Source: Trichormus sp. ATA11-4-KO1
GTDB lineage: Bacteria > Cyanobacteriota > Cyanobacteriia > Cyanobacteriales > Nostocaceae
Length of the DNA: 64,000 nt
Reading direction: 5' to 3'
Assembly: GCA_019358915.1 (NCBI GenBank)
Contig: JAHHIM010000009.1
Coordinates: 64,001 to 128,000 of the forward strand
The translations under genes and the position numbers were made by a program. How positions within the stretch are numbered: the stretch's first letter is position 1; each line of letters starts with the position of its first letter. The notes under the pieces were generated by a model. That model had not been told where the DNA came from. It did no database searches and saw only the letters and a list, made by a program, of their open reading frames with translations. Below are positions 1 to 64,000 of this stretch, one piece after another.

Positions 1-135
1 CAGAGGCAGCTTAATGACAACGCCAGCTGAGGTATTCGCCCTGATTTCTGAGAAGGACGTTGCAACTTGTAACTCTTTTTAAACTTTGTAGGATAATAGA
101 CTCAATAATAGTCTTCGTGAAGGTAGGAATCTAAA

Positions 136-384
136 ATGTCAGGTACCACTGGAGAACGTCCGTTTTCGGACATTATTACCAGCGTTCGTTACTGGGTTAT
201 TCACAGCATCACCATCCCGGCATTGTTTATTGCCGGGTGGCTCTTTGTCAGTACTGGACTAGCTTACGATGCTTTTGGCACACCCCGTCCTAATGAATAT
301 TACACACAAGCACGGCAAGAAGTGCCCATTGTGAAGAATCGTTTTGAAGCAAAACAGCAAGTTGAACAATTTATCGGAAAGTAG
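136..384 (+). CDS. psbE: Cytochrome b559 alpha subunit
   Basis: [31 protein letters not shown] is the canonical PsbE sequence. Confidence 0.99.
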
Positions 385-393
385 TTTGGGATC

Positions 394-531
394 ATGACTA
401 GCGGAAATAACATAAATCAACCAGTTTCCTATCCAATTTTTACGGTTAGATGGCTCGCCGTTCATACCCTAGGTGTGCCTACCGTGTTCTTTTTGGGCGC
501 GATCGCCGCAATGCAGTTTATTCAACGCTAG
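394..531 (+). CDS. psbF: Cytochrome b559 beta subunit
   Basis: Hand-translated [45 protein letters not shown]; not in the ORF track. Confidence 0.98.
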
Positions 532-540
532 GAGCAAATC

Positions 541-660
541 ATGGAAAGAACGCCCAACCCCAATAATCAGCCAGTTGAACTCAACCGGACTTCCCTATAC
601 CTAGGACTATTACTAGTTTTTGTTCTAGGGATTCTATTTTCCAGTTACTTCTTTAACTAA
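541..660 (+). CDS. psbL: Photosystem II protein L
   Basis: [47 protein letters not shown] upstream. Confidence 0.98.
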
Positions 661-731
661 CTGGAACATTTGTTGTAAAACTTTGTTTATTTAACCCGTG
701 TTGATTTGTTATTAAGGGAGGAGAAAAAGCT

Positions 732-854
732 GTGTCTGCTGGAAGTGGAAGAATTCCCCTGTGGGTTGTCGCTACGGTCGCAGGGTTAGGTGTAATTACA
801 GTTGTAGGCATTTTCTTTTATGGAGCCTACGCCGGAATCGGTTCTTCAATGTAA
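732..854 (+). CDS. psbJ: Photosystem II protein J
   Basis: GTG start, [39 protein letters not shown]; completes psbEFLJ. Confidence 0.97.
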
Positions 855-917
855 AAATAGCCTAAGCCGAATGCCATTAGTATGGACTTTCTGGCGATTG
901 TTTAAAAATTAGCATTA

Positions 918-952
918 ACAAACCGCCTATCTCATAAAGATAGGCGGTTTGT
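918..952 (+). terminator. Hairpin terminator of the psbEFLJ operon
   Basis: Perfect inverted repeat ACAAACCGCCTATCT-CATAA-AGATAGGCGGTTTGT. Confidence 0.8.
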
Positions 953-1018
953 AATTATAGGCGTTTAAGCTGAAATTAGTAGGTTCACCGACCATAACTA
1001 CACTTAAAGGTAATCTCT

Positions 1019-1456
1019 ATGGATGAAAATATGGGAAACGCTCTGCATTGGTATTCGTTGTGCGTTGTCGCGCTGTTTTTCAAAATGTTTGCGCTTTCAG
1101 CTTATCAAGGGTTTCATCGCATCGGCAGACGCGAGTTTGTGAACCCAGAGGACGCCGCAGTATTCAATCAGCCGCCCGCAAAGGAGGATTTACCACAAGT
1201 CCAACGAGCAGCTAAGGCTTGGCTTAATGACTTGGAGAACATTCCCATATTTATTGGTCTTGGAATTGCTTATGTGCTGACCGGAGCATCACCTAGGGCA
1301 GCAATTTGGCTGTTTTCTACTTTTACAATCGCGCGGATACTTCATACGTTGATGTATCTTCTCGGCTTGCAGCCCTGGCGATTCCTGACGTATGCAGTGG
1401 GAATCATTTGTCTACTAGGCATGAGTTGGAATATAGGTGCGGTCTTATATGGATAG
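1019..1456 (+). CDS. MAPEG family membrane protein (MGST-like)
   Basis: NPED and NDLENIP motifs, ARILHT, about four hydrophobic helices. Confidence 0.85.
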   Translation: MDENMGNALHWYSLCVVALFFKMFALSAYQGFHRIGRREFVNPEDAAVFNQPPAKEDLPQVQRAAKAWLNDLENIPIFIGLGIAYVLTGASPRAAIWLFSTFTIARILHTLMYLLGLQPWRFLTYAVGIICLLGMSWNIGAVLYG

Positions 1457-1605
1457 GTGAGACAAGTAGGATATTACCGCTTGCACTCCTGTAAAGCCGG
1501 GCATAGCTGCGCTTACCACGTTCACGGAGCGTGGCATTATTCATAGTGCACCTTGGGCTGCTATTAAGTAAGCCGTAGGGAAATTTTATAAGTACGTAAC
1601 AAACA

Positions 1606-2436
1606 ATGATTCAAGCAACTAGCATTTTTCTGATTATTGGAATAATTATTGCTGTAATTTTGGTCAGCCCCATTCTTACTAAAAAAAGCAGAAACCGGAT
1701 TAAAAAGCGTGCATTTCCCCCACTATGGAATGCCATTATTGAAAATAATCTTCCTATTTATCTCTATCTTTCCCCTGATGAGCGCAGACGACTTCAAGGA
1801 CATATTCAAGTATTTTTAGCAGAAAAGCAATTCATTGGCTGTCGAGGATTACAGGTAACGGCAGAAATGAGATTAACTATTGCTGCTGTTGCCTGTTTAC
1901 TTCTACTCAATGAGCGAGGAAAATATTTCCCGAAATTACACTCAATTTTAATTTATCCTGGTACTTATTTTGTCAACCGCACCGTTGCTGTTGATAATTA
2001 TATTGTTGAAGAAAGACGCGATGCCAGGTTAGGAGAATCGTGGACTAAAGACCAAGTAATATTATCTTGGGAACAGGTACAACAAGATACTCAAAACTGG
2101 AGAGATGGACATAATGTTGTCTTGCACGAATTTGCTCACCAGTTAGATCAAGAAGATGGTAGAGCCGAGGGTGTGCCTATTTTGCAACGCCAGTCAGATT
2201 ATGCGATTTGGTCTAGGGTGATGACAACAGAATATCAAAAACTTGGTCATGATATCCAACAAAGTGTCAAGACTGTAATTGATGGTTACGGTGCAACTAA
2301 TCCCGCAGAATTTTTTGCTGTAGCAACTGAGACATTTTTTGAAAAACCGCAGCAATTGCTGGGGAAGCATTCGGCACTTTATGAGCTATTACGAGGTTAT
2401 TATCAGGTAGAGCCTATGGAATGGGTTGGATCATGA
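1606..2436 (+). CDS. Zinc-dependent peptidase, M90/MtfA family
   Basis: HEFAHQLD zincin motif and YGATNPAEFFAVATETFFE. Confidence 0.9.
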   Translation: MIQATSIFLIIGIIIAVILVSPILTKKSRNRIKKRAFPPLWNAIIENNLPIYLYLSPDERRRLQGHIQVFLAEKQFIGCRGLQVTAEMRLTIAAVACLLLLNERGKYFPKLHSILIYPGTYFVNRTVAVDNYIVEERRDARLGESWTKDQVILSWEQVQQDTQNWRDGHNVVLHEFAHQLDQEDGRAEGVPILQRQSDYAIWSRVMTTEYQKLGHDIQQSVKTVIDGYGATNPAEFFAVATETFFEKPQQLLGKHSALYELLRGYYQVEPMEWVGS

Positions 2437-2464
2437 GATTTGGTTAAACTATAGAGAGAGGAAA

Positions 2465-3019
2465 TTATTCGCCTAGTAATTGCTGAACCGAAATTACAAT
2501 ATCAGGAAAAGCCAAGGGTTTAATATTACCCTGCGTGAGAATTTCTTTTGACTGATAGCCTGCTTCTGTAGGTACTCGAAATATAATCATTTGCATAGTC
2601 CGCAAATTAATCACCCAATATTCTGAAATACCTGCTGCGGCGTAAGTCTTTGTTTTAACTTCCAAGTCTTTATTGAGACTTGAATCTGAGTATTCAATTA
2701 GCCAAAAAATATTTTCTGGGTAGGGGTGATGTTCTCTGTAATCTCGCCCCAAACGTTGCACGATCGCAATATCGGGTTCTGGTTCCGAGTTACTATCTGG
2801 TAAGGTAATTGGTTTTGCTTGCCGAACTTTGGCTTGATTTCCCAATAGATAAATCAGGTACTCTCCTGCTTCATCGCTGCAATAAGCGTGAGATTCTCCC
2901 TCTGGGGACATTTCTACAATCTCTCCATTGAGCAATTCCACTTGCCGTTCTGCCAAAATTCCGGCGGCAATCATGCGATGATAATCGTCAATGCTCCATT
3001 TTATAGTAGTTAGAGTCAT
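2465..3019 (-). CDS. Uma2 family PD-(D/E)XK endonuclease-like protein
   Basis: VELLNGEIVEMSP, EPEPDIAI, LIEYSDSS, GISEYWVINL. Confidence 0.92.
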   Translation of the reverse strand: MTLTTIKWSIDDYHRMIAAGILAERQVELLNGEIVEMSPEGESHAYCSDEAGEYLIYLLGNQAKVRQAKPITLPDSNSEPEPDIAIVQRLGRDYREHHPYPENIFWLIEYSDSSLNKDLEVKTKTYAAAGISEYWVINLRTMQMIIFRVPTEAGYQSKEILTQGNIKPLAFPDIVISVQQLLGE

Positions 3020-3054
3020 GGCGATCGCTCCTATTGCTTTGCTATGTTTTCATC

Positions 3055-3372
3055 TTAAACTGGCTTTTTGATACTATTCTCCTCCTGAGCAAACAGTTCT
3101 AACAAAGCAACTGTACCCACAAAAAAAGTATAAATAGCATATTTAATGGGCATTTTTTGTTTTATGGGTGCATAAAAAGCGGCAATTACCGCTTCAATTA
3201 AGTGTGCTGTAACCGCAAACCGCTCAATCCAAAAAATAAAATTCAGGTTGCTGGAAATATGAATATTAGTGATTGCTGCATAAACATTCCATAATTCCCA
3301 TCCAATGGCACTGGTGATCAAAATTGTCGAAATAAATTTGACAAACGTAACAAATATTTTGGGGATATTCAT
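3055..3372 (-). CDS. Hypothetical membrane protein
   Basis: 105-aa ORF with three hydrophobic segments, co-oriented with its neighbours. Confidence 0.65.
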   Translation of the reverse strand: MNIPKIFVTFVKFISTILITSAIGWELWNVYAAITNIHISSNLNFIFWIERFAVTAHLIEAVIAAFYAPIKQKMPIKYAIYTFFVGTVALLELFAQEENSIKKPV

Positions 3373-3395
3373 TCAGGAAAACTTAGCAGCAAAAA

Positions 3396-4709
3396 TTAAA
3401 ACATGATCCGACAAACTACCAAAGATGCCAACATGCCTGCGGCATCAGCACACAGCGCCGCCGGGAGTGTGTAGCTAGTGCGAACAATACCAATGCTACC
3501 AAAATAAACTGCCATTACATAAAATGTAGTTTCGGTTGATCCTTGCATTGTGGAAACCAAAAAAGACAGAAAACTGTTAGGGTCATTTTTCACAATTTCT
3601 GACATCAGTCCAAATGAGCCACTACCTGACAGGGGACGAATTAATGCCATCGGTAAGGCTTCAGGTGGCAGGGTGATGAGCGAAGTAATCGGAGAAACTA
3701 TTGTTGTTAAAATATCGAGAGCGCCACTGGCACGAAACATGCCAATGGCAACAAAAATTGCTACTAAAAAAGGAATAATCCGAATGGCAATTTCAAAGCC
3801 TTCTTTTGCTCCTTCTGTGAGAACTTCATAAACTTTCACCCCTTTGAAATAACCAAATAAAAGAAACAAACAAATTAAAATAGGTAGCAGCCAGTTGGAA
3901 AGGTTACTGACAAAAGCCATGCTAAAAAGATAAGGAAATCCTCGCACTGAAAGGCGGTAAAATACAGCCCCGACAAATGCTACAATGAGCGCTCCGAAAA
4001 CGAAATTACCAATCATGCCGGGAGGTATTAATTCGGATTCTGGAGTTGCATCGGATGCGATTTTGGTGTCTGGGTTGGTAGTCTCTGATTCAGATTCCCA
4101 GACAGTCACAAGAGAAGATGCGCGGCGAGCGAGAAATTTACTAGCAATAATGGCGACGGCTGTAGAGCAGATAGTGGCAATAATTGAGGGCAGGATAATT
4201 GCGGCGGGATTGCTAGCCCCAGCACTGGCTCGCACAGTGATCACACCGAGGGGTAACAGTGTTACCGATGAGGTATTAATTGCTAAAAACAAACACATGG
4301 CAGATGTTGCTGTCCCCGGATGGGGATTGAGTTTATTCAGTTCTGCCATAGCTTTTAAACCCATCGGGGTGGCAGCATTTCCTAAACCGAGAGCATTTGC
4401 TGCCATATTCATCACCATGGCTGACATGGCAGGGTGATTGGCAGGAATTTCCGGAAATAGTCGGCTCATCACCGGACGAATCAAACGGGCAATGAATCGC
4501 ATCATCCCTGCGGTTTCGGCAACCTTCATAATTCCCAACCACAGCGCCATCGCCCCAATCAGGCCGATAGCTAGTGTCACTGCATTTTCAGCTGCTGTAA
4601 ACGACGCTTCTGTTAAAGCCGCCATCTTGCCGTTGTAAGCTGCCACTACAGTTGCAGAAACAATCAAGAACAGCCAAATGGCATTGAGTGGCGACGATGA
4701 TTTTTTCAT
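3396..4709 (-). CDS. SpmA/SpmB fused nucleoside-recognition (Gate) membrane protein
   Basis: ANALGLGNAATPMGLKAM and GSTETTFYVMAVYFG motifs. Confidence 0.9.
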   Translation of the reverse strand: MKKSSSPLNAIWLFLIVSATVVAAYNGKMAALTEASFTAAENAVTLAIGLIGAMALWLGIMKVAETAGMMRFIARLIRPVMSRLFPEIPANHPAMSAMVMNMAANALGLGNAATPMGLKAMAELNKLNPHPGTATSAMCLFLAINTSSVTLLPLGVITVRASAGASNPAAIILPSIIATICSTAVAIIASKFLARRASSLVTVWESESETTNPDTKIASDATPESELIPPGMIGNFVFGALIVAFVGAVFYRLSVRGFPYLFSMAFVSNLSNWLLPILICLFLLFGYFKGVKVYEVLTEGAKEGFEIAIRIIPFLVAIFVAIGMFRASGALDILTTIVSPITSLITLPPEALPMALIRPLSGSGSFGLMSEIVKNDPNSFLSFLVSTMQGSTETTFYVMAVYFGSIGIVRTSYTLPAALCADAAGMLASLVVCRIMF

Positions 4710-5015
4710 CTAAACCTTTAACTCTGATTAAATAATTTTCTGCATACTAAGCGATCGCCAAGCGCTGCTGCAAGCAGATCGCACAGGCAATTGTGAAGAG
4801 CTTACGGTTCTAGAAAAAAATCGCTTGTGCCTTTGAGTAAAGATTGACAATCAAGAGATGTGATAATTTTTTGCTTATTTTTGCTCATGGTTAATGTTTA
4901 ATGAATTGTGCCTCACGCATAGACGTAAAGGTGCAAAAAACTTAACTTTATCCTTAATCAAAAATCTTAATTCATTCCGCATCTATGCAACGCCAAAATA
5001 ACTTTAATACCACTA

Positions 5016-6863
5016 CTAAGCAATGCTGCTGTTGACAGTTAAATTGACATTAGCTTGTGTTTGAGCTTGCCAAGACTGGGCATAAAGTCCGCCCAAAGCT
5101 AGTAATTCGTGATGACTTCCTGACTCTACAATTTGTCCAGCTTGCATGACATGAATGATATCAGCACGCATTGCTAAGGTAAAACGGTGGGTGATGACTA
5201 CAGCAGAACGATTTTTGGCCATCCGGCGAAATCTATCTAACCAGTCATGTTCAGCCCAAGAATCCATGAAGCTGGTTGGTTCATCTAGTATGAGAATCGG
5301 TGCTTGCCGTAAAAAAGCTCTAGCTAAGGCAATACGCTGCCATTCACCTCCACTCAAATCAGTCCCGCCAGAAAACATTTTTCCTAGCTGTGTATCGTAA
5401 CCCTGCGGTAGCCTAGCCACAATTTCTTCAGCACCAGCATCTTGAATAGCCGCCTGAATTTCCTCAAAGCTGGGTTTTGAATACACATCACTAATGGCAA
5501 TGTTTTCTGCTACCGTTTTTTGATAAGTAGCGGGAAACTGAAACATAACTGTGAGTAGACGACGGAGTTCGCTAAGGGAAAACTTTTTAATATCAATTCC
5601 ATCTAATTCAATACTGCCGGATTCAGGGTCATAAAAACGGCACAAAAGTTTAATCAACGTACTTTTGCCAGTACCGTTTTCTCCAACAATAGCCACAATC
5701 TTGCCAGCAGGGATGGTGAGATTAAAATCTTGCAGAATCGCCCGATCACTGCCAGGATAGCGAAAGGTGACTTGGCGTAAGCAAATTCCTTGTTTTAAGG
5801 GTAAGGAAATGGGTAAGGGATGAGGAGGATCTTGAATTTGTGGTTTTAATTGGAGAAATTCAAAGAGATTACCCAAAAACAAGCTATTGCTGTAGATTTG
5901 ACCAATGTTTGACAGTACAGAACGCATTAAACTTTGGCCACTATTAAAAGCCTGGTAAAATAAAGCCAGGTCTCCTAAGGTCAAAAATCCTTGTAATGCT
6001 CGCCACAGCATCCACACCATCGCACCACCAGCAATCAACAAAGCCGAGATACCTCCAGCCAACTGAGTGTAACTTTGTTCACCAGTTAATTTGATGGTCT
6101 CGGTACGCAGGCGATCGCGTATGGCCTGATAAGATAATTGAAAATAATCACCCAATTCAAATAACCGCAGTTCTGCTGCTGTATACACCTGAGTGATCAA
6201 AAAATCATAGTATTCTGCCCGGCGGCGTTGTGATGTCGTCTTTTCCCACCAACGATGATAATAGCGATTGAAGCGAACTACCATGTAGAGTGCAGGGATT
6301 GAACTAGCAACCAGCACCAGAGGCAACCAGACTCCATAGGGTAGCAAAATAGCCACCATTGTCAGCAGAGTGATGCTATTCTGCAATAGACTGCCAGTAC
6401 TTTCCAAAAGAGCAAGAGAATGACCACTAGCATTACTTCGTGCTTGATGTAAGCGATCGTGGTATTCCGGTAATTCGTAGAAGGATAAATCAGCTGCAAT
6501 AGATTTTTCGTGTACTAAGGCTGTAATACTATCTAGTACGAGTTCAGACTGAACTTTGCGGATGAAACCGAGAGCTGCATTTGCTAGCTGTGTCAGCAAT
6601 AAAACCGCCGCCATTAAACCTGCTGGTAACAGTACTATTTTCCAACTTTCTTCACTAATACCAGCCCTCATGGCAACTACTAAACTGTCTACTAGCAGTT
6701 TGGATAGATATACATTTGCCCCTGGTAGTAACCCCTGAACTAACAGCAAGACTAACCAAGCCACAGTCCACACAGGCGCTGTTACCCAAATCAAATGCAA
6801 AGTCTGCATGATATGGGATGACTGGGCTAGAGAATTACGTAACTTGCTCATCAGATTTGTCAT
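5016..6863 (-). CDS. ABC exporter (permease plus ATPase) of the lasso peptide cluster
   Basis: Walker A GENGTGKS, LSGGEWQR signature, ILDEPT; last gene of the cluster. Confidence 0.92.
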   Translation of the reverse strand: MTNLMSKLRNSLAQSSHIMQTLHLIWVTAPVWTVAWLVLLLVQGLLPGANVYLSKLLVDSLVVAMRAGISEESWKIVLLPAGLMAAVLLLTQLANAALGFIRKVQSELVLDSITALVHEKSIAADLSFYELPEYHDRLHQARSNASGHSLALLESTGSLLQNSITLLTMVAILLPYGVWLPLVLVASSIPALYMVVRFNRYYHRWWEKTTSQRRRAEYYDFLITQVYTAAELRLFELGDYFQLSYQAIRDRLRTETIKLTGEQSYTQLAGGISALLIAGGAMVWMLWRALQGFLTLGDLALFYQAFNSGQSLMRSVLSNIGQIYSNSLFLGNLFEFLQLKPQIQDPPHPLPISLPLKQGICLRQVTFRYPGSDRAILQDFNLTIPAGKIVAIVGENGTGKSTLIKLLCRFYDPESGSIELDGIDIKKFSLSELRRLLTVMFQFPATYQKTVAENIAISDVYSKPSFEEIQAAIQDAGAEEIVARLPQGYDTQLGKMFSGGTDLSGGEWQRIALARAFLRQAPILILDEPTSFMDSWAEHDWLDRFRRMAKNRSAVVITHRFTLAMRADIIHVMQAGQIVESGSHHELLALGGLYAQSWQAQTQANVNLTVNSSIA

Positions 6864-6881
6864 GGGTGTGAAACGACTTGC

Positions 6882-7799
6882 TTAAGCTATGGATGGTTGG
6901 CGGTTACCAATCAGGTGTGCTTCTACCATTTCGGCTAAAGTAGGTAGCGATCGCAAATCATTAGACCGAATCAAACGGTAGCTAGGTATGTTTTTGGCAA
7001 TATGGGTGCATTGCAGGAATTGAGCTGTGTTGTGAATCTGATACCATCGGGTAGGCAGTGAGTTACGCATCAGTTCAATTAAACTTTCAGGCGATCGCAG
7101 TTGCTTAATTCCCACAGTTGAGTCTTTAGTCAACATATAAATTCGCTTGAGTGGTAAGGCCGTTTGAGAAAAGTTTTCTGCTACCCGGAAACCACCTTTT
7201 TTTAATTCAGTGTGCAATAACAATAAATTAGATTTATCATGACCTAAAAATTCTGCCACTTCGGGAAACAATTTAAACTGCGGATAACCAGGAAATACAG
7301 TAATTGTCTCTGTTTCTGTGCTAATTGCCACAACATCATCTGTAATAATGCGATGCCCCTTGGCATGAAGAGCTGCGGCTATGGTAGACTTGCCCCAGCC
7401 TGACTTACCGACAAAAGCAATAGCACTACCATCAAACTCTACGGCACTCCCATGCAGTACAAATAAGCCTCGTTGATAAAGCAAAATTGACATGACAGTG
7501 CCAACGATGTAGAGGCTAATGAGTCTTTGATCATCCTTTAAAGGAGTAACAATAATTTCGCATCCATCACGAATCACAAACAAAGCGGCATTTTTATCAA
7601 AAAGAATCGCTTCTTCTAGAGTCATTTTTGTGCAGCAATTATGATTGCCCATCACTTCATCTGGAATAGTAGCGTTTCTATCCCAGCGAATTGTGATGTC
7701 ACCAGGTAATTGTGCAGGTAGAAATTCCAGTAACTCTATTTCAGATTTTATAGATAGACCGTAGGCGAAGTATGAAAACATATTTTTTAAATCGGACAA
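6882..7799 (-). CDS. HPr kinase-like peptide kinase (paeninodin PadeK-like)
   Basis: LHGSAV, P-loop GKSGWGKST, TDD motif; lasso cluster context. Confidence 0.85.
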   Translation of the reverse strand: MSDLKNMFSYFAYGLSIKSEIELLEFLPAQLPGDITIRWDRNATIPDEVMGNHNCCTKMTLEEAILFDKNAALFVIRDGCEIIVTPLKDDQRLISLYIVGTVMSILLYQRGLFVLHGSAVEFDGSAIAFVGKSGWGKSTIAAALHAKGHRIITDDVVAISTETETITVFPGYPQFKLFPEVAEFLGHDKSNLLLLHTELKKGGFRVAENFSQTALPLKRIYMLTKDSTVGIKQLRSPESLIELMRNSLPTRWYQIHNTAQFLQCTHIAKNIPSYRLIRSNDLRSLPTLAEMVEAHLIGNRQPSIA

Positions 7800-7906
7800 T
7801 TCACATTTATTAACTATTAAGAATTTTCAATTTAGCTAGGGTTGAGTAGACAAAATTATTAAGTCTATTGAATCAATAAACTTATTTTTTGACCTCAACC
7901 CTGAGC

Positions 7907-8085
7907 TATAGCAGTTGACAATTGAATGCCATACATTTTTAGCTTTTGCGAATGCCTCTCTTACAAGCTAAAGAGAGGGCTTGTTACCCCTTCATTAATA
8001 GGGAACTTGGGTTTTCCATAAATACATAGTCTATATTTAGGGAAATTTTGGAGAGATGTATTTTATTCAATTGAAAACCACTATA
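7907..8085. mobile_element. MITE-like element with about 21-bp imperfect terminal inverted repeats
   Basis: TATAGCAGTTGACAATTGAAT at the left end versus the reverse complement of the right end, TATAGTGGTTTTCAATTGAAT; no ORF inside. Confidence 0.65.
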
Positions 8086-8145
8086 TCTGTTAGCACATGT
8101 AACCAGCGTCAATCGAAACAATTACTACTGGCTATTGCTAATGCA

Positions 8146-8328
8146 TTAACTAAGTTGAGTTACTGCACCGCCTCCAGGATTACTGATATTAATGCTAGAA
8201 CCATCAGGATTAATAAAAGTAATAGAATCACCAGTTCCTGGAGCTTTTGTGAATGTTTGCTCAGTGATGTCTTCTACAGAACCGTAGAGATTTAACGCGG
8301 GTTTAGACCAGGATTTTTGAGTTTGCAT
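8146..8328 (-). CDS. Lasso peptide precursor
   Basis: Leader WSKPALNLYGSVEDIT matches (Y/W)xxPxLxxxGxxxxxT; RBS AGGAG; C-terminal Ser; lies between cyclase and kinase. Confidence 0.9.
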   Translation of the reverse strand: MQTQKSWSKPALNLYGSVEDITEQTFTKAPGTGDSITFINPDGSSINISNPGGGAVTQLS

Positions 8329-8457
8329 TTTGGTTTCTCCTGAGAGTGTTTTGAATGATTAATTAGTAGGAAAACCTACATAATTAGTATTGCTGAAAAT
8401 CCCAAGTTCTTCTATGCATAAGCAACAACTTTATCTAATCTTTAACGAACTCTATAG

Positions 8458-10344
8458 TTATAAAAAAGTTGTGTTTTGCAACCAAATTGCTAAGTTAATT
8501 GCTGTGTAAACTGTCATAGCATCTTGTTCGTGCATAGGGTTAGATAAATAGCGATAATAGGTAGCACGTAATGCTGCAATATCGACATACTTTTCAATAA
8601 TTTCAGGTTGCTTAATAATTATTTCGTCTAAAACTTTCTGTTCAAATTCCAGAAGCTTAGGTTTAAAACTAGCACCTAAATTGGCTTTAGAAATTCTTGT
8701 TTGTAATTCAGGTGGTAAAATTCCTGCCATAGCACGACGCGCAATTAGCCGAGTCCATCCAGAGGAACATTTTTGTTCAGGAGGTATAGCTAAACAAAAT
8801 TCCATCAACCTGCGATCGCAGAAGGGAAACGCCAAAGAAACAGCAAAAGCACTAGATAATTTATCAGCTATTTCTAGCCCATATTGAATTAAGCCAGAGT
8901 TAATACTATGCCAATGTATTTCTCTAGCTGTCACAGGTATATCAATACTTTTTTGCTGTTCCTCAAAATATGCTGATAAATTTATTTGTTTGGCAAATGC
9001 AGGATTAATTGCTTTGTCAGCCCAGATAGGTTTATCAACTATTCGCCCAATAAATTCAGGTATTAAAGGTTGCAATCCCCATCGCCAAATTACTTGCATC
9101 CAAGACTGGTGAAATCTGGATGCGTAAGCTTTAGTTTCTTTCAAAAACCTCTTAAACTTGAATGTCCGGATTAAATCTGTGAGATAGTACTGACCATGAG
9201 AAATAGTCGTATCACCATCTATGCCATCTAAGACAATACGAACATTATTTTCTCGGACTTTTTGATAAATTATCCAATTGAGGTATAGATTAGGGGCACA
9301 GAAACCTTCATCCATATGCCAAAAAATTTTGTCATGCTCTGTTAAAGGACTAATCCCATCCGCCTCAATATAGTGAGGTATAATCCCCTCTTGAGCTACA
9401 ACTAAGTCAACATAAAATCGTTCATCAATCAGCCGTAAGTATTCTGCTTGTAAGTTGGGAAATATAGCAGAAAAAGAGTGTAATTTTTCATGCTTCTGTT
9501 GCGTCAGGATATCACGAGCAACACAGGTAATTGAGGAAGAATCTAGCCCCCCGCTCAACATTGAGCCTCCAGGAAAGGCGCTGCGTAGTCGGCAACTTAC
9601 CGCTTTAGTAAAAATTTCCCGATAGGCTTCGGCATACTCTTGATTTGAACTTAATCGCAGTTCTTGTGATGGATCTAACGACCAATAACGCCGGGTTTGC
9701 TTAGTTTCATAACCAACAATCAGACTATGGGCTGCTGGAAGTCGGAGAATATTTTCATAAAAGGTAATCTCCCGGTCTTCAAACACTCTAGATAAGTATT
9801 GTCCTACTCTGAGTTCATTGAGTCGGCGAGGTACTTCTGGTAAGCACAGCAGAGCTTTAATTTCGGAAGCGAAGGCAAAAATCTGGCTCGAACGATAGTA
9901 GTAAAAAGGTTTGATACCCATTGGATCTCTGGCGCAGAAAAGTATCTGTCGGCGCTGATCCCAAATGACAAAGGCAAAATCGCCCAATAGCTTTTCCGGG
10001 CAATGTTCTCCCCATTTTTCATAGGCAGATAAAATGAGTTGACTATCGGTGATTTTTGCCGATGGTTGCTCGTTCAACTGCAATGCACAAATGAGTTCAT
10101 CCCGATTATCAATGCGAGCATCGGCTGTAATAACTAAATTCCCTGTGTGATTAACTAAAGGCAACTTTTCTAACAGAGATTCGGGAGTTGTCCACAGCAT
10201 CCTGTGTCCCATTCCCACAGACTCCTCCGTCCATATGTCTGCACCATCAGAACCACGATGAGCTAAAACCTCAGCCATCTTTCCCAAAGTAGCTGAGTCT
10301 ATTTGCTGTCCGTCTAGATAGTAAACTCCAAAAATTGCGCTCAC
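8458..10344 (-). CDS. Lasso peptide cyclase (asparagine synthetase-like C protein)
   Basis: LSGGLDSS ATP-binding motif; AsnB-like fold lacking the N-terminal catalytic Cys (starts SAIFG). Confidence 0.93.
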   Translation of the reverse strand: MSAIFGVYYLDGQQIDSATLGKMAEVLAHRGSDGADIWTEESVGMGHRMLWTTPESLLEKLPLVNHTGNLVITADARIDNRDELICALQLNEQPSAKITDSQLILSAYEKWGEHCPEKLLGDFAFVIWDQRRQILFCARDPMGIKPFYYYRSSQIFAFASEIKALLCLPEVPRRLNELRVGQYLSRVFEDREITFYENILRLPAAHSLIVGYETKQTRRYWSLDPSQELRLSSNQEYAEAYREIFTKAVSCRLRSAFPGGSMLSGGLDSSSITCVARDILTQQKHEKLHSFSAIFPNLQAEYLRLIDERFYVDLVVAQEGIIPHYIEADGISPLTEHDKIFWHMDEGFCAPNLYLNWIIYQKVRENNVRIVLDGIDGDTTISHGQYYLTDLIRTFKFKRFLKETKAYASRFHQSWMQVIWRWGLQPLIPEFIGRIVDKPIWADKAINPAFAKQINLSAYFEEQQKSIDIPVTAREIHWHSINSGLIQYGLEIADKLSSAFAVSLAFPFCDRRLMEFCLAIPPEQKCSSGWTRLIARRAMAGILPPELQTRISKANLGASFKPKLLEFEQKVLDEIIIKQPEIIEKYVDIAALRATYYRYLSNPMHEQDAMTVYTAINLAIWLQNTTFL

Positions 10345-10372
10345 AAGTTGATACCTGTTTAAAAGATTAGAC

Positions 10373-10816
10373 TCAAACTGCTTTTTGGTATAAAGGCGGA
10401 AGAGGTATAAAGTATGACAAATTTCTGGTTTTGCCGATGATTACTTGACCCTGAACTTCTACCCAAGCATGAGCTTCAAACTTTCCTTGTTTATTTTTAG
10501 CAACTCCAATACGCAGATCAGTTCTATAACCCTGTTGTGCCAATAATATATGAGTCACTAAAGCACGAGCAAGACACATAGGTTTGGGAATCATATATCG
10601 GCTAACAATCTCCACCGCCCAAACTACTCTACGCCAGACTATTTCATCAGGTTCTGGAATATTGGGAGATGCGGAAACAATTTTTCCTACAAGTTTATAC
10701 AAATTTCTCCAAGCTAATAGCCTCAGCCCTAGCCTGATCATGGTCATGGTAATAAAAGTTGTTAACAGCAGTGGTAAATTCTTCGTCAAACGTAGTAGCT
10801 TATATAATTTTTTCAT
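10373..10816 (-). CDS. Lasso peptide B2 leader peptidase
   Basis: CLARAL, LRIGVAK and FEAHAWVE transglutaminase-like motifs; ATG at 10816 overlaps the end of B1 (ORF track start 10828). Confidence 0.9.
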   Translation of the reverse strand: MKKLYKLLRLTKNLPLLLTTFITMTMIRLGLRLLAWRNLYKLVGKIVSASPNIPEPDEIVWRRVVWAVEIVSRYMIPKPMCLARALVTHILLAQQGYRTDLRIGVAKNKQGKFEAHAWVEVQGQVIIGKTRNLSYFIPLPPLYQKAV

Positions 10817-11114
10817 GACTAATCTCAATTAATTGTGCGGCTTGTAGCTGTAGCAGCAATTCAATTAAATCGCGATCGCATTCTTCAGGTGTCACCTTAT
10901 ACTCTTGTAGAAGAGTCTGCTTGATATCTTTCACAGTTTTTGGTTCCTTAATCAAAGTCCATATCCTTGCTCCTACTTCATTCAGACTTTGGTAGACTCC
11001 AGACTTGAAGTTGAGAATAACTACTTCATCGCCAATATCGGAAGAGATTTGTTCCGGAACAGCTACTACTATTGAGGACTCTGAGATTTTGTGCTTGAGT
11101 TTGTGCGAGTTCAT
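10800..11114 (-). CDS. PqqD-family RiPP recognition element (lasso B1)
   Basis: EVVILNFKSGVYQSLNEVGARIWTLI pattern. Confidence 0.92.
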   Translation of the reverse strand: MNSHKLKHKISESSIVVAVPEQISSDIGDEVVILNFKSGVYQSLNEVGARIWTLIKEPKTVKDIKQTLLQEYKVTPEECDRDLIELLLQLQAAQLIEISHEKII

Positions 11115-11170
11115 CTGCTTATGTCCATTTAATTTTGGCTGGTGTGAGTATCAAAATCGTCATTATGGTT

Positions 11171-11323
11171 AACCTGAGTTTGATGACCTCTCCCCAACCC
11201 CTCTCCGTGTCGGAGAAGGGCTTAAATATCTTGAAAGCTCAACGAGAAATTAAGGTTTTGCAGCCTCTCTCCTGCAAGGGGAGAGGTTTGGAGAGGGGTT
11301 TTTCAACTTGTCAAACTCACGTT
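11171..11323. mobile_element. MITE with 13-bp TIRs and a 6-bp target-site duplication
   Basis: AACCTGAGTTTGA ... TCAAACTCACGTT (12/13 match), flanked by ATGGTT at 11165-11170 and 11324-11329; internal CCCCTCTCC/GGAGAGGGG stems. Confidence 0.8.
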
Positions 11324-11828
11324 ATGGTTAATAGCAAAAGTCTTCTCAAGAGGAATAAACTCCCTTGATGGCATAAATTTCAGTCCACTAAAGTGGACTT
11401 GGGTTATTAGCCAAGAAATAAATTTCTTGGCTGGAAATTGAGCGGATGCAAGATGCAAGCAAAGCTATTTACAAGCGTTCAGCCGTTATGCATGTAAACA
11501 AATCTGCCGATTTCGTTCAATAGGTTTTCTAAAACTATGCCAAAAGATGATGTTGATATCATGCATTACGGATACTGATTTATTGATATGTCTAAAGAAG
11601 TAAATAGTGTGCTTTTTTTTAGGCTCTATTGTCTAAAATGATACTAAACACTCCAACATCAATCATCTTTCATCACTCTCGTGAGAGAATAATATCTTAA
11701 AGCGCCCATCGCCTGGACTGTCATGATACTGGATAGGGTATATGGCAGTTGCCAATGTAGCTGAGGATATAAACTAATCATCAACCTTGGATACCAAGGG
11801 ATTTTTAAGTCTGTCCCCTGCTATATCA

Positions 11829-12899
11829 CTACCTAGAAGCCTTGGAAGTTAATGATAAATCCATTAAATTCGCCAGTTTGTACACAATCCGCGCCCCGAC
11901 ATTGCCATCCCACTCAGCATCACCAACTTCGCAGACATCAAAACCGATGATTTGGCGTAGCTTGCCACCGGAGGTATCGCTTTTTACCAATTCCCGGAAT
12001 AAACAAAAAGTTTGCTCTAATTCCCAGCCACCAGGAACGGGAGTACCTGTACTTGGGCAAAGCTTGGGATCAAGACCATCGACATCAAAGCTAATGTAAA
12101 CATGCTCTGGTAAATGGCTGATAATTTCTCGGCATAAATCAATCCAATTACTGCCAGAGTAAAGCTTTTGTTTAATAGCGGGGTCATAATAAGCGATAAT
12201 GCGATCGCCTGATTGCTCAATCATTGCCACTTCATCATGAGAAATATCACGCAAACCTACTTGTACTAATTTAGAAATTTGCGGGATTTTCAACGCATTA
12301 AACATGATAGATGCATGGGAAAACTCAAATCCCTCATAGGCAGCGCGTAAATCTGCATGGGCATCAATGTGTAAAATGCCGTAATTGGGGTATTTAACAG
12401 CTAATGCTTGAAAGTAGCCTAAAGGGGAACTGTGATCACCACCAATCACAGCGACTCGTTTACCATGATTAATTGCTGCTTGAGACTGATCAAACAGCCA
12501 TTGATTTACTTGTTGACTAGCTTGATTAATTTCTGTCAGTACAGGCGTTAAATCTGGTACATCCGTTAATGATTTTCCTTGCGCCAGTCGTTCAATAATT
12601 TTTGCTGCCAAGGTGCGATAGTATTTGTTCTTCTCCAAAATATCCTGGGGAATTTCCATCATGAAAATTCCCTGTTTCCAACCATCAGGATGATCAAAAT
12701 CGAACAAATCTAGTTGAGTCGAAGCATCCAGAATTCGCTGTGGCCCGTTGGCTGTACCTGCGCCATAAGATACAGTGACTTCCCACGGTACAGCAATGAT
12801 AATTAAGTTTGCCGACTCATAATCGCAGGGTAAACCCAAGATATTACCATTGATTTCACCTACGCCACTAGGATTATAGTCCGGTTGTTGAATACTCAT
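11829..12899 (-). CDS. Agmatinase/ureohydrolase family protein
   Basis: GGDHS, DAHAD, SFDVDGLDP and TGTPVPGG Mn-binding motifs. Confidence 0.92.
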   Translation of the reverse strand: MSIQQPDYNPSGVGEINGNILGLPCDYESANLIIIAVPWEVTVSYGAGTANGPQRILDASTQLDLFDFDHPDGWKQGIFMMEIPQDILEKNKYYRTLAAKIIERLAQGKSLTDVPDLTPVLTEINQASQQVNQWLFDQSQAAINHGKRVAVIGGDHSSPLGYFQALAVKYPNYGILHIDAHADLRAAYEGFEFSHASIMFNALKIPQISKLVQVGLRDISHDEVAMIEQSGDRIIAYYDPAIKQKLYSGSNWIDLCREIISHLPEHVYISFDVDGLDPKLCPSTGTPVPGGWELEQTFCLFRELVKSDTSGGKLRQIIGFDVCEVGDAEWDGNVGARIVYKLANLMDLSLTSKASR

Positions 12900-12953
12900 C
12901 AGCAGGGAACAGCTTTATCTCGTACCCAAATATCCTAACGAAAAAATGCCTAC

Positions 12954-13679
12954 CTACAACAAAGCTGCTATTAGTTGGTCAAAATTGCGTTGATATACCT
13001 GTTGTCCATACTTATTCCACTCTTCGTCTGAAGATTGGGGAAATCGTGTCAATGTTGCTCGTTGAATATATGTCATGATTGGGCGACGTAGATCCTCATA
13101 TTTCTTGAAAGCTGTAGCGATCGCTTCTCGATTATCCCAGTTATTCGTCTCAGCAATGTGCGCAATTAACGTTGTCACTGCTAATGCATCTTCAAATCCT
13201 TGATTCGCTCCCTGCGCCATGAAAGGAGGCATTCCATGAGCTGCATCGCCAACTAACACAACTCGTCCTGCACTCCAGGCCGGTTGAGTTTTGGTGTCAG
13301 ATGTGGTAGCGCGGTGAATGTGATATGGGCGTTGCTGCATATTAGTAGGGGGAGACAGACGAACTAATTCCTTGAGTACATGAGGAAAATCAACTTTTGC
13401 TAATTCCTCAAGTGCTAAATTAATCAAAGAACTTCCCGATTTTCCCTCTAAAGATTCGCAAGGCAAAGCCAAATGTAGTATATACCCAAATGGATTGCCT
13501 GGTCTACGAAATAACATCATTCTTGGCTCATCACCAATTGTCACTATTGGTGAATCTTGAAGAAATTGTTCTGCAATTTGTGTTTGTAGTTCGTTGGGGA
13601 TATCAGTTATTTCCCTACAAGATATAGCAGCAAATCCAGAATATTCAGGTCGGGCAAAATCACTGTAGGAACTATTGTG
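12954..13679 (-). pseudogene. 5'-truncated FAD-dependent monooxygenase
   Basis: C-terminal LVGDAAHGMPPFMAQGANQGFEDA motif; the frame extends upstream (HNSSYSDFARPEYSGFAAI) into a repeat remnant and has no GxGxxG N-terminus. Confidence 0.8.
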
Positions 13680-13763
13680 ACGCCCAGAGGGGAGTAAAAA
13701 GCCAAATTTTCCGTTACTCCTCCCTTTCCTTGCAGGAGAGGGAGAGGTTCGTCGAACTCACGT
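13680..13763. mobile_element. One-ended MITE remnant of the same family as 11171-11323
   Basis: Right end TCGAACTCACGT at 13752-13763 and GGAGAGG tracts; left TIR absent. Confidence 0.6.
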
Positions 13764-13768
13764 CAGCT

Positions 13769-15124
13769 TTATCGCATAGTCACAAATTCTTCGGCAGAAC
13801 TAGGATGGATTCCCACGGTGGCATCAAAATTAGCTTTAGTAGCACCCATCTTCACTGCGATCGCCACTCCTTGTATAATCTCGGCAGCGCTTGTGCCCAC
13901 CATATGCGCCCCTAGTACCTTATCGGTATTTTGGTCAACCACCAATTTCATCATGGTTTTTTCGTCTTTACCAGGTAAGGTGTAGTACATCGGCCGAAAG
14001 CGACTGCGATAAACTTTCACCGCATCACCATATTTTTCCCTGGCTTCTGCTTCAGTCAAACCAACGGTTGCAGCTTCTGGTGTGGTAAAGATGGCGGTGG
14101 GTACATTCTCATAACTCATAGTACGAGACTTATTGCCAAATACTGTATCCGCCAACGCCCGACCTTCATTAATCGCCACGGGAGTTAAATTAATGTTGTC
14201 AGTACAATCTCCCACCGCAAATATATTCTCTTCGTTGGTGCGACTGTACTTGTCAACTATAATTGCTCCTTCAGCATCTAGCTGGACTTTGGTGTTTTCC
14301 AAACCCAATTTTTGGGTGTTGGGTTTGCGACCAGTTGCAGCTAAACTAACTGCATCAACAACCACTGTCTCTTCAGATTCCCCATCTCTGCGAATTGTGA
14401 CTTTGATACCTGTGTCGTTTTTCTCAATGGCAATCAGTTGGGAGTTGTTGAGAATTTTAATTCCGTGGTTACCCATTGCTTGCTGAATCTCAGTCCGCAA
14501 ATCTTCATCGAAACCACGCAAAATCTTTTCGTTGCGAATCACTTGAGTAACTTCGCTTCCCATACCATTGAGGATACAAGCAAATTCTGAGCCGATGTAT
14601 CCTCCCCCCAAAATTACTATGCGTTGCGGCTGTTCTTGCAGATGGAAAATATCATCGGAGGTAATAGCGTGTTCAATTCCGGGAATATCTGGCTTGATGG
14701 GATATCCACCCACAGCAATTAAAATTTTGTCGGCGGTGACTTGGCTCTCCCCAACTACAATCGTATGAGCATCAATAAACTTGCCGTATCCCTCTAATAC
14801 TTCAACCTTGGAGTTATCCAGCATCCGTTGATAGATGCCGTTGAGGCGAGTTACTTCATTATTCACCGCCGTAATCATTTTTTCCCAATCCAGAGAACTT
14901 TTGACTGCACTCCAGCCGTAGCCTTCGGCATCCTCAAATAGATCAGGAAAATGAGAAGCGTATACCATTAACTTTTTGGGGACACAGCCACGATTTACGC
15001 AGGTTCCGCCTAGTCGGTCAAACTCAGCAATCCCCACTTTTGCACCATATTCCGCAGCCCTTCTGGCGGTTGCAATCCCACCAGATCCTGCACCAATTAC
15101 AAATAAGTCGAAATCGTAGCTCAT
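13769..15124 (-). CDS. gor: Glutathione-disulfide reductase
   Basis: GAGSGG, GGTCVNRGCVPKK, HPSSAEE. Confidence 0.97.
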   Translation of the reverse strand: MSYDFDLFVIGAGSGGIATARRAAEYGAKVGIAEFDRLGGTCVNRGCVPKKLMVYASHFPDLFEDAEGYGWSAVKSSLDWEKMITAVNNEVTRLNGIYQRMLDNSKVEVLEGYGKFIDAHTIVVGESQVTADKILIAVGGYPIKPDIPGIEHAITSDDIFHLQEQPQRIVILGGGYIGSEFACILNGMGSEVTQVIRNEKILRGFDEDLRTEIQQAMGNHGIKILNNSQLIAIEKNDTGIKVTIRRDGESEETVVVDAVSLAATGRKPNTQKLGLENTKVQLDAEGAIIVDKYSRTNEENIFAVGDCTDNINLTPVAINEGRALADTVFGNKSRTMSYENVPTAIFTTPEAATVGLTEAEAREKYGDAVKVYRSRFRPMYYTLPGKDEKTMMKLVVDQNTDKVLGAHMVGTSAAEIIQGVAIAVKMGATKANFDATVGIHPSSAEEFVTMR

Positions 15125-15222
15125 GTGTCCCTCGAATTTGAAATTTTCAATATGGGGAAATGGGGAGATGGGAAGTAACCAATGCCCAATTCCCCATGCC
15201 TTATGCCCAATACCTAAAAATG

Positions 15223-15771
15223 TTACACAGTCGCAGGAGTTTTAGCTCCTTTTAGGTAACCAAGCATGGTCTCTGCATCGGAGACTTCAAAGGGATCGGT
15301 GGGGCAGTTATCTTCGTAACCAGGCTCAATGAAAATCTTTTCAATTTTGCAGTCATTCACTACCATTGAGTAGCGCCAAGAGCGCAGACCAAAGCCCAGG
15401 TTAGACTTGTCAACTAACATCCCCATTTTGCGGGTGAATTCACCGTTACCATCGGGGAGTAAGAAGACCTTTTGAGCGCCTTGTTGCTTGCCCCATTGGT
15501 ACATCACAAAGGCATCATTCACAGATATACAAATTACTTCATCAACACCTAGGGCTTTGAAGTCATCATAGAGTTCTTCATAGCGGGGAAGATGAGAAGT
15601 GGAACAAGTGGGGGTAAAAGCTCCAGGTAGTGAGAACACTACAACACGCTTGCCACCAAAAATATCTTGAGTTGTGCGGTCTTCCCAACGAAAGGGGTTA
15701 GAACCACCAAGAGACTCGTCACGGACACGAGTTTTGAATACAACGTTAGGAACTCTTTCGATAACAGCCAT
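15223..15771 (-). CDS. Type II (Prx5-like) peroxiredoxin
   Basis: [14 protein letters not shown] and SVNDAFVM motifs. Confidence 0.95.
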
Positions 15772-15828
15772 ATTAACCTTATTGATCAGTTGGTGTATTA
15801 GCTTGTGATTGCGTTTTGCTCACGTATC

Positions 15829-15843
15829 TCAGAATAATTCTGA
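15829..15843. promoter_or_regulatory. Putative PerR/Fur-type 7-1-7 operator
   Basis: Perfect TCAGAAT-A-ATTCTGA palindrome between the divergent prx and Fur-family genes. Confidence 0.6.
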
Positions 15844-15970
15844 TTTAGGAAATATTCAATAGTTATAAATACTTAAAAAAATTATTCAATCAGACATAAC
15901 ATTAATTTATTACTGGGTGTGATTATAATAGGGAAACAAATCATTAAAAATGTAAAATGTAGCAGCAAAT

Positions 15971-16396
15971 ATGCAGCAAGAGACACACACAATTATTCAA
16001 ACCTTAAAGTCTAAGGGTTTGAGGGTGACTCCTCAGAGGTTTGCGGTCTATGCAAATTTGTTATCTCGTGCTGATCACCCCACAGTAGAGACCATTCTGG
16101 CCGATCTCAACAAAGATTTTCCCGTCTCGTCTCAGGCGACCATTTATAGTTCTCTGCAAGCTCTAAGAGAAGTGGGTCTTGTGCGAGAAGTTTTATTAGA
16201 GGAGGGGGTTTCTCGTTATGATGCGAATGTAGAACCCCATCACCACTTTTGCTGTCGCCAATGTGGTGCAATTGAAGATATTGGTTGGGATACATTCCAG
16301 TGTATAAGGCTAAAAAATTTGCGCCCTGGGTTACGTGGAGAAACTTATGAGGTAACGGTTCAGGGCTTGTGCGATCGCTGTAGTAGTCTTACTTAA
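15971..16396 (+). CDS. furC: Fur family regulator, PerR/FurC type
   Basis: GLRVTPQR, HHHFCCRQC, C-terminal CDRC; divergent from the peroxiredoxin. Confidence 0.85.
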   Translation: MQQETHTIIQTLKSKGLRVTPQRFAVYANLLSRADHPTVETILADLNKDFPVSSQATIYSSLQALREVGLVREVLLEEGVSRYDANVEPHHHFCCRQCGAIEDIGWDTFQCIRLKNLRPGLRGETYEVTVQGLCDRCSSLT

Positions 16397-18668
16397 GAAC
16401 CTGTTGCAAAGTCAGTAATAATTCATGGACAGTATAAGGCTTGGGCAAAAATGTATGCGTACCCGTGTTCATCACTTCCTCTAACTTATTTTTGGACATC
16501 AGACCACTAGTGGCAATAATTTTGACTTGGGGATTAATTTTTTGTAAGGTGCGGATAGCGGTAATACCATCCAATGAAGGCAACATAATATCCATCAGCA
16601 CAGCACTAATTTTATCTGCGTACTTAGCATACAGAGCGATCGCCTCAATGCCATCACTAGCAATCATAGTTTGGTATTGGTGAGTTTCCAGCGATGTCCT
16701 GGTAATATCCTGAATTGAGGGTTCATCATCCACAATGAGAATCAATTCTCCCTGTCCTGTGGGTATTGTCATCTCTTCTGGGTTGGATGTTTCTGTTCCT
16801 CCTACTGCTGGCAAGTACACCTTAAAACTAGTGCCACGACCTATCTCGCTATACACGTTGATAAAACCACCGTGGCTTTTAGTAATCCCAATGACAGTAG
16901 AAAGTCCTAATCCTGTACCTTGTCCTACTGGTTTGGTGGTGAAGAATGGCTCAAAAATTCGATCTAGAATTTCCTCAGGAATGCCAACTCCAGTATCAGT
17001 AACTGTAATCACGATATACAGTCCCGCTTGAGCTTCCAGGTTCATCCGCGCATAATTGGCATCAATCAAGAGGTTTTCGGCAGAGATAGTTAAAGTACCG
17101 CCATTGGGCATAGCGTCGCGGGCATTGACACATAGATTCATCAGTACCTGATGCAGTTGGGTACTATCGCCAGAAACCATCCACAAGTCGTGTGGTACGT
17201 CAGTATAAATTTCGATGGATTTGGGGAAGGTTTCTTTGAGAATTTTGGCAACTTCTACAATCAGGTGTCTCATTTGTAAAGTAATGCGCTTACCCTCTAC
17301 ACCCCTAGCAAACGACAGCACCTGCTTGACTAAATCGGCTCCCCGTTTAGCGTTAATTTCCAGAATTTCCAACAACCGCCGAGTTCGTTCATCAGCATCG
17401 GGAAATTTTAGTGGTAGAAGTTGCGCTCCTGCCAAAATCGGTGTCAGAATATTATTCAGGTCGTGAGCAATGCCACTAGCTAGTGTACCGATACTTTCTA
17501 GGCGTTGAGCGCGGAACAATTGTGCTTCTAAGCGTTTCTTTTCAGTAATGTCCGTATCAACAATCAGAATTGATTTCGGATTTCCCTGGGCGTCGCGTAC
17601 CAAACTCCAACGGCTAGCTACTAGAACTTCCTTCCCAGTTTTGGTGATTTTAGTTAACTCACCCTGCCACTGACCGTTAGTAATAATATTCAATAAAGCT
17701 GTTTGAATTTCCTGAGATGCTTGGTGATACAGAAGCTGACTGGCATTTTTGCCCAAAGCTGCTTGAGCCTGCCAACCGTAGAGATTTTCTGCACCTTTAT
17801 TCCAAAAGAGAATGTGATTTTCTAAATCGCATACACAAATTGCATCAGTAGCAATGTCTAGTAAGGCTGCTTGTTCGCGAATTTTTTCTTCAGCCAACTT
17901 GCGTTCGTGCAACGCGGCTTGCCGTTCGCTGATGTCGATACTGGCGCAAGTTATACCGATAATTTCTTGCGACTCATTCCGCAATGGCTCGACAGTCAAG
18001 TCATAATAGCGAATTCCTTGAGGTGTGGTGATGGATACTTCCTCACGAGTCCCTATGCCGTTGGTCAGTACACTATGTTTAATAGCCATGAGACGCTGGG
18101 CATCTTTAGCTGGGATGAGATCAAAGTCATGTTTACCCAACATGTCCTCACCCGTCCACCCAGACATGGAATTATAAACCCAGGTATAACGTAAATCTTG
18201 ATCTTGGTTGAAAACAAAGATAGGAGAATTTTTCAGAGCCACCCGAAATCGCTCTTCACTCTGCCGCAGGGCATTTTCTGACCGTTGACGCTCAATGGCG
18301 TAGCGCATGGAACGTACCAACAAGTCACCAGTCACTTGTCCTTTAACCAAATAATCCTGTGCGCCTTCCTGCATTGCCCGGAGTGCCAGGGTTTCATCAT
18401 CTATACCTGTCAGCACAATAATCGGAGTTGCTTTTGCCTGACGAGCCACTTTGATAAAGGTTTCTAGTCCCTGGCTATCAGGCAGTGAAAGGTCTAATAG
18501 TATGACATCAAAGCTGTCGTTAGCTAAACACTCCAGTGCTTCCAAGAGCTGCTCAACTGGCTGCAACTCAACTTTAGCTGTAGTCACTTCTTTTAATAAC
18601 TCTTGCAATAAAAAGACATCACCAGGGTTATCTTCAACTAACAAGACTTTAATCAGTTTTCCTGCCAT
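16389..18668 (-). CDS. Hybrid histidine kinase (REC-PAS-PAS-HK-REC)
   Basis: N-terminal LLDLSLPD receiver, AHDLNN H-box, GTGLGL, C-terminal VLMDIMLP receiver. Confidence 0.93.
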   Translation of the reverse strand: MAGKLIKVLLVEDNPGDVFLLQELLKEVTTAKVELQPVEQLLEALECLANDSFDVILLDLSLPDSQGLETFIKVARQAKATPIIVLTGIDDETLALRAMQEGAQDYLVKGQVTGDLLVRSMRYAIERQRSENALRQSEERFRVALKNSPIFVFNQDQDLRYTWVYNSMSGWTGEDMLGKHDFDLIPAKDAQRLMAIKHSVLTNGIGTREEVSITTPQGIRYYDLTVEPLRNESQEIIGITCASIDISERQAALHERKLAEEKIREQAALLDIATDAICVCDLENHILFWNKGAENLYGWQAQAALGKNASQLLYHQASQEIQTALLNIITNGQWQGELTKITKTGKEVLVASRWSLVRDAQGNPKSILIVDTDITEKKRLEAQLFRAQRLESIGTLASGIAHDLNNILTPILAGAQLLPLKFPDADERTRRLLEILEINAKRGADLVKQVLSFARGVEGKRITLQMRHLIVEVAKILKETFPKSIEIYTDVPHDLWMVSGDSTQLHQVLMNLCVNARDAMPNGGTLTISAENLLIDANYARMNLEAQAGLYIVITVTDTGVGIPEEILDRIFEPFFTTKPVGQGTGLGLSTVIGITKSHGGFINVYSEIGRGTSFKVYLPAVGGTETSNPEEMTIPTGQGELILIVDDEPSIQDITRTSLETHQYQTMIASDGIEAIALYAKYADKISAVLMDIMLPSLDGITAIRTLQKINPQVKIIATSGLMSKNKLEEVMNTGTHTFLPKPYTVHELLLTLQQVLK

Positions 18669-18673
18669 TTTTA

Positions 18674-19120
18674 TTACTCCGGTGGCAGTTTTACGATCGC
18701 AAACCAGAAGTTTTCGATGGATTGTACAATTTTAACGAATTGGTCGAAGTCCACTGGCTTAGTGATAAAACAATTAGCAGACAGGTTATAAGCTTTGAGA
18801 ACATCTTCTTCTGATTGAGAAGTTGTCAAAACAACTACAGGTATTCGCTTAAGACTCTGATCGGCTTTAATTTCTGCCAGCACCTCTCGCCCATCCTTTC
18901 TCGGTAAATTTAAATCGAGCAGTACAATATCTGGATGAGGCGCACTAGCATAATTTTCCTGTTTTCGCAAGAAGGCCATGGCCTCTACACCATCTTCAAC
19001 CACATTTAGATTAACGGAGATTTTGCTATCTTCCAGGGCAATGCGTGTTAGTTGAGCATCGCCGGGATTGTCTTCTACTAACAAAACCTCTATAGGCATA
19101 ATTGCTATTGTCGTCTTCAC
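18674..19120 (-). CDS. Single-domain response regulator, Rcp1-like
   Basis: [30 protein letters not shown]...FWF. Confidence 0.93.
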
Positions 19121-19354
19121 GATTGTTTACCTTTCCCAGTGCTGAGTGCTGAGTGCTGAGTAGAGTAAAAAGGACGTACTTGGTACATCCCCCTGGTTTT
19201 TCAACTCAGTACAAGCTTTAAGCGCAGCTATGCCCGCAGGGCTGTACAGCACTTTCAACGATCGCACTTTTTACAGAATTTGGGATTGGGTACTGAGATG
19301 AAAAACTGAGATTTTTGTATACAGTTTTCTTCATCCCTAATCCCTAGTCATGCT

Positions 19355-21928
19355 CTAAGCACTTTTACCTGCTTTTTCTGGAATTGTGAAGTAGAAAATC
19401 GAGCCTTGACCCGGTTTCGACTCAACCCAGATGCGGCCGCCGTGGCGTTCTATAATCTTCTTACAAATTGCCAACCCAATTCCAGTACCTGGGTATTTAC
19501 TTCTACCATGCAAGCGTTGAAAAATGACAAAAATACGTTCAGCATATTGGGTTTCTATACCAATTCCATTATCGCGCACGGAAAATAGCCATTCATGGGC
19601 AGATGTCGGGAGTTGGGAGTTGGGAGTCGGGAGTAGTTCATCTGCTTCCTCTGCTCCTCTGACTGCACCGACATGAATTTTTAGTGGTAATTCCCCCCGG
19701 AATTTGATGGCGTTACCAATTAAATTTTGTAACACCTGTGTGAGTTGGCTAGGATCAGCTATGACTACAGGCAAAGGGTCATGGGTAATGATGGCACCAC
19801 TCTCTTCAATGGTAAATTTGAGATTAGCGATCGCCTGGTCAAAAACGGTCTGAAAATCAACTTCGACAAACGGCTGTCCCCGACTGGTGACACGGGAATA
19901 GTTTAACAAATCGTTGATCAGGTTTTGCATCCGCCGTGCCCCATCTACGGCGTAGGTGATAAACTGTTCGGCATTAGTGTCTAGTTGATTTTTATATTTG
20001 CGCTCTAACAACTGTAAATAACTAGTCACCATCCGCAACGGTTCTTGCAAATCATGGGAAGCTACATAGGCGAACTGTTCTAACTCGGCATTGGAACGAG
20101 CCAGTTCTTGACTTTGACGGGTTTCTTGTTCTAAAAGTTGTGCTTGGGATAAGGCAATACCAATTTGGTTTGCTAGGTGTTCTAACAACTCCAACTCAAA
20201 GTTGTTCCACTGTCGAGGTGTTGCACATTGATGAGCAATTAACAAGCCCCAAATATTTTCCCTGACGAGAATTGGTACTACAAGATTAGCTTTGACTCCC
20301 AGCTGCTGAAGAAATTGCCGATGGCAGTCTTGAATATTAGCTTGTTCAATATCTACAATCGCACTTACCCTGCCTTGGCGGTATTTTTCCACATAGCCTT
20401 GCTGAAAGCAGGGTTCGAGAATCTTTTTTCCCAGAACTACAGGCCAACCAGGTAGTACTGCTTCTTGTACCACAGTTCCCGAACCATCAGCCCAAAGCCG
20501 AAAAATCAATACTCGGTCAGCTTGTAGTAGTTGTTGGACTTCATTGACAGTAGTTTGGAGAATTTCATCTAATTGTAAACTTTCGCGGATTTTTAGGGTA
20601 ATTTCGGCAAATAGTTGCGATCGCCGATTCTGCCGCTTTAATTCTGCTTCTGCCCGCTTGCGATCGGCAATATCAGTATACGACCCTACCATGCGGACTA
20701 CATTACCTGCCTCATCCCAAAGCGCTTGTCCGCGATCTAAAATCCATTTATAAGTGCCGTCTTTACATAAAATTCGATGCTCGGTGACATAAAAAGGTGT
20801 TTTTTTCGCAAAGTGATTCTCAAAAGCTTGAAGCACATGATCTAAGTCATCGGGATGAACTCGTTTTTGCCATTCATCCCAATGATGAGAAATTTCGTGG
20901 TCTGCATATCCCAGCATTTCCTTCCAACGAGTTGAATAAAACACTTCATTGGTCTGGACATTCCAGTCCCAAATGCCATCGTTATTACCATGTAAAGCTA
21001 ATTGCCAACGTTCTTCACTTTGTCGCAGTGCAGCTGCTGTTTGCTGCCATTCGGTAATATCCTGGAAATATACAGATAAACCATCCCGTCCTGGATAAGC
21101 ATGAACTCGAAACCAGGAGTTGAGCCGTGGATAAAATTCTTCAAATTCTACGCTAATTTGTTCAGCGATCGCTCTACGATACTCGTGATAAAATTTTGTT
21201 TCTATCAATTCTGGCAGTGCTTGCCAAATATTTTTACCCAATAGCTGATTTTGGGTTTTCTGCATTAGCCGCGCTGCTTGGCCGTTAATATAAGTAAATC
21301 GCCATTCTTGATCCAAGGCAAAAAACGCATCAGTAATGCTTTCAAGTATATTAGAGATCCGATTTTTCGCAGCTTCCGTAGTTGCCCTGGTCGTTTGCTC
21401 CTGAGTGAGTAAGTCCTCAGTAATGCGCGCTACTTCAGCTACATTACGCCTCAATTCTAGTTGATTAATTACTAAGTGACTCAAAGCCACCAGTGCGTCT
21501 ACTTGTTGTTGACTCAGTTCCCGTGGTACTCGGTCAAGTACACAAAGAGTTCCTAGCATATATCCCTTAGGAGTAATCAGGGGTATACCTGCATAAAACC
21601 GCACATAGGGATAAGAAGTTACTACTGGATTTTTTGCCAACTTTTCATCAGCTAATGCATCTGGTACTACTACAACATCCCGTCGCTCTTGGCAAAGGTA
21701 AGATAACCCAACATCCCGAGGCATTTCCGAGACATCCAAACCTAGTTTTGCTTTAAACCACTGCCGATTTTCATCAATAAAATTTACTAAGGCTATAGGT
21801 GTACCACAAATGAAAGCAGCTAGCTGGGCAAGATTGTCATAGGCTTCTTCCGGTTCCGTGTCCAGAATTTGATACTGGCGGAGAGCTTCCAGTCTCTCCG
21901 CTTCATTATAAGTAAATTCAGTTTTCAT
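19355..21928 (-). CDS. GAF-PAS-PAS-GAF sensor histidine kinase, probable cyanobacteriochrome
   Basis: Second GAF has ADRVLIFR, EPCF and DCH motifs; H-box VASHDLQEPLR. Confidence 0.85.
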   Translation of the reverse strand: MKTEFTYNEAERLEALRQYQILDTEPEEAYDNLAQLAAFICGTPIALVNFIDENRQWFKAKLGLDVSEMPRDVGLSYLCQERRDVVVVPDALADEKLAKNPVVTSYPYVRFYAGIPLITPKGYMLGTLCVLDRVPRELSQQQVDALVALSHLVINQLELRRNVAEVARITEDLLTQEQTTRATTEAAKNRISNILESITDAFFALDQEWRFTYINGQAARLMQKTQNQLLGKNIWQALPELIETKFYHEYRRAIAEQISVEFEEFYPRLNSWFRVHAYPGRDGLSVYFQDITEWQQTAAALRQSEERWQLALHGNNDGIWDWNVQTNEVFYSTRWKEMLGYADHEISHHWDEWQKRVHPDDLDHVLQAFENHFAKKTPFYVTEHRILCKDGTYKWILDRGQALWDEAGNVVRMVGSYTDIADRKRAEAELKRQNRRSQLFAEITLKIRESLQLDEILQTTVNEVQQLLQADRVLIFRLWADGSGTVVQEAVLPGWPVVLGKKILEPCFQQGYVEKYRQGRVSAIVDIEQANIQDCHRQFLQQLGVKANLVVPILVRENIWGLLIAHQCATPRQWNNFELELLEHLANQIGIALSQAQLLEQETRQSQELARSNAELEQFAYVASHDLQEPLRMVTSYLQLLERKYKNQLDTNAEQFITYAVDGARRMQNLINDLLNYSRVTSRGQPFVEVDFQTVFDQAIANLKFTIEESGAIITHDPLPVVIADPSQLTQVLQNLIGNAIKFRGELPLKIHVGAVRGAEEADELLPTPNSQLPTSAHEWLFSVRDNGIGIETQYAERIFVIFQRLHGRSKYPGTGIGLAICKKIIERHGGRIWVESKPGQGSIFYFTIPEKAGKSA

Positions 21929-22267
21929 CTATTTTTATGAAAAAATTAAAAAATTAAAGTTTATTAAAAATTTGCGTTGTATTCTAAATTACTTAATACT
22001 CTCCCCACCTATAGCTTTTCAGGGGAATTTTTTTAATTTGTGCTGTTAACAAACTATAATTCCAGTCTAGCTTGACGAAAAAAGAATTTCTCCGCCCACG
22101 CAGAACTTAGAGCATCCCAACTTTTTCAAACACAAAACACAAAGCTTACATTCAACCTTTGCGCCCCTTGGCGTTTAAAAATAAACATTTGGAATGCACT
22201 CAGCACTTTGTTACAAGGGAGCATACGTCACCGCATCTCCCTTTTTTAAATCATCCGTCTGCTCAGT

Positions 22268-22780
22268 CTATTTTGGCAATTGAGCGAAATTTTGCGGGTA
22301 AATTTCGATCTCCATATCTGAGTCCTCACGGCTAGCCAATGTCCGCTTGATTTGACCCAAATAAACTGGTACAGAAATTCCTGGTTCCGGATGGATAATG
22401 GTACGGGCGCGAATCGTCAGTTGATTGTCTCCCCGTGTACCTAAGCGACCGTAAGAATAAAGATTACTAGCTGCTTGACGTAGAGTTGCTTCTAATGCCG
22501 AAGGTGAGATTTCCGGTGATGTAGCAATCACCGTTTGCGTAGAACCATTATCATAAACTAGAGTATATTTCACGGCTCCCGGAATGACAGTGCGACTTAA
22601 AGGAACCAACGAGAGAGCAAATAACCCCCCCGTCAGCACCAGCATAAAGCCAGTTGTACCTACCAGCCGAAAGCGAATACCCCACTTGAGAATAAAAGCC
22701 AGGATTGCTAGGGCAGCAAATACCAATGTGGCAATACCCGACCATTGGGTGTACTGAAGAAAGTCAGCTGTTGTGAGCAT
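22268..22780 (-). CDS. ycf51: Ycf51 family protein
   Basis: WGIRFRLVGTTGFMLVL and YTLVYDNG motifs. Confidence 0.85.
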   Translation of the reverse strand: MLTTADFLQYTQWSGIATLVFAALAILAFILKWGIRFRLVGTTGFMLVLTGGLFALSLVPLSRTVIPGAVKYTLVYDNGSTQTVIATSPEISPSALEATLRQAASNLYSYGRLGTRGDNQLTIRARTIIHPEPGISVPVYLGQIKRTLASREDSDMEIEIYPQNFAQLPK

Positions 22781-22956
22781 ACAGATTGGCTACTTAGGCG
22801 TTTAATTGTTGATTACCGACACACCCATTTTACCGAGTGCTTACATTGTAGAGGTGGTCATCGGCATCTGATTTAGATTTTGTGTTTACCTGCTGTGTTC
22901 TGTTTGCCTAAATTTAGGTTCAATAATGCTTAACTGTCGAAAAACTCAAAAAATAT

Positions 22957-23081
22957 AAAAGGGCATCTAAATGTAGATGCCCGTTATGCAGGAAAACCCC
23001 AAAAGGGTTGTCCCTACACCTTCCCAACTATCAGCAACAGTGGCTAATTGAGGTTAGCCACACTCACAGTCACAAATGTGA
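22957..23081 (-). ncRNA. Candidate structured small RNA ending in an intrinsic terminator
   Basis: Three to four consecutive hairpins; the last (22961-22982) is followed by a U-tract on the minus strand; no ORF. Confidence 0.35.
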
Positions 23082-23278
23082 ATAATGTAATTTTAGTAAC
23101 TAAAACTTATAAATGACTCCAGTGTAAATACTAGATGGTTTAGCTGATTTTCATGCCATTAAACGACAAAATTGTCTACAAAACGCAGTAAGTTTTCTAT
23201 CAGTGTCAGTTGAAAAGCTGCGTTAAAGTTTGAGGGGTTAGTTTTTCAAAAAGAGCAAAATAAATCTGAGCGTAACCA

Positions 23279-24046
23279 ATGGCAAGAAATTTGTTTAGCG
23301 TTGAAAACAAAGTTGTTTGCATCAGTGGCTCTAGCCGAGGGCTGGGAAAAGCACTTGCTCAGGGATTTGCAGAGCGAGGTGCAAAGGTAATTATTTCATC
23401 CTGGAATAGCGAAGAATTGACAATTTGTCAACAAGAATTTGAGTTACAGGGCTTAGCTGTTGATTCGATTGTTGTAGATGTGAGAAATCGGGCTGAGTGT
23501 GGAAATTTTGTATCGACCGCACTCAAATTACATGGAACCCTTGATGTGATGATTTGCAATGCAGGAATTGATGTCATCAAGCCTGCTGAACAGTATGAAG
23601 AAAACGAGTGGGATAAAATCCTCGATATTAATCTTCGTGGTTACTACTTCTGCGCTCAATTCGCTGCACAACATATGCTAGATGCAGGAAGTGGAAGCAT
23701 TATCATGACCTCATCAATTGCTGGAGCTTTAGGAATTCCGGGACTAACACCTTATGCTGCCTCGAAAGGTGGTATTAATCAGCTAGTTCGCACAATGGCT
23801 GTGGAATGGGCACAGAGGGGTGTACGAGTAAATGCGATAGCACCTGGCTATATTGAGAACATCATGGTAGATGTCAAGTTTGATGAGAACGATCCCTACC
23901 AGCAGCGTGTAACTGACTTTACGCCAATGGGACGGCGAGGCGCAGTTCATGAATTCTTGGGAGCATATCTGTTCTTGGCAAGTGAAGCGTCTTCCTATAT
24001 TACTGGTGAGGTCTTATACGTTGATGGTGGTTACCATGCTGCATAG
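23279..24046 (+). CDS. Classical SDR oxidoreductase
   Basis: SGSSRGLG, CNAG, YAASK, VNAIAPG. Confidence 0.93.
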   Translation: MARNLFSVENKVVCISGSSRGLGKALAQGFAERGAKVIISSWNSEELTICQQEFELQGLAVDSIVVDVRNRAECGNFVSTALKLHGTLDVMICNAGIDVIKPAEQYEENEWDKILDINLRGYYFCAQFAAQHMLDAGSGSIIMTSSIAGALGIPGLTPYAASKGGINQLVRTMAVEWAQRGVRVNAIAPGYIENIMVDVKFDENDPYQQRVTDFTPMGRRGAVHEFLGAYLFLASEASSYITGEVLYVDGGYHAA

Positions 24047-24124
24047 CATCCTGAAATCGAGTTTTGGGCTGATTTAGCTACTATTGTCTTTACATAGTTC
24101 TAAATATTCGTGCATACTTACTCA

Positions 24125-24217
24125 GCGCTCTTCCGTCACTCTGGGATGAAACCTGAATTTTTCGTTGGCTGAAACAGCGAAAATTCGTGAAGTTTTCTAA
24201 GACTGATGAAAGAGCGT
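24125..24217 (+). other. Long imperfect hairpin between convergent genes
   Basis: GCGCTCTTCCGTCA pairs with TGATGAAAGAGCGT; inner stem TGAATTTTTCGTTG/CAGCGAAAATTCG. Confidence 0.55.
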
Positions 24218-24281
24218 TAGTCAAAAGTCCTTAGTTTATAGTCACTTTTTTTATGTAAAAGTACTAATGACTAATGACTAA

Positions 24282-26438
24282 TTAAGGTAATGCCCTAGAG
24301 GTGACGGCTCGTTGCAATTGAGCCAAGGCGCGGTTGTAATCCAAAATTGCTTGGATACGATTACCTTCGGCTCTTGTCAAGTCGTTTTCGGAGTTAATGA
24401 CATCAGTTTGAGTACCTACACCGGCTTGGAATCGCAAACGCGCTAAACGGAGAGCTTCCCTAGCTTGTTCTAAAGCAGCATTGGCAGTTTGCACATTTTC
24501 CAAATTAGATCGCTGGGTAGAAAAAGCTTGTTCTACCTGAAAGCGGATTTGGTTGCGCTGTTCACCAAACTGAGTTTCTGCGATCGCCACATTAGATTTC
24601 GCCTGAGATGCTCTAGCTCTTGCTGCTCCCCCGTCGTATAAATTCAAAGTAGCTCTGACTCCTACAGAATAGCCATCGGTAACGCTGATACTATCGTCGA
24701 ACTGATCTAGCAGACTATAGCTAGCAACCAAGCTAACTTGAGGCCCTAAAGTGGAAAGTGCCTCCCGTCGTTGTTGCTCACTAATGTTGCGTTGTGCCAA
24801 CTGCTGTTGTAGTTCTGGACGATTTTGAAAAGCTAACACAATGCTACTTTCTAGGTCTTGGTTCCAAAGTCCTGCTAATTGCACTGGATCTGCGGCACTG
24901 ATATTTACCGATTGCGGCAAACTTAACCGAGCGGCTAGACGGCGACGAGCAATCTGCTGCTGAGAAAGGGCATTAGTCAAGTCTTGTTGCGAATTTGCCA
25001 AATTCACTTGCGATCGCAGCACATCAAATCGCGTACCTACCCCAGCTCGCTCCAAGGCTTGTGCATCGCGCAAACTAGCCTGGGCATTCTCTACAGATGA
25101 TTGGGCAATGCGTACTTGTTCATCTGCTTGTTGCAAATCATAATATTCAGTGGTGACATTCAAGCGAATTTCTTCAGATTGGCGCTCTACAGCCAACTCA
25201 TTGAACCGCACTTGCTCTTCCGCCTGTCTGATGTTAGCTCGCCGTCTCCCAGAAGTAAAAATGTCATAGGTTAGTTGTGCTTGACCGCTAAACCCTGTAC
25301 TAGCCTCAGATCCTGGCGATGGAATACCTGTCTGCTGTTCTTGTTGTCTCAGTTGTAGCTCACCGCCCGCAGAGCGGCTGCGAGTGATATCAGCACTCAA
25401 ACCAACATTGGGCAATAAAGCTGCTTGGGCTTCGCGTAGAGCTGCTTGGGAGCGTTCTAGCTCCAATAAAGACACCTGTAAATCACGATTATTTCGCCGT
25501 GCTACTTCCAAAGCTTGTGCCAAACTCAGAGGCTGATTTTCCTCCAGTGCCACTTCCTCTGGTTTGGTGGGAAATAGCAGAGGATTGGCGCTTGGGATGA
25601 GGTTATCAGGAATTTGTACAGCACCTGCTGGTGCAAATTCCACAGTTTCTGGTTGTGTGGGTATTTGCCCAGTATCAGCAGGTACAAATTGCGTGGGAGT
25701 TATTACCCCATCAGCATCTCCAGGGTTTGAGGTGAAATCAGGCGTATTGGGATTTTGAACTACCAAATTCCTAGTTAGATGTTGCGGTTGGCAGGCACTA
25801 GCCAGCGATATCTGTGCCTGTGAACAACTTGGTACCACTAGCAGCCTTGCCGCTCCTGTACCTCTAATCGCAGTTGGTAAAACTGTCTGTAACTGAGTTT
25901 GAGGAATTTTTGCAGACGCTGCTGGCTGCCGTAAAGCAGACAGGGAAAAGCTTGCTGTTTGAGCAGAAGTTTGTTTGGCTGTGGCAGTAGGAACGATTAT
26001 TGGCTCTATTTGCTCAGAAGTAGCAATAGTGCTGTGTTTTTGGTTGCTTTTAAAAAGATGCTGTTGTAAGCGTTGGGTGGAATTTAAGCTAGGTGTGAAA
26101 CGTGAAAATTTACCTTGATCTTTTTTAGATCTTTGTTCTATGGGTATAACAGTATTTCCTGTCAAGATCACTGGGTTACTATTACTACTTAAAGATGGCA
26201 AATTAAGTGTAGCTAATCCAGTTTCGGGTACTATATCTGGAAAACTCTGTGCCACAGTATTAGACAGTTGGGTATTAATATTACCCACAACTAAGGTTCG
26301 ACTATCAGTAGCAGTCAAAACACTAGGAGAAGACGCTAATTGTACGCCACTTACTGTGCCAGCCAAGGCAGGCTGGGTTGTTAATACTGCTACTGTGACA
26401 CCAGGTAAGAAACTATGGAATAAGTATTGTCCTTTCAC
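24282..26438 (-). CDS. hgdD: TolC-family outer membrane efflux protein (HgdD-like)
   Basis: Two OEP repeats (GVGTRFDVL, GVGTQTDVI), long N-terminal extension, downstream of kaiC as in Anabaena. Confidence 0.85.
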   Translation of the reverse strand: MKGQYLFHSFLPGVTVAVLTTQPALAGTVSGVQLASSPSVLTATDSRTLVVGNINTQLSNTVAQSFPDIVPETGLATLNLPSLSSNSNPVILTGNTVIPIEQRSKKDQGKFSRFTPSLNSTQRLQQHLFKSNQKHSTIATSEQIEPIIVPTATAKQTSAQTASFSLSALRQPAASAKIPQTQLQTVLPTAIRGTGAARLLVVPSCSQAQISLASACQPQHLTRNLVVQNPNTPDFTSNPGDADGVITPTQFVPADTGQIPTQPETVEFAPAGAVQIPDNLIPSANPLLFPTKPEEVALEENQPLSLAQALEVARRNNRDLQVSLLELERSQAALREAQAALLPNVGLSADITRSRSAGGELQLRQQEQQTGIPSPGSEASTGFSGQAQLTYDIFTSGRRRANIRQAEEQVRFNELAVERQSEEIRLNVTTEYYDLQQADEQVRIAQSSVENAQASLRDAQALERAGVGTRFDVLRSQVNLANSQQDLTNALSQQQIARRRLAARLSLPQSVNISAADPVQLAGLWNQDLESSIVLAFQNRPELQQQLAQRNISEQQRREALSTLGPQVSLVASYSLLDQFDDSISVTDGYSVGVRATLNLYDGGAARARASQAKSNVAIAETQFGEQRNQIRFQVEQAFSTQRSNLENVQTANAALEQAREALRLARLRFQAGVGTQTDVINSENDLTRAEGNRIQAILDYNRALAQLQRAVTSRALP

Positions 26439-26542
26439 CGCATCCCCTCACACAAAAATCAATCTAGCGGCAGAAAACCCTTCTTCTCCACAGAATATAG
26501 CATGATCCTAAATTTAGAAATGAATATAGCACGATACTAAAT

Positions 26543-28102
26543 TTAAGAATCAGAACTTGGTTTGTTTTCAAAACGTTGGACTATGCGAGAAAGTTCCGCC
26601 TTTTCGTCGATACTAACGCGGGTAGGAGCCCCACTGACAATTCGTTCGTAGTTACGGAAAGAATCTTTAATTTCGGGACCGTCAGCAGTGATATTGTACT
26701 CACGGATACCTTTGTCATGCCACGAACCTCGCATTTTAAATACGTTGATTGCTCGTGACATTTCACCACGAATTTCTACGTACTGTAACATCAAAATTGT
26801 GTCTGTAATTGTGGAAATATGAGAGTCAGTAATTGAATGTGACCCCATGAATTGGTCAGTTGTGTTGGTAAAAAAACCAGTGATCTCTTCTTGTTTTGCA
26901 TAACCGGTCACACCGATGACAAACTGGCGGAAGGCATTATTGCTTACTCCTCTAGCTAGGGCTGAGAGCGAGTCAATGGCAATACGAGAAGGTTTAAAAA
27001 CTGCAATTTCTGATTTAATAATTTGCAAGTGGTCTTCTAAACCAGTTGATTCAGGATATGTACAAATTATTTTGAGTAACCCTTGACGTTCTAAGTCCTC
27101 AAAATCTATTCCCCAAGAGTAGGCATTGCGAGACAATTGAGCGCGTGATTCTTCATAAGCAAATAATATTGCTTGTTCGCCATTGATACAGCCATCTTGG
27201 AGAAATTTGCTAACCAACAGAGTTTTTCCTGTACCAGTGGCTCCGGTTGTCAAAATAATAGAATCTTTAAAGAAACCACCGCCACACATCTCATCCAGGG
27301 TTTTAACTCCAGAAGATACCCTGACATTAGAAGAACGCTGAGTCAAGCGCATTGCCCCCAAGGGAAAAATATTGACTCCTTCATTAGTAATTGTGAAAGG
27401 ATACTCACCTTTCATGTGTGTTGTACCACGCAATTTGAGAATTTCAATGGTGCGGCGGCGGCGTTCTCCTTCTAAAACGTTACGCACAATTACTACATTA
27501 TCGGAAACAAATTCTTCAACACCAAAAGAAGCAACAGAGCCGTATTCTTCACTACGTTCGGTGGTAATAATAGTTGTGACATGTAGTTGTTTGAGACGTG
27601 CTACTAGGCGAAAAATTTCCCGCCGCACTACTCCCATCGCTTCATATTGCTGAAAAACTGCTGTTATTGAGTCAATCGAAACTCTTTGTGCTTTGTATTT
27701 ACGAATCGCGTATTGCAAGCGCTCAATGAGTGCTGAAAGGTCAAAATTACCGACAATATCTTGACCTTCTGGATCAGGTGAAGCATCGAGAATAAACAAC
27801 TTGCCTTCATCAATGAGACGTTGTAAATTCCACCCAAAAATATGGGCATTTTTAATAATGTCACTAGGAGATTCTTCAAAAGTAACAAATACACCTGCTT
27901 CATCAAAGCGGGTAATACCGTTATAGAGAAATTGCAGAGATAATAAGGTTTTGCCTGTGCCAGAGGTACCACTAACTAAGGTAGTTCTGCCAATAGGCAA
28001 ACCACCATGACTAATATCGTCAAAGCCCTCTATCATCGTGCGAATTTTTTCTACACCACCAATTTGGGTGTTGTTTGGCGCTGGTTGGTCTTTTTCGCTC
28101 AT
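26543..28102 (-). CDS. kaiC: Circadian clock kinase KaiC
   Basis: Two P-loops GTSGTGKT and GATGTGKT; HISTITD phosphorylation site. Confidence 0.99.
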   Translation of the reverse strand: MSEKDQPAPNNTQIGGVEKIRTMIEGFDDISHGGLPIGRTTLVSGTSGTGKTLLSLQFLYNGITRFDEAGVFVTFEESPSDIIKNAHIFGWNLQRLIDEGKLFILDASPDPEGQDIVGNFDLSALIERLQYAIRKYKAQRVSIDSITAVFQQYEAMGVVRREIFRLVARLKQLHVTTIITTERSEEYGSVASFGVEEFVSDNVVIVRNVLEGERRRRTIEILKLRGTTHMKGEYPFTITNEGVNIFPLGAMRLTQRSSNVRVSSGVKTLDEMCGGGFFKDSIILTTGATGTGKTLLVSKFLQDGCINGEQAILFAYEESRAQLSRNAYSWGIDFEDLERQGLLKIICTYPESTGLEDHLQIIKSEIAVFKPSRIAIDSLSALARGVSNNAFRQFVIGVTGYAKQEEITGFFTNTTDQFMGSHSITDSHISTITDTILMLQYVEIRGEMSRAINVFKMRGSWHDKGIREYNITADGPEIKDSFRNYERIVSGAPTRVSIDEKAELSRIVQRFENKPSSDS

Positions 28103-28190
28103 TGCTTCATAACAGATGGGTATTAAACCCAGTTTTTATATTACTAAAGTTGGTAATTTGCCATCAAAGTTTTGAGGATTAAAGGTATTT

Positions 28191-28505
28191 TTACTCTTCC
28201 CAATCTTCTTCAATCAGTTCTTCGTAAAGTAAATCTAATCCAATTAACACTCTTTCTCTGTCTGATAGGTCACCAATTATTTTACGAACAGGTGGAGGCA
28301 AAATTTTAGATAACGTTGGCGTCGCTAATATTTTATCTTCTTCGGCTAGCTGCGGGTTTTTCAGCACGTCAATCACTTTCAAAGCATAAACACCTTGAAA
28401 CTCCTGTTCTAAAATATTTTTGAGTATTTTTAATGCCCGTACTGAGTTTGGTGTGTTCCCTGCTACATAAAGCTTGAGAACATAGGTCTTTCTGGCTTTA
28501 TTCAT
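28191..28505 (-). CDS. kaiB: Circadian clock protein KaiB
   Basis: [14 protein letters not shown]...[23 protein letters not shown]. Confidence 0.99.
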
Positions 28506-28610
28506 AAAGGTACAGGCTAGACGTGAGAATTGAAATGTAGGATGATCAGATGAATGGGGAGAAAGTTACATCTATTGAGTAGGATCATCTTAAACTATTA
28601 TAAATTTAAT

Positions 28611-29192
28611 TTATTTAGACATCGAACATCTATAGAGTTCGCAAAGGTGGGCGAGAATATCTATCAGTGCTAGGCGGTAATCAAGTAATGTTTCATCACT
28701 CCTTCCTTCTAATCTTAGCTGTACGGAAAAGTCTTCAATTAGTTCCATATGAAATTCTATGATTTGCGGCACAGGAATATTAGCACAAAATACCGCATTG
28801 ATAAATTTATCAATTTTTTCTTTCAGTGTTTTGTCCGTAGTAAAGTAATGTATAAGAATTTGGCGATAATCTGATTTGAGTTGTTGCAACAATACCTGCC
28901 GATCAACTTGAGTCATCTGCTGAAAGAACTGCTGTGGTTTTTGCTTATGACACGTAAATACATAAAAATATTTATTAGTGAAATTTTCATTAAGATATTG
29001 TTGCCACCATGCCAGTAGATAGTAAATTTTAGCAGTAGTGGTAGTAACTATAGGCGAGAGGTAAAATTGGTTGGTAGTGTAATGTCTAGAACTCCACATT
29101 GGCCAGATTAATTTGGGTTTAGTGGCTAGCTTAGTGGGAGTATCTAAATTTTTTTGAACATTCGATGGAAAAGTAAATATGGGTAGTAGCAT
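28611..29192 (-). CDS. kaiA: Circadian clock protein KaiA, Nostocales short type (conserved part starts at ATG 28916; true start uncertain)
   Basis: LKSDYRQILIHYF...LLDYRLALIDILAHLCELYR C-terminal KaiA domain. Confidence 0.93.
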   Translation of the reverse strand: MLLPIFTFPSNVQKNLDTPTKLATKPKLIWPMWSSRHYTTNQFYLSPIVTTTTAKIYYLLAWWQQYLNENFTNKYFYVFTCHKQKPQQFFQQMTQVDRQVLLQQLKSDYRQILIHYFTTDKTLKEKIDKFINAVFCANIPVPQIIEFHMELIEDFSVQLRLEGRSDETLLDYRLALIDILAHLCELYRCSMSK

Positions 29193-29885
29193 CTATATAC
29201 ATGGGATATTTTCTGACTAATCACCCTCACCAAGAGTGATGGACTAAATAGATGTGGATCACACTTCTCAGGGATGACTGGAGTCTCTAAAAGTTGTAAG
29301 TTAACTTCCAGAAAAAACTTTGGATTAACTTTACTTAGCAACGCCAGTTACTACCGTGCGGGAAGACGTAGAAGCGTCTACAGCATTCAGCACTTTCAAC
29401 TTAGGTTGTTGAGCAAGCGTTTGTTGTCAATGAAAATACACAACTTAATTGATGATTTGCATATGCATATCTCTCCCGATATAGATATTTGGATTTCACA
29501 CCTTGATAAGATACTTAAACTAACTTAAAGTATTGTCGCATTCTAAATCATTATAATTCCTCAAGGTTCTAAAGCGAATCTTTGGGCCCATAATTGTTTT
29601 AGTTATCACGATCAAAAAGGAGTTTCCACACCAATAGGATACTGACAAGAATATTTCCCCCAGTTCAAAGTGGCAAAAGGAAGCACTGCTACTTGGAAGA
29701 GGAGTAAATCCCAGCAACCGTGTCTCTTGAGAACCAATCTCATTGTTTTAATGGCGTTGAAGCTGTAACAAGAATTGCTTAAATGAGTCTTCTTAAAGGA
29801 GATTGCTTCAGGCGCAAACACTATTTGCCGAAGAGCCGATGGTGAAGCCGCAGGCTTCCACAAGAAGAATGACCCCCAAAGCCTT

Positions 29886-32800
29886 ATGTCAATGCTACAG
29901 TACCCGCTTTATGACTTTCTAGCAACCGTACCCAACTGCGTAGAAACAAGTACTCTGGCAATGGTGCTAGAGATTTTTGAGCAAGAGCAGTGCGATCGCT
30001 TGGTAATAGTGAATCAGCAGCAATGCCCCTTAGGATTGCTGCACTCTGCCCGGTTAACACAAAAATTATTGGCAGCATCTGGTGACGAGCAAGTTTTAAA
30101 TTTGCAGCAGCCATTATTAACCTGGGATCAAACCATTATTGAGCCACTAAATACATTACCAGCAACCTATGGTTTAGAGCAATTTAAGCTATTTTTGCGG
30201 CACCAACAAATCCCAACAAACAATAGCGGGGATTGGGCATTGATTGATGTCGATGGCAAATTTTTGGGGCTGCTGAACAGCGCACGTCTGTTAGGGTTAT
30301 TGGCTAAGGAAAAATTGGCAGTCAGTAGAGTGGGAAATAAATATGCAGCCAAGAAAATCTCCCCCAGTCATGCAGACAGACCTGGTAAAAGAGCGAAAAC
30401 TCATTGGCGAACTGACAAGCCAGCGCTGGGGCGATCGCGCCGCGTCAATCAACGTCAGCCACTGGTGCAGCTATTGGAACTACTGCCTTGGCCTTTGATG
30501 CTGCAAACTGGAACGGGTGAGGTAGTGGCACAAAATCCGGCTTGGTGGCAGCAATTGGGAGCATTTAAAGATCCAGAAGCAGTCAGGCAACAGGTAGAGG
30601 CAATATTAGCCCCCGTCCGCGTTCAACAACCAGAATATGCTGGATCAGGAGAACATACCTTATCTGTCAGGAACGAAGCGCCACCGCAAAAAAGCTTGTT
30701 CCCTTTATCGTCAGTATCTACACCACTGATTGATCACCAGCACCAGCAGTCGGCAACTACAATCACTAAATTCAGTCGCTGCTTTTTGGATAGTCAAATG
30801 GGTACTTGTACTTGTGTCGTAGAAGTGCAAAATGGTCAAGAGCGCATCTGGCAGTTTGCCAAAATCCCATTAGATAGTCCTGAGTCAGAAGTTATACTCA
30901 GTAAGGAGTTGACTCACGATTCAGAACTGGAAAGTGACTTATGGTTAGTATTAGCTACCGACGTCACCGAGCAACAGCAGATTTGTAAAGAACTAGCCGC
31001 GAAGAATGCTGATCTTATTCAACTAAATCGTTTAAAAGACGAGTTTTTAGCTTGTATTAGTCATGAACTCAAGACCCCGCTCACTGCCGTTTTGGGATTA
31101 TCGCGGTTGCTCGTGGATCAGCAGTTGGGAGAACTTAACGAACGTCAAGCCCGTTATGCGGGACTGATTCATCAAAGTGGCAGACATCTGATGAGTGTGG
31201 TCAATGACATTTTGGATTTGACCCGCATGGAGACCGGACAGATGGATTTGGCCTTCGTCCCAGTGAAAATTCGTGCCGTGTGCGATCGCGCCCTCACAGA
31301 AGCCAAAGCTATTCACACTCAAACCACCAAAGCGACAACCAGCCAATCTCCACCAGCAAATTCTTTACCTGAATTTACCATCTCCATTGAACCAGGCTTA
31401 GACCAGATTGTCGCAGATGAATTGCGCTTACGTCAGATGCTGGTACACCTACTTTCTAACGCCTTTAAGTTCACCGAAAACTCTGGGGAAATTGGTTTGC
31501 GGGTGAGCCGTTGGGAAGGCTGGATTGCGTTTACAATCTGGGACACAGGCATTGGCATTCCCGAACATCAACAACATTTAATTTTCCAAAAATTCCAACA
31601 ATTGGAAAATCCCCTGACTCGCCAGTTTGAAGGTACTGGTCTGGGGCTAGTCTTAACTAGGGCTTTAGCTCGCCTCCACGGAGGTGATGTCAGCTTTTTG
31701 TCTCGTGAAGGTAAAGGTAGCCAGTTTACATTACTTCTACCACCCAGCCCACCCACAACAGGTTTCACCGAGCCAGGTGTGGAAGAAGAAATCCCCATGA
31801 CTGAGACACAAGGAGTTACAACCTCAGCACGTCAGCGCGTCACCGCTACTGCCCAACATCATCCCACTAGTTCACAACGGTTAGTGCTAGTAGTCGAAGC
31901 AGTAGCTAGATATATTGAAGATTTGACCGAGCAACTTAAAGGTTTAGGTTATCGGGTGGTAATTGCTCGCTCAGGCACAGAGGCGGTAGAAAAAGCCCGG
32001 CGTTTACAACCAAAAGCGATCTTCTTGAATCCTTTATTACCCTTACTTTCGGGTTGGGATGTACTGACCTTACTAAAATCTGATGCCGCAACTCGCCAAA
32101 TTCCTGTAATGGTGACAGCGACAGGAGCCGAAAAAGAGCAAGCATTTTCTCACCGAGCCGATGGTTTTCTGAGTTTGCCAGTAGACAATCAAGCCTTAGC
32201 ACCACTCCTAGAAAAGTTATGTGCAACACCAGAAATTCAGCAATCAGGATTAGAAAATCACGAAATCACCCCACCTCAAACTCTACTGCGAATTCTCAGG
32301 TTGGTGAATCCTCACTTAGAATCAATTCACCCCCACCCTTCACTGCAAGAACATCGGGTAATTGAGGTAGATGACTTAGATCAGGCAGAACTCTTAGCAC
32401 GGGTTTGGCAATTCGATGTCATTTTGCTGGATGTAGAAAGTTCTCTGGCCCAAACCTATCTGCAACAGTTAACTCACTATCCTTTATTGGCTGATCTCCC
32501 TCTGGTAACTTGCGATGTAGCCACCACCTTGGCAGCTTCCCAGATACCTGGTTTGTCTGTGTTTCCTTACTTAACACCATTCACTCAAGACAATAAAAAC
32601 CGCACCGATAAAACAGACCCATTATTATCAGTTCTGCAAATTGCATCTGGTATCTGCTGCCCACCCAGCATTTTAGTGGTAGATTTGGCGATGCTGCACG
32701 ACTTACCACAGATCAGACGCAAACAAATTAGGGGGCATAGAACAACAAAAAACTCCTCACTCAGTAGTGATTATACTGAACGGGGATCTGAGTGGTTCCA

Positions 32801-33245
32801 AGCTTTAATTCAGTACTTACAAACCGCCGGCTTGAAAGCAGCCATGGGTCGCTGTTGGGTAGAAGTGCTACAACAAATTCGGCACCAAAGCGTTGACTTA
32901 CTACTGATTTGCTTAGGAGAGTCTTCTATCCATAAAGATGTACTAAAAGCATTGAAAGCATTGGCAGATTTACCGTTCGATTTACCACCAATTTTGGTGA
33001 TTGACCAGCGCTTAAATCACACTCAAATTAATTCCCTACCTGACATTTCCCAGACAGCAACTGAGCGACGAAAAAACGGCAGATTAGATACAGTAGAAAC
33101 TGTCATGAGTACTTTAGCTCAGCTTGTCGAAGACACTGCCATCCAGATTTTACCTCGTTCTATATCAATGGAAGATTTATTGCATCAAATCAATCAAGCT
33201 TTAGCTGTCAAAGATGTAATGCGTAATTCTAAAAAGGTAAGGTAA
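29886..33245 (+). CDS. Hybrid histidine kinase with a CBS-like N-terminus and degenerate receivers
   Basis: ISHELKTPL H-box, NAFKF, GTGLGL; first receiver reads AIFLNPLLP. Confidence 0.9.
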   Translation: MSMLQYPLYDFLATVPNCVETSTLAMVLEIFEQEQCDRLVIVNQQQCPLGLLHSARLTQKLLAASGDEQVLNLQQPLLTWDQTIIEPLNTLPATYGLEQFKLFLRHQQIPTNNSGDWALIDVDGKFLGLLNSARLLGLLAKEKLAVSRVGNKYAAKKISPSHADRPGKRAKTHWRTDKPALGRSRRVNQRQPLVQLLELLPWPLMLQTGTGEVVAQNPAWWQQLGAFKDPEAVRQQVEAILAPVRVQQPEYAGSGEHTLSVRNEAPPQKSLFPLSSVSTPLIDHQHQQSATTITKFSRCFLDSQMGTCTCVVEVQNGQERIWQFAKIPLDSPESEVILSKELTHDSELESDLWLVLATDVTEQQQICKELAAKNADLIQLNRLKDEFLACISHELKTPLTAVLGLSRLLVDQQLGELNERQARYAGLIHQSGRHLMSVVNDILDLTRMETGQMDLAFVPVKIRAVCDRALTEAKAIHTQTTKATTSQSPPANSLPEFTISIEPGLDQIVADELRLRQMLVHLLSNAFKFTENSGEIGLRVSRWEGWIAFTIWDTGIGIPEHQQHLIFQKFQQLENPLTRQFEGTGLGLVLTRALARLHGGDVSFLSREGKGSQFTLLLPPSPPTTGFTEPGVEEEIPMTETQGVTTSARQRVTATAQHHPTSSQRLVLVVEAVARYIEDLTEQLKGLGYRVVIARSGTEAVEKARRLQPKAIFLNPLLPLLSGWDVLTLLKSDAATRQIPVMVTATGAEKEQAFSHRADGFLSLPVDNQALAPLLEKLCATPEIQQSGLENHEITPPQTLLRILRLVNPHLESIHPHPSLQEHRVIEVDDLDQAELLARVWQFDVILLDVESSLAQTYLQQLTHYPLLADLPLVTCDVATTLAASQIPGLSVFPYLTPFTQDNKNRTDKTDPLLSVLQIASGICCPPSILVVDLAMLHDLPQIRRKQIRGHRTTKNSSLSSDYTERGSEWFQALIQYLQTAGLKAAMGRCWVEVLQQIRHQSVDLLLICLGESSIHKDVLKALKALADLPFDLPPILVIDQRLNHTQINSLPDISQTATERRKNGRLDTVETVMSTLAQLVEDTAIQILPRSISMEDLLHQINQALAVKDVMRNSKKVR

Positions 33246-33350
33246 ATTTTTGTTTGTAGTGAGCGATTTGTCGCTTTCTTAGGAGGTTTTAAAGGGCTAG
33301 AGCCGCTGACTACGAAATTAAGTCTTACTACTTAATTCGTAATTATTTTG

Positions 33351-35219
33351 TTAGCTAATTTTGGCTAGTTTAGTTGATGATATTTTTAGCTTTTCTTTGT
33401 CCATTTTCCTAAAAGAAACTCGAATTAATTGATAGGCACCTTTAGTAGCTAAATTATCATAAATGTCTGGTGGCAAGTCCATTTTGACAAAAGTTTTCGG
33501 TTCAGCTAAGACTAGCAAAGAGGAATTTTTGTCTGACTGGGCACCCCGGTTTTGAATATGCTCTACAGCGTCTTTTGTCAATTTGATGAAATTTATATGT
33601 TTTTGGGTGTAAAATACTACGCTTGGCTTTTTGAAACCCACCATAACTAGTTCTTCCTGCGGTTTTTGCACTTCCACCACAACAGCAGATAATTCCCTTA
33701 AAGGTAGCTGACGTTGCTGATCCATCAAAAATAAAGCAGGCATCAAAACAATCATTAAGAATGCCACAAACAACGCTAAATTCACGTTGATAATAGAGTA
33801 CCAACGGCGACTTAAGATTAAAATTGCCATGATGATGGCACCAAATAGCCAAATGAATCCCCCTAGTCCTGGTAAACCAGCATTTTGAATTAGTAGGCGG
33901 AAGTCTGGTGCCACTGAATTACTACCTAGTAAATAAAATATATGAAACAGTGCTACTGCCAGTACCGTGACAAATCCAACATTGATCCAAGCACTGACTT
34001 TGAGGAAAGAGGAAGCAGAAGCAGTGTTTTGGTTCTTGTCCTGGAAAAAGTCACTCCATAACAGCGCCACGAGAATAGCGGCGGCTGGCATTAAAGGTAA
34101 AACATAGCTAGGGAGTTTAGTAACAGCAATAGTAAAAAAGCCAAAGATACTAATAAACCAGATACAGGCAAATAAACCCAATTGCTGAGAGCGTTCTTGG
34201 GAGCGCCAGTGCGATCGCTGCCAAAATTTTAGTCTCACCATGGCTACAGGTAAGTAAACTGAGTATGGCGCAAAGCCCAACAGCACCACGAGAAAGTAAA
34301 AATACCAGGGTGCTGAGTGACCATTAACTACTTCTGTGAAGCGTTCCAGGTTGTGATAACCAAAAAAGGAATTAATGTAATTCCAACCATTATGCCAAAC
34401 TACTAGCAAATACCAGGGTGCTGATAAACCAAAAATAATCAGCATCCCCATGAGGGGACGCATTTCCCGGAATACTTCTCGTACCTTGCCTACATAAAAT
34501 AGAAATCCAGCGATAATTAGCCCCGGCAAAACAATTCCCACAGGCCCCTTGCTCAAAATTGCCCCAGCAATTAGCACGTAACAGGCCAAATACCATTTGT
34601 TAGGTAATAGGGATCGGGAGTGAAGCATTGAGGAAGTAACATCTACTTCTGCTTTTTCCTGTGCATATCCCAGAAAAAAGCATAACAAGGCTGATGCCAT
34701 GCAACCAGTCAGCAGCATATCTGAGACACCCGTTCTTCCCCAGACAATCATCTCGGCATTGAGTGCCAACATCGCTGCGGCAATGAAAGCTGTTAAGTAG
34801 CGGCGAGTAGGATGTGAAACCTGCTCTAAAGCATCTTTTTGAGAGAAATACCATTGTACGGTGTAAAACGTTAAACCAATGACTCCCAGGGATGCGATCG
34901 CTGAAGGCAGACGTACTGCCCATTCATTCACCCCCAAAATTGTATAGGCGATCGCTTGACACCAGTAAATTAAAGCAGGTTTATCAAACCGCGTTTCGCC
35001 ATTGAAAAAGGGAGTGATCCAGTCACCTGTAACAAACATTTGACGGGAGGCTTCAGCAAACAAGGGTTCTGTTTCATCAATCAAGCCCACGCTGCCTAAA
35101 TTCCACCCATAAGCAATCCAACCAATCAGGAGTAATACAGTCACAGCGAAACTGGGACTTTTCACTAGATTGTTGAACCACTGGTTAACAGTACGCGGAA
35201 CACTCAATTTCATCCTCAT
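33351..35219 (-). CDS. ArnT/PMT-like (GT39-type) glycosyltransferase
   Basis: DETEPLFAEASRQM, RFDKPALIYW, KLPSYVLP; many TM helices. Confidence 0.9.
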   Translation of the reverse strand: MRMKLSVPRTVNQWFNNLVKSPSFAVTVLLLIGWIAYGWNLGSVGLIDETEPLFAEASRQMFVTGDWITPFFNGETRFDKPALIYWCQAIAYTILGVNEWAVRLPSAIASLGVIGLTFYTVQWYFSQKDALEQVSHPTRRYLTAFIAAAMLALNAEMIVWGRTGVSDMLLTGCMASALLCFFLGYAQEKAEVDVTSSMLHSRSLLPNKWYLACYVLIAGAILSKGPVGIVLPGLIIAGFLFYVGKVREVFREMRPLMGMLIIFGLSAPWYLLVVWHNGWNYINSFFGYHNLERFTEVVNGHSAPWYFYFLVVLLGFAPYSVYLPVAMVRLKFWQRSHWRSQERSQQLGLFACIWFISIFGFFTIAVTKLPSYVLPLMPAAAILVALLWSDFFQDKNQNTASASSFLKVSAWINVGFVTVLAVALFHIFYLLGSNSVAPDFRLLIQNAGLPGLGGFIWLFGAIIMAILILSRRWYSIINVNLALFVAFLMIVLMPALFLMDQQRQLPLRELSAVVVEVQKPQEELVMVGFKKPSVVFYTQKHINFIKLTKDAVEHIQNRGAQSDKNSSLLVLAEPKTFVKMDLPPDIYDNLATKGAYQLIRVSFRKMDKEKLKISSTKLAKIS

Positions 35220-35353
35220 TAGTCATTAAATAGTCAACAATTAAACATAACTAGTCAATAGTCGTTGAAGAGCTATGTTTTGTTCTTGTAAAAGGGAATG
35301 GGGCATTGGGCATTGGTTATTTACCTTGTCCCCCCATCCCCTTCCCAGTCCCG

Positions 35354-35977
35354 TTAAGGAGTCAGTACCAATAACCATTCGCGATTTTGCGTATTCCATT
35401 TAGGCAAGGAAGTTTCTCCAACAACATACGGGCCCCAGTAGCGCCGGGAACCATCTTGTGCAAAGGCAACTATAATATCTCCCTTCTCCAATTTGAGGTT
35501 CCCATGAGGCAGGGAGAGAAGCAACCCCTTTTCACTACCTTCTTGGGGATCAAAATCCCAATGAGCAGGAATATCATAGTTAGTTGGTTTATTACTAGAA
35601 TCTTTCTCTAGTGGCTGCCGTGGCAGTAAAGCTAACCGCACAGGTTGGTCTGTTTGATTGCTTATGCGTAAAGTTCCTTGATTTTTGGCATCAGCAACCG
35701 AGTTTTGACGCTCTGCCAAGATGTGAGTACTGCTAATTCCCACTTGATTAGTTGGAGTGGTTGCTGGACTTGAGGTGCTAGTAGAAGTAACTGTTTCATC
35801 TGGGACAGGTGATGCTGAAGTGACATCCAATTGTGATGTGTCTTGAGATACTCGTGAAGATGTATTGGAATTGGTTGACTCAAAAGACACACTCATTTCC
35901 CAACATCCTAACAGTAATCCCAGTAGCCCCAAAGCACAAGCTGTAACAACAGTGTGACGATATACTGAAGATTTCAT
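35354..35977 (-). CDS. Conserved hypothetical exported protein (possible lipoprotein)
   Basis: Signal-like N-terminus ending LLGC, Ser/Thr-rich linker, globular C-terminus. Confidence 0.7.
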   Translation of the reverse strand: MKSSVYRHTVVTACALGLLGLLLGCWEMSVSFESTNSNTSSRVSQDTSQLDVTSASPVPDETVTSTSTSSPATTPTNQVGISSTHILAERQNSVADAKNQGTLRISNQTDQPVRLALLPRQPLEKDSSNKPTNYDIPAHWDFDPQEGSEKGLLLSLPHGNLKLEKGDIIVAFAQDGSRRYWGPYVVGETSLPKWNTQNREWLLVLTP

Positions 35978-36535
35978 ATTGATAGTGATTAGTAATAATA
36001 TTTTGTTTAGGCTTGACCAAATACTAGCCTATTATTTGCAGCAGTAATCTGGGATATGTAGCTACTCACTTACTAGAGATTTTCGTGAAATTAGGATATG
36101 CAATGTATCATAAATATCATTATTTTGCAAAAAAGTAGAGCATAAAAAATTACCTTGTTTCTCAATCAAAAAAGGGTAGAAAAGCCTGCTTATTCGTGAA
36201 TTAATTCAGAACAACAGCCAAAAATTGCAAAATATGATACATAAATCTGAAAAGATTTGTAGAAATACAAAAAGCTGCTTTTCAGAATTAAGTAGTGTGA
36301 GCAACAAGGTATTTTTTGTAAATCCCCAGATTTTACAACTGTAAATTTTTCATAATTCTTAATAATTTACAGTGAAGTTAAAATTTAGTAGCTATTCATA
36401 CCAATTTTGTGTGAAGCTGTGCTTGATTTACCCCAGGCTCACAAGCAAAATCTGCCAGGCAGACTAATTGGCATATCTTTACCAAAAAATGGTATCACAA
36501 CAATATTAAAAGTTTCGCAAAAATCCTCACCTCAG

Positions 36536-36868
36536 ATGCAAAACACTCGTCTCACAAACTTATTCGATGCCATTGCTAGGCGTTTGAGGCAATGGTTTTT
36601 AAATCCTTGGCGACGTCTATCGCTATTAATTATTAATTTTTTATTCGGCTTTTTTCTAGGAACAGCAATTTCCACCATCGCTGGACAAAGAGGCACATTA
36701 GACATTTTGATAGCTGGTATTTTAGTGGCGTTGACAGAGATTACTAGCAGGATATTTTATAGTCGCAGCTTTTTGGCAAGGCAAGCACTTTGGGTAGAAT
36801 CACTCAACTTACTGAAAGTGGGTTTCATCTACAGCATGTTTGTTGAAGCCTTTAAACTGGGTTCATAA
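36536..36868 (+). CDS. DUF565 / Ycf20-like membrane protein
   Basis: MQNTRL...NPWRRLSL...EAFKLGS; ATG 36536 preferred over the ORF track start. Confidence 0.85.
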   Translation: MQNTRLTNLFDAIARRLRQWFLNPWRRLSLLIINFLFGFFLGTAISTIAGQRGTLDILIAGILVALTEITSRIFYSRSFLARQALWVESLNLLKVGFIYSMFVEAFKLGS

Positions 36869-36954
36869 AGCCTTCTAAATTTAGTAGAGCTATGTTGAGT
36901 ATTTTAACTGGTTGACAAAAAGAACTCACTCTTGTCATTTCACGGATACATTTC

Positions 36955-37797
36955 TCATGTAGAAAATGGCTGAAGATGCTGCTTAAACCATGACTGAAGA
37001 CACTGCCAGCCTTGCTTGGCTTCTGTTTCGCGGTAGGAGGGACGATAATCGGCAAAAAAGGCGTGGGGTGCATCGGGGTAGACAATGATTTTGGATTGGC
37101 TACTGCTGGACTTGAGGCGAACGCGCATCTGCTCTACAGTATCCAGAGGAATACCTGTATCCTGACCACCGTAGAGTCCGAGGACAGGGACTCGCAAATC
37201 AGAGGCAATATCAACTGGATGCTGGGGTGTAAGTTCGGTCTTATCGCCCACCAATCGCCCGTACCAGGCCACACCTGCCTTGACTTGAGGATTATGTGCT
37301 GCATACAGCCAGGTAATACGACCGCCCCAGCAGAAGCCTGTAATTCCCAACTTATCCGCGTTGCCCTTAGCTGATTTCACAGCCCAGTCTACCGTGGCAT
37401 CAAGATCGGATAGTACCTGCGCATCTGGCACTTTCGCGACTATCGGACGAATTTCATCTATGCTGGTTAACTTTGAGACATCACCTTGACGCACGAACAT
37501 TTCCGGTGCGATCGCTAAATACCCTAAATTAGCAAAGCGACGACAAACATCCTGGATATGCTCATGCACGCCAAAGATTTCTTGAATCACCAGCACAATG
37601 GGGAAATTTTCTCCCTTTGCAGGTACAGCTCTGTAAGCAGGAATTTCACCATCTGAGACGGGAATTTTCACCGCACTTGCTACCAACCCCTGAGCGTCGG
37701 TGGTAATCACTTGAGCCGAAATGGGCTGCACGGCGAGGGCAAAACCAGTCGCCAAGGTGGCAGTTGTGATAAATTTGCGGCGTGTTATTTCTTTCAT
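36955..37797 (-). CDS. Dienelactone hydrolase family protein (Tat-like signal)
   Basis: TRRKFI leader, [23 protein letters not shown]. Confidence 0.93.
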
Positions 37798-37919
37798 GAT
37801 TTTGATAGTTAGCTATACAACCTAGATTCCGCAGGCAAGTGATGAGATTAATAGTATTTTTGACGAATGACACTATAAGTATCAGAAATAAGAGTACAAG
37901 ATATTGAGCAAATAATTAC

Positions 37920-37959
37920 TAATTCGTAATTCGTAATTCGTAATTCGTAATTCGTAATT
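37920..37959. repeat. STRR-type heptamer tandem repeat (TAATTCG)x5.7
   Basis: Read directly from the sequence. Confidence 0.9.
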
Positions 37960-38238
37960 AAAGAGGGTACAAGCCCCCACTGATTGTAACTACGTACAGC
38001 CTGGCGGCATCTGTAGGCTCTATTATCAATTACGAATTATGTTGACCACTGTGGGATAGTGGCAGGTATCATAGACCAGATGTGTTTGGTAGAGCAACAC
38101 AAGAATATACTGACTCCAGTTCCAGGCTCCTCAATCAGCGATCGCCATTAAAGAATTAAGAAAATTATCAGGCAGTGACGACAATGGCGCTAAACTCTTA
38201 TGACGAATCAGCCCTTAGAGTCAACTTGATAGCTTCTG

Positions 38239-38559
38239 ATGAAATTAGCCGATATCCTCAAAGACTCAAATTACAAGCTGTCGCAGTTTACGATCGCTGA
38301 AATTGAGCAGTTAGAGCAAACAATTACCCTCAAGGCAACCAAAAACGGTGAGGTTCCTTATACGGTTTGTTTGGTGCGCCAAAAAGCAATTAAGCTCACG
38401 CCAGAGGAGTCAATCCGGCAATTATATTTACGAGTTTTGCGCGATCGCTTGCACTATCCCCTCAGTCGCATTCAGGTTGAGTATGGGGTGAATTTTGGGC
38501 GCGAGGTGAAACGGGCAGACATCGTGGTCATGGATAAAGACCGTCCCAACACAGTTTAT
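38239..38559 (+). pseudogene. Truncated HsdR-N-like / N-6 methyltransferase restriction-modification gene
   Basis: TPEESIRQLYL...IQVEYGVNFGREVKRADIVV; the frame is cut by an IS end at about 38560. Confidence 0.8.
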
Positions 38560-38825
38560 AGAACCCATTTGACATCTAAGAAGAGGCTGCAAGCCTCTGA
38601 ACCATTAGCCGAATAAAACAAAGATTAACTTTGGCGGTCGCATTAGCTAAAGTTCGCTCAAAGTTCTTGACGAGAATTTTGCATCTCTCCATCCAAGCAT
38701 TTGACCGTTCAATCACCCACCTGGCTGCAACCGGAACAAACCCAGATAGTCGTCAAGCGAGATGCCTGCTTTGGAGACTGTTTCACTCGTTTGAGAACTT
38801 GTTTTCCCCCTTCTCGTTCACCCAT
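38560..38825 (-). mobile_element. IS5-family transposase remnant
   Basis: Minus strand reads GFVPVAARWVIERSNAWMERCKILVKNFERTLANATAKVNLCFIRLMVQRLAASS*, followed by the end sequence AGATGTCAAATGGGTTCT. Confidence 0.8.
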
Positions 38826-38829
38826 ACTG

Positions 38830-39512
38830 GCAGATGTGACCCTGACCCGGCTGAATATTACCAGCCAAAACAGCAAAAAGTTATGACAATCATGCGTCAG
38901 TCTGGTCTTTGTATTGGCAATGTTGTCTCACTTGCAAAGCGCAAATTTCAGCCTGATAAACAAGGCACTTTTAATTACATTGAAATTGGGAATCTCAACG
39001 GAGAAGGCTTTGCTAATAGTGAAGTAGTAGCAATGGAAGAAGTCCCCAGTCGAGCGCAGTGGATTGTCAAAACTAACGATGTAATTACGTCAACCGTTCG
39101 CCCCATTCGCCGACTCTCAGCCCTGATTGAACCAGAGCAAAACAATTACATTTGTTCATCTGGTTTTGCTGTTCTCAAACCAACCAAAATAGAGCCAGAA
39201 GTTTTACAAGTTTATTTGCGATCGCCCATTGTATGCGAAATCCTTGATCTTCATACAACTGCCAGTATGTATCCGGCAATTTCCACTGAAGACTTGTTAA
39301 ATATTCCGATCACGTTGCCGAAAGAATCTACTCGCCAGAAAATCACAGAAAAGGTCAGAGCATCTCGCAAAGCGCGGGAGCAATCTAAACAACTGCTAGA
39401 AATTGCTAAAACTGGAGTAGAACGGGCAATTGAGACTGATGAAGCCGCAGCCACAACTTGGATGAACCAGCAACTTGAAGCATTAGGCATCACCCTAACT
39501 GCTACCACTTAA
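38830..39512 (+). pseudogene. hsdS: C-terminal half of an HsdS-like specificity subunit
   Basis: AEYYQPK, FNYIEIGNL, PSRAQWIV..NDVITSTVRP, CSSGFAVL, MYPAIS; the N-terminus is replaced by the IS remnant. Confidence 0.8.
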
Positions 39513-39529
39513 ACCATCTGGGAGTAATC

Positions 39530-39772
39530 ATGAAAGCACTTAAAGTTATGGCAACGATTAACGATCAGGGACAACTAACTTTAGATTATCCGCTTTTAAC
39601 TGATAAAAATAGCCGAGTAGAAGTCATTGTGCTAATCCCTGAAGTAGAAGAAGTTCTGGATGATTCATCTCAAGCAGAAGTCTTAGCAGATTTCCAGCAA
39701 GCTTGGCACGAAGCCATGACTGGGCAAACTATCCCGGTGGCTCAACTTTGGGAAGGTCTTGAAGATGGTTGA
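39530..39772 (+). CDS. Putative type II antitoxin (partner toxin absent)
   Basis: 80-aa acidic protein ending QQAWHEAMTGQTIPVAQLWEGL; an overlapping ATG at 39765 runs into repeat copy 2 after four codons. Confidence 0.6.
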   Translation: MKALKVMATINDQGQLTLDYPLLTDKNSRVEVIVLIPEVEEVLDDSSQAEVLADFQQAWHEAMTGQTIPVAQLWEGLEDG

Positions 39773-39865
39773 TCAGCTGAAGCCACAGCAACAACTTGGA
39801 TAAACCAGCAAGTTGAAGCTATTAGCATTAATTTATCAAATTAAACTTAATTTAATGGAGGCATA

Positions 39866-40075
39866 ATGTCTGAAATTACTTTAAACCCAGAACAACTCAA
39901 GGAAATCTTGAAAAGCGCGATCGTCGAATTGATTCGTGATAACCGTGAGGAAGTCTCTGAATTTTTGACGGAAATTATTGAAGACATAGCAATGGAACGG
40001 GCGATCGCAGAAGGTGAAACAACTGACCTGATTAGCCGCGACTCCATTTTTCAACTTTTGGAGCCGAAATCGTGA
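39866..40075 (+). CDS. Putative antitoxin upstream of RelE
   Basis: 69-aa acidic protein (IEDIAMERAIAEG); GTGA overlap with the toxin. Confidence 0.7.
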   Translation: MSEITLNPEQLKEILKSAIVELIRDNREEVSEFLTEIIEDIAMERAIAEGETTDLISRDSIFQLLEPKS

Positions 40076-40338
40076 AAGTCGAGTTCAGAAAAAGCTTTGA
40101 AAAGGATTTGGGTAAGATTTAAGATGAGGACTTGCTCCTGAGAATTAAAACTGTAATAGAAGAAATGGAAACTGCTGAAAGTCTCTTGAAGATCAGCAAC
40201 ATCAAAAAACTTAAGGCAGATGGAAATTACTACCGTATCCGAGTTGGTGACTATCGAATTGGTTTTGCCGAAGACGAAAATATAATTACCTTTGTTCGTG
40301 TATTACATCGCAAGGAAATATATCGATATTTTCCATAA
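40072..40338 (+). pseudogene. RelE/ParE toxin with a premature stop
   Basis: GTG-KVEFRKSFEKDLGKI-TAA(40120-40122)-DEDLLLR...YRIRVGDYRIG..VLHRKEIYRYFP in one frame. Confidence 0.85.
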
Positions 40339-40455
40339 TGAATAACTACTGCTAGAAATTGCTAAAACACAAGTAGAACAGGCGATAGAGACTGATGAAG
40401 CGATCGCCACAACTTGGATAAATCAGCAACTTGAAGTCTTGGGGGTAACGCTGAC

Positions 40456-41037
40456 ATGATGATGCAGGCTGAAGCAAAGAAAATCTATACACCCGAAGAG
40501 TATCTCGATTTTGAGGTGAATTCAGATATTCGGCATGAGTATATCAATGGAGAAATCATCCCTATGACTGGCGGCACTCCCGAACATAATGAAATTGCCA
40601 GTATTCTCAATGCCGCCTTAAGAGTCAGTTTGAAAGGGAAACCGTACAGTATTTTTGTAGCGGATCAACGGCTTTGGATTCCCAATCGCACGCTTTATAC
40701 CTACCCGGATGTCATGGTTGTCCCCCGCCCACTTGAACGACAACAGGGACGAACTGATACAATTACTAACCCGGTGATGATCGCCGAAGTGCTTTCAAAA
40801 TCAACCAAAAGCTACGATAGAGATGAAAAATTTTCAGCGTATCGTACCATTCCAACATTTCAAGAGTATTTATTGATTGATCAATATACTGCTCATGTTG
40901 AGCAATACTCCAAAGCTGACTCCCATAGATGGATCTTTACTGAATATGACGATACAGAATCTTATATTTCACTCTCATCGATTCCCTTTGAAATTCGTTT
41001 AGCAGATATCTATGAAAATATTGAATTTGAGCCATAG
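40456..41037 (+). CDS. Uma2 family endonuclease-like protein
   Basis: HEYINGEIIPMTGG, YPDVMV, AEVLSKST, QEYLLIDQ. Confidence 0.92.
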   Translation: MMMQAEAKKIYTPEEYLDFEVNSDIRHEYINGEIIPMTGGTPEHNEIASILNAALRVSLKGKPYSIFVADQRLWIPNRTLYTYPDVMVVPRPLERQQGRTDTITNPVMIAEVLSKSTKSYDRDEKFSAYRTIPTFQEYLLIDQYTAHVEQYSKADSHRWIFTEYDDTESYISLSSIPFEIRLADIYENIEFEP

Positions 41038-41142
41038 TGGAAATTGCTAAACCACAAGTAGAACGGGCGATAGAGACTGATGAAGATAAGGCAACCACTT
41101 GGATAAATCAACAGCTTAAAGCATTAAATGTTGAAATAAGAG

Positions 41143-41403
41143 ATGAAAGAAATTCGCTTTAGCGATCATGCTCAATTAAAAATGGAGGTTTTAGCGAGTC
41201 ATGAAATAAGCGTCGATCCCAACTTTGTAATAGAGACAGTGCGATCGCCAGACAAGCTAGAAACTGGTGAAGTGGATAAACTGATTGCACAAAAGCGTTT
41301 AGACGAAAATTTAGTGCTTCGAGTCGTTTACCGAGAATTCAATGCTTTCATTTTGATCGTCACCCTTTATCCTGGCAGGAGGTCTAGATATGAAAAAGAT
41401 TAG
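41143..41403 (+). CDS. DUF4258-like RelE-fold toxin
   Basis: IRFSDHAQ...LRVVYRE...IVTLYP; overlaps a DUF2283-like gene. Confidence 0.75.
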   Translation: MKEIRFSDHAQLKMEVLASHEISVDPNFVIETVRSPDKLETGEVDKLIAQKRLDENLVLRVVYREFNAFILIVTLYPGRRSRYEKD

Positions 41404-41584
41404 CTACAGCAAAGATGTTGATGCTCTATTAATTGAACTTTCCAATGAGCCAATTGCCTATGCTGAAGATGAAGGACAAGTGATTTTGCATTATTCTCAA
41501 GATGCCAAGCTAGTTTTAGTTGAAATACTAGACTTTCGACGCTTGATGTCAAATGAAACTGTGACTGCATTGTTAGCCTCCTGA
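41390..41584 (+). CDS. DUF2283-like antitoxin
   Basis: KISYSKDVDALLIEL...LVLVEILD. Confidence 0.8.
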   Translation: MKKISYSKDVDALLIELSNEPIAYAEDEGQVILHYSQDAKLVLVEILDFRRLMSNETVTALLAS

Positions 41585-41686
41585 GAAAATTGCAAAAATA
41601 GGAGTAGAACAGGCGATAGAGACTGATGAAGCGACAGCCACAACTGGGATAAACCAACAACTAAAAGCCTTTGAGGTAGAAATGCC

Positions 41687-41983
41687 ATGAAGATTACTGC
41701 AATAGATTTGCCAATGGATCAGATTCGTGAGTTTTGTTACAAGTGGCAAGTTACCGAATTTGCCTTGTTCGGCTCCATTTTACGCGATGACTTTCGCCCC
41801 GAAAGCGATATTGATGTGCTGCTCACCTTTTCTGCAACTGCGAAACGGGGCTTAAGCGAAACTCTGCAAATGCGCGATCAATTGCAAGCTATTTTCAACC
41901 GCCCTGTAGATTTGATTGTAAAAACCGCGATCAAGCGCAGTGAAAACTGGCTCAGACGTAAAAATATTTTGAATCCGCACTAG
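41687..41983 (+). CDS. Minimal nucleotidyltransferase (MNT antitoxin), with a probable 1-nt frameshift at the extreme 3' end
   Basis: LFGSILRDDFRPESDIDVL; the expected tail ESALVIYAA* lies in another frame. Confidence 0.85.
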   Translation: MKITAIDLPMDQIREFCYKWQVTEFALFGSILRDDFRPESDIDVLLTFSATAKRGLSETLQMRDQLQAIFNRPVDLIVKTAIKRSENWLRRKNILNPH

Positions 41984-41989
41984 TCATCT

Positions 41990-42062
41990 ATGCCGCGTGA
42001 CCAAGAATCTCTGATCGACATCGCCAATGCCATCAGGCGCAGCTTACGCTATGCAGATGGGG
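41990..42062 (+). pseudogene. Truncated HEPN (DUF86) toxin
   Basis: MPRDQESLIDIANAIRRSLRYADG, then breaks into a CTTTGCGC repeat element ending CAGCAACGCCAAAA. Confidence 0.75.
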
Positions 42063-42221
42063 TTTTTTCTTTGTACCTTTGCGCCTTTGCGCCTTTGCGC
42101 GAGATAAATTCATATTTTCAATCAGCAACGCCAAAAATTGTTGGGTGGGATGTTTGCTTTAAGTTTTTCAGAAAATAATTGTATATCAAAGATTGAGTAA
42201 GAAATTGAGCCACTGGACTAC

Positions 42222-42467
42222 CTAAATTTCCACCAAAGAGCGAACACTTAAAATTTCATGATTTCGCAGTGGTTTAATATCAGATATGGGAACAATGACA
42301 ACAGCTATTGATTCACCAGTTGCATTGAATACTTCTAAAACACATCCTTGTTCACCATTACTAGGATGAGGAACAAAATCAATTAAAGTTGCTACATCAC
42401 CTTTTTTTAATTGATATTCATCTAAGTCACGATTTAAAGCGACACGCTGATATAGTTCAAAGTTCAT
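42222..42467 (-). CDS. DUF4926-like small protein
   Basis: FELYQRVALNRDL..LKKGDVATLID..GCVLEVFNATGESIAV; start overlaps the upstream gene. Confidence 0.75.
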   Translation of the reverse strand: MNFELYQRVALNRDLDEYQLKKGDVATLIDFVPHPSNGEQGCVLEVFNATGESIAVVIVPISDIKPLRNHEILSVRSLVEI

Positions 42468-42798
42468 TTGCAGACTCCTTGTTAGGTTTGAGGGTGATAA
42501 ACTGAAACTTACCGTCAACAGCCCTTTGCAGCCAAACTGTAATCACTGCTAGGTTTCGCTGGTTTACCCCGATTAATTCACCAGTAACGCGATAGAACAC
42601 CCCATATTCATTATCTCTATCTTGTATTGCTTCTGTTGAATCTGCCAGTTGCCGAATTGCTACTTTCAATAGTTCTGGGTTGTCTTGTGTAAATCCAGCT
42701 TGGGCGAGAAACTTTGATTGATCGTCTTGTTCTCTCGGTACTAATAAGTAGCGGGTGATTTTTTCGTCGGCAATAATTGCATCAGGGGGAATTTTCAT
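42457..42798 (-). CDS. DUF6883-like putative toxin paired with the DUF4926-like gene
   Basis: AIIADEKITRYLL..SKFLAQAGFT..VITVW..FITLKP. Confidence 0.7.
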   Translation of the reverse strand: MKIPPDAIIADEKITRYLLVPREQDDQSKFLAQAGFTQDNPELLKVAIRQLADSTEAIQDRDNEYGVFYRVTGELIGVNQRNLAVITVWLQRAVDGKFQFITLKPNKESANEL

Positions 42799-42844
42799 CT
42801 CTCATAACACCACAGCTTCCGGCAACACTTGATCTCTAATCAAC

Positions 42845-43480
42845 TTAAGTTAAGTCTCTTCTAATACGAGATAGTGCCTGTTGTAAACCTTCAGAGTGAA
42901 TCCAACCAACAAAACCGCCGTAAATCATTCTGTCATTGCGATCGCCTAAAAAAACATGGTCAACACCAACGGGGTTTTTCCATGTTCTCACTACAGTTCC
43001 ATCCCTCAGCCTCATGATGGGATGAGAACTTACAAAATCTCTGTGGTGTGCGCGAGTCATTCCAGGAACACTTTCTAAAATGGCGATCGCTTCATTTGCA
43101 TCATCTGTGGTACTAGAATTAACCACCGTTGCACAACCGCATCCGTCCGTTACAGTCGTCTTGAGCCTATCTTTCATGTCGCCGTCGAATAGCGATAAAG
43201 ACTCAATCTCTTCTAGCAATTTGCCATGTGGTTCAGTCTGTCGGCGCTGGCAGTAAATTTCTGTCAGAAAATCTTCTAAACTAACTTTAGCTAAAGCATC
43301 AGTAATCAAACCTGTCAGCCCCAAAACAGCAATTCCACCCAGCATCCCCGCAGGGCCACCCAGAAATGCTAAAGCTGCGGTAATAGCAGCAGCACCTGTA
43401 AAACCTGTAGTTGCCATTGTGATTACCAAAATTACCCCAGGCAGACCCAATGCAGCTACTTTTTTGACGACTTCATCCAT
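42845..43480 (-). CDS. Hypothetical protein with a glycine-zipper membrane segment
   Basis: MDEVVKKVAALGLPG...GGPAGMLGGIAVLG; ATG 43480 with AGGA upstream. Confidence 0.65.
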   Translation of the reverse strand: MDEVVKKVAALGLPGVILVITMATTGFTGAAAITAALAFLGGPAGMLGGIAVLGLTGLITDALAKVSLEDFLTEIYCQRRQTEPHGKLLEEIESLSLFDGDMKDRLKTTVTDGCGCATVVNSSTTDDANEAIAILESVPGMTRAHHRDFVSSHPIMRLRDGTVVRTWKNPVGVDHVFLGDRNDRMIYGGFVGWIHSEGLQQALSRIRRDLT

Positions 43481-43511
43481 TTCCTGCCACCTCAAGACAA
43501 GATTTACTCTG

Positions 43512-43640
43512 ATGGTAGGGGTCACGCCAGTAGGAATACCATGCACCCATACCCATAATCTCGAACAGTCCATTTTGAATCTTGATGTAAATCCGTGGAA
43601 TTAGACGCTGTTTTTGCTTTCGTGAAAGTTTCGTCAGTCA
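43512..43640 (-). pseudogene. N-terminal fragment of an inward-rectifier (KirBac-like) K+ channel gene
   Basis: KQKQRLIPRIYIKIQNGLFEIMGMGAWYSYWRDPYH, then abrupt loss of similarity; recognised from memory of the family. Confidence 0.5.
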
Positions 43641-43644
43641 AAGT

Positions 43645-43854
43645 TACATTTTGTGAATATTTCACTAAAAATTGCGTCGCTTGACCGCTACCACAACATA
43701 AATCTAAAACGTGAGTATCTGAGTTAATTATTAAACCTTGTAAAGGTAGTTGGCGAAAACGGACTTCACCGCTTACAGTCAAGGCTGCTAACCAGGCGAT
43801 CGCATCATATAGCCACTAATAACGGTAACTTCAATCTCTGAAAATTGTTGCCAT
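43645..43854 (-). pseudogene. Class I SAM methyltransferase remnant
   Basis: MATIFRD*SYRY*WLYDAI...VLDLCCGSGQATQFL; two in-frame stops and truncated. Confidence 0.8.
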
Positions 43855-43947
43855 TGCATCTTTCCTGACTATAAAGCTTTATATTTAATAAAGATATATT
43901 GTTAACATTAGTAAAAAACCTGAAAAGATTGGGGGAAAGTAACTGCT

Positions 43948-45114
43948 ATGGGTCGTGTAGGCGTCTTATTACTCAATCTCGGTGGGCCTGATAAGTTAGA
44001 GGATGTTGGGCCGTTTTTGTATAACCTATTTTCCGATCCGGAAATTATTCGCCTACCATTTCGCTGGTTGCAAAAACCCCTAGCCTGGTTTATTGCCTCA
44101 CGGCGAACCAGAACATCTCAAGAAAACTATAAGCAAATCGGCGGCGGTTCCCCTCTACGGCGGATAACAGAAGCTCAAGGGGAAGCACTGAAACAACAAT
44201 TGGGTGATCTGGGACAAGAAGCCAATATCTACGTGGGAATGCGTTATTGGCATCCTTATACCGAAGAGGCGATCGCTCAGATTAGTCAAGACAACATTGA
44301 GCGTTTGGTAATTCTACCACTGTACCCGCAATTCTCCATTAGTACGAGTGGTTCTAGCTTCCGGCTGTTAGAAAAACTTTGGCAAGAAAACCCAAAACTT
44401 CAGCCCATTGAATACACTGTTATTCCCTCCTGGTACAAACAACCAGGTTACCTCCAGGCAATGGCTGAACTGATAGCCCAAGAACTGGAACAATTTCCCA
44501 ATCCCGATGAGGTTCATATCTTTTTCAGCGCCCACGGCGTTCCCAAAAGCTATGTTGAAGAAGCAGGTGATCCCTACCAGCAAGAAATTGAGGAATGTAC
44601 TGCTTTAATTATGCAGACCCTCAATCGACCCAATCTCCATACCTTGGCTTACCAAAGCCGTGTGGGACCAGTAGAATGGCTCCAACCCTATACTGAAGAT
44701 GCGCTCAAAGAACTAGGCGGACAAGGTGTCAAAGATTTAGTCGTCGTGCCTATCAGTTTTGTCTCAGAACATATCGAGACACTACAAGAAATTGATATTG
44801 AGTATCGGGAAATAGCCGAAGAATCAGGAATTCACAACTTCCGTCGCGCACCTGCTCCCAACACTCACCCGGTATTTATTCAAGCACTGGCAGACCTCGT
44901 GATTGATGCGCTAAAAAAACCCAGTTTCCAGCTTTCGCAAGCTGCCCAAATGAAAAAAAGGGTGAAAATGTACCCCCAAGAGAATTGGGAATGGGGTATG
45001 ACTACTAGTGCCGAAGTTTGGAATGGTCGTATTGCTATGCTGGGCTTCATTGCCTTAATCATTGAGCTAGTTACTGGTCATGGTTTACTGCACATGATTG
45101 GCTTGTTGCATTAA
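43948..45114 (+). CDS. hemH: Ferrochelatase with C-terminal CAB domain
   Basis: [37 protein letters not shown]. Confidence 0.98.
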
Positions 45115-45270
45115 ATCAAAAATAAAATAGACATCTCCGACAAAAAATGTAGAGACGTTCATGGAACGTCTTTACAAAGGAGATATAAATCAATTACCAA
45201 GCGTCACAGAACACCAAAATAGAGTCAAGCCTACTGTCAGCTACGCCAATGCCAAGGAGATGCGATCGCT

Positions 45271-45828
45271 ATGACTCAACTAAAACCTCAACTCACACTA
45301 CAAGAATTCCTCGCCCTACCATCCGGGGATATTACCTACGAATTAGTTGACGGCGAAGCAAAAGCAAAAATGGCACCAAAAAGATTCCATTCCAGATTAA
45401 CCCTTGCTATTAGTCAACTTCTCATACTATGGGCACAAAATCGTGGTGAGATTGGTATCGAATGGGCAGTTACTTTAAAACGCCAAGGTCGCGATTGGGT
45501 TCCCGTACCAGACTTACTTTATATTTCCTATTCTCGCCTTTCTAATGAAGTAATTGAGGATGAAGCTTGTCCCATACCTCCAGACTTAGCCATTGAAATT
45601 ATCTCACCCGACCAAACCTTTGGACAAATGAGCGCCAAAGCCACAGATTACCTCGATGCTGGTGTGATGAGAGTTTGGGTTGTGGATGCAAGAGCTAAAA
45701 CAGTCACGATTTTTTATCCTGATACCAGACCTCAAACAAAAACTGGTGTAGATAGTTTAGAAGATTCTCTATTTGAAGGGTTGCAAATTACACCACAACA
45801 AATTTTTCAACAAGCGGGAATTCCTTAG
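45271..45828 (+). CDS. Uma2 family endonuclease-like protein
   Basis: YELVDGEA, PVPDLLYIS, PDLAIEIISP, GVMRVWVVD. Confidence 0.92.
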   Translation: MTQLKPQLTLQEFLALPSGDITYELVDGEAKAKMAPKRFHSRLTLAISQLLILWAQNRGEIGIEWAVTLKRQGRDWVPVPDLLYISYSRLSNEVIEDEACPIPPDLAIEIISPDQTFGQMSAKATDYLDAGVMRVWVVDARAKTVTIFYPDTRPQTKTGVDSLEDSLFEGLQITPQQIFQQAGIP

Positions 45829-45936
45829 CGATCGCCTATTTCAAATTTCAGCAATAATTAAATTATTTAAAATCTAATATCCTATGGTTACGCTGCTGCT
45901 CAGACAGATTCGATTGCCTCTCACATTAAGAAATGT

Positions 45937-45967
45937 AAAAACCCTACTCGGTATTGAGTAGGGCTGT
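45937..45967 (-). terminator. Intrinsic terminator
   Basis: Minus strand CCCTACTC-AATACC-GAGTAGGG followed by TTTTT. Confidence 0.7.
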
Positions 45968-46004
45968 GTAAATATTTGTTTACTAAAATGAGCAGTTTTG
46001 ATTT

Positions 46005-46109
46005 CTAAAACACGTTCATGATGGCGATGATGCTGACACTGGTCAACATAATTAAAGCACCCATAACCATAGATACGCCCAACTGATTAGGAAGTTTTGA
46101 GTTATTCAT
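46005..46109 (-). CDS. Small single-TM protein, 34 aa, absent from the ORF track
   Basis: MNNSKLPNQLGVSMVMGALIMLTSVSIIAIMNVF; AAGGA upstream, terminator downstream. Confidence 0.6.
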   Translation of the reverse strand: MNNSKLPNQLGVSMVMGALIMLTSVSIIAIMNVF

Positions 46110-46411
46110 TTTTAGTAAAATCCTTTTTTTGATGATTCTATTAACGTTATCAGTAACAGCATAAATATCTATAAAAGTACTATAAAACTTAAGAGATTGT
46201 AAATTTTCTTAGTAAAAACCGTAGTATTTACTTAAAAATTCGGTCATGTATATGTCTGAATTAGCAAAACTGACTTGAGCCTTTGTGTAATTACGGTTGA
46301 CAAGTATCTAATGTATCTTTAAACCCAATTGTGTAGAGGCGTAAAGCCAAATAATCAGTTCTCAGAGGTTATTAGTATGTTAGACAAAGAACAACTGACA
46401 TCTGAGTAAAT

Positions 46412-47665
46412 ATGATTAAAATCCTCCATCTATCAGATATCCACATGGGAAGCGGTTTCTCCCACGGACGAATTAACCCAGCCACAGGATTGAATACACG
46501 ATTGGAAGATTTTGTCAATACATTATCTAAGTGTATTGACCGAGCGTTAGCAGATGCAGTGGATTTAGTGATATTTGGTGGTGATGCCTTCCCAGATGCT
46601 ACACCGCCGCCATATGTGCAAGAAGCCTTTGCAGGTCAATTTCGCCGTCTTGTAGATGCAGATATTCCCACAGTGCTGTTGGTAGGTAACCATGACCAAC
46701 ATTCTCAAGGAATGGGAGGAGCGAGTTTAAATATTTATCGCACCTTGGGCGTGCGGGGGTTTGTTGTGGGTGATACGTTAATTACTCACCATATCCAAAC
46801 CCGTAATGGTAAAGTGCAAGTTATTACCCTGCCTTGGCTCACCCGTTCGACGCTGATGACTCGCCAAGAAACTGAAAGCTTATCTTTAGCGGAAGTCAAT
46901 CAGTTATTAACAGAACGCCTGCAAGTTGTTTTAGAAGGAGAAATTCGCCGTCTTGACCCTGATGTACCCACTATACTTTTAGCACATTTGATGGCTGACA
47001 ATGCAACCTTAGGAGCCGAGCGTTTTTTGGCAGTGGGTAAAGGCTTCACTCTACCTTTATCTTTGCTGACGCGACCTTGTTTTGATTATGTAGCATTGGG
47101 ACACATTCATCGCCATCAAAATTTGAATAAATCTAATAACCCGCCAGTGATTTATCCAGGAAGCATTGAGCGGGTAGATTTTAGCGAAGAAAAAGAAGAC
47201 AAAGGCTATGTGATGATAGAACTGGAGCGAGGAAGCGCCAATTGGGAATTTTGTCCCTTACCAGTTCGGACATTCCGCACAATAGAAGTGGATGTCTCCA
47301 AAGCAGATGATCCGCAGGTTGCATTAATGAAAGCGATCGCTAAACATGATCTTCAAGATGCTGTGGTACGACTAATTTACAAACTGCGATCGGAACAGAT
47401 AGATATGATTGATAGCGCTGCTATCCATCAGGCCTTAAGTCCGGCTCATAACTACACCATTCAAGCCGAATTAGTCAGTCAGTTAGCTAGACCAAGGATT
47501 CCCGAATTGAGTGCTAGTAGTAGTATCGACCCTAGGTCAGCTTTGCAAACTTACTTAAATAATCGCGAAGACTTGAAAGACATAGCTGCATCAATGTTAG
47601 AAGCAGCAGAAAAGTTATTAACAGATGATGTAGAAATTTGGCTAGAAGGAGCCGCTTCTGATTAA
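46412..47665 (+). CDS. sbcD: Exonuclease SbcCD subunit D
   Basis: LSDIHMG, GGDAF, GNHD, ALGHIH, YPGSIERVDFSE. Confidence 0.95.
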   Translation: MIKILHLSDIHMGSGFSHGRINPATGLNTRLEDFVNTLSKCIDRALADAVDLVIFGGDAFPDATPPPYVQEAFAGQFRRLVDADIPTVLLVGNHDQHSQGMGGASLNIYRTLGVRGFVVGDTLITHHIQTRNGKVQVITLPWLTRSTLMTRQETESLSLAEVNQLLTERLQVVLEGEIRRLDPDVPTILLAHLMADNATLGAERFLAVGKGFTLPLSLLTRPCFDYVALGHIHRHQNLNKSNNPPVIYPGSIERVDFSEEKEDKGYVMIELERGSANWEFCPLPVRTFRTIEVDVSKADDPQVALMKAIAKHDLQDAVVRLIYKLRSEQIDMIDSAAIHQALSPAHNYTIQAELVSQLARPRIPELSASSSIDPRSALQTYLNNREDLKDIAASMLEAAEKLLTDDVEIWLEGAASD

Positions 47666-47728
47666 ATTAAAGGTTTGTAGTGAGGGCTTTAGCCCTCAAG
47701 ATAAAACCAAGGGTGTGCAATTAATTAT

Positions 47729-48781
47729 TTAATCAAACCCCTTCACCCCCGGAATATCCAGGACAAAATCTGCCCCATAAACAGCAGCCGGAGTTTGAAA
47801 TCCCACCTTAGTTTCACCTTGAATGATGCGTTGCATCACCGCCACAGCTGATAAGGCAGTAAAATCATAAGCCTCTGGCCCAGAAAGCCTAGCTGTGACT
47901 GTTTGACCAGACGCATCTTCCGCAAAACCAATTACTCTCACCTGACCTTTCGCGCGTTCCTCCGGACTTGGCCCAGTGGGTAAAGTTTTAATCAGACGAG
48001 CTAAAGCACTTTGGAATAGTGCTGATTTAAACAACCATCCCACATACTGGCTAATTTCCATCAGGAAGCGTACAGGGGCGGGAAACACCGTATAAACCTC
48101 AATGTTGGGGATACCAGTACTATGGAACGCGGTGACAAGATCCGCTCGCCAAGGGTTAGTGACTGCTGTGACTGCACCAGCACCTAAATCTATTTTGCGC
48201 CGTTTCCCGGCTGGTCGAGCCGGGATCAGCTGACCTGCTTCTCTGACTACACCCATCTGATGTAGGCTAGGCAATACAGTGTTTGCAGTTCCTTGAGATA
48301 CACCCCCCACCGTTTCATAGATTAATATCAGTCGCTGGGCAGTCGGTAACTGATTTTTGAGGTAAACAGCTACGCAATCAGTAGGAACAACACCAAACCC
48401 CACACCAGGAAGCAACATAATCCCGGCATTTTTAGCTTCCAAGTCTCGCGCCTCTAAAGTTGCAAACTCTGGGACTTCCCCAGCTATATCTAGATAGTGG
48501 GTTTGAGTTTGTAGACAAGCATCTACAAGTGGCTTTGAGGTTTTGGAGAAAAGCCCGGCGCAATTTAGTACAACCGTCACATCTGCAAGAGAGCGAGCGA
48601 TCGCCTGCTGATCATCCAAGCCAAAAACCCGAAAATCCAAATTTAATTCTTTAGCTACTGCTGCTAGTGAATTCTGACTGCGTCCAGCCAAAATTAATTC
48701 AATTCCCTGACTTTTAGCGAATTCAGCAATCAGTTTCCCTGCATAGCCAGTTGCACCATACAATAACATCTTTGATGTCAT
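47729..48781 (-). CDS. Saccharopine dehydrogenase-like / trans-acting enoyl reductase family protein
   Basis: YGATGYAG, VLNCAG, HYLDIAGE, GVGFGVVPTD. Confidence 0.85.
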   Translation of the reverse strand: MTSKMLLYGATGYAGKLIAEFAKSQGIELILAGRSQNSLAAVAKELNLDFRVFGLDDQQAIARSLADVTVVLNCAGLFSKTSKPLVDACLQTQTHYLDIAGEVPEFATLEARDLEAKNAGIMLLPGVGFGVVPTDCVAVYLKNQLPTAQRLILIYETVGGVSQGTANTVLPSLHQMGVVREAGQLIPARPAGKRRKIDLGAGAVTAVTNPWRADLVTAFHSTGIPNIEVYTVFPAPVRFLMEISQYVGWLFKSALFQSALARLIKTLPTGPSPEERAKGQVRVIGFAEDASGQTVTARLSGPEAYDFTALSAVAVMQRIIQGETKVGFQTPAAVYGADFVLDIPGVKGFD

Positions 48782-48795
48782 TATTTATCACCAAA

Positions 48796-49104
48796 TTAAG
48801 TATTATTCGCAGTCTGCTGCCATAATTTCACTTCTGGAGGTTCAACTAAAAATTCCTCTGATTTTGCCCCCAACGCCTTGATGTAAGGCTGTTCCATATG
48901 CTGTGCCAAAATTTCTTGGCTCACCCAATTTTCGTGCAGCAGAAACCAAGAGGCATCTTCCAATGATTGATGTAAGTCATAATTAATACATCCCTCTTCC
49001 GCCCTTGTGAGATCAATAACAGGCTGGAATTCCTGCTTAAACTTTTCCTCCAATCCTGGCTTAACTTTCAAACTAGCGGTAACAGTGACTTGCTGATTTG
49101 ACAT
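48796..49104 (-). CDS. ABM-fold (putative quinol) monooxygenase
   Basis: TRAEEGCINYDLHQ..FLLHENW...HM. Confidence 0.9.
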   Translation of the reverse strand: MSNQQVTVTASLKVKPGLEEKFKQEFQPVIDLTRAEEGCINYDLHQSLEDASWFLLHENWVSQEILAQHMEQPYIKALGAKSEEFLVEPPEVKLWQQTANNT

Positions 49105-49241
49105 TTTTTTCCTCTCTTTTTGGTAGTTTCTCAGTGCTTTTATAAGTGCTGAGTGCGCTTGCCCTGAGCGAAGCCGAAGGGGAGTGCTGAGTGAAAATAC
49201 TACTTCCTATTCACCAGTTTCCAGTCCCCAGTTCATGACGG

Positions 49242-50888
49242 CTAGGTATTGATACTGTTAATAATTTGAGAAGGCTTGAGAAAGTTGTAAGGTATGGGAC
49301 GAGTTTGATTTCTAATGTCTATTTGTCGCTCTATTTCGTGTAAATCATGCTGGAACTGTACCAGAATTTCTTGCGCCAAACTATCAGCAAATTTTTCATC
49401 GTAGAAACCTAATTTATCGTAATGGTAAGATGTCAAAATATGCGTCCACATTACCTGATCAGCAGCTTGTTTAAAAGGTGGCAGGATCTTCATGATGGTT
49501 TCCATATCCACACCCTTCGTTTCTGGCATAGGTTGGTAGGCTGCATAGGGCATATTGGGGACAAAAGCCATATATTCGTACTGGGCAAAATTCAAAGCCG
49601 AATGCAAAGGAGCGCAAGTGAAAACTACTACACTGATAATTTCAATCAGTTGTTCTAGAGTATCAATTCTCCCAGGCATACCCTTAACTCTACCACCATC
49701 TTGAGCCACTAATTCCTTCGCCCAGTTTTGTAGTTCCTGGTCTTCACTGAGGTCTTCTGGGGTTTGATAATAAAGTTTCAGGTATTGAGTAACAAACTTT
49801 TCAATGGCATTCCAAATTAATATTCCATCATCCCGGAAAGGAAAGTGCGGCAAAACTTCGGCATCATCCATTTGGTTAGCTTTCATTAACCGGGGAAAGA
49901 CAAACTTCTCTACACTCCATTCATCGTAGGTTTTCACAATAAACCCTAGAGACTCTTCCAAAGCACCAGCCATAAAATTATCAACTGGCCCTCCCGGCTG
50001 TAAAAAGTAAAGACGACCCAAATCGTTATCAAATAACATGAACCGGAAATGAGGTTTAAGCAGTAAAGCGATCGGATGATTTTCTGCCAATTGACGTGCT
50101 GTGGAAATAGCAAAAGGTGCCATAACTGCATGAGTATAAGCAAAATGGCTGCCTAACTCTTGATGATTACCATCAGCAATTTGCACACAAGTTTTGGCGA
50201 GAAACCAATCTAAATGCGGATCGTTTGGTGTATAAACTAGGCTATTTGTCCCATAATCACTATTAATTTGAATAGCCACAGGCACTAATGAACCACCAGT
50301 CTGACTATGATTAGTTTGCCAATAAAATAGAGCCTGTGGCTTAGGAAGATACTTCTTACTATTTTGATAACTACCTCCTTTAACATCAACCAGTAAAGGG
50401 TAATCCAAGAAATACAACTTACCTTCTTTCAGAGCCTTTTCTAAATCATGTTCTCTACCTACAGCTTGCTGAAAATGATAGTTATTTACCCCAAAATTTC
50501 CAGGTAATACATCAATTCTGCGAATTGCCAACGGATTAGCACCAGAAAGCCTTTGTTCAGCAAAACAGGCATCTGACTTGTAATTTCTTAAAACATTTGG
50601 CTTTGGTAGAACCGACAAAAGATTTTCATATTCTTCCAACTCATCAAGCGGGTCAAATAAATTTTTTACTTGAGCAGCGAGCATATTAGGGACAAGATTC
50701 GCCATACTCCCCAAGCGTCCAGCAGTATATTGTGTCGAGAAAAGTTCTTGAGGAGGAACCTTATCAATTACTGGTACAGGAGCCAGATAATTATGATTAT
50801 ATTGATAATCTTCTCGGTTTTTATTCAGCCAATTTGTTCGAGTGTTAGGCTGAGGATCATTTTGCGGCAAATATGGTTTCATAGTCAT
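49242..50888 (-). CDS. Lipoxygenase
   Basis: QRLSGANP, WFLAK, HQELGSHFAYTH, FRDDG, HSALNF, C-terminal NSINT. Confidence 0.95.
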   Translation of the reverse strand: MTMKPYLPQNDPQPNTRTNWLNKNREDYQYNHNYLAPVPVIDKVPPQELFSTQYTAGRLGSMANLVPNMLAAQVKNLFDPLDELEEYENLLSVLPKPNVLRNYKSDACFAEQRLSGANPLAIRRIDVLPGNFGVNNYHFQQAVGREHDLEKALKEGKLYFLDYPLLVDVKGGSYQNSKKYLPKPQALFYWQTNHSQTGGSLVPVAIQINSDYGTNSLVYTPNDPHLDWFLAKTCVQIADGNHQELGSHFAYTHAVMAPFAISTARQLAENHPIALLLKPHFRFMLFDNDLGRLYFLQPGGPVDNFMAGALEESLGFIVKTYDEWSVEKFVFPRLMKANQMDDAEVLPHFPFRDDGILIWNAIEKFVTQYLKLYYQTPEDLSEDQELQNWAKELVAQDGGRVKGMPGRIDTLEQLIEIISVVVFTCAPLHSALNFAQYEYMAFVPNMPYAAYQPMPETKGVDMETIMKILPPFKQAADQVMWTHILTSYHYDKLGFYDEKFADSLAQEILVQFQHDLHEIERQIDIRNQTRPIPYNFLKPSQIINSINT

Positions 50889-50924
50889 ATCTTTATATAG
50901 TCAGTAGCCATTGCAGTAACTTGT

Positions 50925-52367
50925 TTACAACGTTTTCAGATACTCAATTAATGCTTGCTTCTCCTCACCAGATAAATCAGTTCCATAAAGATGGCCTTGA
51001 TTGGAATTGGCAGTAACGGTGGTATCGTATTTAAAACCTACACGTTCCGCTTCCTCACCATCGGAAACGAAGCCAACTTTTTGCGGATCATAGACATCGT
51101 ATCCCCGATAAAAAACAGCAGTCCGATTTTCGGGTTTTTCTAATAAATCTTGCAAAGATGGTACAGAACCATTATGCAGATATGGCGCTCTCAACCACAG
51201 TCCATCCAGAGAAACAGAGACATAGCCGTCGGTTTTACGTAAGTTGTTGAAGTCCCAAGGATAACCCTCAGCAAACTTGTTGTAAGTATCTGCTGCTTCC
51301 TGCGTCCACATATCTAAACGATGGCGGTCAGTACCCACCTCATCCACAGGAATCACTGTACCTGTTCTTTCCCCACCAAAGGCGTGACAAGATGCACAGG
51401 TATTAGCAAAAACTTGATTACCTTTTGCAGCCAATTTTTCATCCACCGCAAACGGATATTTAGGTGGTTCTAGTTGTGTAATATATTCCTCTACCTTTTG
51501 CAAATCTTCTACAGGTAGCGACTCTTTAGTTGCACCGTCACCAATGGCCCCAGTTTGCACAGTTTCTGTCAACGAAGTTTCTAAACCATCCCAATGTAGT
51601 GCAAATCCTGCGTGCATCTTTTGATTCCACAGAGGCATCATATCAGAGTTACCGATGGTGTCATCTTTAGCCAACTGTAAGGTATTGAATTTCACTGGAT
51701 TAAAAGGATCAATGCGACCAGGCCCCCAGTTGGGACGAGAATCCATCCACGTAAAACTTTCTTTTTGTGCTAGTAATTCTTTCTTGGTTTGCGGAATAAT
51801 CAAAAAGCGATAAAGTAAGTTTTCCACCCAAGAAAGTTGATAGTTATATTTGATTTCATCCAAGATATAGTCTGGTGTAAATCTTGGATCACTAGCAGTT
51901 GCACCCAGAAAGCGAATATATCCTTGCAAATCAAATTTATTGGAAGGCCCTGCGGCGACAATTGTGGGTTTATCTTTTTGGGTGGTTCTATAGGTAGCAG
52001 TATGACAAACAGCACAAGTGATTCCTACACGAGGAAAACCAATTGTTTTTTTCGTAAAGCCAATTGGTGTTTCTTTACCTTCTTCCCATGTAATACCTAA
52101 AGAAGTGTAACCACCAGGCCCCGGTAGCTTATCAGGAAATATACGGGGTAGTACCAGCCAAATCCAATAAGGCACACCTTGTGCATTTTCTGTACCGATA
52201 GAACCATATTTAAAGTGATCCTCAGGTGATTCGTAAGACTCGTAAGGGATAGGAACTTCCCGAAACAAGTTGTACCATCCTACATAGCCAACTACTCCAA
52301 CGACAAGAACAAAAACTACAACAAGGCTGGCGATAATTCTACCTAATTTATCTTTGAAAAATTTCAT
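50925..52367 (-). CDS. Membrane-anchored di-haem c protein, RoxA/MauG-like
   Basis: CAVCH and CASCH; WLRAPYLHNGSVP motif; N-terminal TM helix. Confidence 0.8.
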   Translation of the reverse strand: MKFFKDKLGRIIASLVVVFVLVVGVVGYVGWYNLFREVPIPYESYESPEDHFKYGSIGTENAQGVPYWIWLVLPRIFPDKLPGPGGYTSLGITWEEGKETPIGFTKKTIGFPRVGITCAVCHTATYRTTQKDKPTIVAAGPSNKFDLQGYIRFLGATASDPRFTPDYILDEIKYNYQLSWVENLLYRFLIIPQTKKELLAQKESFTWMDSRPNWGPGRIDPFNPVKFNTLQLAKDDTIGNSDMMPLWNQKMHAGFALHWDGLETSLTETVQTGAIGDGATKESLPVEDLQKVEEYITQLEPPKYPFAVDEKLAAKGNQVFANTCASCHAFGGERTGTVIPVDEVGTDRHRLDMWTQEAADTYNKFAEGYPWDFNNLRKTDGYVSVSLDGLWLRAPYLHNGSVPSLQDLLEKPENRTAVFYRGYDVYDPQKVGFVSDGEEAERVGFKYDTTVTANSNQGHLYGTDLSGEEKQALIEYLKTL

Positions 52368-52445
52368 GGATTACATTGCTCCTTTGCAGAATCATCTGTT
52401 TGTAGAGCAGATAAAATACCTGCTCTAGGAAGCTGAAGGTAAAAA

Positions 52446-52871
52446 TTAAGAGAATTGCTTCACTGGTTCCGCAGTTCCTAAGTTTTGATTACGCATGGCT
52501 AGCGTCAGAAAAATTGCCTCAAATACTCCAAAAAACAAGTCTACAAAGGCAATAGATAAAAAGCCTTTATCTTGTCCAAATAAAAATACTGCACAAATGA
52601 AAAATGTGGCTCCAAAAGTGCGTGATGGAAATATTGAAAGCCAAGCCGTTGCTATATATCGAGCAGGATTAATTGCTCCAGGGACATAAAAAGCACTAAT
52701 AATAAATAACAGCATTCCCGCAGCCCGAACCCAAATAATCGGCACAGGCACTTGCATTTTGAGAAACCACAACATCAACTCTGGAAAAAAGCAAGAGGGA
52801 ATGACAAAAAGCATATTGACAATGATGCCCAGCCAAGTAATGCGACTAAACCATTTAGCATAAGTATTCAT
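52446..52871 (-). CDS. Hypothetical 4-TM membrane protein
   Basis: Four hydrophobic segments; lies between the two haem-protein paralogues. Confidence 0.75.
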   Translation of the reverse strand: MNTYAKWFSRITWLGIIVNMLFVIPSCFFPELMLWFLKMQVPVPIIWVRAAGMLLFIISAFYVPGAINPARYIATAWLSIFPSRTFGATFFICAVFLFGQDKGFLSIAFVDLFFGVFEAIFLTLAMRNQNLGTAEPVKQFS

Positions 52872-52885
52872 TAATTTTCTCCTAT

Positions 52886-54361
52886 TTACAGATTCTTCAT
52901 GTACTCAACTAGGGCATCTTTCTCATCTGGAGATAGTTCAGTGCCGTATAAGTGACCGCTATTACTATTTCCAGGTTTTGAAGTATCAAACTCAAAATAT
53001 TTATTACCGTCTTCTTCCGCGATTGTCGAAATAAATCCTACTTTTTCTCTATCAATCACATCGTAGCCTCGGTAAAATTTATTGGGTCTATTTTCTGGCT
53101 TTTCTAGTAAATCTCGGAGTGTGGGAACTGAGCCATTATGCAAATAAGGTGCGCGTAACCAAATACCATCTAGTGGCATAGTGGCATAACCATTTGTTTT
53201 GCGGAAATCCTTAAATCGCCATTCATAACCTGTGTACAAAGTATTTTGGTTAGACATGGTTTCATAGGTATATGAATCGAGGCGATGGGGGTCTGTGCCG
53301 ATTTCTTGAATTGGTATAACTTTACCGACATTTGCACCACCAAAAGCATGACAGCTAGCACAATTATTTTGAAATAACTTTTCTCCTGTGGCTGCTAATG
53401 TTGTATTAACTTCGTAAGGATATTTTGGCGGTGGTAATTCCCACAACCAATCAGCAACTCGATCAATTCGTGGTAAATCTATGGTTGTCGGTGTGACTCC
53501 TGCACCTAAAGCGGCACTTTTATTGCGTTCATCAACAGATTTATTATTACCATCCCAATGCAGCTGCAATCCCTCCCGGGGTGCTTGATTCCAAACTGAG
53601 GGAAAATCAGCAGTACCTATCAATTCATCTTCACGCAATTTATCCATTGGAAAATGAAACTGAATGGCTTTATAGGGATTAAATGTGTCTACTCTACCTG
53701 GCCCCCATTCTGGTTGTGCTTCAATAAAAGCAAGTTGGCTTCTCTGGTTAATGAGTGCGTCTCTGGTTTGCGGAATGGCGATAAAGCGATAAATTAATTT
53801 TTGGATGGGATTAAGTCCGCCACTGATTTTTTCAATTTCTGGTAGCATCCGGTTAGCAGTAAATCTTGGGTCTACAGCTACTGCGGATAAAAATTTGATA
53901 TACCCCTGCAAATTAACTACATTAGCAGGCATGGCTGTAATTACTTGGCGATCGCTCGTAGATGTATCTCTGAGTGTGCCTGTGTGACATACAGCACAAT
54001 TTAAACCTACGCGGTCAATTAATACTCGCCGTTGGGAAAATCCTACTGGTAAGTCTTTGTCCTGTTCTTGAATAAATCCTAGTGAGGTATAACCTTGACC
54101 TGGTAATTTATCGGAGAATAATTCTGGTAATACTTTCCAAATCCAATAAGGTACTCCATTAATGTTTTCGCTGCCAATTGAACCATATTTAAAGTGGTCT
54201 TCAATATCGGCATAATCAACTGGGGAGTTGGCAAAACTAGGCCAAATCAAGAAGATAGCTGTTACTATAACTCCTACGATGAAAATCCAAATACGCCTGA
54301 AAAATCCTTTTCTTCCTTTTAATGAGGTGAGAATGAGGGTAGGGTTAGTTTGTTCAGTCAT
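52886..54361 (-). CDS. Membrane-anchored di-haem c protein, RoxA/MauG-like (paralogue of 50925-52367)
   Basis: Shared DHFKYGSIG, GVPYWIW, CAVCH, WGPGR, CASCH, WLRAPYLHNGSVP. Confidence 0.8.
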   Translation of the reverse strand: MTEQTNPTLILTSLKGRKGFFRRIWIFIVGVIVTAIFLIWPSFANSPVDYADIEDHFKYGSIGSENINGVPYWIWKVLPELFSDKLPGQGYTSLGFIQEQDKDLPVGFSQRRVLIDRVGLNCAVCHTGTLRDTSTSDRQVITAMPANVVNLQGYIKFLSAVAVDPRFTANRMLPEIEKISGGLNPIQKLIYRFIAIPQTRDALINQRSQLAFIEAQPEWGPGRVDTFNPYKAIQFHFPMDKLREDELIGTADFPSVWNQAPREGLQLHWDGNNKSVDERNKSAALGAGVTPTTIDLPRIDRVADWLWELPPPKYPYEVNTTLAATGEKLFQNNCASCHAFGGANVGKVIPIQEIGTDPHRLDSYTYETMSNQNTLYTGYEWRFKDFRKTNGYATMPLDGIWLRAPYLHNGSVPTLRDLLEKPENRPNKFYRGYDVIDREKVGFISTIAEEDGNKYFEFDTSKPGNSNSGHLYGTELSPDEKDALVEYMKNL

Positions 54362-54466
54362 GAAACACTCCCTATATTGTTGAGGTTATTTATGTAACGT
54401 TCGCGCAGCGCAGACTACAGAGACGCCGAGAACACAGAGAGAAAGATCAGAGATACTGGATTTAAG

Positions 54467-55852
54467 CTATGGAGCAAATTGAGTGGGATGAAATACTGAC
54501 ATGACTTCTTTCATCATGTCTTCGTAGCTATCGAAGCGGTCTTGTTCGTAGCAGCCTAGGGGATTTTCAATGACGTTTAACAGGCATTTATTGCAGTAGG
54601 TGCATGGTTTATCTGGAAGGTCTTTACCTTCTTGAAAAGTTTTAGTTAAGTCATTGTTTGCAATTAAGGGGCGAGCGATTGTTACGCCATCACAATAGTC
54701 ATCATTAATTGCTTGACGGATATAAGAGGCTTGCTGAAAACCACCTGTGCATAATACGGGGATATTTACATGTTTTTTAATTTCACGAGAATCTAATAAG
54801 TTTCTGCCTTGGTTTTCCGCTAGAAGCTGGCTCATTTTTACATTTTGGACTGCATCACCGCTAAAGGGTTGAGGTGGTAATTGCTTTTTCACCCGGTTCC
54901 ATAACAATTTGAAAATGGGATGCAAAAATGATTTGCGAAACAAAATGTAGTTGCGTGTGGTTTCTGTACCACTTGACAACATTGCATCATAGGTTTTGGT
55001 GATGATATCAAAATCAAAACCGCCAATGGGATTAAGTGGGTGCGGAAATAAGCTTCCTGTTGATACATGCACTGCATCAGCACCAGCTGCTTCCGCCCAT
55101 TGACAAACTTTAATGGAATCTTCTAAGGTATTACCTGGTTTTTCCCAAAATGTTACGGCGTTATTATAGTCAACAGCGCTAATTTTAAATTGCAAATGAA
55201 AGTCATTACCTACTTCTTTGCGAATGGCTTTAATTACATCTAATAAAAATCTGGCTCGATTCTCTAATGAGCCACCGTATTCGTCTGTACGGTTGTTAAT
55301 TCCTGAACTGAGAAATTGTGTAAATAAGTATCCGTTGCCACTGTGCAATTCTATCCCGTCTAAGCCTGCTTCTCTCGCCCGTCTAGCACCATCAGCAAAT
55401 TTCTGGATAGTCTCTTGAATCTCTAATGAGGTCATTGCTTGGCATTCAAAGCCGTGGAATGGTTCAGTATCACTGGTGGAACTTAAAGCTTTTAATCCCT
55501 GGTTTTCTACCCCAGCAATGTCTTGTTGTCGTCCAGAATGACTCAGTTGCAAGATTAATTTACAGTCATATTCGTGGGATTTTTCTCCAATTTTTCGCCA
55601 GAAGGGAATACTTTCATCACTGTGAATAGTGGCGTAATTCGGCATAATTCTTCCCCGGATGGCGACTGGTACAAAAGATGTAATAATCGCTCCTACACCA
55701 CCACGGGCAAATTTTTCTTCCCAGTTAATCCGGGCTTGAGTACCTGAACCATCATAGTTATCCCACCGTCCAGAAATACTGGAACGAAAGATACGGTTTT
55801 TTACGGTGAGGGTGCGGAATTGCAACGGTTCAAAAATAATATCGTTTGCCAT
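54467..55852 (-). CDS. NADH:flavin oxidoreductase (old yellow enzyme family)
   Basis: QLSHSGRQ, IELHSGNGYL, RTDEYGGSLENRARF; C-terminal CTYCNKC...C. Confidence 0.93.
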   Translation of the reverse strand: MANDIIFEPLQFRTLTVKNRIFRSSISGRWDNYDGSGTQARINWEEKFARGGVGAIITSFVPVAIRGRIMPNYATIHSDESIPFWRKIGEKSHEYDCKLILQLSHSGRQQDIAGVENQGLKALSSTSDTEPFHGFECQAMTSLEIQETIQKFADGARRAREAGLDGIELHSGNGYLFTQFLSSGINNRTDEYGGSLENRARFLLDVIKAIRKEVGNDFHLQFKISAVDYNNAVTFWEKPGNTLEDSIKVCQWAEAAGADAVHVSTGSLFPHPLNPIGGFDFDIITKTYDAMLSSGTETTRNYILFRKSFLHPIFKLLWNRVKKQLPPQPFSGDAVQNVKMSQLLAENQGRNLLDSREIKKHVNIPVLCTGGFQQASYIRQAINDDYCDGVTIARPLIANNDLTKTFQEGKDLPDKPCTYCNKCLLNVIENPLGCYEQDRFDSYEDMMKEVMSVFHPTQFAP

Positions 55853-56491
55853 TTTTCTCTCGTATTTGTAATAAGAGTAGGAATCATAATTTGTACCAGT
55901 ACTGATAACATCCCTAGAAAACTGCTGCTGGCAGCGCCTCTAGGAGGGAACTCTTTTGGATCTACAAGTTCACAATGTAGAATTTCGGATGCGATCGCTA
56001 AATATTAAGTTTTTGTTACTTAGATTTGTTTATGCAGTATTAGCCTCAATACTGACCTACTAAGAGCTTTGCCCTTAATAAAAATTTTTACCAGCTTAAA
56101 TCCACTAAATCTTAAAAAAGTAAAAATTTTCTGCTTTCATTTCTTGTCAAAAGGTTAAGGTAACCTTAATAAAATGTTTTGAAAATTTGTGACAAATTTA
56201 ACCTGTGAAATATTTGGATACCAACATAACAGATTGAATTTGCACCCTGTTGTAAATTTACAATTTTTTAAATTATTGAGTTTTACAAGTATAAAAGTTT
56301 CTTAATGACGTTTGGCAGACTTGTGTAGTAACTTCGTATATGACGGAACCTCGGTAAGGTGCATTTTTAATCACCAAAAATATCTGTAGGATAAATCCGG
56401 AAAAAGATGAATTACTAATGAAGCATAGGTGTGCCTCCGCAAAAGTTGAGATACACCTGCGAAGGTTTAGGCGTTGCAACCAGTGAGTTTT

Positions 56492-58501
56492 ATGAGGAAA
56501 ATACGTCTAATTTGGAAGGGCTGTCTGATGTTCCTTACCGTGGCTATATTCTTAGTCTGCGGCCTATACGGAACACCTACAGCACTGGCAAGTGAGTATA
56601 GTGAAACACCTACTCTAATTGCCAATGAGTATAATGATACGGCTACATCTGACTATGCAGATAACTGTGATGGTATCGGATATCTCCCTTCATACACTGA
56701 TGGAGAATTAACTGATGCTGAAAAACGGGGTCGTTGCACTTGGTACTTATGGACTGCCGGTAATGATAAGTACTATCGCGATATCGCGAAGCGAACTCAT
56801 GGCGGTGTTGACTTACTCAAGTTGATTGACTCCCGCATACATGATGAGCGATTCCAACGCTTTGGTGCAATTAATGATCCTGGATGTGAAAAGGCTACAG
56901 CACCAGATGAATATGGGCTGTGGTTGGATGAGTGTAAAGATCCGCTTTCAACTGGTGTAATTGGGTTACGTAAGTTCCAAAATCCGAACTTCGACCCGGA
57001 AAAGTGGAATCCTGTTGAGTATGCTAAAAACTCAGAAGTCGAGCCTCCCTACCGGATTGGGCAATCTTGTGCTATTTGTCACGTGGCATTAGATCCCCTT
57101 AACCCGCCTAAAGACCCAGAACATCCAAAATGGGAAAATCTTGTACCAGCATTGGGTAACCAGTACATCAAAGAAAGTCGATTATTTGCTGGTAACGTTA
57201 GTGACGATAGTTTTGTTAAACAAGTACTGAACGCCCAGAGACCTGGGACTTCCGACACTTCTCGGATTGGCAATGATCACATCAATAATCCTAATGCGAT
57301 CAACGCCATATTTAATTTAGGCGATCGCCCCAAATATCCAGAGGTGATGAACGATGGTTCCATTCAGGAAGTCAATCACATCCTCAAAGATGGTGCAGAC
57401 TCTACAGGTGTAGCAAATGCTTCACTGCGTGTCTATGTCAACATTGGCATGTGTGGAGATTACTGGTTAACTCTCCATGAACCTTTGTTAGGGCGAACTC
57501 CCCAACGACCTTTTGATATTGAAAAGGCGAGGAAGGAGTGTGAAGACTGGAGACAGACGGAAGCGCGAATGGCAGATGCAGAAGAATTTCTGAAAACTAT
57601 CGGGCCGATGCACCTTAAAGATGCACCAGGCGGCGAAGCTTTCTTAACCAAAGACGAGAAAATCCTCGATCGCGGCAAGATTGCTTTTGCTAATAGTTGT
57701 GCTAGTTGCCATTCCAGCAAAAAAGCACCTGCGGAAATTGCTGCTGACCCCGACAAGGCTAAGCAGTGGTACATAGAATCTGTGCGTAGTAGTGATTTTC
57801 TCGATCACAACTTTTTATCTGATGACCAGCGTTACCCAGTCACACTAATTGGTACTAATGCTGCTCGTTCCTTGGGGACAAATGCGACTAAAGGGCATAT
57901 CTGGGAACAGTTCTCATCTAAAACCCACAAAGAAATGCCGTCACCAGGTAAATTGACACTGTACAATCCTTTTAACGAAGCTCAACCGATTGAGTTTCAA
58001 ATTCCCCAAGGCGGTGTGGGATATTACCGCACACCTTCCCTCGTCAGCATTTGGGCAACAGCACCATTTCTCCATAACAACACCTTAGGAATATACAACG
58101 AAGATCCCACGGTGAAGGGACGTGTAGCAGCCTACACGGACGCTATGGAAAAAATGTTGTGGCCAGAAAAGCGTGAAAACATTATCAGTCGGACGGATCG
58201 CAAGACTAGATTAGATCTACCTCCTGGAGATCCAAATGCTAGATTTAGCCTTCCTGTACCTCAGGGTACGCCAGTGAATTTGCTGGCAAACATCAACATC
58301 CGAGAGGCGATTACATCTCTCAATCTCGGTAACCTGTTCCGAGACTTAAGGCCAGAAGGTGGAATCAAAGGTAAACTGGCACGAGTGCTTTTAAGAGCAA
58401 ACAAGTCTCCTGACTTTATTGAAGACAGGGGTCATACTTTTGGCTCGAGTTTGTCAGATGAAGATAAGAAAGCCCTCATTGAATTCGTGAAGACTTTCTA
58501 A
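56492..58501 (+). CDS. Exported di-haem c protein, RoxA/MauG-like
   Basis: Signal peptide ending PTALA; CAICH and CASCH; WATAPFLHNN; ATG 56492 preferred over TTG 56474. Confidence 0.8.
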   Translation: MRKIRLIWKGCLMFLTVAIFLVCGLYGTPTALASEYSETPTLIANEYNDTATSDYADNCDGIGYLPSYTDGELTDAEKRGRCTWYLWTAGNDKYYRDIAKRTHGGVDLLKLIDSRIHDERFQRFGAINDPGCEKATAPDEYGLWLDECKDPLSTGVIGLRKFQNPNFDPEKWNPVEYAKNSEVEPPYRIGQSCAICHVALDPLNPPKDPEHPKWENLVPALGNQYIKESRLFAGNVSDDSFVKQVLNAQRPGTSDTSRIGNDHINNPNAINAIFNLGDRPKYPEVMNDGSIQEVNHILKDGADSTGVANASLRVYVNIGMCGDYWLTLHEPLLGRTPQRPFDIEKARKECEDWRQTEARMADAEEFLKTIGPMHLKDAPGGEAFLTKDEKILDRGKIAFANSCASCHSSKKAPAEIAADPDKAKQWYIESVRSSDFLDHNFLSDDQRYPVTLIGTNAARSLGTNATKGHIWEQFSSKTHKEMPSPGKLTLYNPFNEAQPIEFQIPQGGVGYYRTPSLVSIWATAPFLHNNTLGIYNEDPTVKGRVAAYTDAMEKMLWPEKRENIISRTDRKTRLDLPPGDPNARFSLPVPQGTPVNLLANINIREAITSLNLGNLFRDLRPEGGIKGKLARVLLRANKSPDFIEDRGHTFGSSLSDEDKKALIEFVKTF

Positions 58502-58753
58502 CACAACTTGTTTGGATACTTTGCATTACCTCACCCTGACTTTACCCTGCTGATCAATCTTTCTCTGACTAAGTACAACTTTGCATAAATTCATGGCGAA
58601 TTGAGGGTGGAAATTTAAACGCAAAGGATCGCCAAGGTTAGCGCAGAGTCACGCCAAGGTTTAATCAAGGCAATTTTTTTCCGTAAGGAGAGGGTTATCC
58701 GCTAGGACAGGGTGGGGTTATTCCAGGTTTTTAGGTGATTATAAAAAATAGAT

Positions 58754-60193
58754 ATGGAACAGATGAAATATTTACCAATCATTTACGTGCGTGGATATGC
58801 TGGTACGGATAAAGACGTTGAACAAACAGTTGAAGATCCATTTTATGGATTCAATAGTGGCTCAGCTCATGTGCGGGTGGGAGAACAAGGAAGTCCAGAA
58901 CAGTTTTTTTTCGAGAGTCCATTGCTGCGACTGATAACTGATCACGGTTATCGACCTGTATTTGATCATCACCATTCAAGCAGTCACCCGAAAACTATCT
59001 GGATCTACCGATTTTATGATGTAACTACCCAAAGTTTTGGTTCTTCAACAGCAGTCAGACTGGAGATGGAACAAATAGCAGAGGGTTTAAGAGACCTGAT
59101 TAATGATGTCAAAGAGCAAACAGGTGCTAGCAAAGTTTATTTAATTGCCCACTCAATGGGGGGTCTTGTTTGTCGTAGTTTAATTCAAAAGATTTATCCA
59201 GAAAAGAACGAAAAAGCGATTGATTACATTGATAAGTTATTTACCTATGGCACTCCTCATGGTGGTATTCATTTTCAGATGGGAGGCGGCTTAATCGAAA
59301 GAGTCAGGGATACAGTTAGATTGAATAACGTTGACGACTTTGGCCCCCAGCGCATGTACGAATATTTCACACCTCAAATGCGGCAAAGGGCTGTGTTACC
59401 AAATGATTTTGATGCCCAAAGCCTTGATGATACTTTTCCGGCAGACCGAGTTTTTTGTATTATCGGTACTAATGCCCGTGATTATGAAGCAGCTTTTGGT
59501 CTGACACAAAAGACTGTTGGTGCCCAAAGTGATGGTCTAGTTCAGATTGAGAAAGCCTATGTTAGAGGCTCTCATCGTGCCTATATTCATCGCACTCATA
59601 CTGGACGTTATGGGATGGTGAATTCGGAAGAAGGCTATCAAAATTTGCAACGTTTTTTCTTTGGTGATATTCAGGTAAAAATATCCCTTGCCAATGTCGA
59701 ATTAAGCGATCGCAATCATACTTTTTATCAAATGGAAGTCCGGGTGGCACTGCGTGGTCTACCTATTCCCATACATGAACAAGCGATTAATCATTATTGC
59801 CCAATTACACTAGAGTTAACTAGGGATAAACCCATCCCCTTATTTACAGCTTTTTTGGTGCCCCGTTATTCAGCCAGTGGTGATTGTACTTGTAGATATG
59901 CGATTAAATTAGCGTTGCATTCCTTCACTAGAAAAGAGAGGGAGTGGTTGTTTGGTAGCCATATCGACCAATTGCCTCTTTGGTCTGATTATCTCATCGT
60001 CGATGTCACGGCAATAGATGGTGTGTACAAGGCTCAGTACACCTGGAATTATGAAAATGATGAACCGCAACATCCCATAAATCCCAATCCCAATGCCAAT
60101 GTTTTCTTAGCAGATATTCTTTTACCTGAACGAGGGCAAAAAGCTTTGGGTAAACAAGCAGCAGTTCATTTGGAGATTTGCCCGTGGAGTTAG
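58754..60193 (+). CDS. Lipase/esterase-like alpha/beta hydrolase with a C-terminal extension
   Basis: LIAHSMGG nucleophile elbow, YGTPHGG, SDGLV. Confidence 0.85.
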   Translation: MEQMKYLPIIYVRGYAGTDKDVEQTVEDPFYGFNSGSAHVRVGEQGSPEQFFFESPLLRLITDHGYRPVFDHHHSSSHPKTIWIYRFYDVTTQSFGSSTAVRLEMEQIAEGLRDLINDVKEQTGASKVYLIAHSMGGLVCRSLIQKIYPEKNEKAIDYIDKLFTYGTPHGGIHFQMGGGLIERVRDTVRLNNVDDFGPQRMYEYFTPQMRQRAVLPNDFDAQSLDDTFPADRVFCIIGTNARDYEAAFGLTQKTVGAQSDGLVQIEKAYVRGSHRAYIHRTHTGRYGMVNSEEGYQNLQRFFFGDIQVKISLANVELSDRNHTFYQMEVRVALRGLPIPIHEQAINHYCPITLELTRDKPIPLFTAFLVPRYSASGDCTCRYAIKLALHSFTRKEREWLFGSHIDQLPLWSDYLIVDVTAIDGVYKAQYTWNYENDEPQHPINPNPNANVFLADILLPERGQKALGKQAAVHLEICPWS

Positions 60194-60258
60194 GGGAGTG
60201 GGGAATGTTTTCTCTAATACCTGGGAATTATTTTTTAGCTGTTACAAAAGGTAAATTT

Positions 60259-61053
60259 ATGCAGGGTAATCGTCAACAAACCGCTCTTATTACTGGTGCA
60301 TCTGGTGGGATTGGCTATGAGTTCGTGAAGTTATTTGCTCAGGATGGCTACAATCTGGTATTAGTAGCTAGAAATGAGCAAAAATTAAATCAAATTGCTG
60401 ATGAATTCCCGCGAAAATTTGGCATTAATGTCACAGTTATTGCTAAAGATTTGTCTCTTCCTACAGCGCCAGAGGAAATCTTTGCCCAGTTACAACAAGC
60501 ATCCATTAAGGTTGATGTGCTGGTCAACAATGCTGGGTTTGCTACCTACGGATTATTTAACGAACTTGACTTGACTAAAGAACTGCAAATGGTACAGGTA
60601 AATGTAGTGTGTCTCACCCATTTAACTAAGTTGTTCTTAAAAGATATGGTGAAGCAAGGCTACGGCAAAATATTAAATGTAGCCTCAACTGCGGCTTTTC
60701 AACCAGGCCCATTGATGGCGGTTTATTACGCGACAAAAGCCTATGTCTTATTATTTTCGGAAGCGATCGCCAATGAATTAGAAGGTACTGGTGTCTCTGT
60801 GACTGCTGTTTGTCCAGGGCCTACGGAATCTGGTTTTCAACAAAGAGCCGCCATGGAAGACTCTAAACTAGTCAGTGGTCAAAAGATTATGGATGCGGCA
60901 ACTGTTGCCAAAATTGGTTATCGTGGCTTGTTAGACGGCAAAACTGTGGTTGTGCCTGGTGTGAAAAATAAGCTACTCACGGAAACAGTCAGATTCACAC
61001 CCAGAAAGCTCGTGACTAAACTAGTCAGAAGTATGCAGGAAAGCAAACAATAG
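60259..61053 (+). CDS. SDR oxidoreductase (DltE-like)
   Basis: TGASGGIG, NNAG, YYATK, CPGPT; ATG 60259 preferred. Confidence 0.93.
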   Translation: MQGNRQQTALITGASGGIGYEFVKLFAQDGYNLVLVARNEQKLNQIADEFPRKFGINVTVIAKDLSLPTAPEEIFAQLQQASIKVDVLVNNAGFATYGLFNELDLTKELQMVQVNVVCLTHLTKLFLKDMVKQGYGKILNVASTAAFQPGPLMAVYYATKAYVLLFSEAIANELEGTGVSVTAVCPGPTESGFQQRAAMEDSKLVSGQKIMDAATVAKIGYRGLLDGKTVVVPGVKNKLLTETVRFTPRKLVTKLVRSMQESKQ

Positions 61054-61152
61054 GTAATACGATTTACACAAAGACTACTCAAAATCCTCAGTGTGGTGTT
61101 AGGCTGTAGTATGCAAATAAACATAAATTATCGTTGTGTAAATCCTCACTCT

Positions 61153-61578
61153 ATGTCTAAGTTAATATCAGCGTCATTGCTCGCTACAGCCTTGCTGTTG
61201 ACATCTACCCATGACTCCAATATTACACTGGCTGGAACCTGTGCTTCTCGGTGTGGGCCGCGGCCAATTCAGTTTACACCTGGACAACGTATTCGAGTTC
61301 AAGTAGTCAATCGCACACCACGCCTGATTACATTACAAAAACCTTCTGCTACTGATCCCATCTTCCTACGACCCGGACAGGAATTACAATTGGAACATGG
61401 AGATGGTACACAGCCAAATATGTCTCTTGTTTTCTGGGATGAAACAGGTCGGTCGTTACAAGCCAATGTCTCAAAACCCAACTTTGGCACATTGCAAGTG
61501 GAATTTCGTCCCACTTGGCGGACTCCAGGCGATCGCTCTGTCTATATTCTCAATGATGGTCGGGTAGATGTGTTTTAA
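61153..61578 (+). CDS. Conserved hypothetical exported protein
   Basis: Signal-like MSKLISASLLATALLL, then AGTCASRCG..PIQFTPGQ. Confidence 0.7.
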   Translation: MSKLISASLLATALLLTSTHDSNITLAGTCASRCGPRPIQFTPGQRIRVQVVNRTPRLITLQKPSATDPIFLRPGQELQLEHGDGTQPNMSLVFWDETGRSLQANVSKPNFGTLQVEFRPTWRTPGDRSVYILNDGRVDVF

Positions 61579-61669
61579 CTGCTAGCAAATAGTGTTATGA
61601 GTTATGAGTTAAGCAACAACTTTTCATGTAAAACTCACAACTCATAACTGAACGTTTCTATTTTCTATT

Positions 61670-63805
61670 GTGCTAGACCAAGCTTTCCCACAACCTGCAA
61701 CACCTCGCAAGCGCTTACCTAATCAGCGTTGGCAAATTTATCCACAAAAACCAGAATTTGCCCAAAATTTGGCGATGGTGACAAATCTTTCCCCGATTAT
61801 CAGCCAGCTGCTAATTAATCGTGGTATCGAAACACCAGAACAAGCACAGGCATTTTTAGATCCAGAATCGTTAATTTTGCCTTCACCCTGGGAAGAATTC
61901 CCCGATTTGGCGATAAGTGTAGAGTTGTTGCAAGAGGCGATCGCATCCCAAGCCAAAATCGCCATCTGTGGTGACTATGATGCTGATGGAATGACTAGTA
62001 CGGCTTTACTGTTGCGTAGTCTCCGCACCTTAGGCGCTCAAGTGAATTATGCTATCCCCAGTCGGATGCACGAAGGTTATGGCATTAATCAACGGATTGT
62101 GGAAGAATTTCACGATGAAGGTGTCAGATTAATTCTCACTGTTGATAATGGGATTTCGGCATTTGCACCCATTGCTAGAGCCAGGGAACTGGGTTTAAAA
62201 GTAATTGTCACCGATCACCACGATATTCCCCAAAAATTACCCCCAGCTAACGCCATACTTAACCCCAAACTAATAGCAGAATCTTCACCTTATCGGGGTG
62301 TTGCTGGTGTTGGTGTTGCTTATATTTTGGCGGTGTCCCTGGCGCAACAGTTAGGACAAATTAAGGGATTGGTTCAGCCAATGTTAGCGTTATTTACTCT
62401 GGGAACGATCGCAGATTTAGCTCCCTTAACTGGTGTCAATCGTCGCTGGGTAAAACGGGGTTTGAAGCATTTACCCAAGTCTAATTTGCCGGGAATACAG
62501 GCGTTAATTCAGATGGCTGGGGTGCAGGTGCGAGGAGCAGAGGAGCAGAGGAGCAGAGGAGCAGGGGAGAAAATCCCAAATTCCAAATCTTTAAAGCCGG
62601 AAGATATCGGCTTTCGCTTGGGGCCACGAATTAATGCCATTGGTCGGATTGGTGACCCCCAAACAGTGATTGAATTGTTGACTACGGATGATATGGGAAT
62701 CGCACTGGAACGCGCCATGCAGTGCGAACAAACAAACACCAGTCGCCAGCAAATGTGTGAGGAAATCGAACAAGAAGCGATCGCTTATGTAGAAACAGAG
62801 TTTGTCTCTTGTCTACAGCAAGACCGAGTTTTGGTCGTTGTGCAACCTCACTGGCATCATGGTGTGATTGGAATTGTCGCCTCTCGTTTGGTGGAACGCT
62901 ACGGGGTTCCTGTATTTATTGGCACTTATGAAGATGAAGCACATATTCGCGGTTCAGCACGGGGAATTCCCGAATTTCATGTGTTTGAGGCGCTGGAATA
63001 TTGTCACGATTTGCTAGGTAAATTTGGCGGACACAAAGCAGCCGGAGGATTTTCTTTACCAGCAGAAAATTTGTTAGAATTGCGATCGCGGTTGTGTGAG
63101 TTTGCTAATCAATGTCTGGAACCGCAGCACCTCAAGCCACTACTCAAAATTGATGCTCAAGCTCATCTTCATCAACTTAATCAACAGCTTTACCAACAGC
63201 TCAATGCTCTCCATCCTTGCGGTATGGATAACCCTGATCCGGTATTCTGGACAGCTAATGTTCAAGTTATGGAACAGCAAATTGTTGGCAAGGGTCATAT
63301 TAAGCTGACACTTGCCCAAACTATAAATGATCAGCAATCCAAAATTAAAGCGATCGCCTGGCGTTGGCGTGACTACTTTCCTCTACCGCCGCGAGTCGAT
63401 ATCGCTTACAAGCTGCGAGAAAATCACTTTAATGGCAATACTACCATTGAGTTGGAATTACTAGGTGTTAGACTACCAAAGGATCATCCCTGTGAAGAGT
63501 CTATCAACCCAAGAGGGCTGACACCATCTGACTTATTTTCTGGTTTGTCACCTAATTCATCTAGAACAAGCTTTCAATATAAACAGCGCCACTATACTTG
63601 TGGCATCTATCGCAACGATGCTTTACCTGAATTAAGAATTAAAAATCCTGAAGGCAAAGTTTTAGTCATGCACCCAGGACGTACAATCGGTTTATTAGGC
63701 AATAATCGTGAAGATGCTATCGAGGTTGATATCTCTCAACCACAGTATAACCAAATTATCCAAGCTGCCCTTCAAGCATTATCAGCACTGAGTCCTGATG
63801 TATGA
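61670..63805 (+). CDS. recJ: ssDNA exonuclease RecJ
   Basis: GDYDADG, TVDNG, TDHH, GPRINAIGRI, GGHKAAGG. Confidence 0.97.
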   Translation: MLDQAFPQPATPRKRLPNQRWQIYPQKPEFAQNLAMVTNLSPIISQLLINRGIETPEQAQAFLDPESLILPSPWEEFPDLAISVELLQEAIASQAKIAICGDYDADGMTSTALLLRSLRTLGAQVNYAIPSRMHEGYGINQRIVEEFHDEGVRLILTVDNGISAFAPIARARELGLKVIVTDHHDIPQKLPPANAILNPKLIAESSPYRGVAGVGVAYILAVSLAQQLGQIKGLVQPMLALFTLGTIADLAPLTGVNRRWVKRGLKHLPKSNLPGIQALIQMAGVQVRGAEEQRSRGAGEKIPNSKSLKPEDIGFRLGPRINAIGRIGDPQTVIELLTTDDMGIALERAMQCEQTNTSRQQMCEEIEQEAIAYVETEFVSCLQQDRVLVVVQPHWHHGVIGIVASRLVERYGVPVFIGTYEDEAHIRGSARGIPEFHVFEALEYCHDLLGKFGGHKAAGGFSLPAENLLELRSRLCEFANQCLEPQHLKPLLKIDAQAHLHQLNQQLYQQLNALHPCGMDNPDPVFWTANVQVMEQQIVGKGHIKLTLAQTINDQQSKIKAIAWRWRDYFPLPPRVDIAYKLRENHFNGNTTIELELLGVRLPKDHPCEESINPRGLTPSDLFSGLSPNSSRTSFQYKQRHYTCGIYRNDALPELRIKNPEGKVLVMHPGRTIGLLGNNREDAIEVDISQPQYNQIIQAALQALSALSPDV

Positions 63806-63842
63806 CTTTTTCATGTACTCAGGACTCAGGAACAAAGCACTC

Positions 63843-63965
63843 TTACATATTGCCGTTGCGAAATGCCAGCAAAAAGATGACTGCTGGGCCAGCAATGATG
63901 ATTAGTGAAACGGAAACTAGCTGAAAAATAACTTCCCAATTAATACTGGCTAATGCTTCAAACAT
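63843..63965 (-). CDS. psb30: Photosystem II protein Psb30 (Ycf12)
   Basis: Hand-translated MFEALASINWEVIFQLVSVSLIIIAGPAVIFLLAFRNGNM. Confidence 0.93.
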   Translation of the reverse strand: MFEALASINWEVIFQLVSVSLIIIAGPAVIFLLAFRNGNM

Positions 63966-64000
63966 TTTTTCCCTTGTCCTCCCAAATGTCTTAAAAAATT

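Follow-up and report, generated by a model that had tools for sequence, protein, structure and literature searches.

In a 64,000-nucleotide stretch of the genome of the cyanobacterium Trichormus sp. ATA11-4-KO1 (hereafter the window), the 3' end of a restriction-modification (R-M) gene is repeated between small toxin-antitoxin (TA) and nuclease genes. This raises the question of how the copies arose and how the genes between them are gained, lost, and reordered. The first-pass annotation had proposed integron-like cassettes, each an hsdS tail plus cargo, inserted one after another at a fixed site inside hsdS. We favor, with a probability of roughly two in three, an integrase-free cassette array that would work by homologous (RecA-type) recombination within the duplicated gene end, a reading drawn from sequence comparisons.

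The array is anchored on a fused R-M-S (type IIG-like) gene of ~1180 aa, now broken, rather than on a separate hsdS; what had been read as a stand-alone hsdS is all that remains of the 3' part of this HsdR_N, N6-methylase, and S fusion. The intact anchor at the related locus L005 encodes 1183 aa, with HSDR_N_2, N6_Mtase, and Methylase_S in a single chain, and these predicted domains place the anchor among type IIG-like single-chain R-M-S genes, the window copy being broken. Its 5' remnant (38239..38616, + strand) contains the HsdR N-terminal domain (Pfam HSDR_N_2, E 2.7e-12) and shows 92% DNA identity to the start of the L005 gene as far as 38560. There begins a transposase fragment (38561..38849, - strand), which we take to be IS5-like; it has tblastx matches to transposase-like frames on contigs C1 and C4, and no Pfam or NCBIfam match. 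The fragment stands in for ~2.6 kb of the anchor, comprising the methylase and the first specificity domain, and the L005 alignment jumps at this point from 6032 to 8609. The 3' remnant (38850..39512, + strand; 92% identity to L005) holds the second target-recognition domain (TRD), of class TRDa, and the C-terminal tail (Pfam Methylase_S, E 3.3e-5). The central conserved region of the anchor contains no internal DNA copy of the tail (best E 0.62). As profile matches only, the anchor scored below the cut-offs of the MADS models MAD2 (309 vs 720 bits) and MAD5 (138 vs 400 bits). Among relatives the anchor occurs in many chromosomal contexts, with frames of at least 1050 aa in 29 of the 71 loci that have room upstream, and a survey of the phylum recovered it at E 1e-100 in 6/151 genomes.

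Searches of the whole 5.97-Mb genome with blastn and nhmmer confirmed that the anchor's 3' end is present in five copies, at this locus only, and the peptides previously given for them agree with the translations. The five matches have E values of 2e-31 to 3.5e-8, the next best being 0.13. The repeat is therefore neither a chance match nor a MITE or other dispersed repeat. One repeat family (D1) comprises four copies of 112 nt at 39388, 40344, 41029, and 41575, the last three with 81%, 68%, and 70% identity to the first; a second (D2) adds a partial copy at 39778-39828 (84%). All tails lie on the + strand. Tail 0 (39388..39512) is the anchor's own coding end, and tails 2, 3, and 4 follow at 40344..40458, 41038..41140, and 41587..41690. 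Tail 1 (39776..39850) is a right half only, its left half having gone along with a toxin gene. As had been noticed, the copies closely follow the preceding genes: homology begins 4, 6-8, 1-3, and 3 nt after the stops at 39772, 40338, 41037, and 41584. Contigs assembled from run X1, which is possibly the source of the assembly and so not independent, span 38017-42093 without difference at an even depth of 1046-1214, with no alternative joint inside the array; within the limits of this source-like run, an assembly collapse is thereby rejected.

Each tail is followed by a different module on the + strand, as first described, although three modules are damaged and the earlier list of contents required revision. 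Cassette 1 (39530..39772) encodes a RelN-family antitoxin (NCBIfam NF050107, 109.5 bits, above cut-off). It had been listed simply as an antitoxin, yet comparison with L019 and L103 shows a TA pair from which the RelE-family toxin and the left half of the next tail have been deleted; in L060 the RelE-family partner of RelN matches PF06296. Cassette 2 (39866..40338) pairs a RelB-like antitoxin (39866-40075, PF25734) with a RelE/ParE toxin (40072-40338, PF05016) whose translation has an in-frame stop at codon 17. Cassette 3 (40456..41037) is an open frame for a putative Uma2 endonuclease of type Uma2B (PF05685, E 1.9e-35), a PADLOC candidate (PDC-S03). Cassette 4 (41143..41584) combines an 86-aa DUF4258-like protein (41143-41403) with a DUF2283 protein (41390-41584, PF10049). 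The 86-aa protein has no Pfam or NCBIfam match, its DUF4258 label being a lead from the ESM Atlas only, where DUF4258 occurs in 11-33% of the members of the nearest clusters. Cassette 5 (41687..42064) opens with a minimal nucleotidyltransferase (MNT; 41687-41983, PF01909), followed from 41990 by a HEPN gene cut short after ~25 codons; as far as 42064 its DNA is 89% identical to an MNT-HEPN cassette in L019, and a related gene in L006 is HepT-like. BLASTP of the HEPN remnant against one L019 frame gave no match, that frame being another piece of the gene, so the HEPN assignment rests on the DNA alignment. A dispersed short repeat (42065..42140, no strand assigned; 49 blastn matches in the genome, depth >14,000 in run X1) truncates the right end of the array. 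Most toxins in the window are broken, and in three TA pairs the toxin is either missing or damaged.

We compared the tails of 97 related loci, of which 39 have two to six tail copies and 58 a single tail. Where a tail begins on the left is determined by the cargo upstream, and where it ends on the right by the cargo downstream; these junctions are shared across genera. Tail 2 of the window, for instance, has the left edge of RelE-preceded tails and the right end of Uma2B-followed ones. On a 110-nt tail model the left edges range from about -22 to +30, those of the commonest cargos clustering at 13-30. The left edge that the full window copies had been said to share holds within ~12 nt but is cargo-specific and does not fall on one base. 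Across 60 tails, linkage is with the upstream unit at positions 13-26 (identity 0.88 vs 0.60 background), with neither neighbor at 46-70 (0.79-0.85 in all classes), and with the downstream unit at 101-125 (0.82-0.83 vs 0.53-0.74). The share of sites that match the left parent declines gradually along the tail (0.84, 0.51, 0.42, 0.50, 0.36, 0.32, and 0.12 in 56 three-way comparisons). Clean breakpoint intervals do not overlap, falling at 26-28 (L090.1), 40-48 (L062.1), and, in tail 2 of the window, 77-92 (0/9 sites discordant); tail 3 gave 73-76 with 2/21 sites discordant. With free breakpoints 105/543 sites still remained discordant; a single fixed point would be expected to leave 141 (minimum 119), and 0/300 simulations reached 105, in comparisons that share parents and are not independent. 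The fixed left junction of the earlier model accordingly gives way to a wide zone of exchange, spread over ~70 bp (model positions 30-100, or 39405-39475 in tail 0).

These data bear directly on whether a site-specific recombinase encoded elsewhere could act on a site in the conserved block (~27-45), in the manner of integrons or islands, with gene conversion blurring the crossover. The best single breakpoint, position 40, lies in the most conserved block and near the site originally proposed, several cases fit it (L007.0, L081.0, and L030.1), and there may be a hot spot near this position with later gene conversion. The clustering of the commonest left edges points the same way, and a trans-acting enzyme is available, since the genome encodes 18 tyrosine recombinases above cut-off, including a 225-aa integron-integrase-like (IntI-like) frame on contig C5, another contig than that of the array. 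Against this stand the rejection of a fixed crossover point and the spread of cargo-specific edges. As stated in the first-pass annotation, there is no integrase in cis: contig C9 has no tyrosine recombinase. Among the 97 related loci (1.1 Mb) only one contains a tyrosine recombinase and none a serine recombinase, in searches with a profile built from this genome's 18 enzymes and with one serine query, which could miss distant recombinases. Nor do the tails resemble attC sites: mean folding z was -0.08 (top strand) and -0.07 (bottom strand) for 51 later tails, 5/51 and 3/51 of which fell below -2, and the core motifs GTTRRRY and RYYYAAC occur in 9/173 and 6/173 tails. The integron likeness, which does extend to a single orientation with variable content and order, fails in these details. 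Moreover, the ends of unrelated genes also anchor arrays, a pattern that one site-specific enzyme would not explain. Taken together, we consider a recombinase acting in trans unlikely.

The arrays behind other genes show that the platform is not special to an R-M gene, as had been supposed. Seven genes of this genome, among them thrS and acnB, flank TA pairs with copies of their own tails; besides these two, the same design stands behind four others, and the unrelated tails with this role are those of thrS, acnB, ABC ATPase, tetrapyrrole methylase, HEAT-repeat, and DUF2887 genes. Similar arrays follow acnB in relatives. Duplicated thrS tails do not in every case surround TA genes: of six such loci, picked for multiple matches and annotated by eye, two carried TA pairs, two a DUF2887-like gene, and two other genes. 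One antitoxin-PIN family is found at both acnB and the R-M-S gene with homology confined to the cargo frames (82%), and must therefore have been captured at least twice.

Such repeated capture would also be expected if each tail were the scar of an independent insertion accompanied by long duplication of the target, arising by break repair perhaps begun by the R-M nuclease itself, and the cassettes were not re-used as units. The process has been described for R-M genes, including, in the cases that paper details, an 88-bp Microcystis example (PMC2853133), and it fits the birth of cassettes. However, one pair of junctions accompanies the same cargo across many genomes, ranks, and chromosomal positions, where independent insertions should create a fresh pair every time, so that for common cargos this account is already contradicted. 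Arrays also occur behind genes that encode no nuclease and behind dead anchors. An array follows 17/42 broken anchors, no less often than intact ones (10/29), which likewise weighs against a platform special to an R-M gene. We regard independent insertion without re-use of cassettes as improbable.

Comparison among relatives instead supports the central proposal of the first-pass annotation, that these are mobile cassettes bounded by tail copies, whose number, order, and content differ between relatives. Eleven cargo types recur across the related loci in 37 distinct cargo-to-cargo adjacencies; seven cargo pairs were seen in both orders and 17 in a single order, most of the latter from one to three loci. 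In G001, of the same genus, the flanks are 97% and 96% identical to those of the window, and the array reads RelB-RelE, RelN-RelE, Uma2B, MNT, with cassette 4 missing at the same locus and tail, while that of the window reads RelN, RelB-RelE, Uma2B, DUF2283 pair, MNT. The RelN cassette of the window is 84% identical to that of G001 and 95% to that of L019. A fixed gene order without turnover, the outcome named beforehand as contrary to the cassette model, was thus not seen. Joints in X2, X5, and X12 belong to other organisms, at 88% likeness, and are extra examples of other orders only. A single long ancestral array of fixed order that pop-out deletions between tails had thinned, without any gain or reordering of cassettes, would account for the single-order pairs, for the deletion in cassette 1, and for the internal deletions in L017 and L065, but it is highly improbable, being refuted by the pairs in both orders unless those assemblies are wrong, and at odds with the order change at one locus within a genus, the foreign cassette variant in first position, and the many chromosomal contexts of the anchor.

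Incoming first cassettes restore the anchor's last residues, as proposed. Entry is not confined to the first position with older tails pushed downstream, as gain and loss of cassettes also occur at internal tails. Tails of ranks 1-4 are about equally close to the model (identities of 0.837, 0.833, 0.839, and 0.845), without decay, and the last tail is more diverged in only 6/10 arrays. Non-coding tails show the same third-position bias as coding ones (0.26 vs 0.11-0.12), even though frames are broken in 22/51 of the later tails, compared with 2/84 coding tails; refreshment from coding copies would be expected to leave this pattern. These broken frames also weigh against the reading that tails are retained as regulatory parts, as a promoter or translational coupler of the next gene with recombination as a side effect; Uma2 and MNT cargos do begin on or beside the tail stop codon, and the junction after Uma2 cargos often makes an in-frame start codon, but no tail contains a promoter-like site on the + strand, the number of promoter-like sites does not exceed chance (7 vs 10.3 in shuffles), and we give this reading very little weight.

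In the RecA-type model that we prefer, the unit would be the right part of a tail, the cargo, and the left part of a tail. Each cargo type would be born once per anchor gene, when the last ~80-130 bp of that gene are duplicated in a rare illegitimate event; this sets the left and right junctions that the comparisons show to be the cargo's own. Homologous recombination does not account for this birth, in which the cargo's stop codon comes within ~40 nt of the tail. Tail-cargo-tail units could then be inserted, looped out, reordered, and swapped by crossovers anywhere in the shared ~70-bp core. At ~85% identity this core is short for RecA, and the rate of exchange may be low. Units might travel as circles freed between two tails, or as transforming DNA with the anchor gene as left arm and a tail as right arm. 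Among the assembled contigs neither a circle nor a recombination event was seen. The genome has comEC and dprA in long open frames, and Chlorogloeopsis fritschii PCC 6912, which has an array (L016), is reported to be naturally competent (PMC9429965).

Because each entry brings a new tail, the anchor retains a working C-terminus. The R-M-S tail lies just behind the variable TRD as the conserved arm across which that domain is exchanged, so that specificity and cargo swaps could share a hot spot. TRDs and cargos mix freely, with TRD classes a, b, and c meeting 5, 6, and 4 different first cargos, and a causal link between the two kinds of swap is plausible. All 10 TRD classes precede first tails only, later tails have no spare specificity domain, and the few junctions that keep a TRD end retain at most ~20-30 nt of it. 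With little upstream DNA, and some starting on the tail stop, the cargo genes probably ride on the anchor's transcript. Addiction may aid the persistence of TA pairs, and the array outlasts its anchor and decays, as the window illustrates.

More tentatively, the arrays may belong to a general integrase-free cassette economy in cyanobacteria. Compact TA and nuclease modules, extending little beyond their start and stop codons, would be captured by many unrelated genes at their 3' ends, duplicating the gene end into an integron-like docking site, and would circulate between genera by transformation, entry at the R-M-S gene being coupled to specificity-domain swapping. In their sections on these genes, Makarova et al. 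2009 (PMC2701414) describe mixed-class TA islands beyond what tandem duplication could produce, together with cyanobacterial cassettes of Uma2 paralogs, and give no mechanism for either; the present locus offers a testable one for both. Should capture depend on machinery or a signal of its own, such as HIP1-directed joining, the arrays would form a separate class of gene-cassette system, one that would account for the islands and Uma2 clusters left open in that work. Integron and mobile-element finders would miss such arrays. In this phylum, which has bloom-formers among its members, they tie changes of R-M specificity and of cargo to a single stretch of ~70 bp.

Several known systems share parts of this design. 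Integrons and CALIN hold compact, largely promoter-poor cassettes of one or two genes, rich in TA pairs and variable in order, and the present arrays likewise stack compact TA-rich cassettes in one orientation. They differ in lacking IntI in cis, an attC fold, core motifs, a fixed crossover, and rank decay, and in that the repeat is the host gene's coding sequence. In type I hsdS shufflons and phase-variable specificity loci, a variable TRD is swapped at conserved flanks. A similar exchange is seen here, but the absence of silent TRD cassettes, inverted copies, and a linked recombinase led us to reject a shufflon.

The rhs loci, in the account of C-terminal displacement given by Jackson et al. 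2009 (PMC2935791), also show an intact gene trailed by long arrays of variable-length anchor fragments; homologous exchange, confined to one clade, makes these mosaic, and homologous recombination with circular intermediates and no dedicated integrase was proposed for them. In rhs the homology precedes the variable tip, and what is displaced is the toxin end of the gene itself. In the present arrays it sits downstream of the variable domain, at the very 3' end of the gene; the anchor protein is retained; the cargo consists of separate small genes, and the displaced units are not alternative variable tips; and housekeeping genes unrelated to one another also act as anchors.

Insertion with long target duplication (Furuta, Abe, and Kobayashi 2010, PMC2853133) was described mostly in naturally competent species, with one Microcystis case, as inserts between direct repeats of tens to hundreds of bp, variable in length and without a mobility gene; the same account reports allelic TRDs in type IIG genes. 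The window likewise has a direct repeat of >30 bp, unique in the genome, around an insert of <20 kb with no mobility gene, and relatives with a single target copy (58/97 loci). In that study the insert is an R-M system containing R and M genes, acquired in single events, and the main text does not use the words "toxin" or "tandem". Here the insert lacks that gene pair, the R-M-S gene is the target, and the inserts are TA and Uma2 modules that are serial, re-used, and reordered. Its Supplementary Figure 7, on the Microcystis case, may bear on novelty; we found no description of such arrays in cyanobacteria in open-licence PMC papers and bioRxiv.

Finally, additive flexible genomic islands at tRNA 3' ends, as presented in the island descriptions of PMC5217437 and PMC7771536, gain and lose cassettes at a single locus, where every cassette leaves behind a directly repeated 3' part of the target gene. 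Those islands use tRNA targets and are ascribed to site-directed recombination, unlike the protein-coding ends, cassettes of 0.3-1 kb, and dispersed crossovers seen here. Each ingredient of the present arrays has a precedent in rhs displacement, long target duplication, or additive islands; together, duplicated coding ends acting as short homology arms would allow TA and nuclease modules to accumulate and reshuffle without an integrase.

The tail, a copy of about 100 bases of the anchor gene's 3' end, stands at five places in the window. Four full 112-nt copies start at 39388, 40344, 41029 and 41575, the later three being 81, 68 and 70% identical to the first, and a partial fifth lies at 39778. 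In every later copy the start lies no more than 8 nt from the preceding stop. The first-pass annotation, which had the hsdS 3' end recurring four more times and each copy beginning about 0-8 nt past the previous gene's stop, was accurate on both points. Blastn and an nhmmer profile found no further tail copy elsewhere in the 5.97-Mb genome (next best E 0.13), which sets aside a genome-wide MITE. Contigs of the sequencing run X1, which may be the source, tile 38017-42093 with zero differences and even depth. Two repeats typical of filamentous cyanobacteria were also recorded, short tandem heptamers at 37913-37961 (135 blastn matches in the genome) and a dispersed repeat at 42065-42140 (49 matches).

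In relatives, the intact anchor is one gene of about 1170-1200 aa carrying HsdR N-terminal, N6-methylase and specificity domains (locus L005; PADLOC and NCBIfam profiles), a composition that indicates a type IIG-like single-chain enzyme. The earlier label hsdS thus fits the specificity domain at its end and not the fused gene as a whole. The window retains a 5' piece (38239-38616) and a 3' piece (38850-39512), with about 2.6 kb between them replaced by a transposase fragment. The cargo is also worn: the RelN antitoxin has lost its partner toxin, a stop interrupts the RelE/ParE gene and the HEPN gene is cut by a dispersed repeat; the frames of Uma2 and the DUF2283 pair are open. Among 71 loci with 3.7 kb upstream, arrays of at least two tails follow intact anchors in 10 of 29 cases and broken or split ones in 17 of 42. 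Just past the array, on the minus strand, lie a DUF6883 and DUF4926 pair (42222-42798; Pfam-type domain search) and a 242-aa unknown gene (42845-43573); a same-genus genome, G001, shows no similarity to 42222-43573. A second Uma2 gene (45271-45828; Pfam) directly follows a gene at 43948-45114 that we take to be ferrochelatase-like.

Comparative loci came from an S-domain protein search (22 loci), a search for tail DNA in 61 relatives (matches in 11 genomes) and a degenerate tail pattern (at least 127 stretches). Among the matches listed, 159 sequences were gathered, 130 were kept after dropping 28 duplicates and the tail-less L013 (Acidobacteriota), and 97 of these exceed 1.5 kb; the loci were selected by tail and short ones may cut arrays, so that counts are not frequencies in nature. 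Record titles are cyanobacterial, bar two "uncultured bacterium" entries. Again among the matches listed, 58 of the 97 longer loci have one tail and 39 have 2-6; across the 130 loci the tails all lie on one strand, and 139 of the 194 precede one of 11 recurring cargos. These cargos, some labeled by eye, are two Uma2 types, RelB-RelE, RelN-RelE, two MNT-HEPN types, a DUF2283 pair, a HicB-HicA pair, two antitoxin-PIN pairs and a DUF2281 gene.

The tail-cassette array is real and dynamic. As first proposed, cassette number, order and content vary between relatives: both orders exist for 7 cargo pairs and a single order for 17, and the matches listed contain 37 distinct cargo-to-cargo adjacencies. 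The cleanest turnover case is G001, whose flanks are 97% and 96% identical to the window. Its order, RelB-RelE, RelN-RelE, Uma2B, MNT, differs from that of the window (RelN, RelB-RelE, Uma2B, DUF2283 pair, MNT), which speaks against a fixed gene order without turnover. The RelB-RelE and Uma2B units are 95% identical between the two; the window's RelN unit is 84% identical to that of G001 and 95% to that of locus L019, indicating that a foreign variant came in at the first tail. Entry at the first position, as the first-pass annotation envisaged, is consistent with this case but does not account for the whole array, since cassettes were gained or lost at internal tails as well and later-tail identity is flat by rank (0.837, 0.833, 0.839, 0.845; first tails, 0.854). 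No rise of divergence with rank was found in later tails, which retain the third-position bias of coding tails; frames are broken in 22 of 51 later and 2 of 84 first tails. Ten classes of target-recognition domain (TRD), plus singletons, precede first tails, and none precedes a later tail at the gathered loci; classes a, b and c are paired with 5, 6 and 4 different first cargos. A GIY-YIG nuclease and a 68-aa gene often follow the first cargo (L003, L004, L018, L094, L101; one recurring locus) with no detectable tail between, and the 462-aa gene downstream is presumably tRNA-synthetase-like.

Each tail's left edge is set by the preceding cargo and its right end by the following cargo, across genera. 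On a 110-nt tail model whose position 1 is window 39376, left edges fall at about -22 for PIN, 13-17 for RelE, 19-25 for Uma2B and DUF2283 and 25-30 for Uma2A, and cargo stops mostly at -36 to +25; this spread does not support the proposed fixed left junction. In a hand-picked Nostoc-type set (60 tails, from 76 full tails less 16 of rare class; 13 labels hand-corrected), positions 13-26 track the upstream unit (0.88 vs 0.60), 46-70 neither neighbor, 71-80 and 91-100 lean weakly to the downstream unit, and 101-125 track it. This pattern points to a mobile unit of right tail, cargo and left tail, swapped within a core of about 70 bp. The last few anchor residues vary with the first cassette, in line with the earlier suggestion that cassette entry rebuilds the anchor's C-terminus. 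At the Uma2A junction the tail start often becomes an in-frame ATG (L001, L005, L016, L017, L062), and at the Uma2B junction it often becomes a GTG overlapping the stop; a short coupling peptide could result. L017 has a damaged tail joined in frame with the following Uma2 gene. CGATCG (HIP1) lies within about 10 nt of the end of 7 of 14 right-truncated tails (L019:14227-14290, L026, L075, L095, L065, L101, L141), those of L019 and L026 being one shared event. With CGATCG already present in 65 of 173 full tails, the association no more than hints that HIP1 assists in forming new junctions.

Parents could be named for 56 of 166 full tails: a left parent, at least 92% identical over the upstream 200 nt with another downstream unit, plus a right parent. 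From positions 27-38 to 99-110, the left-parent share of informative sites was 0.84, 0.51, 0.42, 0.50, 0.36, 0.32 and 0.12, and clean cases gave disjoint breakpoint intervals (26-28, 40-48, 77-92). With free breakpoints, 105 of the 543 sites over 53 cases stayed discordant, against 206 with the best fixed point (position 40). Fixed-point simulations with the same noise averaged 141 (minimum 119) and reached 105 in 0 of 300 runs, and shuffling order within cases reached it in 4 of 300; the cases have parents in common, and these fractions are not strict probabilities. The single insertion site inside hsdS first envisaged thus fares poorly, while a hot spot near position 40, blurred by conversion, is possible.

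No conserved neighbor besides anchor and cargo recurs beyond a locus-specific subset. The recombinase that the first-pass annotation suggested might co-occur did not emerge: a tyrosine recombinase is present at 1 of 97 loci (about three expected at the genome density of 18 in 5.97 Mb) and a serine recombinase at 0 of 97. The main rival, in which a site-specific enzyme acting in trans would move the cassettes, is in our estimate unlikely. On another contig, the source genome has an integron-integrase-like frame (C5:123505-124155) of only 225 aa (model 97-313) over the TIGR02249 cut-off, and further such fragments on contigs C25 and C37. Tails were considered as attC-like sites and lack an attC-type fold. 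The genome also carries comEC and dprA.

For each of 2634 frames of at least 250 aa in this genome we searched the 6 kb downstream for a non-coding copy of its final 110 nt, and 15 frames had one; controls gave 1 (tail upstream), 3 (head upstream), 1 (head downstream), 2 (middle downstream) and 0 (middle upstream). Seven of the 15, the R-M-S locus among them, enclose toxin-antitoxin (TA) modules; transposase, simple-repeat and larger duplications are among the remaining eight. TA pairs lie within tail duplications of thrS (C10:88041-88661), a tetrapyrrole methylase gene (C24:47400-48130), a HEAT-repeat gene (C5:137260-137900) and a DUF2887 gene (C18:960-2050; it may be a paralogue remnant), and a branched-chain ABC ATPase gene has three tails and two HicAB pairs (C11:81885-83341). 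Duplications of thrS enclose non-TA genes too. The aconitase B gene acnB carries an array at C36:505675-506752 (L162). Nine acnB loci of relatives were picked from 121 genomes for their multiple matches, and 8 of them have 2-3 tail copies; arrays of up to three tails occur in Nostocaceae (L162, L224-L229, L237, L238). Their cargo comprises XisH/XisI, RelE, HicAB-like, PIN and DUF559 genes in varied order; many tail copies include the hairpin behind acnB, and one cargo has an identical left junction in three genomes. The acnB and R-M-S genes share one antitoxin-PIN family whose homology (82%) is confined to the cargo frames, which indicates separate capture at each anchor. The platform was first read as anchored on a restriction-modification gene; with thrS, acnB and other gene ends of this genome also bracketing TA modules, tail-anchored TA capture is not an R-M speciality. 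Elsewhere (C65:227400-229860, L271), the last 110+ nt of a Clp ATPase gene are copied 2.3 kb downstream at 100% identity, enclosing a 356-aa unknown gene and a DUF6972 gene, probably a very recent insertion accompanied by long target duplication.

Junctions are cargo-specific, the exchange zone is wide, cassettes are reordered, anchors are many and there is no machinery in cis. The best explanation, to which we give a probability of roughly two in three, is an integrase-free array working by homologous recombination in a duplicated gene end. Cassettes would be born rarely, by illegitimate joining that duplicates the gene end, and would spread and be reshuffled by RecA-type crossover via circles or transforming DNA. 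Cargo would be expressed by read-through from the anchor, and extra traffic at the R-M-S anchor may arise because the tail doubles as the right arm of specificity-domain swaps.

Makarova et al. (2009), in the portions available, reported mixed TA islands and Uma2 cassettes, offering no mechanism for them (PMC2701414), and the accessible parts of PMC8262939 and PMC13756078 do not describe such arrays. Within the open-licence literature, main texts only, we found no cyanobacterial case described in which TA cassettes sit in series on duplicated coding ends and are reshuffled. Although it fails a defining test of each of these systems, the array is akin to rhs C-terminal displacement (PMC2935791) in how it works and to insertion with long target duplication (PMC2853133) in how it arises, and resembles in outcome additive islands at tRNA ends (PMC5217437, PMC7771536), so far as the available parts of these sources describe them, as well as integrons.
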